A DNA stretch of 63,192 bases, filler included, from Olpidium bornovanus S191 (taxonomy: Eukaryota > Fungi > Olpidiomycota): the NCBI GenBank assembly GCA_017911155.1. It is 26 parts of 26 records of this genome, joined end to end, with 100 filler letters (N's around TTAATTAATTAA, not from the genome) between each part and the next. Parts side by side here need not be neighbours in the genome. Positions count along the whole stretch, not along the records: positions 37,818 to 39,962 come from JAEFCI010013450.1; 25 more parts are not named here. One strand, 5' to 3'. Shown here one piece after another: positions 1-63,192 of this stretch (position 1 is the stretch's first letter; every line of letters starts with the position of its first letter). The position numbers and the translations under genes are program-made. The notes beneath the pieces were generated by a model, which was not told the DNA's origin, did no database searches, and was given only the letters and a program-made list of their open reading frames with translations.

Positions 1-602
1 CATGTTTTGCGGCAGGCCACGTGCGTCAAAAGGAACATAAAGATCAATTTGTATTCCGCGTACAAAACACACCAAACTTAAAACTCTTGTCAACCGGATG
101 CCCGGTTAGGACCATCAGCTGAGCTCCGAAGTTAAAAAAAAACCAGTGCTTTGCGGAATCTCTGTGTCAAACTAGAGCCTCAGTAGCGAAAGCCTTGCCC
201 CGCGGTCAACAGGACGCACACGGCGGCAGAGAGGCGGGACAGGACTGCGCCGTACAACCCAAACGGTATGCGGCACTTCACCCTTCCCAGCCGGGTCGGT
301 CGCGCGAACGGGTGCTGCAACAAAGCGGATTACCTTAAGTGTTGGAGGGCAAGATTTTTCCCTTCGAACATTTCGCCGGGCTTTTTATTTTTTTTTTCTT
401 TCATTCCAACGCTTGGAAGAAAAGAGGTGTCCATACAAATAACGTGCTGAAACTCGTGGAAGACAAAACGCGGGCCCCGGGCGGGAAAGAAAAAATCGCA
501 AAAAGCACACCTGCGCTCCTTCGCACTCCGCACACCAGCCAAAACACCGCGCGCGCCCGCGTTCCGGGGGGGCAGGGGGGCAAGAGTCGCGAAGCGTGCG
601 CG

Positions 603-1935
603 TCATCCCCGGTCTGGTACCAGCTCGTACGCGAACTCGACCTTGAACGTCGGAATCCGCAGGCCGTCGACCAGGTAGCGGCGCAGCGCCTGGCCGCTCG
701 TGTCGTTGCGGCGGCCGCGCCCTCCCGTCCCCGACACGTACGCCAGGTACATGCCGCTGTACAGTTCCATGGCGTAGCTCGGGCCAAGCCCCACCCGGTC
801 GTCGAACCCGACGGCTCCGGAGCTCCTGGTGTTTTTTTTTTTTTTTTTTTTTTTTGACGTTGCGCGCGGGTTGTGAAGAGAACGACCAAAAATAAAAAAA
901 TCTCATCAGGACTTTTTCATCACCGAAACAAAATAAAAAAATAAAAACAAAATAAAAAAAATAAAAAGGTGGCGGGACGGGCGGTCATCTGCGAAACAGC
1001 GCAAAAGTGGAAGTTGCGAGGTCGGGCGGGGGCTGCTCCTGTCCCACCCTCTGCCAACCAGGTGAGGACTCCCATGTCGTCCTGGTTTACGATGGGCTCG
1101 TCGGTCGCGCAGCAGTCCGGCGGAACGGGGAAATACAGCGCGCTCTTGCCGCCGCCGCGGCCGCCGGCGGAGTACCGCGACATGACGACGGGTGCGCGGT
1201 AAAGTGCCTGGGGAGTCGTGCGCATGACGGCCTCGTAACGCCGCATGCGCATCATCTCCTGGTGCCGCACCAGCGAGTGGCAGCTGCCGACGCCGCGCCA
1301 CAGGCTCATGGGGCCGCCGGGTCCGTCATCGCCGCCGCCGCCGTCTTCCTGCCGCCGCCGCCGTCGCTGCTGGAATGGCCCGGCGGCGTCGGTCCGCAGG
1401 TCGTCGACGAACTCGCCCCCGTACGGCTGGATGACGAACCCCTTCAAATGGTCCCGGTACCGGTCCAGCAGCCCGGTGACGAGGGCCGGGTCGCCCTCGT
1501 AAAACGCGTGGATGTACACGTCGATTTTCTGCTGCGGAGCCGCCGCAGGGGACCGCCGCCGCCGCCGCCGCCGTCGCCGAGCCCGAGGACGAACCGGTCG
1601 AGCGAGTTCCGCAGCTCCTCCGACGCCGCCAGGGACGAGAGCCGGTCGCCCGATATGCACACGGCGTAGGGCGCGTCCGAGATCTCCGGGGACTGGTGGG
1701 TGAACGACTCCCTCCGCACGACGTTCACCAGCTGCGGCGGCTTCTCCCGCCGGGGCCTGCGGGGTTCCGCCTCGCCGCCGAGGCCCGCGCTCGGCTCGCC
1801 GCGCGCCGCCCCCGTGAAGCCGACCTCGTAAACGGCCGGGAGGAGGGCGATGAGGGCGATGCCGGCCACCGCCGTCAGCAGCCCCGCCGTCCGGCCTGCC
1901 CTCGCCCCGCCACGACCACCTCTCAACGTCTTCAT
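603..1935 (-). CDS. Type II membrane protein, putative glycosyltransferase-like; 2 exons, one apparent 1-nt frameshift near 1548
   Basis: N-terminal TM (GLLTAVAGIALIALLPAVY), then AVCISG, IDVYIHAF, RYEAVMRTTP, FDDRVGLG..M..Y. A phase-2 GT-AG intron (~1057-829) joins VLTW|SSGAVGFDDR. The frame changes at a GGGG run after a (CCG)n tract. Confidence 0.55.
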
Positions 1936-2883
1936 CGATCTGCCACCCGACCGGCGAGCGTGGACCACGACAGGGACTGGAAGGCGGGACAATCTGTCGT
2001 CCTTCATTGCGCCGCCGGCCGCGTGATTTTGGACCCTCCGCCCCGGATGATCTAGGCCGGAAGGAGAGAGGAGGGAGGGAAGGGGGGTGGTGGTGGTGGG
2101 GGAAGGGGTCGGGCGCGTAATTGGGGATGAAGATGCCGAGGGTTTTCGAGAAAGAAGTAACGGTGCCGTTTGCTATTCCCCACGTCCTCCCCCAGACCCT
2201 TGCTCTCTCTACTCGGTTTCGACCACGTCCGGCCTGGCAACCGGGGCAACCGGCACTGTTGTCAAAAATAAAAAAAAATTCGAAATTCCAACTCCCCGGC
2301 TCGGGTGGTTGTCGCGTATCCCCGTGTCCCCTCAAGAAAATCTCCGAGCCGACAAAAAAAAAGTCTGCAAACGACCGCAAGCCTGCGGTCGCTGTTACAT
2401 TGTCGACCGCGTGCCGTAAATCAAGTGACGGCCCGCTCTCCGAGCAACCTGAAGAGCGCGTCAATCCGCCATGGAAAATGGCAGACGCCCCGCAATGCCC
2501 CGTCTCTCATCGAGGGCGTCCGTCGGCCGCGTTCGCCTGTCGGTCTGTTTACGGGATGGCCGATTTGATTTCCGCGTACGACCAATTTCAACCGGAACTG
2601 GCGAGTAACGCCAACCCTGACGCGAGTTTTCTGACAACGCCTTCGTAATCGGCCTTGGTGGCGCCTTTTCCGAAGCTGAGCGCGGGGTCGACGAAGCCGA
2701 CAAAGCAGAGCTGAAGCCGAACGAGCCGAAAAAGGTAGGCCCAGAAGACGAGAACGACGGCCTGTTGGGCATATCGGCGTAGTAGGAACCCCCCAATGTT
2801 AGAGTATAGTAAACAGGAGTCTCCCCGTCCTTCCCCCTGCCCGCCTCGTCCGCTCCGCTCCATAACAATAAAACAAACGGTTC

Positions 2884-2983
2884 NNNNNNNNNNNNNNNNN
2901 NNNNNNNNNNNNNNNNNNNNNNNNNNNTTAATTAATTAANNNNNNNNNNNNNNNNNNNNNNNNNNNNNNNNNNNNNNNNNNNN
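2884..2983. other. Artificial contig spacer (first of 25; 44 N + TTAATTAATTAA + 44 N)
   Basis: The same 100-bp unit, with stops in all six frames, starts at 2884, 4502, 12797, 14226, 15583, 17621, 18723, 20532, 25610, 27289, 30594, 31782, 35887, 37718, 39963, 41430, 42806, 44011, 46392, 48242, 49928, 54453, 58841, 60068 and 61526. Confidence 0.99.
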
Positions 2984-4044
2984 CCATGCCGCCGGTGAAA
3001 CCTTATTTCCGTTATCCGTCCAACTCACGGCCTTTACACCCGGCAGTCTTCTCTCCCAAAGGCCCGTGCGAAGCGCGTCCGGGCTGCGCGACAAAACGAT
3101 CGCGTCGGCGAGCGAGGCGGTCCCCGAACCCGAAGCCCCGCCCGCTTCGTCGGCGATGGCGGATAAGATCACCAGCAGCAGCTCGTGCGCGTCCTGCGTT
3201 CCATCAAAACCAGGACGCGTCGTCAGATTAAAAATGCAGAAGCCTTTGCGTGGCGCTTCCCCCCGGCGCCCAGCCTCCCCAACCCCCGAAATCAAGCGAC
3301 ACGCCGAACCTGTTGCTGCAAACTCATTGCAGACCCAGCGCGCGTCTCGAGGGCGGCTATGAGTCCGGTCGGGCGGATCGCCTGCCGCCTCGCCGCAGGT
3401 GCAAGCAAGGACTCCAGAAGTTCGGTCAGGGCGGCAGTGAGCTGTCTACCTTGCTCTCCTCGCTGACCAGGAGATTCGGCGATGCTTGGGTACTCGCGCA
3501 GGTACCGGAGCGATGCTAACGCCTAGAAGCGGTGAACGCCGAGAGTTCGATTCAGCGCGGACCAGTGGAGTTCGCTTCAGCGAAGACAAGTGGCGTGACC
3601 GTTCCTGGGCCTCCCGAGCGAGCGGCGGTTGTCGTACCTGGATCACAGCGTTCATGTAACACCAGTTCGCTGTGTTGAGCAGGCCGTGAACGTACACGGC
3701 GCCGTCGCGGCCTGTTCCCGATTCGTCCACGTGGAAAAAGGCGCCCGTTTTCAGCAGGCAGCTGGCACTGCGCCAGGAGGATGTGGAAGGGGAAGGCGCG
3801 AGCTACGCCACGTCGACGGTTTTTTTTTCTTTTTTTTTTTTTTGCGCTGTCCGCGCCGGGGTCCCGTACCGGCGGTATTCGATGCGTTGTTCCTGCGCTT
3901 CAGCTGCTGCTGCCGCCGTCCCTTTGCACTCGGCCGGAGGACGTAATACGCAAGTGAAGTCAGGACGCCCGTGGCGGCGACGGTCGCAGCAACGCGGCGC
4001 TCCGCCAGCGCCGCAGGCAAGAGAGCGCGCCACGCGGCCAGCAT
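2984..4044 (-). CDS. Ubiquitin C-terminal hydrolase (USP, peptidase C19), USP30/Ubp16-like, 3'-truncated
   Basis: Cys box GLLNTANWCYMNAVIQ followed by a GTACGA donor; next exon ALASL...; QDAHELLLVIL motif; N-terminal hydrophobic anchor (VAATVAATGVLTSLAYY). Confidence 0.8.
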
Positions 4045-4601
4045 CCATTCCCTGGCGGCGAAGCAGCAGGCAACGAGGGCCGAGGAGGAGCAAGACGCGG
4101 CGGCAGCGGGCGCGCCTCCCCCGCCTGCCCTTCCGGCGGTGACGGCCGGCCGCTGCGAGCGCAACTGCAGCAGCGGCGCCTCTGGCAGCGCGAAGTCGGC
4201 GAACATTAGGGCAGGTCGCGGATGCGGAAAGCGGAAAGGGATTTTTTTGGGGGGAAGGGAGAGGGGGGAGACCCTGCCGCTGAAAACTTTTTCCGCTCCA
4301 AACCCAACCGGCCGTTCACAAAGCGGACGAAAGCAGGACCGGTGGAAGTGTCTTAGAGGAAGCCAAAAGCTGTCACGCTGCCATGATCTCGCGGCCACGA
4401 AGATGAAAATCTTTTGGGCGATACCCGTAGAAGCGGCGGAGGAGCTCGGTGAAATTTATTTGCCAGGAGAAGACTGGCGAGGAGACTCGAGCAGGGAGCA
4501 GNNNNNNNNNNNNNNNNNNNNNNNNNNNNNNNNNNNNNNNNNNNNTTAATTAATTAANNNNNNNNNNNNNNNNNNNNNNNNNNNNNNNNNNNNNNNNNNN
4601 N

Positions 4602-7600
4602 CATGCGGAAGCCGGCATTCTGTCGTCGACCGACCTCTTCCTCCTTTCGTATGATTTCACGCTGCTTTGTCCAAATGGCGTCCGCTTTGAGGTCGACCGA
4701 GGAGAAAACCTCTTCGATGCACGCCTGATCCGGCGAGATGGGGCGCACGTTGGACGCCCACAGCTCAGACGTGATCTCGTGCCAGACCTCGCCGACCTTG
4801 AAGTCGAGATAATTCGATATCTGCCGAGGTGGGGCGGAGAGCGGTTCGGACCTCCGGTGCCTTGAACGAGACCAAAGCGTGCGAGGGAAAAAACGTACCA
4901 GGGCGAGTTTGACGGTCGCCTCCGTAGGGAGACCAGTGAACGAGTCGAACCCCAGCTTGCAGAACATTCCGTAAATCTTGCCCCGGAGGTTGTCGTCTAT
5001 TTCCATGATCGCGTCGGAGATGTTCCCGTGGTCCGAGACGCCCTCCGTCGCCCCGTCAACTCTCCACTGCACGGGGTGCAAGCCATGGTGGGCCTAAAGT
5101 TCGGCAGACGGGGATGGCCCGTTTAGCAGCGGCTAGAAGGACGTGCCGCCTTAGCTGAACGTTGCACAAGAAAGTTTACATACCTTGCGGCGAGGAGATA
5201 CCAGGGGCTGCTTCCGATTGTTCAGGCTCCCGTGAGGTCCGTTGACAACTTGCATCGTGGGAACGCGTAACCACGACGGCACTGGGATGCCCGCGCACCG
5301 ATGCGACATTTTCTGGTTTGAAACTCACTTCCCAAAAATTTCTCCTCTTCGTCCCAGATTCTCACCAACATCTCGGCGACGCCAATGGCGCTGTCGCGCC
5401 CGCTCCGCCATTCAATGAAATGCATCGTAGCCTTGGGGTGTGAAAAGTCAACCAAAACGATCAACGATACCGATTAAACCAGCCTCTCCGCGCGCCTCGC
5501 TACGGGCACACGCGGGATGACGCTTTTTATTACCACCTTTGGGTTCTCGAGCAAATCTAGTAGGCATCCAAGGGTGTGCCTGCGCAACATTGATGAAGAC
5601 ACTTCCAGTAAGTCGAGCAAGAGAAAGATGCCTTAACGGCAAATTTGGAACAGGGAAATAGGGGGAGGGGAGGTGCTTGCTTTCGTTAGGACTCGAGATT
5701 TAGGTGCTTTTCTTTTGCGGTAACGTAGATATGGGTGCCAACCTTCGTGCTGGAAGAACACCTCCTCGCTGTGCGATTCGGCGCAAATGGTGCCCCAGAT
5801 ACAGTCAACCACGGCGAACAGCAAGGAATCTCGCTCGCACGTGTCGTTCGCGTCCGCCCTGCGACCACGAGACCGAAGAGTTTCGTCAAGGGCGAATTTT
5901 CCAAGTTTTTAGTGTTCAGTCGCTCACCCTCGTCCGTCGGGTGCCGCACCTCAGATACGGTAGAACTGTCAGAATCCCGTCCTGGGACGAGAACAGCTGG
6001 CGGTTCTGCCCGCAGTTCCGGCAAAGGGAAGCCAGCAACAGCAGGCCGCTACGCTGGACGTTGGCGGTCTGCGTGTGGTCTTGTAATAAAGCTGCATTGT
6101 GGCACCGCACGATTAGGTAGAGCGCCTCACGACAGGTCTTGCGATATGTTCCGCATGCCCGGACAACACTTTTTTTTTGGCCATTTTACGGACCAAGCAC
6201 GTTTTCAACCGCGCCTTCTTCTCCCAATGTAATCTTCTCCTCCTTGCCCTTCGTTGCGACTTTCAGCTGCAATTTGACGACGGTCAGGATGAGCGTGTCA
6301 AGGTCGAGCGACCGATCCCCGGAGATCACGGCGTTGTTCACGCTCTCGCTGCGGACGCGGATAGCCTCCCTCATGTAGTGGAGGTACTCCGGGATGCACT
6401 TCGTGATAACCTGCGTGGGAAGCCTGGGGACGATGGAAGACAGCAGGGACATCGTCTGGTTTTCCGCAGAACCGAGAGTTGCGAGAAGTTTCTCAGCGGG
6501 AGAACCCGTTTCGCCAAGTTTAGCGAAGGTGGCGACCGTCGCACCTGCTCCTGCAGGTCGTTCATCTGGCGCTTGGTGTACTGCTGCATTCCCGGCGCCG
6601 ACTCGTCGAACGTCATTTGCGAATGGAGGTATTCGAGAACTCCGTTTTCGATCGCGACCGCGAGGTTGCTGTCGTCTTGAGAGAGAATTTCGATGAGCTG
6701 CAGGGAGAGCTTTTTGGACGTGAACGTCTCCTTCGAGCACATGCGAACGCTTGAAGCCTGCGGCGTCACCCGGGACGCATCGGGTGAAATGATTTGAGGT
6801 GAGACGTTCCCGTTTCGTTAAGGGGGAGTGAGTGGGGAGGCCGAAGGGGAGGGGGCTCCTACCGGGCATTGTAATTCTTCAAACTTCCCCTCGGTCAGTG
6901 AAGTCAGAAGGTACTGGAAAAAACCAGAATCACGGAACTCCTTCTGGCACTTAGCATCGTCGGCGTTCCGCGCTATTAGGATCAGCAACATGATAATCTC
7001 GTTCCGGTGGTGCCGGTCTGCCGGCCGCAGATCCCGCGTGTTGAAAGAAAACAACAGCTCGCATAATTGAGACAGGCACGTCTTGCGGAATATATTTTGG
7101 ACGTTCACGGATCACCATCACGCACAAAAAAAGAAGAAAAAAAAAGAAAAGAAAAATGGCCGAGACTGAATACCTCTGACCGCAGCCTCGTGGCTGCTTC
7201 CTTGGCGTATTTGGACTCGAGCAAATTCCACAGAATCTCTACCACAAACGACGCGGTGGATTCGTCTTTCGCCGCCGGCAATATCTCCGCCAGGAACTGC
7301 GGTGTATTCTCTGTTACGGCCCGCAAGACTAGGATCAGCCACGGCGGCAGACGTCGCCCGCTTTGTAGCAATATCCCCCACCTGCAATGATTTGCTTACA
7401 GCACTTTGGAGAGAGCGTCAGCCGCTTAAGAGCCCTCAGTGCAGACGCATCCATGGACCCCGTCGTTGCTACTGAAGCGCACAACGCCGAAGCAAGCCGA
7501 CCGGCAGCGTTGCTACGGTAGACACAGCAGAAGCCCCGTGATGGTCGTTAGATCTTCCGCCCCTTTCTCTTCCCCTGATGATCGTCGGGCTGTCCTCCCT

Positions 7601-8035
7601 CTCTTCCCTACCCCTCTCCTCCCTCCCACTTGCGCTGTTTGGTAACCAACTGCCCTATGTGCGGTACCTCTGTTCAATAGCCTCCTGAAACTCGAAGGCC
7701 CATTGCTTCTTCTTTCCGTGGTCTGCATCAAGCGTCCGACCCAATTTCCCCTGCTTGGCTTCTCCGCCCCTGTCACGTGCGCTCGTCAACCGAGACGCGC
7801 TGGTCGCCCCGGAAGCGCTGAAGGAGCCGGCGGTCCCTACTGCGTCTCTTGTGGCCAACTGGTTCGGCATGCTCCGGAGGCGCACGGCCTTCGGATCAGC
7901 CAGCGGGTTCGGTCCGAACGGCGGGGCAAAGAAGTGCGGCTCTCGTTCGGAACGGTGCTGGTACGAGTATTTGTGTATGTTTTGATGGTACTGCTTGTGC
8001 AGCTGCTGGTGGTGGGGAGGCTGGTGGCCCTGCAT
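4602..8035 (-). CDS. CFAP69: Cilia- and flagella-associated protein 69, multi-exon, 3'-truncated; 5' end uncertain
   Basis: Colinear exons match CFAP69 motifs: VEILWNLLE; VDCIWGTI..SEEVFFQHEG|IFLLLDLLE..LLDLLENPK; WDEEEKFLG; MEIDDNLRGKIYGMFCKLGF; NYLDFKVGEVWHEI. The introns I checked are GT-AG. Confidence 0.88.
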
Positions 8036-8767
8036 ATTTTTTTTTCCTCAGTTTGTCTCGGAGGCGTGCGGTTGTTTACTCCGACTTCCCGGAGATTCTC
8101 CGGCGGGCCGAACGAGATATTGAGCCTTTAGAAATCGCTGCGGCAACACCGCGCGGGCGTTCTGCGACTGTACAGATCGCTTCCTTTTCGAGTTTTTGCC
8201 AATCGGCACTTTTTTTTTTTTTTCAGCGAGAACGCCCTCGGGCGGCCGGACTGTGTTTTGATCTTGCGCTCGTTCTCGAGGGGCCTCGTTCGAATCTGCC
8301 GACGGGACTCCGAGCGCTCTCGCTCCCCGCGGGCGCTTGAGATCGTCTCGCTGGTCTACGGCCGCCGTCCCAATGGGAAAGCGGTGATCTCAGATTCTGT
8401 GGTTCGGGTGGTTGGCGCGCGGCGGCGGTGCCCTCGCCTGTTGCCCAGATCAAGCAAAAAAAAAAAAAAGCACGCGTGCGACGCTCGCGGCCACCCCTCC
8501 CCCCCCCTTCCCGCTGCTGCCCCTTGTCTTCACCCTGTCAAACCGAATATCCGTCAATCACGTGACCTTTCCCGTATCGTAAACGAAAGACCCCTCCGCA
8601 GACCGTCCTCCTTTCCTCACCGCCCTTTCTTTTACGGTGTACGACACTTAAAGCCCACTACCCCCCCCCCCAAAAAAAAAAAAAAAAAAAAAAAAAACAA
8701 GCGCGCGGGGGTTTGATCGCGCGGCCGCAGAATCGCACTCCGCGGTATGTTACAAACACGTATTTTT

Positions 8768-8804
<37 letters not shown>

Positions 8805-8976
8805 CTTTTCCTTTGCCGCAAGCGCTCTTTATGATTGTCCGTGCCGGGTGCTCGAAAAACGCGTGGGTGCAGCTTGTAAGGGCAGGCGCGAAAACCAAAC
8901 AGACGTGTGTGCGTATAAAAGGTTCTTCTATCATCGATCTCTACATGATGACGGGCGGGAGAAAATGCTGTAGGAG

Positions 8977-9035
8977 GTGTGTGTGTGTGAGTGTGTGTGA
9001 GTGAGTGTGTGTGTGTGAGTGTGTGTGAGTGTGTG
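8977..9035 (+). repeat. Interrupted (GT)n microsatellite
   Basis: gtgtgtgtgtgagtgtgtgtgagtgagtgtgtgtgtgtgagtgtgtgtgagtgtg. Confidence 0.9.
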
Positions 9036-9167
9036 GTGGGGGAAAGGGGGCTGTGGAGAGGGAGAGAGATGGGGGGGGGGGATCCGGGCGAATCGGAGTT
9101 AACAGCAAAGGGAGGAAAAAAAAGAAAAAAAAATCCAAAAGGGGGATCGAAACTCCTTTCAAGGGAG

Positions 9168-12100
9168 TCACGCCCCGCAATCGGCGGTGAAGTGATCCGC
9201 GCTGCCGCATTCCGCGCAGCCGGCGGTGCACTGGGCGCTGACGTGACCCCTCTCGAAGCACCTGTCGCAGCGCACGTGGTGGACGCTCGGCTGCGGCTGG
9301 CGCCCGCTCGCGGGCCTGCGTCCGCTGCCGCGGGCTGCAAACCCGTCGGAATGCGGGCCCGGGATGCGCGGCTGCCGGATAGGGGTGACGCCGCCGGACG
9401 AGGCGTGCGACGGGACGGGGGAGCCGCGGCCGGGCGTGCCCGCCTGCGGGGAGGGGATGAACAAACCGGGGGGAGGGGCGGCCGATCGCCGCGGCGCGTC
9501 CGCAGCGCCGTTGTAAGGCCCCGGCTCCTGCAGGCCGGACCGCACCTTCTCCGGAATCCTCCCCTCGTGCCGATGGCCGTCCCCGTCAATTCGGGCGTCC
9601 CGGCGCGGGCTCACTTCGCCGTCGCCAACGGCGCCGACGTTGGGTTGCCGGAGCCCCGCCTGCCAGCCCCGTTGGTGATCGGCTTCCCTGGCACGACGAT
9701 CCTCGTCCATGCCCCTCGCGACCTGCAGGAGTTCCACGTAGCGGGTGGACAGTGATGCCACCTGCTTCTGCATGTTGAGAACCACCGTAATGAGGTGCGC
9801 TTTCTCCTCATGTAGCGACCGTATGAAGGCTACTAGCCGGTCCGGCGGGTAATTTTCCAGGTCGCCCGGCAGCGGGTCGATGACGGAAGAGGAAGCGGAC
9901 GAGGTGGGCGTCGGCTCAGATTGCGAGCCCCCGTTGGCAATGCCCGGTGGCGGGCGACCTGCGGACGTGTTCGCGGCCGAAGGCGACGAGACCTGGTCCG
10001 GCAGGAGCGGCGACCCGATCGGCAGTGGCGGCTTTGCGAAGGCTGGGGGGACCTGCGGGCAGGTCGGCTCTGCCGCCGTTGATTTCCGCTCCGCCGAGGC
10101 GGCCACGCTCTTTCCCGGCATCTGCGGGTTGGCGAAGAGGTTCGCGGCAGCAGCCAGCGGGGTTGCGCAGTCCGCTGGGTCGTGCACGTCGTTCGAGGAC
10201 ATCTTTACGTGAAAAGTCGTCGCCCCAGGCTCCGGCGGTGTCGCCGACGTGCGCCCGTCGACGCCGTTGGACAGTGCTCGCGCCGTCGAGTCCGGGGACT
10301 CGACGGGTGCGGGCGCCGCCAAACCTGCGGGGCGCGGCGGGCATGCTGATGCCGCGTCCTTCCCCGGCTCCGGATTGCTTTCGTGAATATGGTCAACACG
10401 GGCAGGCGCTAGCAAGTTTCCATCCGCGGCAGAGTCCTTGTCCGCCGAAATCACCACGTCCTTCTTTTTCTTGTTCTTCTTCTTGCTCCCGTCGCCCGTC
10501 GCGTCATTAGTAGATGACGTCGCTGACTGGGGGGTACCGGGGCGAACGCCATTTCCAGCGAGCGGCTGGCTGGCCCCTTTGCTCTTCTTCTTCTTGCCGC
10601 CTGAAGAGGCGTCGCTATTGACTTGCTGAAGCAGTGACTTCTGGCGCTTCAACGCGCGGGCCTCCAAGGTCATGCGGTGTGCTTCCTTGAGAAAGCAGCG
10701 CGCAACAAAGAGGGAGAGCTCACAACGACCGGTGCTGACGCACTCCGAAAACTCCACGACCGCGGCAGCGCGCTTGCTATTGATAGTCTGAAGCGTCTTG
10801 AACATCTCGGTCTCCGGATGGATCATCTGGCTCAAGACCGTCCCCTCGCGGCGCTCGCCCTCACGCATAAGAGTGTCCAGCAGCGGCAGCGCCGCACCCG
10901 CGATAGCCTTGAGGGGCAGCAGACGAAGCTCACACGCCTCTAGAAACCATGCGCGCAGGCTCTGCTGGGCGTGCTCAAAGCGGCGGATGCGCTTCCGGAA
11001 AGCGGCGTTGTTGAGCTTTTCCAGGCGCCCGGCCGTGGTCGGCTGCGTCTCTTCCAAAAACACGTTGATGATGCCGTCCAGCTCATCCGCCTGCTCGCCT
11101 ATTCTGGCCAGTAGGTCGACCTCCAACTGATTGAGCTGTTTGGTAGTGAGGATGATCAGCAGGCTGAAAGCTTCGCGGATTATGTTGAAGAGGTGGTCGA
11201 AGCTGCGCTTGGTATTCGGCGTGACCGTGGCCATGGCCGTTAGCCGTGCCTTGGCCTCGTCCGCCGCAGTCAAAAGCTTCGCCGCAGTCCCTTCGACTAT
11301 ATTCATGACCTCGCTCGCGAGCGGGAACAGGAAATCCTCGAGCAGCGCGGTGTTCACGTCGTCGAGGCGCTGCATGAACGACGTGAAACCGTTCTCCACG
11401 TCGCTCACAGTGAACTCTTGCACGTTTCCCTTGCCCTTCTTCTTGCCGGATTTTTTGTACTTCTCGTGCAGCACAAACCCGGCCAAGGCCTCAGAATGTT
11501 TGTCCTCGAAAGTTTTCATCAGCTTTTGGATAGACGCGTGGCCCAGAACAGCCTCCCTCGCCGCCTGTTGCTCGCGGATGACAGCGAGGGCGTCCCGAAG
11601 TGGTTTCCACACATCTGCGAGAGCCTTCTCCATCTCAGCCTGGGGGTCGTGACCGAGTCGCTCGATCTCCCCTGACACCGCGTCCCTCGCGACCTTCTCT
11701 TCGGCCGGTGTCTTCCACTTGCTGCGAGGGTGGCAGGCGCCGCCGCTAAACATCTGGTCCTCCAGCAGATCGCGCGACAGGGACCTCAGCCGCTGGATGT
11801 CGTCGACGGGGAGCGTCAGGAAGGAGCGGTCATCCCAGTTGACAGCGTCAAGCACCTCGAGCGGGTACGTGCGCCAGTCTTCGCTCGAACCGCTGACGAC
11901 GCGCGGTGACACCACCACAGGGCTCGCAAAGTCCGGCATCGTCACGTTCTGTGGCGGGAGAGCGATCCAGCGGCTGATTTGCAAGGAAAAGGATTCGAGG
12001 TACGCCGTGTCGCCGTTCGCCGCGTGCTTCGGCTTTGCCTCCGGTTTCTCAGGCGCGTCCTCGCCGCCGGCCGGGTCGGAAGTTGACGAAGTCGGCCCCG

Positions 12101-12632
12101 GTTTGGATTCTCTCGCGGCCGCGTTCGCGTTCGCCTCGGAGAACACCGCCTCGAGGAGCGTGAGCAGAATCTCCGTGTCGCCCGCCGTGAAGGCGCCGAA
12201 CGCCTTCGCGGCGCGGTCGGTGCCGGCGAGGTCGGACACCGCCTCCCACACCTGCTGGAGGAACACGTTCGTGGGGCCCTTCGCGGCCGCGCCGTCCGGC
12301 GGCGCTGCGGGTTCGCCGCCGCTCCCGCCGCCGGGGCCGCCGCCGCCGCCGCCGGCGAACTTCTTCCGCCTGCTCTCGACGTGCCGCTGGTCTCCGCGCG
12401 AGCCGCCGCCGCCGGCCGCGTTCGGCGAGGGCAGAAAAAACTGCTTGTAGACGTACGCGGCCCACTCGCGGCAGTACGGGCAACTGATCGACTGGGCCTT
12501 CGCCAGGTCGCGCGCGAAGGCGTCCCTCTGCACCCGCACGTGGGTGATCGTGTGCGGGTCCTGGTTCAGGGCCTGGTGGTCCCGGAGGGCGACCAAGCTG
12601 GACGCGACGTCGGCGGGGTAAAAGTCCACCAT
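9168..12632 (-). CDS. Uncharacterised 1154-aa coiled-coil protein with N-terminal CxxC and two C-terminal CCHC zinc knuckles
   Basis: Uninterrupted 3.46-kb ORF with a helical core, a Pro/Ser-rich linker and C-terminal CDRCFERGHVSAQC and CAECGSADHFTADC (both C-x2-C-x4-H-x4-C). Confidence 0.75.
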   Translation of the reverse strand: MVDFYPADVASSLVALRDHQALNQDPHTITHVRVQRDAFARDLAKAQSISCPYCREWAAYVYKQFFLPSPNAAGGGGSRGDQRHVESRRKKFAGGGGGGPGGGSGGEPAAPPDGAAAKGPTNVFLQQVWEAVSDLAGTDRAAKAFGAFTAGDTEILLTLLEAVFSEANANAAARESKPGPTSSTSDPAGGEDAPEKPEAKPKHAANGDTAYLESFSLQISRWIALPPQNVTMPDFASPVVVSPRVVSGSSEDWRTYPLEVLDAVNWDDRSFLTLPVDDIQRLRSLSRDLLEDQMFSGGACHPRSKWKTPAEEKVARDAVSGEIERLGHDPQAEMEKALADVWKPLRDALAVIREQQAAREAVLGHASIQKLMKTFEDKHSEALAGFVLHEKYKKSGKKKGKGNVQEFTVSDVENGFTSFMQRLDDVNTALLEDFLFPLASEVMNIVEGTAAKLLTAADEAKARLTAMATVTPNTKRSFDHLFNIIREAFSLLIILTTKQLNQLEVDLLARIGEQADELDGIINVFLEETQPTTAGRLEKLNNAAFRKRIRRFEHAQQSLRAWFLEACELRLLPLKAIAGAALPLLDTLMREGERREGTVLSQMIHPETEMFKTLQTINSKRAAAVVEFSECVSTGRCELSLFVARCFLKEAHRMTLEARALKRQKSLLQQVNSDASSGGKKKKSKGASQPLAGNGVRPGTPQSATSSTNDATGDGSKKKNKKKKDVVISADKDSAADGNLLAPARVDHIHESNPEPGKDAASACPPRPAGLAAPAPVESPDSTARALSNGVDGRTSATPPEPGATTFHVKMSSNDVHDPADCATPLAAAANLFANPQMPGKSVAASAERKSTAAEPTCPQVPPAFAKPPLPIGSPLLPDQVSSPSAANTSAGRPPPGIANGGSQSEPTPTSSASSSVIDPLPGDLENYPPDRLVAFIRSLHEEKAHLITVVLNMQKQVASLSTRYVELLQVARGMDEDRRAREADHQRGWQAGLRQPNVGAVGDGEVSPRRDARIDGDGHRHEGRIPEKVRSGLQEPGPYNGAADAPRRSAAPPPGLFIPSPQAGTPGRGSPVPSHASSGGVTPIRQPRIPGPHSDGFAARGSGRRPASGRQPQPSVHHVRCDRCFERGHVSAQCTAGCAECGSADHFTADCGA

Positions 12633-12735
12633 TGTTTCGCCGGCGGAGGCAGACGGGCAGTCGAGTCGAGGGTGTTTGCGATTGGGGGAGCCTGTACGGG
12701 AGGGGCCGGGGACGACAACGCGTGGAGGGGGAGAA

Positions 12736-12769
<34 letters not shown>

Positions 12770-13438
12770 AGGAGAGAGAGAGAGAGAAAGGAGGGCNNNN
12801 NNNNNNNNNNNNNNNNNNNNNNNNNNNNNNNNNNNNNNNNTTAATTAATTAANNNNNNNNNNNNNNNNNNNNNNNNNNNNNNNNNNNNNNNNNNNNCATG
12901 GTGCATAAAAGGGTAAAATAAAGGGGGACGCTGAGTCGCCGATGCACAGGGAGCACCAGCCCCTGTTGCCCCTGTGTATGAACCTTAAATCCTCCCCTAT
13001 AAAAATGGCCTAGAAGAGATTTCAACACGACACCTTGAATACAGTCCTCTTTCCATCCTCTCCATCACGGGCTCGTCCTGGGTTCTCTTTCGAATTCTCC
13101 TTCCGGTTCTCCAACAAAACTCAACAGCACCCCTCTTCCCCCCCATTCCCTGTCGCGCACGCACCTCGGCACTGTCTTTCGCGGGCAGCCGCTTCCCCGC
13201 GGCAACACAGGCCAGGCTGTCCCGACCGCGCTTCGCGCAGTTCGCTCGCCCTGCCCTTCAGGCCCAACCCCGATCTTTCGCGCGTTCTGCTCGGCCGGAA
13301 GTCTCCTCGTCTTACGTTTTGCGCGGGCGCCGGCGGCGCTCCCGCGTGAAAACCGGCGCACGGCTGGGCGGCGGAGGGGAAGGAGTTCCCGGTCGACCCC
13401 GCGGAGCCGGACTGGCGACAGGCTCGCGACGGGCCGTC

Positions 13439-14225
13439 ATGGACATGCCGGTGACCACCATGCTTTCGGACCACCCGGTGCCAACGGCTCTGGCGGTCCT
13501 CGCCGTGAGCCTGGCGGGCGCACTATACTTCTACCAAGGCCACCTGATTTATCCGAGCAACGTGCCGTCGTGAGTGTCGTGGAGGAAAAAGCTGAGAGAA
13601 AGGGAGGCTTTGCAGGAGCCCGCGCCGCCGTTTCCGGTTGTTTTGGCAAAGCGCGCAAATACGAAAGCGCACCGCCGTCAACCGCCCCTAGAACTGACAG
13701 CCGTCCCGTCGCGCGTCCGCGCTCGAACCTGGCTCCGGCCCACGCGCCAGGGGATCTCGGGCGATCGTGAGTGTTTCCCGGAACTCTACTTGTTGGTGCG
13801 CGTCACCGTTGCTGTTGACCGCGAAAACCGCGCTGCAGCCTGAAGCGCGCGGAAGTGGACACTGACGGGCGGCGTTCCACGCCTATTATATCATTTCCGC
13901 CTCGGCTTGCCCACAAGGTCGCCACGCCGGATATGTACGACATGCCCCACTTCGAGGACCTGACCCTCGAAACATCCGACGGCGTGAGGATACGCGCGTA
14001 CCTCATAAAGCGGCCGACAGATGAGGAGACCAAGAAAGCGGTCACCGTACTTTTCCTACACGTGAGCAACCCCCGAGAGTTGCCACACGTGAACATCCGC
14101 ACGGGAGCGTCGTCAAACGCCGCGTGCTGATCGCAGAAACAACAAAAATGTTTGCTACCATTTTGCGGATGTCGGCACGAAAAAACCACCGGGTCGCGTT
14201 GTCCTAGGCCAATGCTGGTAACATG
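13439..14225 (+). CDS. bem46: Alpha/beta-hydrolase Bem46/ABHD13 family, 5' part
   Basis: Exons 13439-13569 (TM, LYFYQGHLIYPSN), 13751-13766 (16 nt), ~13919-14081 (FEDLTLETSDGVRIRAYLI..VLFLH) and 14208-14225 (ANAGNM). Together they give the family HANAGNM motif. Confidence 0.9.
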
Positions 14226-14325
14226 NNNNNNNNNNNNNNNNNNNNNNNNNNNNNNNNNNNNNNNNNNNNTTAATTAATTAANNNNNNNNNNNNNNNNNNN
14301 NNNNNNNNNNNNNNNNNNNNNNNNN

Positions 14326-14363
<38 letters not shown>

Positions 14364-14641
14364 CCCCTTTTTCTTTTTCTTTTTTTCTTTGGCGGTGGAG
14401 GCGTGACAGGGTATGGAAAATGCAACACGATCCGCCCACAGGGAGCGCCGCTTGCAAGCTTGAATTAACCCGCCTTCCGTCCACCATTCTGAATTATGGT
14501 ACGCACACGGTAGAATTTGAAGCAAATGTTTTTTGGATCAACATATTTTTTTTTATCTTTGCTTGAAGTTCTGCGAACGCGGAACGCACTCAGAGATTCT
14601 TAGGGAATTTGTCGTCGGCGTCATTTTCTTTCGACGCAAAA

Positions 14642-14680
<39 letters not shown>

Positions 14681-17600
14681 AAAGGGGGGGAAAACCCGAC
14701 CAGGCCGTCGCGGGCGGATTCTGCCAGCAAGAAAGTTCTCCGCAAAAGTTTTTGAAACAGAAATGTTCACCTTTTCCGATGTTCATGGTTGAAGCCGGGA
14801 CAAAGTGGTTATCCCCCGCGAAAACCTCCGGGTAAGCAATTATTTTTCACGCGGGTACGCTGCGTAAGACGCGAACGCCCGTTTACGTAGGGCTCGTATG
14901 TGCTAAACCTGTGCGTTCGGCTTTGTAGCCGCATGTCAAAACGCTGGTCCTCTGCGCACCATCCTAAAAAAAAAATTAACAGTGACTCGTTTGGGCGCTC
15001 CCGGGGCAGCCCTCAACCCCCCCCCCCCCTTTCTCTCCTTTCCTCCCTCCCTGTCATACCGGAGGGCGGCACCAGCTTTCGGACTAAGGGGCGGAGAGGG
15101 ATCGGACCCGAGTTTTTTAACGAAAAGTCATTGGCGCCTCATCTTTTGTCATTTGCCCAAACCGTCAACCCAAAATTGCGGCAACTTCTGTACGCCCAAA
15201 AACGGGCGGTGCGACCGTAACCATCAATTTTTATCTTCTCATCGCCATCGGAAGTTGCCGCAGCGGGATGGAGGTTGCCCGTTTAACAAGTTTTTTGATA
15301 GTATATTCTCATCCGCTTGCATGGCGAGAGTCAATACGGTTTTAGGAACCACACCCCCCCACGAAAGGTGTCCAAGGCGACAACTTTAGGGAGACGCCAC
15401 TGTGCAGGGGTCCCGAGTGTCTGAGGTATGTACAGTACAGGACTAAGCGCACCACTTGGGGTGTTCCATGGAGCACAAATTGTTCAGGAAAAACCAGAAT
15501 GAAAGTTTGCCAGTCCCTCCTCAGGCGGCGGAGGCACCCTTGAATGAAGATAATGTTCAACCCTGCAATAACGATCACGCGCNNNNNNNNNNNNNNNNNN
15601 NNNNNNNNNNNNNNNNNNNNNNNNNNTTAATTAATTAANNNNNNNNNNNNNNNNNNNNNNNNNNNNNNNNNNNNNNNNNNNNGGTGCCACGATGCAAAGC
15701 CGACGCCTCCGGCCGCGCCACTCCGCCCTCCACCCCCCTCCCCCCCCCCCCCCCCCCCTTCCCGCGCCGGCGCAATTTCGAGCACTCGAGCGAGGGGGAT
15801 CGCAAAGCGCAAAAGCTCTTGCTGGTCTGGAAGGGTCGTTTGTACATACGGGCAACCCGTCATCGCTTCCCTCTTCTGATTTTGCTTTCGGTTTCGGTTC
15901 CTCCGTCGCTCTCCGACGACGACAGTGGAAAAAGGAAAGTAGGGAGCACGGTGCCACGATGCAAAGCCGACGCCTCCGGCCGCGCCACTCCGCCCTCCAC
16001 CCCCCTCCCCACTCCATCCCTTCACCGCCAGCCCTTTTCTCCCGCTGGTGAGGCAAAAACCGCGGCAGAAAACCGCGTTGTAAAACGGCATCCGCGGGAA
16101 CTGCAATCGTCACATCGTGATCAATTTTCCGGTGCGCTAACGATGGTTTTGTTTGGTTATATATCGGTACTGTAACTAATTATAATCGACTCGACCGAGT
16201 GTTGCTATTATTAGGTTTAATTATACACATAAATATAAAAACATTTCAGTATTAAATAATAAAATATTGTAGTACAAAAATACGAGCAGTAGCTTCTCCT
16301 CGCTCTCCTCGGGGATCTCGTCTCCAGCTCCCATGAAAACCGGCGGCGCCGCCCGGATTCGAATTCGACCGGGAGGGAGAACAAGGGCCATGTTCACCTC
16401 TTTCCAACATCGACGGAATCCCTGGTACAAACAGAAACGAGAGACACGCTCAGAGTCGGCTTCGTTCATGTCAAAATGGACGAAAACGGCGTGGGTTTTG
16501 GTGGCGTTGTCAACTTACATTTTTTTCACCAGTCGGATGTCGCCGGATTCGCGGCGGCGGGGACACGGCCTGGCCTGCGTTTGGCATCTCGCGTCCGACC
16601 TCGTGTCCCGCCGTCGCGGTCGGCGGGGCGAACGGAGACGCGCCGGACCGGGGCGGTGGCCGCGCCGGCCCGCGGGGGCTCAGGCGTCGCCGGGTGCGGC
16701 GCCCGTCACTGTTCCCCACGGCGACGCGCCGCGGGGAGGGGGCACGCGGCCCGCCCGCCGGCGCCTGCTCGGGGTTCTCGAGGGCCGGCACGGTGTCGGC
16801 GCACGGGAGTGGGAGACGGGGTCCTGGCGCAGGACCTACCACCGGCGGCTGCCTGCCTCGCCGCGAGCCTCGGGGAAAGCGCGGGGCAGCGGACGCAGCT
16901 TCGGGGCGGGTTGTGTGTGTGTTTGTTTTGGAGGAGCAGCTGGCGGCGCAGAGAAGGGGGGTTTTCGTGCGCATTAAGGGGGGGCGTAGAATGACCAGGA
17001 CGGGCGTCCTCTCGTTCTGAACGGGGCCGCCGGGCGGGCAGAACACGGGCACTCTGTTTATGTCCATCGCCTTCACACCCACCCTTTCCTTTTCCTCCCT
17101 CCCCCCTCTCCCTCCTCCCCCTCCTCCCCCTTCTCCGGGCACCCGGACCCCCTCTGGCTTCTGGCGGTCGGAACTGCCCGTTATTTCAATGCACGTACGA
17201 AGATCCAGATGAAGGGCGCGCCTCGCGGGAGATGCCTAGTTCCCAAAAACGGGGGCGCTAAAATGCTTCACAATTTCTACGAAACTCTGTGGATAAAAAA
17301 CCAGGCGGTCGGCCGTTTACTCTCAAACTACTTTTCTAACCGGCGACCAGAGCCGGCCATCTAAACCCGCGCAATGACGGCCCTTGGATTCGGCGGCAAG
17401 GCCGGCCCTATATGATGCGCTTGAGCCTCTATATGATGACGATAGACCTCGCCATACCTTGGACGTGCGAGAACTTCTTTAACCTTCAAATCCAGAACTA
17501 AATCTTGATCCCTGAGCCAAAACAGTCAATGCTTGAATTTCCAGAACGGCGCTGGCGCGGCAGCCCACAATAGTTGACGCGTTACAGCGGGAGGCGCAAA

Positions 17601-17788
17601 TGGGGAGAAAACATGCAACANNNNNNNNNNNNNNNNNNNNNNNNNNNNNNNNNNNNNNNNNNNNTTAATTAATTAANNNNNNNNNNNNNNNNNNNNNNNN
17701 NNNNNNNNNNNNNNNNNNNNCATGCGGAAAAAAAACAGACCGCCAAAATAAATAAAAAAACCTTTTTGCAAAAGATGCTGACAAGACT

Positions 17789-18450
17789 CACAGGGCCAGG
17801 TCGTAACGCTCGGTCTTCTGAGGAACCGCGCCGGAGATGAGGCGCTTCCACGATTCGTGGGTCTCTTGGATGATCTCGGCGGCATACGTCTGCCATAAAA
17901 CCGGCGCACTTTCTGTTTAAACGTCCGTCCTTTCAAATGTGCGCCAATCTCCCTCGGCTTACCTTGTTCCGCGCCTCGCCGCTGAAGGCAAACTGATTTT
18001 CCGGCTTCCCGTCCGGGATCTTGTAAATCCGGAACCACTCATTGGTGGCGCGGATGAGGCCCGGGAGATGGCGTTCGACGTCCTCAATGTCTTTGTAAGA
18101 GAAAAGGATGCGCCGACCAAGGAGTCAGGCTTTACGTTTACGCCCTTCCCAGCACAACCTTACCTGCAAACCTCCCTCCCCCCCTCTCCCACACACGCAC
18201 ACACACCCGGGACCAAAATGTTCGTTCAACTCACCGTTGAGCTTGTGGGCCAGCGGGTCTTTGATATCGATGGCGAACACTTTCCAGTCAGTTTCACCCT
18301 CATCCAGGAGGGCCATGATTCCGAGGACCTTGACCTGCTTGATCTGTCCGGTGTGGCCGACAGCCTCGCCGATCTCGAGGACGTCAACGGGATCGCAGTC
18401 TCCCTTTAACTTGGTCTCCGCATGCGTGCTCATGGGGTCCTCCCAGGTCT
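17789..18450 (-). CDS. IPP1: Soluble inorganic pyrophosphatase (family I), internal exons
   Basis: [64 protein letters not shown] across three GT-AG-bounded exons. Confidence 0.95.
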
Positions 18451-18822
18451 GCAGGTTTATCCGAAACCCGCGAAAACCGACAGGGTAAGCGAGCGAAAAA
18501 ACAAAAATGAAAAAAAGAGATAGAGAGAAGAAAAAAACAAGCGCGTTCATTGTTTCGAAACAACCGAACACCGCTCTCAAACCTGCGGGAAGGCGCCGTA
18601 GTTCCAGATGTAACCGTGGTGCGGGACTAAAGCGCCGCGGGACACTACGTAAGCTGCGGTCGGGCACAAAACGGCCAGTTCCCCTACAACACCCCCCCCC
18701 CCCCCCCAAAAAAAGGGGGGGANNNNNNNNNNNNNNNNNNNNNNNNNNNNNNNNNNNNNNNNNNNNTTAATTAATTAANNNNNNNNNNNNNNNNNNNNNN
18801 NNNNNNNNNNNNNNNNNNNNNN

Positions 18823-19659
18823 GGGCGGCCCTCCGTTGCGATGCGAAGAAGGTTACGGAACTGCTGTATTGCTGACGTCTGCGCCCTGCTCCACCCTGCG
18901 ATCCAGCGCCCTGGCGAACCTTAAGGTGGTGAACGCCAACCCCAACATGTTCGGCAACGCAAGCGAGGAGTCCTACTTCGGCCTCCACGTCCGCGGTAAT
19001 CCCAAGCTTGCGTCGCTCGCCGGGTTGCAGAGCGCGCCCCCCGGCGGCGAAATCGTCCTCGAGGACCTGCCGCTCGTGACCGACCTCACCGGCCTGCCGG
19101 CGCCCTCCTCGGGTCCGCTCCGCAAACTGGCCCTCCAGAAAATGAACGGGCTGACCACCCTCAACACCCTTCCCGCCTACGAGGGTTTGTCAGGAATGGC
19201 GCTGATCGTCTCGGACTGCTCCTCGCTGACTTCCCTCGAGTCTCCGTTCGTTGTTCCCGCTGCGCCCGCAATTGTGAAGCTGACCGGCAACGACAAGCTG
19301 AGCGACGTCGGAGCGCTCGCCGCAGTCAAAACGTGGCCAAAGGGCGTCAACATCAGCGGAAACCCTCACCTGTGCGACTTCAAGGTGAGAGACGCCGCTG
19401 CCCCGGGAGTTCCTCGGTGGAAGAGGTCCCCCGATAGCGCCACTGTGCTCACCGAGCGATAAATTCCTGCCGCCTTTTTTTTATTTATTTATTTTCCCAG
19501 GGAATAAACACGACCATCTTGGCGGCCCAGCCGAACGCGGTGGTGACTCCCAATTGCTTCGTCAAACGGAGCGCCGCGGCGGGCGCGCAGGCTCGGAGCG
19601 TTATCGGCGCGGGCGCCGCCGTAATGACATCAATAAGTTTTGCGGCGCTCCTGGCTTGA
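18823..19659 (+). CDS. Receptor-L-domain / LRR-like cell-surface protein with probable GPI signal, 5'-truncated
   Basis: Repeats such as VRGNPKLASLAGL, VSDCSSLTSLE, LTGNDKLSDV and ISGNPHLC. Intron 19385-19500. The last exon ends in a hydrophobic tail, SVIGAGAAVMTSISFAALLA*. Confidence 0.7.
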
Positions 19660-20350
19660 AGACCCAGGGAACCATAGCCCCCCATTTTCACATCGAAAAC
19701 ATGTCTGGTTCCGTTGCGCCCAATTCTATTTTTTTTTATATTCCACGAACTTTGCCCTCGAATGTGCGTGTGTGTGTATATGTGTGTGTCTGTGTTTCTT
19801 TGTGGGTAACTTCGGCCGCCCAAACCAACGATGAACCCTCCCCTTAACAGATTTGAATCTCCCTATTGTTTATATTTTTATAATTCTGACTATTATTACA
19901 GATATCCAGTGGCGACAAAACGGGAGGCCAAGGTGCACCGCTCTCATTACGCAGACCTCCACTATAAAAAAAAACTGCTGAATCCAGATAGACTCCAATC
20001 GTAGCCAACACACAAAACATTCCCGCTTTCTTGTTGCCAGCTCACTTCTGGCGGCAATCGCCAATCTACGGGGGGATCCCCTACAAAGTTCGTTGCGTGG
20101 TTCATGCACCACGGTCCGCTACAGGCCGTCCAGGTCTGAGGCTCTCGTCTCCCGCGGACTATTGGTGTACTGGACATCAAAATAGTTCCGGAGAACCAGT
20201 ATTCCAGCGGTAATTGTGGCGTGGAGAGCGAGCGTCCTCGTTCCGGAAAGATAGCGGAAATGGGACTCGCAAAATGCCCACAGGATATCTGAGTTTGGTG
20301 CTCGGCGTGGTGGACGACGGAAGCACTGTCGGAGCCAGCAGCAAACATCC

Positions 20351-20385
<35 letters not shown>

Positions 20386-22760
20386 ACACGTGGGGCCAGC
20401 TGGCTATGGCTACACAGCGCAAGAGGCGTACCAAAACTTACACCCTCCTTAACGCGTCCGCCCCCCCCCCCCCCCCCCCCCGCCCCCCCCCCCCCCCCCG
20501 TCCCCCGCCCCCCCCCCCCCCCCCGGCGAGANNNNNNNNNNNNNNNNNNNNNNNNNNNNNNNNNNNNNNNNNNNNTTAATTAATTAANNNNNNNNNNNNN
20601 NNNNNNNNNNNNNNNNNNNNNNNNNNNNNNNCTTACACAGCTGATGCCGGTTACAGGTCGCCGCCGCCACCTAGTTCACAACAAGAGTGTGTCAGAGACC
20701 AGAGAGAACGCGCTTACCTTACACAGCTGATGCCGGTTACAGGTCGCCGCCGGGGCTGTGGCGGGTTTAGAGGATCAAAGGGATGGGCATATGCTTTCCC
20801 GAGGTTTTCGAAAGAAGAGGGCACATGGCGGCCGGCCCTGAGGCGTCCAGAATCTAGAACAAGGCCCCCGGCCGACAAGGCCGTGGGGGCTGACCCTCTT
20901 CCGGTTAGAAAAGCTCCACACCAGGAGCATCAGCCGAACGCATATGCATCCGCAACAAAGTCTCGGCGAGTGGCCCCCGGGGGCTAGGCTTTCTGTATTC
21001 AAAATACAAACGATCACCGGTTGCAGAAGCCCAATAGCTGTCCTAATCCACACTAGAGTGCAGCATTGTGACGGTTGAAGGATCAGTTGGGTATTAATAT
21101 GCTTGGCAAACCAACGGCTTCCTTCATGCACGGCAGGCATCAACGTTGACCGCCGCGTACGGTCTAGCCAGCAAGCGACGCCCCAATAGCGTGAAGAATC
21201 GGTTGCGGGTTTTGACCCGACTTGGCACGCCAACAGTTTTCTTCAGCCACCACGGCCGTCAACAGTTGGCACTTGGAAAAAAGAAAAAAAGGATGGGGGA
21301 AACCGCCGCGCGCGATATAGCCGGCGACGTCTCAGCCTGTGTTTAGCGGGAGGGGGAGGGCCCTCGCGACTATGGTGAGTTTCAAAGGCGGGAAAGAAGA
21401 AGGACGGGACATTAACAGCGGCGAGCCCGCGTGAAGGCAGGCGACGGAAAGGACGCTGCATTCGGGGCGCGCGGCGACGCCATCTGCCTCATCAGGCCTT
21501 TTCCCGGTTCTCACGTTCTCACGTTCGCACGTGGTTTCTTACGGTAATTTTACCAGGCAAAAGGGGCGGCGGGCGAAGGGCCGGGTAGGGGAAGGAAGAA
21601 GTGCGTCCGCCGCTCGTCCTTTTAGTGCTTTACCTAAAAAAAATCCCAGAATCGCCGCCTGTCTTTGGATGTCGTGTCAACAAATTTATGACATTCTTTC
21701 TCCCAGCGGGTCAAATTCGCGACCTTCGTTACGCGGGTCGGGCGGTTGGGCGCGACGTCCCCATGACGCCCTCCCGCGGTCAGCGGTGGGTCTCCAAGGT
21801 CGCGTCGTGCCCGCCGGATTGCCGTGACGGGATGGACCCTGGTTGTCGTTATGATGACGACGATGGTCATAAATCCCCGCCTCCTTTGCAGGCGTCGATC
21901 CGCTGCTGACATTGGTTCCAATGTCTACCTGCTTTTCCGGCAGCGATCCGTTTTGGAAAAGTTCTCGGTCCTGTTAGGGCTTGCGTTGCGCGATTTGGCC
22001 ATAAACTGTCATGTCCGCGCAATTCCTTTCTCCGCTATTGTCCTTGGCGGTTTTGCTCTTTCTGCGCTTCTCCCTTTGTTTGTAGGGATTTGCCATAACC
22101 CTCTTGCTTTCGTCCATTGAGGATTCCGTTTCGGTCGTTGGGGTGTCTGCGTCGGCATCCGTTTGTACGGTAGGTTTGGAGGGGTTCCGCAATTGGCGGA
22201 CCGGCGACCTTTGGGGCTGTGTGCGCCGCGGCGTCCTCTTCATTGGGTTTGGTGGAATCTTAGACCAGAGCCGTGGTCACGGGATATATCTCCTGGCCGC
22301 GTGGCTCCCGGGTTCGGCCGTCCTGCGTCGAGCTTCTCTAGGTGGCCTCCCTACGCGTCGTATCCCAGCCGTAGAACGAGGTATTGTTTTCGACGCGCGT
22401 CCCCGCAGCCGTCACCCCGTCGGCAAACAATGGCCTCTTGCTTCGCGTCGTCGAACGCGTCCCCAGCGGTCACTTACCAGAAGGCGAAGCAGAAGTATAT
22501 ATCTGGCCAGGGATGCGGAAGCATGCGGGGCGAGTCGCGAAGCTAACTCACGAATTTTTTTATGTGTGGTCTCAAACAGCGGCCTTCGGCGCTCGGATTG
22601 GAAGCGCGGCGCGCTTTCCGCCGGACCCCGGCGGAACGAGACGGGTCGTGTTACCGGAGGTGGGAGAGGGGGGAAGGAGGAGGGAGGCGGTCCGACCGGC
22701 GGACGGGGGACGACAGCGGCCGAACATTTTGCTCTTTGCAGCCGGACTTGTCGTCGCCTC

Positions 22761-23038
22761 GCGTTAAGACGCCCCCTGTTTGATGGGAGGCGGCGCAAAT
22801 GATCCGAAAGGCAGAATTATTTGCCTTTTTGCAATTGGTCAGGGAACACGAGGGAAGCCCGCGTTTAAGACGCCCCCTGTTTGATGGGAGGCGGCCCAAA
22901 TGTTCCGATGGCAGAATTATTTGCCTTTTTGCAATTGGTCAGGGAACAAGCGTTTAAGACGCCCCCTGTTTGATGGGAGGCGGCCCAAATGTTCCGAAAG
23001 GCAGAATTATTTGCCTTTTTGCAATTGGGGGACCACGA
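22761..23038. repeat. Three tandem copies of an ~89-100 bp unit containing a small hairpin
   Basis: Copies start at 22761, 22861 and 22950 (gcgtt(t)aagacgccccctgtttgatgggaggcgg...). Copies 1 and 3 contain AAAGGCA-N8-TGCCTTT. Confidence 0.95.
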
Positions 23039-23276
23039 GGGGAGCACCGCACCTCAAAAATTGCCTGGCCTGCCGTTTTGATGATGTCAGCGTTTATTCA
23101 CTCTGCGAGATGCGACGGATGCTTGTGGCGCGTGGCTACAACTGGTCCCGGCGGGGACCGGCCCAGCCCGAACATCGTCTCGCAGGGATAAATGTCACTC
23201 CGAGTGAACGCCCCGGCCTTTTTTTCCCCGAACCGCACCACCTCCTAATTTTTCTGTATTCCAAGTCACTTCAACC

Positions 23277-23534
23277 ATGCTCTTCCGCAGCGCTCTCGTC
23301 GTTGCCGCCGTCTCGCTTGCGATGGCCGCCACCGTCCGGGCCGACCACGGCGGTGACCACCCACCTCCGGCTTCGCCCACCCCGGACCAAACGCCGAACA
23401 ACACCACGACGCAGCGCCCCTCCGGCGCCTCCGAAACGACGGCCCCGACTGCCTCTGGTGCCTCCGCCGTACTGGCGCCGGCGTTCTGCCTTTTGGCGCC
23501 TGCCTTCGCTGCGGCCGCTGCCCAAGGTCTGTGA
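23277..23534 (+). CDS. Small secreted, probably GPI-anchored Ser/Thr/Pro-rich protein (85 aa)
   Basis: Signal peptide MLFRSALVVAAVSLAMAATVRA, a T/S/P-rich spacer and a hydrophobic C-terminus (SAVLAPAFCLLAPAFAAAAAQGL). Confidence 0.7.
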   Translation: MLFRSALVVAAVSLAMAATVRADHGGDHPPPASPTPDQTPNNTTTQRPSGASETTAPTASGASAVLAPAFCLLAPAFAAAAAQGL

Positions 23535-23847
23535 GCCAACCCGACGACTCGCTTTCGCCGTTGATGGGTGGTCTCCTGCAAGAACCCGGCGTTCGCGACG
23601 CTGCTGTGCCCTAGTTCGCCCAACCGCACCACCATGCGTTTATTTGTCCGGATCACTGCATTGCCACCGTCAGCGCTTTTGGGCCAACACTGCCCTCCGC
23701 TGTCGTCACGGTTCCCTCCAATCTCTGCGCTCAGGCACTTGCATATCAGTTGGATGACTGGCGTCGCACTCGCTTGCCGTCAATTTCGTCTGGTGTCACC
23801 GTACTTAGCCGCCACCACCTTAGCATAATCAATACCGTCATCGTCGA

Positions 23848-24137
23848 ATTTGTATGTAAATTACACGGGATATTGAAACCATGGCGTAGCCTCCACGGCT
23901 GTTACTTTTTTTTTGTGACGGGTCGCAGCAAGCGAAAAGGAGAGCCGTGCGGGGCAACACCGTGCGGAATCAGCGCGCAGGGCGGCGCAGAGATTTGTAT
24001 GTAAATTGCACGGGATAATGAAACCATGGCATAGCCTCCACGGCTGTTACCTTTTTTTGTGACGGGTCGCAGCAAGCGAAAAGGAGAGCTGTGTTGCGCG
24101 ACACCGTGCGGAATCAGCGCGCAGGGCGGCGCGGAGA
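23848..24137. repeat. Two tandem copies of a 145-bp unit
   Basis: Copies start at 23848 and 23993 (atttgtatgtaaatt.cacgggata.tgaaaccatggc...) and differ by few substitutions. Confidence 0.95.
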
Positions 24138-24289
24138 TGCCTGCGAAAGCTTTTCTGTTTTTTTGATGCCGCAGAACTCGGAGGAACGCGCGATTTGCAA
24201 TTCGGAAGAAAGGATGGAGCGAAGTTTTTTTTTTTGCACCCTACAGAAGTTGGCGGTGCACCGGATTCGCAAAACCGGCAATAATTTTT

Positions 24290-24815
24290 TTGTCTGCACT
24301 ATACTTGTTTGTGAACAAGCAGGATCTCAGTCATGTTTGAATGGGAGTTGCACAGGAGGCTGAAACCGTCGCATAGTCTCCATTTTTTTTTTTTTTTTGT
24401 TTTCGGCCATGGCGGGCACTTCTTTTTTTTTCCTTTGACGCCGTAGGATACTGAGATACGCCCATTTCGCACAACGCGCAATAATTTGCTTTGTTTGCTC
24501 ACTATAGTCTCTGTTTGCAAACTTTTAGGATCTCGGTCATGTTTGGATGGGAATTGCACTGGGCAATTAAAGGGTGGATGTAGCTTCTTTTTTTTTTGCG
24601 AGTACTGGCACCGCTCATTTTTTTCCTTTGACGCCGTAGGATACTGAGATACGCCCATTTCGCACAACGCGCAATAATTTGCTTTGTTTGCTCACTATAG
24701 TCTCTGTTTGCAAACTTTTAGGATCTCGGTCGTGTTTGGATGGGAATTGCACTGGGCAATTAAAGCGTGGATGTAGCTACTTTTTTTTTTGCGAGTACTG
24801 GCACCGCTCATTTTT
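24290..24815. repeat. Tandem 193-bp unit: two near-identical copies plus one diverged upstream copy
   Basis: tcctttgacgccgtaggatactgagatacg... at 24431 and 24624. A partial diverged copy (ggatctcagtcatgtttgaatgggagttgcac) lies upstream. Confidence 0.9.
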
Positions 24816-25851
24816 TTGGAAGTTAACGGCATGCTTTTTTTTGACAGCTACAGCAGTTGCAGGTACGCGTGCCTGCCATTATTTACTAAATGGGCAGTAG
24901 GTCTTGTGGTGTCAGATGGTACCCTTGGACAGGACAGTGAAGGGACGGGGCCTTGTCGTTTGTTTTTCGTGGGAGGGGTTTGTTTACAGGGCACTGCTTG
25001 AGCCCATGGCGGCTCCAAGGCGCCTCCTCGTGGCCAGGGCGCCATATTAATTGTCGAAGCATGATTATTCTAACCATGTCAAGAAGTACACCGCCCGAAT
25101 GACACTGTCCACTAACACTGTCGAATATACTGTCTGATGCCTGATTAGAAATGCCTGCAGCCTGATTTATAACGCCTGGTCTTGAAGCAGCTCAGAGTTT
25201 CGGCCAACATTCACCTGTGTCACGTCAGTCTAGCCGGTATGGCTGTCGCGGCAGCACCAGGTCCTTTACCTGGCCGGAATTAATGTGTCTGGTACCCGAA
25301 CATTGTGCTCCGGTGCGGGATGTGGTTCGCCCCGTGGCACGGACCAAGGAAGGAAAAAGCCGATGCCGGCTTTTAGCGCCAACACCTTTGCGTCAATAGC
25401 AACTTTTGAGGAAGGAGCCGGTGGCCGATGGAGAGTTCGGCCAAGACACGCGACCAAAGGAAAGGAGGAGGAAAAGAGAACGTTGCCGGGACGACGGCGG
25501 TAACACGTAGAACGCGGGTCGATCGGCGAAATAGAAAAGAGGCATGAATTTTGGGTGCGACACTCGCATATTCGGCACCGCGAAACGCGTCGCGTCAATC
25601 CTCCCCCCCNNNNNNNNNNNNNNNNNNNNNNNNNNNNNNNNNNNNNNNNNNNNTTAATTAATTAANNNNNNNNNNNNNNNNNNNNNNNNNNNNNNNNNNN
25701 NNNNNNNNNCATGTTTTTTTATTGGTCTCGGCTCGTGTGATGTTGCTCCTTTCCCCTCCCGAAGCCTGATTTCTTTTTGGAGCAGTTTCCGTGGGGCGAG
25801 GGGAGGGGGGGTTACTTACCAGAGCGTTATACGGGCGTTATATGTTCTGCG

Positions 25852-27036
25852 CAGACGGCGGAGCACAGCTCAGCGGTTGCGTTAATGGCGTGACGCCGAA
25901 CGCTTCCACGAGCGAGCGCTCGGAGGACTCCGGTGAGGTCGAGTTCCCGGCTGTTTTTTTTTGTTGCCGGCGGGCAGGGGGAAGGGAGGGGGCCGTGAGA
26001 GATTTTGTTTTTTTTTTTTTGGAACGAGCTTTGGCGGGAGACAGGCGACCGTCCACCGATTGTAAAACGCCGGCTTTCCCCGTTTTTATGCTGACTAAAC
26101 AAAGATCACCGTTCCGCGCGCGGCTGCTGCCTCTTCTGCCCTGCATTTTTCCCGGCGCAAAAAAAACACCCGGCAGATTCTCCGTCTTCGGCCGTCAGTA
26201 GCACGAGCGGTGGCTCCGGACGCTCGACGTCGTCGAACTCTGCGACGTCCGCGTCGTCGTCGGGAGACGGAAACGGCGTTTCGGGTTACAGCGGGGAGCA
26301 GAAGGCCGCGGGAGCGGGGGCGGCGGCAGCGGCGGCCCTCGCGGCGGCGGCGGCAGCGGCGCCGCCGTCGCCGCTTTCGCCGAAACGGTTTTGTTTCTGC
26401 GAGTCCGTCCTCGTCGTGGAAACCTTTGGCGCCTACGAGTACAACCGGCGGGGTTTCTCGTCGCGGAAAGCGTGGAAGGAGCAGGAGGAGGAGGCGGAGA
26501 GCGACGACGACGCCGCCGCGGACAGCGCCGGCGGCGAGGACGACGGTGTCTGCGAAGACGGCGGAGGAGGAGTAGGAGGAGGAAGCTGTTCCGGCGGCGG
26601 CGAGGTCTGCAGGCAGCGCGGCGGGCGCCGCCGTCACGGCGGCGACGCGGGCGGAGGCGGCTCCGGCGGCCCGTACGAGGGTCTGATCAAGAGCGGAAAG
26701 AGCTGTTTCATGAGCTTCTACCGCTCGGGCAAGCTGAGGTTGTCGCAGCGGGACGGGCACGGCGTCGGGGTCTGCGGCGGCGGGAAGCCCTCCAACGCGC
26801 CGACGGCCGCGCCAAAGCCGACGGCCGCCGCCGCCGCGGACGGCGAAGCCGCCGAGGGGCCGCCGCGGCGGGACCCGGACCCCGCCGCCGCTGCCGCCGC
26901 CCTGAGCCGGAAGGAGCAGCAGCACGTTCTGGAGGGCACGCGGGCAAAGCGCGAGCCCAACCACGTCAAGAAACACGAGACGGGAATCCACGAGCGGCGG
27001 AGCCCGCACCTGACCCACCTTTTCCCGGAGTACTGA
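25852..27036 (+). CDS. Probable PP1 (Glc7)-targeting subunit, Bni4/neurabin-like C-terminus, 5'-truncated
   Basis: KRFCFCESVLVVETFGAYEYNRR resembles the RVxF..TY...EYDRR motif. The terminal KREPNHVKKHETGIHERRSPHLTHLF resembles ELN.FK..EM.VH..SR..THFF. A phase-1 intron at ~25933-26176 is consistent. Confidence 0.55.
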
Positions 27037-27237
27037 TTTCGCCCTTTCCTTCGTCCTCCTTCCCCTCTCCCCTTTTTTTCTGTCCTTCTTCGCTCTTCGT
27101 CCTCCCCGCCTCCGCCGCGCGCGGCCTCAGATTTTTTTTTTGTTTTTCTTGTTGTTTAATGTCTTGTTTCTTTTTTTTTAAAAATTAAACATTGCGTGAA
27201 GTCGTCCACTTTTTTTCTCTTCTTAAAAACGCGCGGC

Positions 27238-27283
<46 letters not shown>

Positions 27284-30010
27284 TTTCCNNNNNNNNNNNN
27301 NNNNNNNNNNNNNNNNNNNNNNNNNNNNNNNNTTAATTAATTAANNNNNNNNNNNNNNNNNNNNNNNNNNNNNNNNNNNNNNNNNNNNCATGCGCGCTGA
27401 GCAAGGTGGAAATTTATGCATCCAGTCGAAGCTCTCTGACATCCAGCGGGCCTGCGAAAGAATGACGCAATGCCAGGAGAGACTGGTGGCGCGGATGCAG
27501 GGTGATCTTCAGCAGTCATCGAAACGGGATGGAAGCGGCCTGGTGCTGGCGTGCAGTCCGCTTCGGTCCGCGAGGCCCGAGGGCGGGAAGAGGTGAGCAG
27601 ATTCCCTTAATGCTTTCGTCTGGCATAACTGTGCGACTGAGCATTTAACATTCCCCACAGTCCAGTCAGGATTTCACTACGCGAGCCGGAACGCGATTGT
27701 GCCGTACACTGAAGAATTCGAGTATGGGGAGTTCGTGAATTCGCCACAGATTTTAGCGTGAGTACGCGACCGGATGTTGGTTTTTCGTTTTATTATGTGC
27801 GTAAGGGAATATCACTGAGGTTACTAGCGAATATGCGCCGCCAGAGGTACAAACGAAAATATTTTACTCCCAGTTGACGAGAGGAAAGCAACAGAAGGGG
27901 AAGATGGGGCGCGCCAAAGTGGACTTTAGCGGTCAGCATCCCGACAACTCGCTTGGGCTGTCTAATGTAGGAGACTTCAAACTCCGCAGCCAACTTCTGA
28001 TAAATGGAGTCGTTTATGACTCTCGAGCCAATGCGCAGTATGTTCATCCGCAGCAGGTGTAAATCGCGCCTTCATACCCCATTTTGGTACAGTTGCCGAG
28101 CCGCTGTACACGTCGTTACGGAAGGGTGCCGCTTAGGCATCAATTATAGACAGTGCGCTTAGTATTTGTTACAGAAGCCGAAGTTGTCATAGATATATAG
28201 AATCTTCGGAGAGAGCTCCCACTCTTTTTTTGGGACAAGCCAATTTTCCTCGAATTGCTTTGGCTGCTCAATGACAAATTTGCGACATTCATTATTTTTT
28301 TGTAGTCTTGCCACCGGCCGCATCCATATCCCAATAAACGTGTCAAAGGGTCCCCCAGCATCCAGTTCATCAATAATTCTCGCACCTCGCACTGCGAATG
28401 ACTACGACCGGGCGAAATGATCTTGTTTCACAGAAATGCTTCCTGCCTCGTGGCGACCCATGGGTTGATCAACATTGCCTTCCATGTTTCCCACCCGCTC
28501 CGTCCAGGGTATTTAGAGCGTTATTGCAAAAAGCCGCGTATAGATAAGTACGTAAGCATTGTTTTCACAAAAAGTTCCCCGAATTCCCCAGTCACTTTTT
28601 CTTGGACATGACTCGCCCCTTCAAGGTTGTCCACTGCCAAGTAAAACGGTGACGTGGCTTGCGATGTGCTAGGGCGGAGCTGCACAGATTGCTGCGCAGA
28701 TTGCCGCGGGAAATTGGATAACGTGGCGCCGACAGCACCATCATTGATTCTCGAGGCCCACGTAGCGCCTGCTTGTAAGTCAAACTTAGCCGGTTCCGAA
28801 CTGGAAAACCGTTGCCCAGGAAGCACCACGTGGAGGTGTTTGACAAGCTTCGTTTTTTTGGCGGGGGAAAAAAAAAACTCTCAGCGGCCAGAGGGGAAAA
28901 GAAACTTGTGGCTCCTGTGCGACATCGAAAGGCGGAATGTGTGTCGGAGTTGGTGGCCAAGCCGCTACCCAAAACGCGGCCGGGAAAAGGTTTCCCTTGC
29001 TGTGGACGTGTGGGCCATTCCCGGGAAACTCGAACTCTTGGACGTCCGCTGGACCGTCTCGGCTCCGGAAGGAACCATTGGGAAGGGCTGGCCAGCTGTG
29101 AATTTGACGGGCAAAGAGTTCACCAGCAGAGCCACGCGCCGACGCCCGCCTTTAGACGACGCTCAGAAATAGTGAGTCAACCCGCGGGGTGAGCCGAAGG
29201 AGAGAGAGGGAGCTCAAAGGAGAGAGAGAGGGTTTTATGCCTGTTGCGAACGTTCAGTCCCGTCCCGTGCTCGAGCTCCCTCTCCGTCCGCCGGAAGCAC
29301 AAAAAAAAAAAATCACAATGCAATACGTTATCAGCACCAAAAGGCTCGCCGCTGCGCTTCCCGCGAGAACCATCCCGCTCTCTCTCTCTTGCTCTGCGCT
29401 CCTCTTTTTCTTGCTGCACCCGCCAACCCCGCAATCGCCCGCGACGTAACGAGGCCGCTGCGCTTGCCGCTCCTCTCCGCGCTCGCCATCGCCGTTGCCG
29501 GAGCTCAGCAGCTCGCTCGACGAGAGCTTCCCGTAAGAAGTCTTGGCCGCTCGCGCCGCATCTCGCCATTTTCGCCCGCTCGCCGTCGCGCCTTCGCCGC
29601 GCGCCCCCTCCGCCAAGACCCGCGAACCCGCCTTCCCGGCGCGCATCCCCGCGAGCTCGCCCCGTCGCCGTCGCCGCTCCCCGTCGCCGTCGTCGCCTCC
29701 CCGCCGAGTCCGCCGACGCTTCACCATCCGCAAGCGCCGCCCTCACTTCGCTCACGGTCGACGTCCACGGTGGGACGATGTGGGCACGCGGGGTATCGAT
29801 GGGAAGACGTCTAAAGGAGGTATCGATGGAGGGCGTTCACTACACTTGTGATCTGCAAGTTCTTAGATGAAACGGGACTTCAAGGTAGCTAGCTGCTTGG
29901 CGTCTCTCATTTTTGCACTTTACTGCGGCTTTGATACCTGCGGTTGCTTTATTAACATCCCTTCATTTGCTTTCCGGTAGTAGGCAAGCGCGGCGGCGGA
30001 CAAGGTGCCT

Positions 30011-30421
30011 CAAAAGCAAACCCCGCCGCGCATTGCACCGTGCGTACGTCGACATCTCATCAGGCAATGGCGAACGCCTTTAACGTGGTCCAGAACGCCA
30101 TTCAGGCGTTCAAATTTGAAGTCCCTTCAGCGAACAATCTGAAGGGCCCCAAAGCAAATCCCCGCCGTGTATTGCACCGTGCATACATCGACATCTCATC
30201 AGGCAGTGGCAAACGCCATTAACGTGGTCCAAAACGCCATTCAGGTGTTCAAATTTGAAGTCCTTTCAGCGAACAATCTGACGGGCTCCAAAAGCAAACC
30301 TCCGCCGTGCATTGCACCGTGCTTACATCGACGTCTCATCAGGCAATGGCAAACGCATAACGTGGCCCAAAACGCCATTCAGGCGTCCGAATTTGAAGTC
30401 CTTTCAGCGAACAATCTGAAC
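30011..30421. repeat. Three tandem copies of an ~139-bp unit
   Basis: Copies start at 30011, 30150 and 30289 (caaaagcaaa.ccc.gccg.g.attgcaccgtgc.tac.tcgac.tctcatcaggca.tggc...). Confidence 0.95.
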
Positions 30422-30965
30422 AAGCGCCACCTGCGGTACTGGTTACAAACGTCACGAGCAGCAATGGTCAACCATGGATCAAGCCTTTTCACTGACCTCG
30501 TGAAGAAGTGCACCTTGGGCGAACGAGTTACTGTGTTCGCTACCCCGCAAAGCCAAAGGTGGCTTACCAAAAGATTAGCCAATCTGGGGCTTCNNNNNNN
30601 NNNNNNNNNNNNNNNNNNNNNNNNNNNNNNNNNNNNNTTAATTAATTAANNNNNNNNNNNNNNNNNNNNNNNNNNNNNNNNNNNNNNNNNNNNGGAGAAG
30701 GATCCCAGACCCGTTTTTGTCCATTACTGGCGAGCCGTCGAGCAGCAACGAGGAGGGCGACGGGAACGATGAAGATGACGGAAGCCAGGCGGAAGAAGTG
30801 GCAGAAGGGTCTTCAAGCCCGGTCGACAGCGAGAGCGCGGAAGCAAAAAAGCTGGGGGACGAAAGGGAGCCATCTGTGCCACCCTTGAGAAGGCGGAGCT
30901 TGCCACGGGGTTTATGCCTTTAGGCAACGCCGAGCTCTGTCTATCGCACACACCTTGCTCACTTG

Positions 30966-31517
30966 TGTCAACACGTGGCACCAAGGTTACAAATCCTTTC
31001 TGTCAGGCGCAAGGCCGAACCCGGAAGACAATCTCGGACAAAGCACCTCGAAAGGTAGTAAAAGGTCACTTTATTTCACCCCACCAATATTGGCCAGGTT
31101 AAAGTGTCTACGACCAGTATAAGCACCGGAAGGCGCGTCTACCTTAACGTAGGAGAGGACGAAGGAGGTGGGGGAAGAAAGGTTCCGGGGCGAGGAAGCT
31201 CTGCCTTTTATACCCGAGCCCCGGTTATCTTGTGAGATTTCGGCTCGGCGTTATGGCGAGAGGGCGCTTTATTTTGGTTTGCTCCGTTGTTCTCCCGGCT
31301 TCTTCTTGCCACGTTGTGCCCTTCCTTCTTTGGTTACCTGGTAGCCCTTCCGTGCGTTCCTCAGGGGTATCCAGACAACCTCCCAAGGGGTGCGCCCCCC
31401 CTGCCTGCTTTCGGCCAGGGGGGTTGTTATGGTTTCCGGCGGAGTTACCTGGTGGCCACAAAATGCCACTTGGTGCCGCTTCCGCGCACGCACTCACGGT
31501 AATGCCCGAATTCAACA
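30966..31517 (-). mobile_element. Putative solo LTR (~550 bp)
   Basis: On the minus strand it begins TGTTGAA and ends GTTGACA, with TATAAAA at 31206-31212 followed by AATAAA at 31070-31075. No exact target-site duplication is visible. Confidence 0.5.
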
Positions 31518-31781
31518 GCTTCGTCCGCGAGCATGGCGCCGATCGCCACGACCCTGGCCGAGGGTTTGAGGCGCGCCTAATTGGCGTAGTGCTCGAACTG
31601 CGACAGGAAGTTGCGCACGTGGTGGTGGGTTCGATTGCGGCTGGGGAACGGCCGAAGCTTGTCGCGAATGAGCTTTGCGACCGCACGGTCGGACTCCGAC
31701 GGCTTTTGAGCCGACTCTTCGGCTGCGGCCGTGGCGGCGAAAGCCGTCTGCAGCGAGTGGTCGCGCTGCGCGGTCACCTCC
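31518..31781 (-). pseudogene. Ty3/gypsy-like gag remnant
   Basis: ...VRNFLSQFEHYAN*ARLKPSARVVAIGAMLADEA resembles the retrotransposon gag FL..FE.Y motif and has an internal stop. Confidence 0.45.
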
Positions 31782-32699
31782 NNNNNNNNNNNNNNNNNNN
31801 NNNNNNNNNNNNNNNNNNNNNNNNNTTAATTAATTAANNNNNNNNNNNNNNNNNNNNNNNNNNNNNNNNNNNNNNNNNNNNACATGACCCAAGGGCGGAC
31901 GAGTTACCACGTTCACCCGGTGCGGCTAGTGTGTCTGGCAAAATACTCACGTGATCCGGATTCTGGTCTAGACATCGTGCGGCTGGTGTGCCCAAGCCCT
32001 CCCTGGTGCCGGGCCAGCGTGGGGAATTCAATGCCGTAATCTCAGCAAAATTTCCACTATGTTGTAGCATTCAGCGTGTTGGCACTCGAACCTGGAAACT
32101 GCATTCAATACACGCCCACACTTTGGCGCCGGCCGCAGCAGCCGCGCCCATACGATGCACTGGCCCTAGACGTGCCAATCGAATCCCGAACACTTCCAGA
32201 TCTCAGAGATATATTCCGCGATGAGGGCCAGGCCGCCAATGTGCAAAAAATCTCACAGAACGCGCTGTGCGCAGACCCGGCAGTTGTACGTGTTACAACC
32301 GCCGTGCACCCGCGGCGCGACTAGCGCCGGCAAATGGCGCAAGAACCGGCCAACACGGCCCCTCCCCCCCCACCCGGGAACGCGGCCTCGCGCTCAGGCG
32401 ACGGATGCGGTCGAAACGCGTCGGGAGGATTTCGCAGCCGGCGGTTCCGGAACGCGGTGAAAAGCACGGCCGGGGATCAGCGTTGTGGGCGGCGTCGCGG
32501 GGACTGAAGAAAACGACGAGCAGGTGGTAGAGAGGGGTGACGGCGAAATCTGAAACGCAGGACAGAACATCGGCGGGCTGCAGGGCGGGCGCCGCAGAAG
32601 CAACAGGGGGGACGGGGGGCGTGAACGGCGCAAAAAAAAAAAAAGGTCCTTCGAGGACGCAAGCGTAGGTAACTAGGCGCCCATCGCCGACGCAACTAC

Positions 32700-32732
<33 letters not shown>

Positions 32733-32753
32733 CCCCCGTTTCCCCCCGTCGTG

Positions 32754-32787
<34 letters not shown>

Positions 32788-33107
32788 TCGCACTTTGCTC
32801 GAAACAGCATTCTTACGTATTCATCCAGATTACTGCTGCGTTACTACGTTGACCGTTTGATGTCGATGAGGATGTGGCTGCATAATTGAATGCAGTTTCT
32901 TCGGATTTGGCGTTTGAAGCCCCGCAGCCGGGAAAACCGACATCCGTTGCTCCGTGATTTTATTCGAGCGGTCGCAAACGGGGAATTTCACTGGGAAAGC
33001 ATCTCATAAAAAAAAAATACGACGTCATCAAAGTCGAATAAGCACGAGTATGGCGAAGCACAGATTGACAAACGCCGCGCGGCTGGGCTTTCGCGCGATT
33101 GACGTCC

Positions 33108-34412
33108 TCAGGACGCGTTATAAGTATCCTTGAAATTCTTCACTAATAGAGTCTTTCCCTTAATCGTAGATGTCACCCACGAACCGCTGTCAAAAGTGGA
33201 AGATTTCGGTGAGCAGACGTTTTTTTTTAGTGCCCGGCCGGTGTAAATGCAATACTCACAAAGCGGAAAAAGAGGATCCCAGTTGCGAAGCGCCGCCGGA
33301 CGGCCCAAGGGGCACGACCATCATCATCCCGGGGTCCTTGAACGCTTTATTGAGATGCGCGTCCGGAGATCCGGCCTTGACGAGCGTCAGGATGTTGCCG
33401 GCGGCGGCCGCAGCCTGGGCCTTGCCGCTGAGAAACGTTTTGAGACCGGGGGAATCGACGGCGTCGCCGATCCCAAAGTACGAGCGGAGCTTCGGCGAGA
33501 GGAACCTCAGGCTCCGCGGGTCCACTTTTCCCCTGCCGTCGGCGTCGACCGCCGCGGGGTCGGCGGCTGATATCAGCGACGCGTCGGGCCTTCCGCCGGC
33601 GGCGACAAAAACGAAATCTGCGTCGATGGATTTTCCCGAGCTCGTGGTGAACTTGCGGGCGCCGCCCTCCACCGGGCCTGTTCTCACGCCGTCGAGCTGG
33701 ACGCCGTCGTTTAAGACGACCTCGACGCCGATGGCCTCGAGGCCGGCCAGGAGCCTTCGGTGGAATTTGCCGGAAAACTGCGGGCCGACGAGCCTCGCGC
33801 CCCTGCCGACGAGGGTGATCTTTTTGTCCTTGTGCACGGCCTTGACTTCGCCCGCAAACTCGATCCCGACGGGACCGCCGCCCGCCACGAGCAGCGACCG
33901 CGCTTCCTTGATCTGGCGCTGCTGCTCCCGGAGCGAAGACAGCGATTCCGCCGCGGTCTTGCCGGACGGGCGGCAGGGCGCGCCGTAGGTCGAACCGGTC
34001 GCGATGACAGCGTACTCGAACTCGATCGTCGTCGAGGCGAACGGCTCGCGGACCTGGTCTACGACGACCGAATTCGGGTTCAGCGACACGACCCTCGTCC
34101 CGGCGAGGACCAGGTGACGTGACCCGGGAGGGAAGACCTTGTCGAGAGCCGCGAACACGCTGTCTTCGAAGCCGGGCAAGACGCAGGCTCGGAGGGCGCC
34201 CGGCGGCCAGTACGCAAACTGATTTTGGGTTGGCGGGTCGCGCGTAGGCGTCGCGGTTGCGTTTGAAACATGCCCGCAAGAGGGGTGATGCTTACGTCGT
34301 TGGCCTCGATGAGGACAACCCTGTGGGTTTCGGGAAGCTCGCTGGCTAGTTTGAGCGCCGCGCACGCGCCGGTCATGGCGCCCACGACAACGATGTTCTT
34401 CATCGACGACAT
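33108..34412 (-). CDS. AIFM2/AMID/FSP1-like FAD-dependent pyridine nucleotide-disulphide oxidoreductase (complete, 3 exons)
   Basis: Exons 34412-34296, 34218-33260 and 33186-33108. Motifs: NIVVVGAMTG, YAVIATGS, LLVAGGGPVGIEFAGEV, FGIGD. Confidence 0.92.
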
Positions 34413-35986
34413 GACTGCGTACCAGACGACGGGAGTTGTATTCAGCCCGGCGCACCGCACTGTCCGTATACTAGAAGACGGATGTTGGCAGAAAGCAACA
34501 GTTCCGAGACGCTGCAGTACGGCCCGGGGAGATATTACAGCTGTTCGATCCTTCCTCCTTTTCCCCCCCCCCCCCCCCCCCTCCCCCCTTCCCCCCCCCC
34601 CCCCGCCTCCTCCTCCCTTCCCCCAAGAAAACGCTGCGGTCTCTTCCTTCCTCTCCTCTCCACTCTTGTCGGTTTCGTCAGGCGCAGTCACGGCTTTCGG
34701 TGTCGAGGAAAACTTTCGACCGCCGGTCGGCTCTTCCCTCCCCCCCCCCCCTCCCCCCCCACCCAACCGCCTCCTCCCACCGCGGACGCGCACGATCCGT
34801 GCCGCTCGACCGGGGGCCAATCGCCCCCCCTGCGCTCGTCCCGCCACGGATCTCTTCTTGCCTCCGTGAGCTTCTCTCGCATACGCCTCCTCTCCGCTCC
34901 TGTGGATCGGTCAGGCGTCGGCGCCGCCTTTCTTCGGTGCGTATTCCTCCGGGTCGCGGGGAAGTGAAAATTCCTCTGTTTCCTCCCGCCCGCCACGGAT
35001 TTGGCCCGACCGCTTTGGTATTGCTGTCCCGTCATCATCTTCATCCTCCCTATCCAAACCGAAAAAGCGCACGGCAGAAGACAGAGCGCACGTGACGTGA
35101 CGAGGTGGCGTTTAATGTATGTCGGTAAAAAAAAAGAAGAAGAAGAAAAAAAAAGGACGGCAAAAGAGTTCGGGCATCCCGGCTGCACACACAGCCGGGG
35201 CCTACGTCTCTCTGATGTGCAGCAACCGCCCGCCGCCTCCGCCACACGGCGCACCCTTGGTTTCCGGCTTCGGCAAACTTCCCCCGCCCCACCTCCTTTG
35301 GCCCGTGAAAAAATGTTGGAAGATACGGGGCTTTGCCGTACGTGTTGCGCTGTCTCAGCAAAGTCACTTTCTGCCTCTTGGGCATAACGCGTCACGTGGT
35401 TCCCGTGGGACGAGATCGGTAACCTGTTTCAAGGATTCTCCGCCCGGCCACTTCCATTTTCCAGGAAAGAAGGCCGGCCCCCACAACGCGGCTCCCGCTT
35501 TTACATTTCGCGTTCTTCTTCCTCCTACCACCCTCTGTTCCTCCAAAAACCTCCCCCCTCCCAAAATAAAAAAATTAAAATAATAAAAAAATACCTTTCC
35601 TCGGGCCGAATTTGTTTCTTTTTTTATTTTTTTTTATTTGACCTTCGGTGGCCGCCGGCTTCGCGAGGAGGGAGGGGAGGGGCCGGTTTCGGCCGCGATG
35701 GAAAGAGGCCGCTACGGTTGCCGTTTCCACGTGGTCCCCCACCTGCGGGCGAAGTTCTACGTCGAGCAAGGTAGGAGAGGGGAGGGGGGCGGAACGAAAG
35801 CGGGAGAGGGAACCGCCGTGGGTTGGGGAAAGGTGATCGGCAGCGACAGGCGAGGTTCGTGAAAAGTAATGCGTCTATAGTACATGNNNNNNNNNNNNNN
35901 NNNNNNNNNNNNNNNNNNNNNNNNNNNNNNTTAATTAATTAANNNNNNNNNNNNNNNNNNNNNNNNNNNNNNNNNNNNNNNNNNNN

Positions 35987-37347
35987 CATGAACCCGTACT
36001 CGTCGACGAGGTCTAGAGGATACCAGGAAAGGCTGTGAGAAGTGAATTCAAACGCCGCGGTTTGTCAAACCTCGCGCGCCTCTGAGGGTTGATAGCAAGC
36101 GGCGAGGTCGGACGACTATCACGGTAGCAGGGATATCGGAGATAACTCCTTGGTCCCGCCAAAGCCCATTTTTTGGTAACGATAAAGAAAATGCGGATAA
36201 ATTGAAGACGCGAAAGGTTTTGTCGCGGTCTCCCAAGCCCTTCCCCCCTCCCCCCCCCCCCCCCCCCCTCCCCATCCACGCCCTTTCCTCCCGTTAGCGA
36301 CTCGCTCGTAACGAGGACTCGGTCGTACCTAGCATATCCTCAATCACTCCCTTCGCGGTGGCGTACATTTGGCTGATCAGCAGGCCCCGAAGGATGAAAT
36401 ACTAACCGTCGTATTGTGAGATCGGCGCCGAGCGTCTGCGGGTCGCACGCGCCGGCCAATCGGCAGATCGTCAGGGAAAAGGAGGGGCGATGCCTCACCG
36501 AGTCCCAGTAATAAGCCTCGCGGAAGCGTCCGCCGGCGACCACAAACGGGTTCTTCAGAGGGATGCTAGAGACGGCGCAGCCCTCGCACGCAGCAGTTGC
36601 GTTGAAGGTTCGGACGAGCTTGAGCCACCGAGTGTTCAGCGAGAGCGCGAACTTGCGGAGAAGCGGGTCGCGGATTTTGTCCAGGAAAGCCGGCTGCGGG
36701 CTCCAGTCGAGCTGGCCATCGGCCACGTACGTGACGAGAGGAGTCGTCAGAGGGTTTCGGCGATCGCCAACCCCGAGCCTTTCCTTTTTTTTCTAGAGGT
36801 GCTCACCGGCAGAACGCGCTCGACCTCCGATCCTGCGGGCAGAAAATTTTGGTCAAAGAACGATCGGACCGCCTCGACGGTGGGGCTCTGGCCCAGCTGT
36901 GCGAACGCCGCGAGAACCTGGTCGACTGGTTTTGAGGTCGGGGAATCGACGAAGTACTGATGAAAATCAGTCCGGTGAGTGGGGCCAGGGGGGGGGGGGG
37001 GGGGCGGGGGGGGGGGGGGGGGGCGGACGGAAGGGGCAAGGGGGAAAAACGGCACGGCGCAGTTAAGTACAAATCGGGGATCTCCACGGCGTTGCCGTTC
37101 GCGAAGCGCGGGAGAGGCTTCGAGTAGCAAACTTTGGGGTTGGTTTATTTTTTTTCCTCCCGACCTTCGAGTCGTTGAAAACGCCGGCCCTCTGCACGGT
37201 GTCCAGCACGGGACCGGTGCAGTAGATCTCGGACGCGCAGAACGCAACGGCCGCCAAGGGCGCGCCGACGAGGACAAGCAGCAGGGCGAGGGCAACAGCG
37301 GCGGGCGCGGCGGCGCGCGGGGCCCCGCGGGGGCTGGCCGGGCGCAT
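35987..37347 (-). CDS. Secreted alpha,alpha-trehalase (GH37), 5' part
   Basis: Signal peptide, then SEIYCTGPVLDTVQ, DSK|YFVD, PFVVAGGRFREAYYWDS|YFILRGLL, DML|DLVDEYGFM. Confidence 0.95.
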
Positions 37348-37818
37348 GGCCGCAAAGCGGGGTGTGGGATCGGGTTCCCGGTAGTGACCGGCCCCTCCGT
37401 CTCCCCTAACCCCTCTCCGGATCTGGAAGCCCGAGCGTGCGATCGCTTGCCGTGCTCCTCCGCGTCGCGCTCCTCCTCGCCGTCGTCGTCCTCCACCCTT
37501 CCACGGGGCACCGCGGGGAGCTGCGGCGGCGGCCGGGGGGAGGGGAAAGGGACGGGCGGCGGCGGAGGGAGCAGGCGGAGGGGGTTTTAGACTTTTCATG
37601 GCCATTATTCCGGCGTAACTTCTGACGCTCCGCTGCGTCGGAGTCTTGTCCGTGTCAATGTTCGCAGAGAGATCGAGCAGCCGCGTCCACGGCGGCCGTC
37701 TAAGATTCATCTTGGCGNNNNNNNNNNNNNNNNNNNNNNNNNNNNNNNNNNNNNNNNNNNNTTAATTAATTAANNNNNNNNNNNNNNNNNNNNNNNNNNN
37801 NNNNNNNNNNNNNNNNNC

Positions 37819-38753
37819 ATGACGTTAATACCGCCGCTGTTAGCGCCGGACAATGCCGAGCTCACCAGCCGGTTGATGACCGAGTCGTGGTTGTGGTCTC
37901 AGATCCAGCAGGAGAACGTACGCGGGGCAGCAGGCTGTAAAAGAGCTTATATGAACCGGGGAGGGCGAAAAAATCTCGCCACCGCGTGAAATTTCTTTTT
38001 TATTTATTCAAAAATTTATTTATTTGGCAATCGCCCACTCAAAATCAGATCCTCTTTTTCCAAGCCGATTCGGTCCTGTGCGCGCGATCCGGTCGACGAC
38101 CCGAGGATTTTTTCGAATACGACTATGTGGGTCCCTCTGGCTCCGTGCCGCTGCCAGCGTCCGGCGCGCCGGGAACCGGCGGCCTGAGCATCCGCAAGCG
38201 CTCCCACTCCCTGCGATGCCTCCGCGAGCAACCGCCGGAGGCGGGCGCGGCAGAGGACGTGTATTTCAGCACGACGCTGCCGAGCGTCGGCGGGCGCGTC
38301 GCGCCCCGCGACGTCTCGGCGATGCTCGTCGCGGAGGCCGAACTCGACGCCGAGCCGCTCGGCGTGCACCGGCCGTGGGCGTACAGTTTGCCAGTGGCCA
38401 AATTGGCGAAGCTGTACGAGTACTGTGAGTTTTTGACTGCTGGTGGAGAGAAGGGGATGGAGGGGGACGGGAATTCGGCGTGCGATTTGTTTCTCGGAAC
38501 TTTGTTTTTTTTTTCCTATTTTGACCTCGAGTAGGGGAGAAAAAATTCCACCCCGCTGACGTTCGGTATGCCTCTCTCATTGCGTTCTTCAGGTCCAGTA
38601 CGTTTTCTCCGTTTCCCAGAAACTGGTCAAAATGCTGAGATTTACCCACCCTGTTAACCAATTTGCGCCCTTTTACAGGAGATCGCGCTAACCGGACGGC
38701 AGCCCGGCGACGTCGATCCTTCAATTTACTCGCTGCCAGTTCGGCAGACCTAA
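37819..38753 (+). CDS. DUF5672-like putative glycosyltransferase domain protein, 5'-truncated, includes a 5-nt microexon
   Basis: Exons 37819-37917, 38049-38424, 38593-38597 and 38679-38753 give ILFFQADSVLC..DFFEYDYVG, GTGGLSIRKRS, EDVYFS, PLGVHRPW and YEYCPEI. Confidence 0.75.
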
Positions 38754-38774
38754 AAAAATCTGCGCCCGCGCTTT

Positions 38775-38806
<32 letters not shown>

Positions 38807-38910
38807 ACCCAACCCGCGCAGGCTCACGGAGGCCGCCAAAGCCAACCTACGCAGGCAGGCAGGCGGCCGCTCCTGCCAATCTCGCCGGAACCCCCGCCCC
38901 AGGACCATAT

Positions 38911-39962
38911 ATGGCCGCGGACACGGCCCTGCGCGACCTTCTGCGCAGGCTGGAGCGCGCGCCCGCAGAAGGCCGCGCGCCGTTCAGCCAGCAACAAGAC
39001 GCCCTCCTGGAGGCCATTGCCGGCGATCTGGAAACGGCGGTCGACGCCCTGGACGTCGGGCGCGGCTGCCCCGAAAGCAAACAGGCGGCCGCCTTGCTAG
39101 ACGTGGTCATATCCTTTGGCTGCTCGCCCCCCAGGGTCCCCGGCGTTGTGCTCGAGACTCTCTTCCTTCGCGTCATGGCCTTGACTTCGGTGTCTCGGCC
39201 ATTCTCACTCAACACAGGGCATGTGGTCAGCTCTTTCGCCGCGCCGACCTCGCTCACCATTCCACGCGGGTCCTGTCGCGCCTGGCGACGCGGGAACACG
39301 CCGAAGGCGAGGCGTTCCTTGAGTTCTGTGCGGCCTGCGCGTCGCAGGTCAGTACGCGTTCTACCTCAAGCCGCGATAAGATCCGGCGGTCACAGACAAA
39401 CGCATTACCGAATTCGGAGGGGTGGCCAGAATGAGAAGGTAGACTAACATCCACACGGCCCGTACGGCCAGATCCGCGAGACAGCTCCCAACGCCGTGAG
39501 GTTTGCCGAAGAAGCGATCCTGACCGGGAATTTGAGTCGTATCGCAGAAATATGCGGAGTGAGTCCTGCGTCCGCGTGATAACGCTGCCGTGAAACCGCG
39601 GCGTCACTGATGATATTAGCGGTAGGCGTGCACGCCGTGGTTGGCTCTAGTTCGCCAAAACACTTGCCATATGTCCAACAGTCTCAAAGCAAGGCAAATG
39701 GTTACAGCTTCCCTTGTTCGTCCGACGCCACCAGACTGGGCAGCGGCAGGCCGTGGCACTGAAAATCTGCTGTCCACAATAAGCCTTGGAGCTGTGTCCT
39801 CCGCAGTGGACGTACTGGACTTTGTTCGAGTACGCTGAAATTTGCTTTTCGATAGAAGAGCTCTTCCTACGCCGCTCACGAAGGAGCCGCCCATGCAGCT
39901 GAACCGGAAGGTTGTCGCACCAGACGTGGCTGCATCCAAGGCGATGGACGCCCTGTACCATG
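38911..39962 (+). CDS. Uncharacterised helical (ARM/HEAT-like) protein, 5' part; first intron is a candidate U12 AT-AC intron
   Basis: Exon 1 is 38911-39108 (66 codons) and exon 2 is 39216-39347 (44 codons, ends CAG|GTCAGT). Further probable exons run to the contig end. Confidence 0.6.
39109..39215 (+). other. Candidate U12-type (minor spliceosome) AT-AC intron, 107 nt
   Basis: 5' end ATATCCTTTGG matches the U12 consensus; CCTTGAC at 39179-39185 is branch-like; 3' end CAACAC. Removal joins LLDVV|RACGQLFRRADL in phase 0. Confidence 0.7.
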
Positions 39963-40302
39963 NNNNNNNNNNNNNNNNNNNNNNNNNNNNNNNNNNNNNN
40001 NNNNNNTTAATTAATTAANNNNNNNNNNNNNNNNNNNNNNNNNNNNNNNNNNNNNNNNNNNNGGGCAAGGGGGAAGCCCTTCGATTGGCGGACTTCGAGG
40101 GGGGAAGTGGGGAAGCGCTCTTCGATTGGCGGGCTTCGAGGGGGGCTATTCTATTGGTCGACCCCCGGGTTCGGGGGCCGTCCGCCCTCGATCCCGCCGC
40201 CGCTGCTTCCGCCCTTCGACCGCCTCTCGCCCGCCGCCCGCCTTCGCCCGCAGCCCGCCTTCCGTGGCCTCGGTCGACGGGCGGTTTGAGGGTCGTGCTA
40301 CA

Positions 40303-41429
40303 GCACAGTTACTCAAGGACGAGCAAAGCGTACAAGCTCTGGGATCCAAGTTCCGACCAAATCGTCGAGCGATTTGACGTGACAGTGGACGAACGGCGAC
40401 CCTACGTCGCCGCTGACTTCGAAGCAGCATAAACACCCGCGGAAATAATCGCGGAAACACCCACGTAAGTGCGCAAGAAGAACGAACAAGACGTCGAAGG
40501 TATCTTGTCATATCAGTACCGCGCTGGCGGACAACTCCTCCTCAAGGTCAAACGATGGGGAAAGCAGCCGGCATGGGGAACGGCCGACACCATAGAATGC
40601 AAGGATCTCCTAACCACCTTTTGTCACGAGCGAGGAATCGAACCACCAAAAGATTGCGCGGACGAGGAAGTAGCCGCGGCCGCAGCATGTCTCCATGAGG
40701 AACCACGGACGTACCAACAAGCAATTAGCGGCCCAGAGGCCGAACGTTGGATAAAAGGCCATGACCGCCGAAATAAAGACTTTGGAAAGCTTCACCGCAT
40801 GGTCACTCCAAAAGAGGCCGTAGAACCATCCCGTGATCAAAGGTAAATGGGTGTTTAAGAGAAAATTAAACCCGGATGGTTCCATCCAAAAATACCGGGC
40901 GCGTTTTGTCGCCCAGGGTTTTGGACAAACGAGAGGAATAGACTACCAAGAGACTTTCTCTCCCGTCGTGTCTGCGGCGGCATTGAAGACGATTATCGCC
41001 ATGGCCACCGCAAAGGGATGGAAAATTAGACAATGAGACGTGGTGCTCGCTTACCTAAACGGGAAACTTCAGGAGGAAAGCTACCTGGAACAACCCGAAG
41101 GATTCAAGCATGGGGACGCCGTCTGCCGACTGCACCGTGCTTTGTACGGGTTAAAACAGAGCGGCAGGGTCGGGAACCATGAACTACACAAAGAACTCCT
41201 CCACCTTGGCCTTACGCAGCTCCCAACGGAGCCTTGAATCTACGTCCTACGGACCGACCAAGCAATCACCCTGATCATGGCGGGTTATGTGGATGATATC
41301 CTTCTGACGGGGCCTGACACTAAAGTCATCAAGAAATTCGAGGAATTACTCGCTCAAAAATTCAAAATGTCCGAGGGCGGGGACCTCTCCTTCATACTTG
41401 GCGTCAGAATAACTACGAGCAAGGGGAGA
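40303..41429 (+). mobile_element. Degenerate Ty1/copia pol fragment (integrase tail, chromodomain-like segment, RT)
   Basis: YSRTSKAYKLWDP..DVTVDE; EEPRTYQQA; KWVFKRK..YRARFVAQGF.Q..GIDYQETFSPV; ALYGLKQSGR; GYVDDILL. Several stops and one frameshift near 40757. Confidence 0.95.
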
Positions 41430-42905
41430 NNNNNNNNNNNNNNNNNNNNNNNNNNNNNNNNNNNNNNNNNNNNTTAATTAATTAANNNNNNNNNNNNNNN
41501 NNNNNNNNNNNNNNNNNNNNNNNNNNNNNACATGCAAAAAAGGTACTCTCGACTTACGTTTCAAACAAAGCTTTTTTGCTCCGCTCCCTCGAACTTATTG
41601 CGCGCCGAATTTCCCGCTGCGCTCGCGCTTTTTTTTCTTTTTTTTTTTTTTTCACTTCCCCGTCGCGTCTGCGCTAAAATTCCTGCCGCCCGCGCTGGAA
41701 CGTGGCACGGGCGTTGCGATCGCACGTTCGGGGGAAGGGGCGCGGCGTTTTCGCGCGCGATGTGAAAAGGGAGCGGAAAGGGTAACGTGCTGGCGATGGG
41801 CCACCCCAGCGACGATCGTCGTGGGACGTTGTGTTGCCGAGCACCCCCAGCCGTGTCCAAGTCTTGAGGCGCGGCGTGCGGCGGCGCAACGTGCGTCTCG
41901 CAGGGAACCAAAACCACCGCAGATTTACACCGACTCCGGAGGACAACTCCCGCGCTGCAGGCGAAAAACCGAGGGAAGCAGCCAAGGCGCCGTTTCAAGT
42001 GCGGCGCCCGGCAGAGACAATTCCCACTTGTAACTCTCCCCCCCCACTTCCCAAGATTTCGTATGGAAATCCGTGCCGCATTAAAGCTGGACCCGGATGG
42101 AAAACGACGGGATTGCGGCGGATCCAAATAGAATAGGAAATGTCATTTTTCGGCTCTGCTTCCCATCGGGCCTCGAGCTTTGCGCACGCGCATTCCCTTC
42201 GCCTCCCGAGCTCGTTTTTTCTTACGACGCTTCACCCCTTCCCGCCTTCGACGTGCCGTACAGACCGACGGCCGGATATTTTATAACACTATATGTTAAC
42301 GAAGCCGCCGGCGGAGGAAAAGCTACCGCTGTTGTGCGGACCACTCTATTTACGCCCGTTTCGAGAGTTTTTCTGGAGAAAAGTACCCCATAGCAGCCAG
42401 AGTGGCCTGTATCGAACAAAGTCCAAAATTTTCATCCTCCAGTCCGGTCGTTTCACCCGGGATTTTGCACAAATCTAGAGTTTGTGGAAAAAACTTTTTC
42501 GGCAGTGTCTCAGACACAACGGCGGTAACTTTTTCACCAATGTTCCGCCGGATAATAAAAGGTTGGGGGGGGGGGGGGGGGCGGTGGGTGGGAAGGAGTT
42601 TGCCGCGGCACTTGCTGAGACCTCCCTACGCCATTCCTCAAAAGCGCTAAGAGCTGCATAACCTTTCAGAACCGCAGCGCCGTTTGCCGCCGGTGTGCTG
42701 GTTAGCTCGCAGAAGACCTGTTCCCCGCAACCAGCTCGGCGGAAAAGAAAATCGGCGCCGTTCAGGCTGGCGGCGGCGACCCGGAATTTTGCCGTTACCC
42801 GAAGGNNNNNNNNNNNNNNNNNNNNNNNNNNNNNNNNNNNNNNNNNNNNTTAATTAATTAANNNNNNNNNNNNNNNNNNNNNNNNNNNNNNNNNNNNNNN
42901 NNNNN

Positions 42906-44010
42906 CATGAACAATTCAACGCTTTGCTGCGCCGGCGGCGGAATGGCGTCCGCGGGCCCGTACACAGCGCCCGAGACGCAGTCCAGGGACTCGAAGTTCG
43001 CTACCAACACCGATATCATCGCCAAAATCTGCTGCGGAAGAGAGTGCCGCAGTACGCGAGGGATGATCTTCTTGCCTTTGCCTACGGACAGGAAGGCGAT
43101 GAAAGGGTGCGGGTGGCTTTTTGTGTCGAATCGAAAGAGCGACGGGCAGTGAGGGAATTTTATGCCGTAACGCACGTCACGGCCCTAGACGTGCGCCTTT
43201 TGCAACTCACCTACTTGCCGGCACCACGACTTGCAGCTCCTTCCAAACGACCTTGACGTACAATGCGTAGTCACGATTCCTGCAGGACAAGATGTTAGTG
43301 TAAGGACAACCCGATGAAAACGGCAAGAGAAACCGGGCTAGAAACGCACCACCGCTCGAAACCGTCGAGCACGTCAGCCGGGCTATCCGGGTGTGGTACC
43401 GGAGGTTGCTCGCGTCGCAGCTGTTCGAGCTTCAAAACGGCATCGTAGACTCGTTCTATCCGGGAAAGAACCTGCCGACTCGTTCCGGCGGTGCCGGCCT
43501 GCAGAGACAGCAGATGAAGGAAAGGTGAACTTGACATTATGCATCGCAACAAGGCGTGGTTTCAGTGAGATGCGGAGACGCTTGCAAAGAATAAAGCTTG
43601 TCGTACCTTGCCGTGCGCAGCTGCCTTGTGTAGTGGGTGCGGAACACTGACGTGCTGGTCGTCGCCGCCGCCGCCGCCATCCTTCCGCTCTTCCGAAGCA
43701 GTCTTGGGTTTGACCTGCAGCAAAACACGCGGTGTCCTTGACGTGGAGGACGTGACTTTGCCGAGTGCTCCTTGCAGAGCATTGGCTGCCCAATAAGGAG
43801 CAGGCGCGCGAGGACCGCGCGACAAAAAAATTAGTCCGCAAAACTCACATTGAGGCGTGCCGAGGAACCAGCAGCAGCCTCTACTTTCCCGCGGATTATT
43901 TATCTGCGCCGCATTCGCCATCCTCGCCACTCACTTTCCACGGCCTTGGGCTTTCTCCTCTGGTTGATGCTGATGATTCGCTGCACCTGCTGCTGCATCC
44001 TCAACATGCC
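42906..44010 (-). CDS. PAT1: mRNA decapping activator Pat1, internal/C-terminal part
   Basis: LQGALGKVTSSTSRTPRVLLQV; VLSRIERVYDAVLKLEQL; HPFIAFLSVGKGKKIIPRVLRH; SVELFM. Confidence 0.85.
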
Positions 44011-44110
44011 NNNNNNNNNNNNNNNNNNNNNNNNNNNNNNNNNNNNNNNNNNNNTTAATTAATTAANNNNNNNNNNNNNNNNNNNNNNNNNNNNNNNNNN
44101 NNNNNNNNNN

Positions 44111-45534
44111 CCATGGAGCGGGCGTTGCACATCGCGCCAGGGAACATTCTCCTTGCTCGGTATCTCATCCAAGTGCGTGCCGCCTTGAGCTGCTTGTTGG
44201 ATCTTTCATTGTGCGGATGGCGAAGGGGATTTTGCTTTGGAGATTCTTTTTGACAATTTTTTGCTGTCAGCTCAGAATCGCGAACTCCTTTCCGGAGGGC
44301 GCCCTCCAAGTCGTTAACGACTTTTGCAAGCAATTCCCTGGCGATCCGGCAGGTCTTGCGTATGTCGTGGTTGTCTTATTATTTGGTGGTGGGCTCGTGA
44401 CGCCCCGGCTGATCGTGGTTTTGTTTCAGGCTTTATTTGGAATTCGCCGATATAATTGATCCAGATAAGGAACATTATGAGGAACGTCTGTTCGCATATC
44501 ACGATCTTGATCCCGTGGCCCCGCCACAGATAGCGCTTAACGAGATACTTAGCCCACTTAAAACTGCAACGGGTACGACGGATTGCTTGGGTTGCCAGTT
44601 GCTTATCAGCTGAAATATTTGCCGCTCCGCGGCCGGTTCTGATCCCGTGCCCCTTTGTGCTCTATTTTTCTTCCTCGACGGAAGAAACCTCTGCGGAGGC
44701 TCGCGGTTCACAGGAGGCGGCCCGGGTGCGCGAATCAGCCGGCCGGGTGCTACGTGCACTTGCGATCCGGTTGGACCATGGCCGGGACGTAGCGCGGACG
44801 TGGGAGGTGCTCCTGACAGCCATCCGACTGTTTCGGCCGCCCGGATCAAAGGGTGCCGGGCGAATAGAGGAAGACTTGTGGAGGGACCGCGAAACGTGGT
44901 GGCCGGAGTTTCATTTTGGATGGATGCACCGCGGAGGGCCAGGCGCCACGAGAACCAAGCGGAGCGCGGAAAGGCCGTTGCCTGAGCACGTGGAGAGCGG
45001 CGGCCGTGAGCACGAAAGTAAGCGAGCGAAGTTGTGAGAGCGCCGATCGTAACTGTCTCGCGCGCGGGTACCGTTCCCGGCCGCCAGATCTGCGGCCGCC
45101 CGACCACCACGGACACCCCTCCTTACGGTCTCTCCTCCGCTTTTGCAGACCTGCGCGGATGCCAGGCGCTCGTCGCCCCCCTCGCCTTCCCGGTTACGTT
45201 TTCGACCGACGACGTCCGCCGCTCGGTCGGTCGTGTCAGAGCCGCCGAGGTTGTCCGCGCGCACGGCCTGGAGGGTCTGGTACCCTCTTTGGCCGCAAAG
45301 ACGGAGCAGGGGGACGCGCGGTCGCCGCAGGAGCGCGACGACGAGGACCGGGCCGCTCCGGCGGCGGACGACGCAAGGATTTTGGCACCGAAAAGCGTGC
45401 GTCTGGAAGAGCGGCTGCGAAGCGGCGGCTTTCGGTTTATTGCCCCGGAGGAGGAAGCCGGCCGCAAGAAGCGAAGGGAGAGGGGAGGTTCGGCGGAACG
45501 GCAGGAACCGCCGGCTCAAAAAACCCGCCGCTGA
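44111..45534 (+). CDS. TAF1A: TAF1A (TAFI48)/Rrn11-like RNA polymerase I initiation factor, 3' part
   Basis: Phase-consistent exons 44111-44172, 44271-44359, 44430-44572, ~44685-45017 and 45149-45534. ALQVVNDFCKQFPGDP, RLDHG....TWEVL and LWRDRETWWPEFHF parallel TAF1A as I recall it (EKFPSNP, VLDF....AWKYL, RKNWWPGFHF). Confidence 0.6.
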
Positions 45535-46059
45535 AACCAGCATCGGAATGCGAGACGGTCGGGTGGCATTCCTCAGACGGGCGTTATTATTGCGCGTGTT
45601 CGTGCGGGTCCTCCTTCCCCCCAAGCGGATAACAGGGACGAACGACAAAACAGAGAAGATCTCGCGCGCCTATCCTTTTAAAAAAAGAAAGGCGCTCAAC
45701 GCAAAGACCTCGGCGTCGGACGCAGCGCGAACCACCCAACGAAAAAAACTCCACCATAGCCGCTTCGAAATAAACCAAAGCCGTCGGGCTTGCTCGAGCG
45801 CCGTATTCCCTTTCGGTCCCGTTCGAGCGGAGGCGTCGACCGCCGCTACGGGTCAAGCAGTGTCGGCTGCTCTCTGTTTTTCGTTTTTCTCCCACTTTTG
45901 CACAGCGCCGGCTGTGGGGAAGTTCGAGGCCGCGTCGTAGAGCTATCAACGTTGGTCCAAGTGCGACACGCCGCCCGCTTATCGACCGGATCGCCCAGAG
46001 CCCCCTGCGGGCCCGAAGCCGACTCTGCTTTCTCTGCTGCTCGAACTCGATCCGCTGCG

Positions 46060-46391
46060 GCGTCGGCTTTACCGCCGACAGCGGGTCGGGTTAGATATCG
46101 GCTGCGCGGTTGTCGGCTGCGCGCCGAAGCGGGTCAAGTCGGTCAGGCGGCTGGTCGAGCCGCCGAAGGTCTGATCTCCGAGGCGGAAGGAGAGCGTCCG
46201 CCAGGAGATCTGCGGGTCGTACTCTCGAAGCCAGGGGGTTCCGAGAATCAGGTCATATTTGACCTTGTCCGAGACGACGAAGTCTGAGTTAAACGACCAC
46301 GGGACGCCGTCCTGGCCAAGGAGGGCGATCGTGGCCGAGGTTGCGCGGGTCGGGCCGCTGGCGCGGCCGTCCGCAAAATATAGGCGAGTCG
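46060..46391 (-). mobile_element. Ty3/gypsy retropepsin (aspartic protease) fragment
   Basis: LYFADG...YDLILGTPWLREYDPQISWRT matches the gypsy protease C-terminal DxILGxxWL....P.I.W motif. Confidence 0.85.
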
Positions 46392-46500
46392 NNNNNNNNN
46401 NNNNNNNNNNNNNNNNNNNNNNNNNNNNNNNNNNNTTAATTAATTAANNNNNNNNNNNNNNNNNNNNNNNNNNNNNNNNNNNNNNNNNNNNCCCCCACCG

Positions 46501-46546
<46 letters not shown>

Positions 46547-47216
46547 CCCCCCCCCCCCGCCCCCCCCCCCCCGCCCCCCCCCCCCCCCCCCCCCCCCCCT
46601 ACACGCACACACACACTTCTCCCGCCCCCCCTCCCTGCGACAACGAAGGCCCCCGCGCCCGCCGGGGTCTATTTATGCGCATTGACCCGCGGTCTGAACG
46701 GTCGCAAATTCGCGGCGCCAAGAAGTACAAAAAAACAACTTCAGCGAAAACACGCCCCGGCCCCGGCGCGGCCTCTTTATGCGCATAAACTACGGCCGCT
46801 CTGTCTACCTGTCTATCATCCGTCTATCTGTCTGGCATTTTTCCTCTGCATTTACAGGGGCTCGGGACCCCTCCCGGCCGGAAAAAAAAAGCCCCGGCGC
46901 GGGAGCTGCATTAATAATGTAGCCCTGGGTTGCGCGCTTCATTAGTGCACCGTAAGGGACGGATCGAGTCGCCAACCCTCATTGTTTACTCCCCCACGGC
47001 ACTCGGCGCAAAAGTTTGAAGAAAATCAAACCCACCAGCATTTGCAGATCAAACTCGACCGGCGAGAACGGGTCTGCGCGGCCTTATGAGAAAGATCTAA
47101 AACGGCAACCCAGGTAAACATTCTGAGCAAAATTGCCGGCTTATATAATTCTGCACAATGCGCGTTTCCCCCTCCCCCCCCCAGCACTTACCTTAAACCA
47201 GACACCTCCCCGGCTT

Positions 47217-47889
47217 TTAACCGAAGAGGTTCTGGTAGATGTCCTCGAGGGGAAGGTCCGCCAGGAGGGCGTCCCGCTCGGGGTCCAGCGAAGCGAGCAC
47301 CCGGGACCGCTCGTCATCGGCGTGGGCCTCGATGCACGCGAGCTCCAGCGCGAGCTGAAGCTGGGCGTCATCGGCTTCGGAAGCCGGCAGAGGGCTCCGG
47401 AGGACGGGCTTCTCCGGAACGCGCTCTGCCGGACCCCCCTGGGCGGCTACAACGCGCGTCAGCTCCAGCGCGAGGTGGATCTGGTCCTCTTCACTGTCGG
47501 GAATCGACCGAGTGCTCCGGAGGATGGGGTACTCTGGAGCGCGCTCGGTCGGACCCTCTGGCGCGGCCTCGAGAACGGCTAGGCAACGCGCTCTCGCGGC
47601 CTCCGCCTGTTCGCGCTGCGCGGAAGCCTTTTCGGCCTCCTGGGCGGCACAGGGCGCGCACGGTACATCGTCTCTGTGCTTGCCCTTGCAGCGGAACACC
47701 GGGGGCGGGGTCAGCGGTCGGGCCCGAGAGAGAGACGATGTCCCCGCCGGGGCGCCGAGGAAAGGGAAAAAGGGGGAGAAGAAGGAAAGAGACGCGGGCC
47801 TTACCCTGGGTGGGCCTCGCCGGGTTGTCGCAGCGCGGCACTGGCCGCAGCCCGAGCTTGCGGTGGGCCGCCCTCGTGAGCACAACCAT
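47217..47889 (-). CDS. Hypothetical protein with a 40-aa tandem repeat carrying two UIM-like motifs
   Basis: 120-bp DNA period (47341 and 47461). EEDQIHLALELT and ADDAQLQLALELA fit the UIM pattern. Probable first exon MVVLTRAAHRKLG...|GTAAGG. Confidence 0.5.
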
Positions 47890-48139
47890 GTGCTCGTTGT
47901 ATGAGAGGGCGGCTTTCGGCTTGCAGGGGGTAGCGTTTCCTGTGCGGTGGGGCGCGCGTGCGTGAGTCCGCTCTTTTCGGTGCTTTTTTCACGTTTTTCA
48001 CGTTCACGTTTTTGTGTCTTTCAGTACGCGTTTTGGAGCCAAAGCGAGCGGGAGGGAGCAGGGCTCGGGGCGGGAGAGCGGCGCCTTTTATACCCTGGCG
48101 GGGGGCCCGCCCTGGGGCGGCGGTGGCCGGCGGCCGGGT

Positions 48140-48222
<83 letters not shown>

Positions 48223-49061
48223 CGGGGGGGGGCGGGGGGGCNNNNNNNNNNNNNNNNNNNNNNNNNNNNNNNNNNNNNNNNNNNNTTAATTAATTAANNN
48301 NNNNNNNNNNNNNNNNNNNNNNNNNNNNNNNNNNNNNNNNNACACTGTAATTTATAGCGAGCACGATATACCATTTCCGCCAAGGTGCGGCGTGATGATG
48401 ATACCCACTACAAACGAAAAAAAAAGCAAGCCTGTACCAGCGTCAGGGAAGCGGGACCATGCTGTCAACCACGGGCACCCCTTCAACCCTAACCCTCCCC
48501 TCCCCCCACCCCCCAATCCCGCGAACAATCCCGGAGAGCTACCGTCAGACTACAAAAAATTTCGCGTGCGGCGGGCGAAGAACGTCTTCTGACTGCGACA
48601 GAAACGGTTCGACGGCAGCGCCGGTAGCGCGCGCGCCGGAGCAAGGGAAAAATTGGTGCGGCTGTGTTCCAAGGGCGGGGTGGAAAGGGGGGAAAAGTCG
48701 GGGGAAGAGCAGCGGACGCCCCGAGCGATATCCCGCGTGGGGGCTCCCCCCCCCCCCCCCCCCCGGCGGCGGAAGTCGGCCCGGCCCCCCCCCCCCCCCC
48801 CCCGCCCCCCCCCCCTTCCCCGGCGGGACGAAAAACCGCCGGCTGCAGGTTTGATCTCTGTGGCCTCCCGCCCAGGCGGCGGAAAGAAATCCGAACCCGC
48901 AGGTATAGCTCACCGTGCGGCAGGCGTCGTCTCGTCGGCGGGGCGAGCACCCGGCCGAGGTTCCGCCCCGAGGGCCCGGGGGGACCCCCCGGCGCGACCG
49001 AGAAGGTAGTTGACCGCAAGGGCGGGGGAAAAAAAAAATGCGTTCCCGTTACGCGCCCCGT

Positions 49062-49927
49062 TTACACCCAGGCGGCCCATCCCTCGTACATGTAGGCGAG
49101 ATTTGTCAGGCTCGTGGCTTCGCGGATGGCGCCCTCGACCTTGTGAACCCGTCGGGGGGAGAGAGGGGGGGGGGAGACGTCAGGTCCCCGGCGCACACCG
49201 CGCGTAAAAAACGCACGCAGAGCAAAGAAAGAAAAAAAAAATAAAAAATAAAAAAAGGCCGGCCCAGCGCCGCTCACCTGCTGGCTGATCGACATCCTGC
49301 GTTGGGAATCCTCCGCTCGACCTTCCAGCGTCGCGTGCACGCGCCGCAGCACGGCCATCGCCTGCGCGTTTTTGCCCGGCGCTGGAAGGTAAAAATTGGG
49401 GGAGGGGGGGAGGGGGGGGGGAATGCAGGTCGGCAAGAGTTGCGCACGGGGAAGACAGCGTTTCGCACGGTCCCCGCCAACGCCGTATGAAAGCGCTCTT
49501 CCGGTCAGGTACCTTTAGCGAGCCTTTCCGGCCGCCCCGGGGCAACAGCCCCGGGCGCGTTTTGGGCGACCGCGTTTTCGTTTTCGCCCTCCGTCGGTTG
49601 CGACAGCATCGCGCTTTGCTCTCCGCCGTCCGCGTCTGCCGCCCCGCTTTCCGCACCTGCAGACGGGCCGACTGGGAAGCATTTTAACCGGTAAGCGACG
49701 CAACGGCCGGCCGCCAGGAAGCGGACACGCCGCCGGCCCCCCGCACGCCAAGAAAAAAAAAAAAAAAAAAAAAAAACTGACCTTCGTCCGCGGCGTTGTC
49801 GTCGTCGTCGTCCGCGTCCCCGACGGCTTCCGGATTCCGTCTGTCGGTCCAGTCGACCAGCGGGTCGTAGACGAAAGCCTCCAGCACCGCGCACAGGATC
49901 TCGCGGTTGTCGCGGAGCACGGCCATG
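49062..49927 (-). CDS. SMG1: PIKK kinase SMG1, C-terminal end (kinase tail + FATC)
   Basis: LEAFVYDPLVDWT, then NAQAMAVLRRVHATLEGR...RRMSISQQ|VEGAIREATSLTNLAYMYEGWAAWV*. The YEGW.AWV ending is the SMG1-type FATC. Exons 49927-49782, 49671-49513, 49381-49278 and 49139-49062. Confidence 0.9.
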
Positions 49928-50027
49928 NNNNNNNNNNNNNNNNNNNNNNNNNNNNNNNNNNNNNNNNNNNNTTAATTAATTAANNNNNNNNNNNNNNNNN
50001 NNNNNNNNNNNNNNNNNNNNNNNNNNN

Positions 50028-51444
50028 CATGAAGACAGTTGGACCATAAGCCGCAAAACGACCTGTTTCTCAAGTTACCAAAACCGCTCAACAGGAGCGC
50101 TAAACTGCAACGCATTGCGACTTTCGCCTTTCTACTCACGTCCACCGCCAATCTGGATGGAGCGGGTTACTGGAGCTGCGTGCTCCGAAACGTCGCACAA
50201 GGCAACTGAATATGCGGTCCCTCCGAAACTGTAAAAAAGATTCGTTCAGAACTTGGTATTTGTGAACGAGGGTCACCAACGAACGGCCAAATGTAAGAGT
50301 CCGCCACATACTCTGCTCGTAGGATCGCCAGGGTAATCCTACCTTCCTGCTCGGGAACAGGGTGAAGGAAAGCTGACGCCAGAACGGTACCGCAGTGCTC
50401 GATTTTCCTGCGCTGCACGCGCGGGTCAAATGTGGGACTACGTAAGCATCCTGCGGTGAATCCAACGAAAATCAAAGGAATCAAAACAATGCAGCTGCCT
50501 CGCGCGGCTGGACACAAACCTTTATGATCTTCACGCGATAACCATCGTGCCATTGAAGCAGAAGAACCTCTAGTTTGTCCTGTAGGGCGCTAACGCAGAT
50601 CGCCCGCGAGAGGGGATCAACCGCGATAGAGCTACCAATCTCACGAAATTGCAGGCCCGGTGGGGCTATACAGAGCTGAAATCAAAAGACGATGATTCGG
50701 ATGAACACACCAACGCCAGCCCCGCGGCACAGCGGCGGAGACAGCCAAATCTGAACATTACGGGAAAGCACAGGGGCAACCAGGTGATATGCGCGGAACT
50801 GCGCCTTCGCTGACCTCATGGAAAATGCGGAAACGGCCTGCAGAGTAAGACTGAAGGGCAACGGGTTTAGAGGCCGGAAGTTTATTACTTCGCTCGTTGA
50901 AAAAGCACTCGAATCCCAAGAAGGAAAGAACGCCCGAGTCCGAGGTGACGAGAATGAGATCTCTCGCGGTCTTGCGTTCGCGACCGGCGCCATCGCCGCT
51001 CCCCAAGAATGGCAAGCTTTGAGGGTCCCTGCGGGTAGCTATCTCAGCCACAGACAAACGAGTCTGATTCGCCAGCGGCGGAGGCCTCAAGATTGCCATA
51101 TCTCTGACGTGGCCGAAAACTGGCTGCTCGGTGACGGGACACAGTACACCAGCGCCGGTCAAAGCCCGGACCTCGAGCGAACACTCGCTGGCAAGGACAA
51201 CGAGCCAACAGCAGTGTAGGCACGAGTATATCGGATGTTGGTGTGCAGCGTCCGCGGGTGGCGGCGGTGGCGGCAGGAGGGTCCGCGAGGCGACCATCCT
51301 CCTGACGCATCTTGACCAGCGTTTCGTCCGCACGTAGGGACGCGGCGGCTTGCTGGCGGCATCTCCGTCGCCACGCATGTCGCGAACGTGATCCAAAAAA
51401 GGACCGTGGCGTTCTTGACTCGGCTCGCTTTGTGCCTCGTGCAT
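50028..51444 (-). CDS. Mms1-like RSE1/DDB1/CPSF1-family beta-propeller protein, 5' part; start codon uncertain
   Basis: LVVLASECSLEV..EQPVFGHVRDMAIL; DLILVTSDSGVLSFL; IGSSIAVDPLSRAICVSALQD; GTVLASAFLHP. Confidence 0.75.
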
Positions 51445-52136
51445 TTACGTTCCGCGTGCACTGGCTGCCGGCACAGCAGAGGTCTGCGACGGCTCCGAGC
51501 GCGAGCCGTCCTCGTCCGGAAAAGGAACGCGGCGGACTGCCGCGGATGCGACGCGCCCAGTTACCCCGCAGGCGACCAGTTGCCCCGCAGGCGCGCTGTA
51601 GGACGACGTGATGACAGGCAATTCCCGTTCCCTCGAACGGGGCTTGAGCGGAGGAGCGGACGTATCACAACCGGACAGCAGACTTTCCAGAAGCGTTGAT
51701 TCCTCCGCAGCCCCACAATGCGCAGCAGACGCCCGATCTTGAGAAAGAGCTCTGAAAGCCCGGCCGCTGTTACGACGAGGCGGGAGCGACCCGGTTTCTC
51801 ACGTGACCCGTTGGACTTCTGGTGCGAAAGAGAAAATGCCCGTATTTTCTTTACGGCGAAAGGTTTCCGGCTGGGCGGGGAGGGAGGAAGAAGAAGAGGG
51901 CCAAGGTAATTTATTGGCGGCGTTGGTCGCAACCAAAAATGTGGACCGCGTCACATTTTCCCCTTTGTTTCCGGATCACGTGACTCTTCCCGCCAAAACG
52001 TGTGAGTGACGTGTCTGCGCCAAGTTCCCCTCCTTTGGCCAAGACCTCCCCCGCCGACGCGCACGGCCAGGACACTCCCGCTCCCACGCCACACGGCAGC
52101 AGCCTCGAGATTCTGGTTGGGAGCACGGTGTAAAGC

Positions 52137-53549
52137 ATGGTGGGCCTTGGCCGGGTCACGTCCCGCACGCCTTGCTTTGTGGATCCCTTCCCCCACCCCC
52201 ACCCTCACCCCCCGGTTTTGGACTTGCAATCGCAAGGCAACCGTTTCTGCGCGACCCCGCAGACGCCAGTCCGCGTTTTCACTCGCGTCAGCTTTTCTCT
52301 GGCCTCGGTGCCGGCGTGGAAGCCCACGTGGGACCGTCTGAACGAGCGCCGAATGTGGCCGGCCGATAACCAAGGGCGTTGCCTGATCGACCTTGCGCGT
52401 CTGCCCTGGCGATCTGCAGTCCAAAAAGGGCCTCTCGCAAGCAGAGAAACGAAAGCGGCTATGCGACATCTTCTACGAGACGGTATGAGGAGAACGACAG
52501 GGCGTGCGGCTTGCGCTCGAACGTCCCTACTGAGTTATGCGGTGGTTGCCCGGTCGTGTCCTTACGTGGCCACCTTTCCGTCGCCGGACGACGATCTCGC
52601 AGCGCGACTTCTTCCAGCTCAAGGAGCTGGAAAAAATCGGTCCGAAGCAGAAGGGCATAGTCGCGCAGTCGGTGAAGGAGGCTCTGCAGTCGCTCGTCGA
52701 CGACAACTTGGTCACGATGGAGAAAATCGGAACGTCGAACTATTACTGGTCGTTTCCCTCAACGGCGCTCCAGCAGGTTCGCCTTCCTTCCCTCCAAACG
52801 CTGGGTAGCCCTCGATTCCGTGTCACGCGGCTAAGCGATGCGGACCGTGGGACCGCTCCCCTGTTTCTCGACCTTTTTGCCGCTCGCGGGAACCAGCGCA
52901 AACGGAAAATCGACGATTTGACGGCGGAGCGGAATCAGCTATGCAACAAGCGCGCTGAACTGGAGACTTCTCTGGCTAAGTCCACGGAAGGCCGGGAAGC
53001 CTGCGTAAGAGTACATCGATGTCTGGTCCGTTCAACCACAGCCATTTCCCCAATTTTGCTTAATTGGCGGCTCCAATCACGAATATCGAACAGGACGGCC
53101 GCGAAAGCCTCCTGGAAGAATTGTCAAAGGCGGAAGCCCTTCGCCAGAACCTGTTGGCGGAGCTGGACCAGTTCCGAGAGTGTGACCCAGAACTACTGGC
53201 GAAGAAAGGTGCGACAGGGGCAATAGGACCTTCTCTGCGTATGCGCGTTCTCCGCTGCGCCGAAAGCGCAGTTCAATTTAACGTTTTTACTTGTTATGCG
53301 CAATAATGATATCTCCCATTCCGATACCTAGAGAACGCAGCCCAAGTCGCCAAGGACGCCGCGAACCGGTGGACGGAAAACATCTTCGTTCTGCAGGACT
53401 ACTGTTACTCGAAGTTCAACATTGAGCGGTCCGCGTTCGCCGAGCAGTTCGGCCTGCCAAACGGTACGATCCCTCTGCCGGGTTTGCTGTTATGTTCGCT
53501 GCGGAAAATCTTACTTACTTCATTTATAGACTTCGACACCATATCCTGA
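52137..53549 (+). CDS. MND1: Meiotic nuclear division protein 1 (complete, 7 coding exons)
   Basis: ATG|SKKGLSQAEKRKRL..FYET|RDFFQLKELEKIGPKQKGIVAQSVKEALQSLVDDNLV..EKIGTSNYYWSFPS...AANRWTENIF...QFGLP|DFDTIS*. Confidence 0.97.
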
Positions 53550-54810
53550 GGTCAGTGGTGCCGCGTCGGTATTTTGTGAAACTGTTTCCGGCCGCGCTCC
53601 GACGCTGAAAGACCAGCGAGCCGCGCTCACCGATTGGCGGACTCAGCGCGCCCACCCAAATATATTTCTGCTCGTGATGACGTTTTTTTTTACGCATAAT
53701 TCCTACCGCGCCACATCCTCATCTCACGAATTTCCGCGTTTTACCGGGCCGTATTTACACCGATATTCCTCACGTCGAAGGAATTTGCTTTTTTTGATTC
53801 CTTCAAATGCGGCGACGCACACGCACGCCAATCGTGGAGTTCCGCTCAGATGGAGGCGCCGCGACAGTACGACAGGGGACCAGCTGCTCCCCGGATTTTG
53901 TGCAGTCTAGCATTTCACTCATTCTCAGGGAGGAGCGGCAGTTAGGGCCGCGGTCCGTCGGCTGCTCAGAAACTCGGTGACGTGCGAGCACAGATTCCAA
54001 CATGAAGCAGGTCGAGTTCCGTGCTCACGTCCAGGACAGTGCCCTTACGGTATATTCCTGCATTGCTGGGCGAAGCTCGCCGAGCACTTGCGTACGAGAT
54101 AGAGACCTGTACCAAATATTTGCTTTTTTCTGCCCATATATAACTTCCCAGAACTTCGAAGTTCTATCTCTTTTTCCTTCTCCCCTTTTCTCTCGCTCTT
54201 CGCCGGCCCTCCAGCTTTTCTGACCTTCTGGCTCCTTCCCCCACCTTCCAAAGTCTTCCCCCCTCTTTCCTATCCCTTCTGCCTTTCCCAACCTCGTGTA
54301 TCCGGCCTGGCCGGGCCGGATGCACTTGGCCCATGACCTGGTTCACATAACAAATAGGCCTCTTTCGGAGGCCGATGCCCCGGCCCATAGACCTAAAACT
54401 CCTCCCCGGACCCCGGCCCATCGACAGCCCGAGCTTGTGGAGGAGCGTCCCCNNNNNNNNNNNNNNNNNNNNNNNNNNNNNNNNNNNNNNNNNNNNTTAA
54501 TTAATTAANNNNNNNNNNNNNNNNNNNNNNNNNNNNNNNNNNNNNNNNNNNNCCAGAAAAAAAAAAAAAAAAAAGAGAAGTGCGAGAAAGACCCAAAAGC
54601 GAACTAGGATGTCGGAGTGGAGTACAGTCCGGACAGGTTGGAAATTGGCGTGATGGGCGAGGGAGGCTTTGCCGCGCAGTGCTGAATGAAAACGACGCAT
54701 AATTTTTTTCACCTCCGCCCCCGGACCGAAAACGCCCGCGAGTTCCCGAGGGGCCGGGTCTTGTGAGAGGGGATTGACGCCGGGCGTTTTCGCAAGCGGC
54801 GCAAAAAAAG

Positions 54811-54845
<35 letters not shown>

Positions 54846-54956
54846 GCGAACCGATTCGGGGGAATGAACGGTGGATCCGGGGTCGTTTCGACCGCCGCGG
54901 AAAGAAGAATGTTTCCGGCCGCTTGCTCGATCGTGGAAGTCGTCGCTAAACACACG

Positions 54957-54994
<38 letters not shown>

Positions 54995-55224
54995 CAGCTT
55001 TGTGACGGCCGCTTCGCGTTATAAAGATAAGGACCACGCGAGTTACCGGATGTTGGGGAAACGGTCCGGCGACACACACACATTCGAATGGAGGCCACGT
55101 TCCCGGTGGTCCGTGGCAAACCCCGATGCTGACGGGCGGCGCGGCGGGGGGCGGATTTCCAAAAAAAAAAGAAAAAAAAAATACAGGCGCCTCCGGACGA
55201 GCGTTCGCTCGCGGTTCGCACGTT

Positions 55225-56670
55225 TCACACGACGACGATCGGACGTTGTAGCCTCCGGACGTCGCCGCGCAGTTCGTCCAGCAGGGAATCGCTCGTCTCT
55301 CTCAGGCTGGCCAGCTCCGCGCGCATCTCGCCCTTGAGGGCCGACCGCTTGAGCGCGGCCTCGCTCCTCACGAGCTGCAGCGCCTCTTTCGTCGAACCGA
55401 TCGCCGCGAGGATGTCTTCGGCGGTCTTCTCGTTTTTCGCGCTGGTGATTTCCAGCCTCTCGGACAGGCCCGCCTGCGCCGAGGAGATCGCCGCGACCCG
55501 CGCCTCGAGGGTGCGGCAGGCCTCCGCGGCAGCGTCGCATCGGGCGTCGTTCGCTTTGACGGCGGCCGCGCACCTCTTCTCGAGGTCCGCGACGGCGCAC
55601 AGGTGCTCCGATCTGGCCTCGTCCAGAGCGCGCGTTATCAGCGGCCGGAGCGGCGCCTGGCCGTCTTCGCCCTCCTTGCGGGCCGCCGCGATCGCTTCGG
55701 CGAGAACGGCTTTGAGGGCGCCGGCGGCCTGCTCGGCCCCGGCGTTCTGGGCGGCCACAACCTGGCGCAGCTGCCGGTCGCCGCCGTCAATCCTGGCCGA
55801 GAGCGTCTGGATCCCGCGCCCGAGCTGGGCGCCCGCGTGGTCCACCTGCCCTTTGACAAGCGCGATCTGGGCCCGGGCCTGCTCGGCCTCCCGCGCCGCG
55901 GCCGCCGCGCTTTCCGCGTGGCGCGCGGCCAGCTCGCGGCGCAGTTCCGCCAGCTCCTCCCGAAGCCTGCCGACGGCCAGGCGGTCCTCTTCGGACTTCC
56001 GCCTCATCTCGTCCGCCTCCCGCCTCCGGTCGTCTTCGCGCTTCTGCGCCATGTCCGCCCGGTGCTGGGCGGCTTCCCGTTCCAGCAGCATCTGCTGGTG
56101 GACGGTTACCAGCTGGTCCAGGAGATATCGGACCAGCGACCGCGTGGTCCGGACGTGATCTTCGAGGATTCTTTGTGCGGCGGGCATCAGATCGTTGGGC
56201 AACCGCAGTCGAAGTTAAGTCCCTCCTTTGTTGTATGCTTCCCCTTTAACAGTTTTTTTTATTTTTTTTTTTTTTACCGTCTCATCTGTCTTTCGTCGCT
56301 CAGAACCCCATCTTGGAACCTAAAGTTGTTAATCGTTTCCGCGTGGAGACGCTGCGTCTCCTCCCTGAGGCGGGTTTGGAGCTTCTCGTTTTCCGCGATT
56401 CGTTCCTGCACTTGCAAGAGCAGCCGCTCCTGATCTGGGAAGCAGCCGGGCCGGGCCGGGCCGCCGCCGTCTGCGGCGTCGGCCTGCTGCGACTGGCAAA
56501 TAGGAGGTATTCGCGGCGGGGTGCCTGGAAACTGCACGGCCTGAGATGGGGGAGCCGGCGCGGGCGGAGGCTCCGCAACAGCGCGGCTCTCCGGCGCGGC
56601 AGCCTGTTCCGCGTCTACTGCCCACGGCGACGACAGGCTCGGCTGGCGACGGGAGCGCAGGTGGCCCATG
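55225..56670 (-). CDS. Uncharacterised coiled-coil protein (2 exons; start uncertain)
   Basis: Heptad-rich exons (QERLLLQVQERIAENEKLQ...; ILEDHVRTTRSLV...) joined by a phase-2 GT-AG intron containing T tracts. Confidence 0.65.
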
Positions 56671-57468
56671 TCCGAGACAGCGTTCGCCGGGAGCGGCGGA
56701 AGGTGAGTGGGGGGGGGGGGGGGAAGGGGGGGGGGGGGGGGGGTGGAAGGGGAGTGGAGCGCCGGGAGGAGGGGCGGGCGGGCGGCGGCGGCGGGGGAAA
56801 AGGGCCGCCGGCGGGATTGTGATTTTCCCCGAACCCTTTTCGCCCGCCCCACTGGGAGGAGGGCCGAAGGGGAGAGGACGGATATTCCGCTGCGCTCGGC
56901 ATGCTCTCAGCGCGCTTGTGCGCTAAGTCAACGGCCCCTCGCGTGACCCCCTCCCACCCCCCACGCCTCAACCCCGCCGACCGCCGTCGCATGGCATTCG
57001 GAGTTGCGGCGCTGCTGCCTTACGGTGAGGGGCCGGTGCAAAGATGCCTTCGATTTTGCCTGGATTTTTTCTTTTTCTTTTTTGCTACGGAGCCGTGCCC
57101 GCGTGTGCTCTACAAGCTATTTCAAGCATCCTGCGCTGCACCGCGAACGTCGGATCCCCTCTCGGCGGCTCGTGGGTCCTGCACTGTCTCCCCCTTCCCC
57201 TAAAAGGAAGCGTCTGATGGCGAGCCGACGGAAGCAGACAGAAAATTATTCGCAGTGTGGAGAAAAAGCCAGTGTGCAAAACTCGTCCACCCGGGGTCGT
57301 GGGGGCGCGGAACGCCGTGCTTTGTACAGAAAACCTTCCGGCGTCTCGCCTTACGTAATCTCGGAGCACGTCAAAACCTGGTAACCAAAACATTCGATGA
57401 CGGCCCCGGGCGTTTTCGTGTGCCGCCAAATTAAGAGATATCAACAGCCGAAACCCGTGTGTAAAGAA

Positions 57469-57503
<35 letters not shown>

Positions 57504-57654
57504 AAAACCGAAGGACAAGAAAACACGGGAAGGAAAAAAAACCCCCCCAACAACAACATCGAGCAGTGTAGTGTGCCAGCCACATTTCTCGGGGGTGTTT
57601 TTTTTTTCCCTGCGCCCTCTCTCTCTCTCTCTTTCTCATTTCCGCATCATTTTT

Positions 57655-58726
57655 TCAATTCGGTTTGTCCGATTTCTTTCCGGCGTCGGCGTTCCTCCCC
57701 TTCGCGTTCTCGGGATCGGCGGTGGACGGCGCGCTCGCGTCACCGCTCGCTTTCTTCTTGTCCTTGTCCTCCTCCTTGTCTTCCTTGTCGGCGAGCCCGA
57801 GCTCGAGGCGCCGCTCGGACTCGAGGTTTTCCTCCTTGTTGTTGATGAGGTTGTGGAGCGCGATGACGGCGCGGATGAGCGAGCAGAGGTAGACGACGAG
57901 CAGCTGGTCGTTGGTCTTGACGGAGAAGGCCCGAGAAGAGGTCGCCCCCGTGAGGTTGGGCAGGAGGTTGAAGATGTCCTGCAGGTGGTACAGGATCTGG
58001 TGGTTCACGGGCAGCGCCTCCGAGGTCACCTTCTCGAGGTACCGCCGGATCTCGTCAAGATGCTGCTTCAGGCCTTTGAGCGACGTCAGCTGCTCCGCCA
58101 CCCGCGTGCTCAGCGTCCCAACCGCCTTGTCCTTCACGTCCCGGAGGAGGTGCTCGACGCCGATCTCCTCCGCCTCCTCTGCCTCGATCACCGACGGGAC
58201 GTGCACGAACGTCTTCGCCGAGGCCGTCCCGTCCTGTTCGTGCGCGAAGAAGCGTCATCATTGCCGTCGTCGGGCGGGGCGAACGGCGAATGGCTTCGGA
58301 GCCGACCGCGAGCTGGCGCCACGGACTTTTTTTTTTTTTTTGGAACGTACGTCGTGGATCTCCTCCACAGCCATGTACGCATCCGTCGGGATGCCGATAT
58401 CCTTGATCTTCACGTCGATGACCACGAGAACGGGGTTCGCACAGTAGCGGCGGAAAAGCTCGTTGATTTTCAGGTCCGACTTCCGGAGCTTCGGCCCGCT
58501 GTGATACCATCCAATCACCTTTTCCCGCGCTGGCGATCACCCGAACAGGGGCCAGTTTTGTCAGCTTCAACCTCCCACCCGGCGCGAGAGGTACGCTCTG
58601 AGAGACGTGTCTGGGCTGTGCTTACAAACGCACCGTTGACCTTAAAGAACATGTCGCTCATGCCCTCCACGAAGTTGTGATCGAGGAACCATACGCTGGG
58701 GTTCTTCTCCGCTTCTTCGAACGGTA
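57655..58726 (-). CDS. RPN8: 26S proteasome lid subunit Rpn8/PSMD7 (MPN domain), 5'-truncated
   Basis: VPFEE..WFLDHNF|[14 protein letters not shown]..|[41 protein letters not shown]. Exons 58726-58634, 58529-58351 and 58233-57655. Confidence 0.97.
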
Positions 58727-59719
58727 CTGTCGGAGTGGGGGGGGGGGGGGGGGGGGGGGGGGAAGCGGGGGGGGGGGTAGGCAAAAAAGAAGAAAACACG
58801 CGACGTCCGAGGGAGGGGCCCGCCCCCCCCCCCCCCCCCANNNNNNNNNNNNNNNNNNNNNNNNNNNNNNNNNNNNNNNNNNNNTTAATTAATTAANNNN
58901 NNNNNNNNNNNNNNNNNNNNNNNNNNNNNNNNNNNNNNNNCATGACGCCAGGCTTCCCGCGTTCGCGAGAGAGAAACAAGAGACGTGTTTTTCCAGCCGC
59001 GAAGCTGACGCCCCGCGCGCGACGCGAATTTTGCCGCTCGTAAAATTTCCCAAAGGCACTCTCGCGCAGCGCGCCGGGCGCAGGTGATTTCGAATTCACG
59101 GTCTGCGTGCGTGCGCGAGGCGCAGAAAAAATGACGTTGAGCACGCGCAGGAACAACGGGAGGCTCTGACGCCGAGTCGGGCTGCGTCTGCGTCCGGTGT
59201 CCGCTTACGTGGACTCGAGCCGGTACAAAATCAAAAAAAAAAAAAAAAACCGGACCGCGGTCCGCGCAACCGAGACGCATCTCACCTGGTAATCGTGCGC
59301 CAGTCCGCATCGGGCGGCGGAACGTTCGAGAAAGCTTCGTGTAAGGCGGCGAGCTCGTCGCTCGGGCGCGTGTAGTGCGCCTCGACGTGTGGCAAAAACG
59401 ACAAGTCCGCGTTACGCCGTGCAATTAGAGTGCATTACTATCCTTGCGGCTCGGGTCCGCAAATGGCCTGCTTCACGCGACACTTGTGAAGCTGCCTCAC
59501 ACCCTGCGGATTCGCGAGCCCAAATCCCGCCATCTTCCCACCGGCAAGAAATTAACGACATGAGAAACCAGCAGTTAACAGGGCCTGAGACTTCTGTAGC
59601 GAACGGATGGCTGTTGTTGCTGTTGTGAGGCGGGTTGGGTCCCTGCCCGGTGAATGCCTTGCCCAGCCCGTCTTTTCCGTTCTCCTCCCCCCCCCCCAAC
59701 GTAACACCACACGGCAAAT

Positions 59720-60067
59720 AAACAAACCATTCGGCGAAGCGCGGGTCGGGTCGAGCCGAGCCGGGCCGAGGACGACGCGGAGGGTAGGTGAAATTCGACC
59801 GTGTTATTCGGTGCGAGAGTTGAGAAGGCTTTTGCGTGCGATGGGCGTGTACCGCGCTTTCAGATTTTGCCGAGAAGGGAGTCCCGTTGGAGTGGGCTGG
59901 CGTACACAATCAGGCAATGCGAAAACTGAAGGAGCTACTCGAGTCCGCAGAGGTCTTGAGAGAGCTATATTGTTCAAGGGAGGCTGGGCTGATCCACCTC
60001 ACGGATAATGCTGGATCGAGTGTGAGTACTGCCGCAAAGGGAAGGAGAGGAGCACAGGCCGTCGCGG
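59720..60067 (+). mobile_element. Degenerate Ty3/gypsy RT-RNaseH connection fragment
   Basis: PCYSVRELRRLLRAMGVYRAF, then a frameshift into ..KGVPLEWAGVHNQAMRKLKELLESAEVL....LTD. Confidence 0.7.
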
Positions 60068-60181
60068 NNNNNNNNNNNNNNNNNNNNNNNNNNNNNNNNN
60101 NNNNNNNNNNNTTAATTAATTAANNNNNNNNNNNNNNNNNNNNNNNNNNNNNNNNNNNNNNNNNNNNCACAGCACGCACAA

Positions 60182-60271
<90 letters not shown>

Positions 60272-60277
60272 ACCCCC

Positions 60278-60311
<34 letters not shown>

Positions 60312-60392
60312 AAAAAAAACAATATAACGCACGCCCCCCCTCCCACACTTTCTCGGAAACACAACCCGCCTGCATTCTTCCCCCGCGCAGCC

Positions 60393-61357
60393 ATGCTCCC
60401 CGCCAACAGCGCCGCGCTTGCGGCCACGCTGCCGCTTACCGCCAGGAAGTTTGTCGCCCCTTCGCCCCTCGAGGGCACTGCTGCCGCGCCGAAGTCTGGG
60501 ATCGATCTCTATGCCCGGTTCGCCTTTGCAGGGGCGGTCTGCGTGAGTGCACGCACGTCAAACACACACACGCACACTCCCCGCGGGAGGGGGATCTCAG
60601 GCGCGGCGCGGACGATCTCGGGAGCCCGTTGTCTTTTGTTGACGTCGGAAAGGCGAAGCGACCCCTTTGCATGCTTTTTCTCCGGATTTCCGGCTGACCA
60701 GGCCACTTCCGACCGCCGTTTATTCCTCCGGTTTTTTCGACCGTCAGTGTGGTGTGACTCACGGCGCCCTGACTCCCGTTGATGTCGTCAAGACTCGCAT
60801 CCAGCTGGAACCAACTGTCTACAACAAGGGCATGCTGGGTGAGCTATTATTCCGTGACACTTTCTCAGCTGATTAACTGTTGTCGCGGGGAGAAGGGTGT
60901 GGGGAATGCTTCGCCTTGTGGCCCGAGAGGTTTGTTTGCACAAGCCACAGTTCAGTCAGAGCATTCCGTTCTTGGAGAAAAAAGAAACGCCGACGTCGTG
61001 GTGTTCCCGTTCGGTCCCGCTAGTTGATCCCCGACTGCCCGCTTTTTTCATTCTTGACCTGCCGGCTTGCCGGGTATCCGTCTGGTCTCCGTTGGAGTTT
61101 GAAGGAACGGCCCTACACGCGGCGTTGGAGGGCCTAAGCGACGATGCCCATGCGTTCTAGATGATGGACCAGATGGTTTCCTTGCTTTCAAACTGCTAGA
61201 GAGGTTACTGGCAGTCAAAGCGCAGTCCGGCGATTTGGCTGATGGCTCATTCCACTTGCCCCTCCGACGTCCAGGTGGCTTCCGCCAAATTATTGCCAAG
61301 GAGGGTGCCGGTGCGCTCCTTACCGGGTTTGGTCCAACCTTTGCTGGTTACTTCCTT
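60393..61357 (+). CDS. MIR1: Mitochondrial phosphate carrier (SLC25), 5' part
   Basis: [11 protein letters not shown]|[28 protein letters not shown]|[26 protein letters not shown], including the PxDxxKxR signature. Confidence 0.95.
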
Positions 61358-61670
61358 GTAAGTCAAATTCCGGTTATGGAACTAGTGAGATCAGCGGTAG
61401 AATTCATGAGCTCACCGTCGTGCGAGTCGTTTTGGATGAATAGCAAGGAGCGTTCAAGTGAGTCTACAGACCGCCCACTTGGCAATAGTGCATTTTGTCG
61501 GAGGGCAATATGCGGACAGCCTTAGNNNNNNNNNNNNNNNNNNNNNNNNNNNNNNNNNNNNNNNNNNNNTTAATTAATTAANNNNNNNNNNNNNNNNNNN
61601 NNNNNNNNNNNNNNNNNNNNNNNNNGACGACCACCGTCGACACACTCCGCGCGGTCTATACGGCCCCGGT

Positions 61671-62501
61671 CTAAAAACCATACCGCCGCCTTAAGCGATA
61701 GTTCAGTTCTTGCTTCGACTGATCGACGACGACGGAGTCGATCATGTCGCGTTCGATGTCTCGGGCGATCTCGGCGGCGATCTCTTCGGACACGTCTCCT
61801 TCCAGCGGCGGGAAACTCTGGTCCACGTCCGAAATGGGGTAGAGGTCGGCTGATTTCCCGTTATTGCGTGATTTCGCCGCTTGCGACATGAGGTCACGAA
61901 TCAGATCGCGGCGGGCGTCTTCGCCCGCCTGAGTTTCGAGAAGGTTTGCGATCATGTCGTCGACGGCGGAGGCCGACGAGAGCGCGGCCACCGGCGTATC
62001 GATGAGGTTTTTGACCACGTCGTTGACGGCGGAGTCAAGCGGGTGCGCGGCCGGCTGCGGCGGAACGTGCGCTGCCGGTTGCGTCGCACCGACGTAGGAA
62101 GCGTCACCCGCGGCCGGCGCGTCTGCGGAGCCGCGGCTTCCGGCCAACTCGGGGAGGCCGAATATCATTCTGTCGGCGAACATGTCGTCGATGACGTACT
62201 GCCAGCCCGGGTTCGAGACGGCGTCCGCATCGACGTTGCTCTTGAGACGCCGCATTGTTCGCAGGTACTCCTTGTCAAAGAGCGTCGCATCGTCCAGCTC
62301 GGTAACGGGAGCGGTTTCACCCGGGCCGAAGACATCGCAGAGGTACAACATCTCCTTGTTGTCGAAGATGAGATCGTCCTTCGAGACTAGGCGGCTTACG
62401 GCGCGCAAGGCCTCCGGGACTAGCAGCTGTTGTACATACAAACAGGGAGCGGCGGGCGGGGGGTTTTGTTTCATACTATTTGAGCCCAACGCAGCAGGGG
62501 A

Positions 62502-62534
<33 letters not shown>

Positions 62535-63104
62535 ACCTCCCAAGAAACGTACGTTACTGCACTGGTGGGTACACGCCGTGCGTTTGAAGACGTCGAGGCC
62601 GCGCCTGGTCTGCTGCGCGAAGTGCATGCGGCGGTCGCGCAGGTAGCGGTCCTTGTAGACGGCGCAGTACTGCCGGCTCCTGGAGGCGTCGTCGTGGTAG
62701 GTTTCGCAGGCGTTCCTGTAGGTGTCCATGAGGTAGCCGGAGTGGGCAATCCAGCGGTCCTCGACGTGCCTCTCGCCGAACGGCAGCGCGCCGACAGGGC
62801 ACACGGTCGCCAGACCCGCGAAGGTGTCTACGAACGCCTGGTAGCAGACCTCGTAGTGGCCGGCGGTGCAGAATTTGTCCACGCGCGACCTGGTGACGAA
62901 GAAGCCGAAGGGGATGAAGCAGGCCGGGCTGGTGATCTCGTTGGCGAGGCGGAGGGCCTCGGCGCACTCGGGCGAGGGAAGGTCGACTTCCAGGATCTGG
63001 CCCCAGTAGTCGCGCGGGGGATGCTGGGGACGCGCGGGCGGACCGGCGGCGGCGACGCCGGCGGCGACTGCGGCGAACGACGACAGCACGACCGCGGCCC
63101 TCAT
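61671..63104 (-). CDS. Secreted Cys-rich protein of unknown function (~435 aa after removing in-frame intron 62552-62427)
   Basis: Signal peptide MRAAVVLSSFAAVAAGVAAAG, an N-terminal domain with 10 Cys, and an acidic helical C-terminus. A 126-nt GTACGT...ACAG intron explains the poly-Phe stretch. Confidence 0.75.
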
Positions 63105-63130
63105 CGCGCAGGGCAGGCGCCCTTTTTTTT

Positions 63131-63183
<53 letters not shown>

Positions 63184-63192
63184 CCTTCTCTC

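Follow-up and report, generated by a model that had tools for sequence, protein, structure and literature searches.

Does Olpidium bornovanus, a root-infecting zoosporic fungus and obligate root parasite, still remove introns with the minor spliceosome? The question is raised by a 107-nt segment at positions 39109-39215 (+ strand) of the window, the whole 63,192-nt stretch of DNA analysed here, which a preliminary description made from the sequence alone had proposed to be a U12-type AT-AC intron. The segment lies on a piece (37818-39962) that is a complete 2145-nt contig of the O. bornovanus assembly (Olpidiomycota), with a G+C content of 60%, and that contains two incomplete + strand genes, the first represented by its 3′ part and the second by its 5′ part. 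This single contig is the genomic scope of our analysis.

U12-type introns are known in several early-diverging fungi: ~4 in Rhizopus oryzae, ~20 in Phycomyces blakesleeanus, 205 in Rhizophagus irregularis and 249 in Basidiobolus meristosporus, and they also occur in Spizellomyces punctatus and in Neocallimastigomycetes (PMC10639083, PMC2846911). Minor introns together with minor snRNAs are known in Chytridiomycota, Neocallimastigomycetes, Zoopagomycota and Mucoromycota, with no convincing case in Ascomycota or Basidiomycota (PMC10639083). Olpidium, an early-diverging fungus, has been placed in a sister position to the non-flagellated fungi (PMC7865070), and therefore stands between lineages that keep minor splicing, so that parsimony predicts a minor spliceosome in this fungus. 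In the literature searched, we found no paper linking Olpidium with minor splicing, and a supplement of a pan-eukaryotic survey does not list it; minor splicing in this genus thus appears to be previously unreported.

RNA evidence for removal of the segment

RNA contigs containing this piece occur in nine public runs from three studies, all under one common organism label. RNA was mapped to the whole piece for two runs as assembled contigs (X1 and X2) and for two as raw reads (X19 and X13). The raw-read runs, which share only the common organism label, gave zero reads; they may simply lack Olpidium and provide no test. Assembled contigs can demonstrate that a form is present but not that it is absent, and since depth is given as a mean over the whole contig, no spliced fraction can be derived. 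In the contigs of both X1 and X2 we find GT-AG joints, which shows that their source was spliced + strand RNA.

The cut itself is found in X2. Record 6 of this run (2129 nt) has the 30 letters 39080-39109 at its start, followed by 39215-39217, and it also carries the GT-AG joints 39347/39472, 39558/39626 and 39829/39899. The first joint, at 39107/39215, has two ambiguous letters and can be read in the registers CA..CA, AT..AC or TA..CA; it fits an AT..AC cut at 39108/39216. Two further contigs of the same run are informative: record 4 ends at 39109, while record 5 (39080-39172) runs into the intron and represents the unspliced branch. The 30-letter node 39080-39109, at which all three contigs meet, is the fork expected of a k=31 assembly graph where a splice site is used in part of the molecules, and their meeting there indicates that words spanning the junction were really read. 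The short 28-letter side of the joint likewise has its cause in the graph, as 28+2 letters equal k-1 for 31-mers. In all, the junction is documented by one assembled contig in one run.

In X1, record 2 (2395 nt) retains the 107 nt with all three GT-AG introns removed, and the X1 contigs show retention only. Minor introns are known for their slow removal (reviewed in PMC3584512), and retention beside spliced neighbours fits this behaviour. The preliminary description had named the 39108/39216 junction as an RNA check and had regarded transcripts that retain the segment, or that use GT-AG junctions instead, as evidence against an AT-AC intron. The junction is present in the X2 contig; retaining contigs were indeed found in both X1 and X2, in X2 beside a contig spliced at the AT-AC borders, and the contigs of these two runs have no alternative GT-AG junctions. 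An exact search for the 28-nt spliced junction in JGI metagenome contigs gave no match. As a separate observation, the contigs of both RNA runs carry an A>G change at 39295 in exon 2 (GAA to GGA, Glu to Gly), probably a strain difference; A stands at this position in L001, a relative described below.

Gene structure and reading frame

The segment interrupts a gene whose structure could be followed over 38911-39962 (+ strand throughout) and could be compared with a relative from public data, L001, a 980-nt Logan contig (1-980) from SRR10938843 that is ~88% identical to 38840-39806 and keeps all three introns in sequence. L001 represents a second Olpidium-like lineage in public data. The coding part of exon 1 (38911-39108) comprises 198 nt, that is, 66 codons in an open frame from the ATG at 38911, and is covered by RNA contigs; identity to L001 rises from 69% in the 5′ leader to 90% from this ATG onward. 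After the AT-AC intron (39109-39215), which is in phase 0, exon 2 (39216-39347; 132 nt, 44 codons) ends at the donor CAG/GTCAGT of intron 2 (39348-39471), an ordinary GT-AG intron of the form GTCAGT ... GACTAAC ... CAG. It is followed by exon 3 (39472-39558), GT-AG intron 3 (39559-39625), exon 4 (39626-39829), which is based on RNA contigs and frame, and GT-AG intron 4 (39830-39898); the joints of introns 2, 3 and 4 are present in both RNA runs. Exon 5 (39899-39962), also covered by RNA, is ended by the contig edge, and an X1 contig extends ~1.6 kb past the piece.

Excision of 39109-39215 (107 nt, 2 mod 3) joins LLDVV to RACGQLF in one open frame. The frame of exon 2 is open solely after a cut of length 2 mod 3, and the spliced reading stays open over 228 codons, whereas the retained reading stops in exon 3 at the TGA at 39497-39499. 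The preliminary description holds in these particulars: exon 1 ends at codon 66, the segment starts with the proposed 5′ splice site and ends in AC, the motif CCTTGAC lies ~31 nt upstream of that end, and excision joins LLDVV to a 44-codon exon that ends at CAG/GTCAGT.

The encoded protein gave no Pfam or Atlas match. When the 228-residue spliced N-terminus was compared with 1.8 billion representatives in a full HMMER search, just the deposited protein KAG5455392.1 and one Logan ORF, that of L001, were recovered; querying JGI metagenome contigs with a protein pattern from exon 1 yielded no relative. We conclude with good confidence that the AT-AC intron is the first intron of a protein-coding gene of O. 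bornovanus that has no assigned function.

Splice signals and their conservation

The published U12 consensus consists of a 5′ splice site /RTATCCTTT and a branch site UCCUUAAC (PMC2846911, PMC3584512). The bases from 39109 read ATATCCTTTGG, so that the 5′ splice site ATATCCTTT (39109-39117) matches /RTATCCTTT at 9/9 positions. This is the sole occurrence of RTATCCTTT in the window and none was obtained in 100 shuffles (0/100); from base composition we estimate that ~0.01 occurrences would be expected in the 2.1-kb piece on both strands. The best branch-site candidate, GCCTTGAC at 39178-39185, agrees with TCCTTRAY at 7/8 positions, and its core CCTTGAC (39179-39185) agrees with CCTTRAC at 7/7. 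The segment terminates in AC at 39214-39215, as given by the RNA joint. A perfect /RTATCCTTT site together with AT-AC termini characterises U12-dependent splicing, which makes the inference of a minor spliceosome sound.

One feature is atypical. The candidate branch A39184 lies 31 nt from the last intron base, whereas the optimum distance between branch site and 3′ splice site in U12-type introns is 11-13 nt (PMC3584512); the preliminary description had rightly named this spacing as its weak point. The candidate lies outside that optimum and inside the branch windows of two classifiers, -40..-5 (Burge/Sheth; PMC2846911) and -55..-5 (intronIC), and a short distance is typical of the U12 class rather than strictly defining it. 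Motifs nearer the 3′ end (TTCTCAC and ACTCAAC) fit the consensus poorly. Two AC dinucleotides, ending at 39208 and 39213, are closer to the branch candidate and are yet skipped, and the stretch after the branch motif is 67% pyrimidine. Folding of the intron RNA revealed neither a significant nor a conserved structure by which the branch site would be drawn closer to the 3′ end (z ~ -0.9), and an Rfam search of the piece returned just two bacterial sRNA matches at chance level. A small hairpin at 39122-39137 (+), just 3′ of the AT-AC 5′ splice site, can form in both lineages, and one of its pairs is changed on both sides in L001 (C-G to U-A); its energy is not better than that of shuffles, and two sequences make this an anecdote.

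The intron of L001 is of the same length, 107 nt, and has the 5′ site ATATCCTTC. It differs from that of O. bornovanus by 16 substitutions, none of which falls in positions +1 to +8, in a block of 23 nt that includes CCTTGAC or in the last 13 nt. In exon 2, synonymous and non-synonymous codon changes relative to L001 stand at 7:3 in the spliced frame and at 2:8 in each of the other two frames, one of which is the frame imposed by a retained intron; these are small numbers. The read-through ORF of L001 is closed by a stop inside exon 2, and the intron itself has no coding-like substitution pattern in any frame. Small as they are, these comparative numbers all point the same way. Together, the RNA cut in X2, the need of the reading frame and the signals conserved in L001 support the earlier proposal, and we consider it very likely that 39109-39215 is a genuine, spliced minor-class AT-AC intron of the U12 type.

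Alternative explanations

Could the X2 joint have arisen by something other than splicing, such as a template switch of the reverse transcriptase, an assembly artefact or a 107-nt deletion allele in the sampled population? The joint is present in one contig of one run, a short side of 28 letters is a weak kind of joint, and two letters (CA) are repeated at both of its borders. A 2-nt repeat is, however, too short for template switching, the length of the short side is the one dictated by the 31-mer graph, and three contigs share the exact node; moreover, a cut at these borders falls at a perfect U12 5′ site and yields the one open frame, which is also the frame that is under selection. We therefore regard an origin other than splicing as highly improbable. 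A cut by the spliceosome at GT-AG borders would be a different matter, and it is the solution adopted in the deposited model KAG5455392.1, in which a 32-nt intron (39103-39134) is removed and 39135-39215 is coding. The preliminary description had found no usable GT-AG alternative. It was correct that the 28-nt option (39190-39217) runs into a stop, but cuts from 39148, 39172 or 39190 to the AG at 39230 (39148-39230, 39172-39230 and 39190-39230) keep the frame open, as does the deposited one. No such joint is found in the contigs of X1 or X2, though. The six other introns of the piece, at 67-168 nt, are all much longer than 32 nt, KAG5455392.1 also merges two genes whose transcripts are separate, and the coding-like substitutions that a translated 39135-39215 should show are absent in every frame. 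There is scarcely any chance that a GT-AG cut, whether the deposited one or another to 39230, is the true one.

An AT-AC intron may also be removed by the major spliceosome, in which case it would be uninformative on the minor one. The 31-nt branch distance and the 67% pyrimidine stretch give the intron a more U2-like 3′ region. Its 5′ site is nevertheless U12 at 9/9 positions, unlike the GTRAGT or GTACG donors of five neighbouring introns, its branch motif fits the U12 consensus and not the CTRAY motifs of these neighbours, and both the 5′ site and the branch block are conserved in L001; removal as a rare U2-type AT-AC intron thus seems very improbable to us. The attribution to Olpidium deserves more caution. 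The assembly comes from non-axenic zoospore washings of cucumber roots and was obtained by binning on tetranucleotide composition and fungal hits (PMC7865070), the record of the contig carries the label MAG, and the host gene lacks relatives beyond two near copies, all of which would be compatible with a real intron on a contig mis-binned from another root-associated eukaryote. The upstream gene did not help to place the contig: a word-index search with its DUF5672 part matched only itself, and Atlas assigned this part to the DUF5672 family, in mostly viral and bacterial clusters. Against mis-binning, the RNA contigs come from nine runs in three studies under one label, with deep runs of the same label lacking reads, as would fit a parasite of the labelled host, and the neighbouring introns resemble fungal ones in being short and having CTAAC-like branch motifs. 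On balance, we judge a foreign origin of the contig to be unlikely.

Implications for minor splicing in Olpidium and other fungi

With the U12-type reading preferred, a course of removal can be proposed. U11, and then U6atac, would pair with ATATCCTT at the 5′ splice site, and U12 would pair with CCTTGAC, bulging A39184; the cut would be made by the U11/U12 and U4atac/U6atac spliceosome. Removal would presumably be slower than that of the neighbouring GT-AG introns, and the retained form ends at the premature TGA in exon 3. We infer from the intron that O. bornovanus very probably still has minor splicing machinery.

The intron resembles the U12-type introns of early-diverging fungi in kingdom, in its 5′ and branch consensus, in its AT-AC subtype and in being a single minor intron among GT-AG introns; unlike those cases, it belongs to the Olpidiomycota, its branch candidate is 31 nt from the 3′ end, and its host gene has no relatives outside Olpidium-like sequences. 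With the AT-AC U12 introns of animals and plants (PMC3584512) it shares a /ATATCCTTT 5′ site, a TCCTTRAC-like branch motif, the AC end and retention beside removed major introns, and it departs from them in its branch spacing (31 nt against their optimum of 11-13 nt) and in being in phase 0. The terminal dinucleotides are shared with a third group as well. U2-type AT-AC introns are rare introns of the major spliceosome that have neither the ATATCCTT 5′ site nor the U12 branch motif; the Olpidium intron has both.

Two further readings of the unusual features can be entertained, with a single case behind both. The minor spliceosome of Olpidium may tolerate or even prefer a long branch-to-3′ spacing (31 nt), or the intron may be a lineage-specific gain rather than an ancestral relic; such a gain is conceivable because no relatives of the host gene could be detected beyond Olpidium-like sequences. 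Gain of minor introns is held to be extremely rare, and we put forward this pair of readings tentatively, as rather doubtful.

These results provide RNA-supported evidence that a minor-class intron is spliced in Olpidiomycota, which among zoosporic lineages stand closest to the terrestrial fungi. They agree with a scenario in which the minor spliceosome survived the early evolution of fungi and disappeared later, in Dikarya. The general picture is left unchanged, since minor introns had already been found in lineages nearer to Dikarya.

The deposited gene model and the upstream gene

The comparison with RNA also bears on the deposited annotation. KAG5455392.1 (37876-39576, +) is a chimera of two genes, in which the DUF5672 gene is joined to the next gene through the spacer and the 5′ leader. 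Within the first gene the model has another acceptor; it also omits part of an exon, replaces the minor intron by the 32-nt GT-AG intron 39103-39134 followed by 27 invented codons, and at its end reads into intron 3. The fusion, the omitted exon part and the 32-nt intron are all contradicted by the RNA contigs, which show two separate transcripts that break at a poly-C run. As the deposited annotation mishandles AT-AC introns, minor introns of this genome would escape surveys based on annotation.

Two minor features of this region were observed. The poly-C run consists of 30 C (38776-38805) and separates the stop of the DUF5672 gene from the start of the following transcript, with RNA contigs ending on either side of it. 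Within the upstream DUF5672 gene, a micro-exon of 5 nt, GTCCA (38593-38597, +), is flanked by introns at 38425-38592 (GTGAGT..CAG) and 38598-38678 (GTACGT..CAG); GTCCA stands between 38424 and 38679 in the RNA contigs of both runs, and the resulting frame is open to the stop at 38751-38753.
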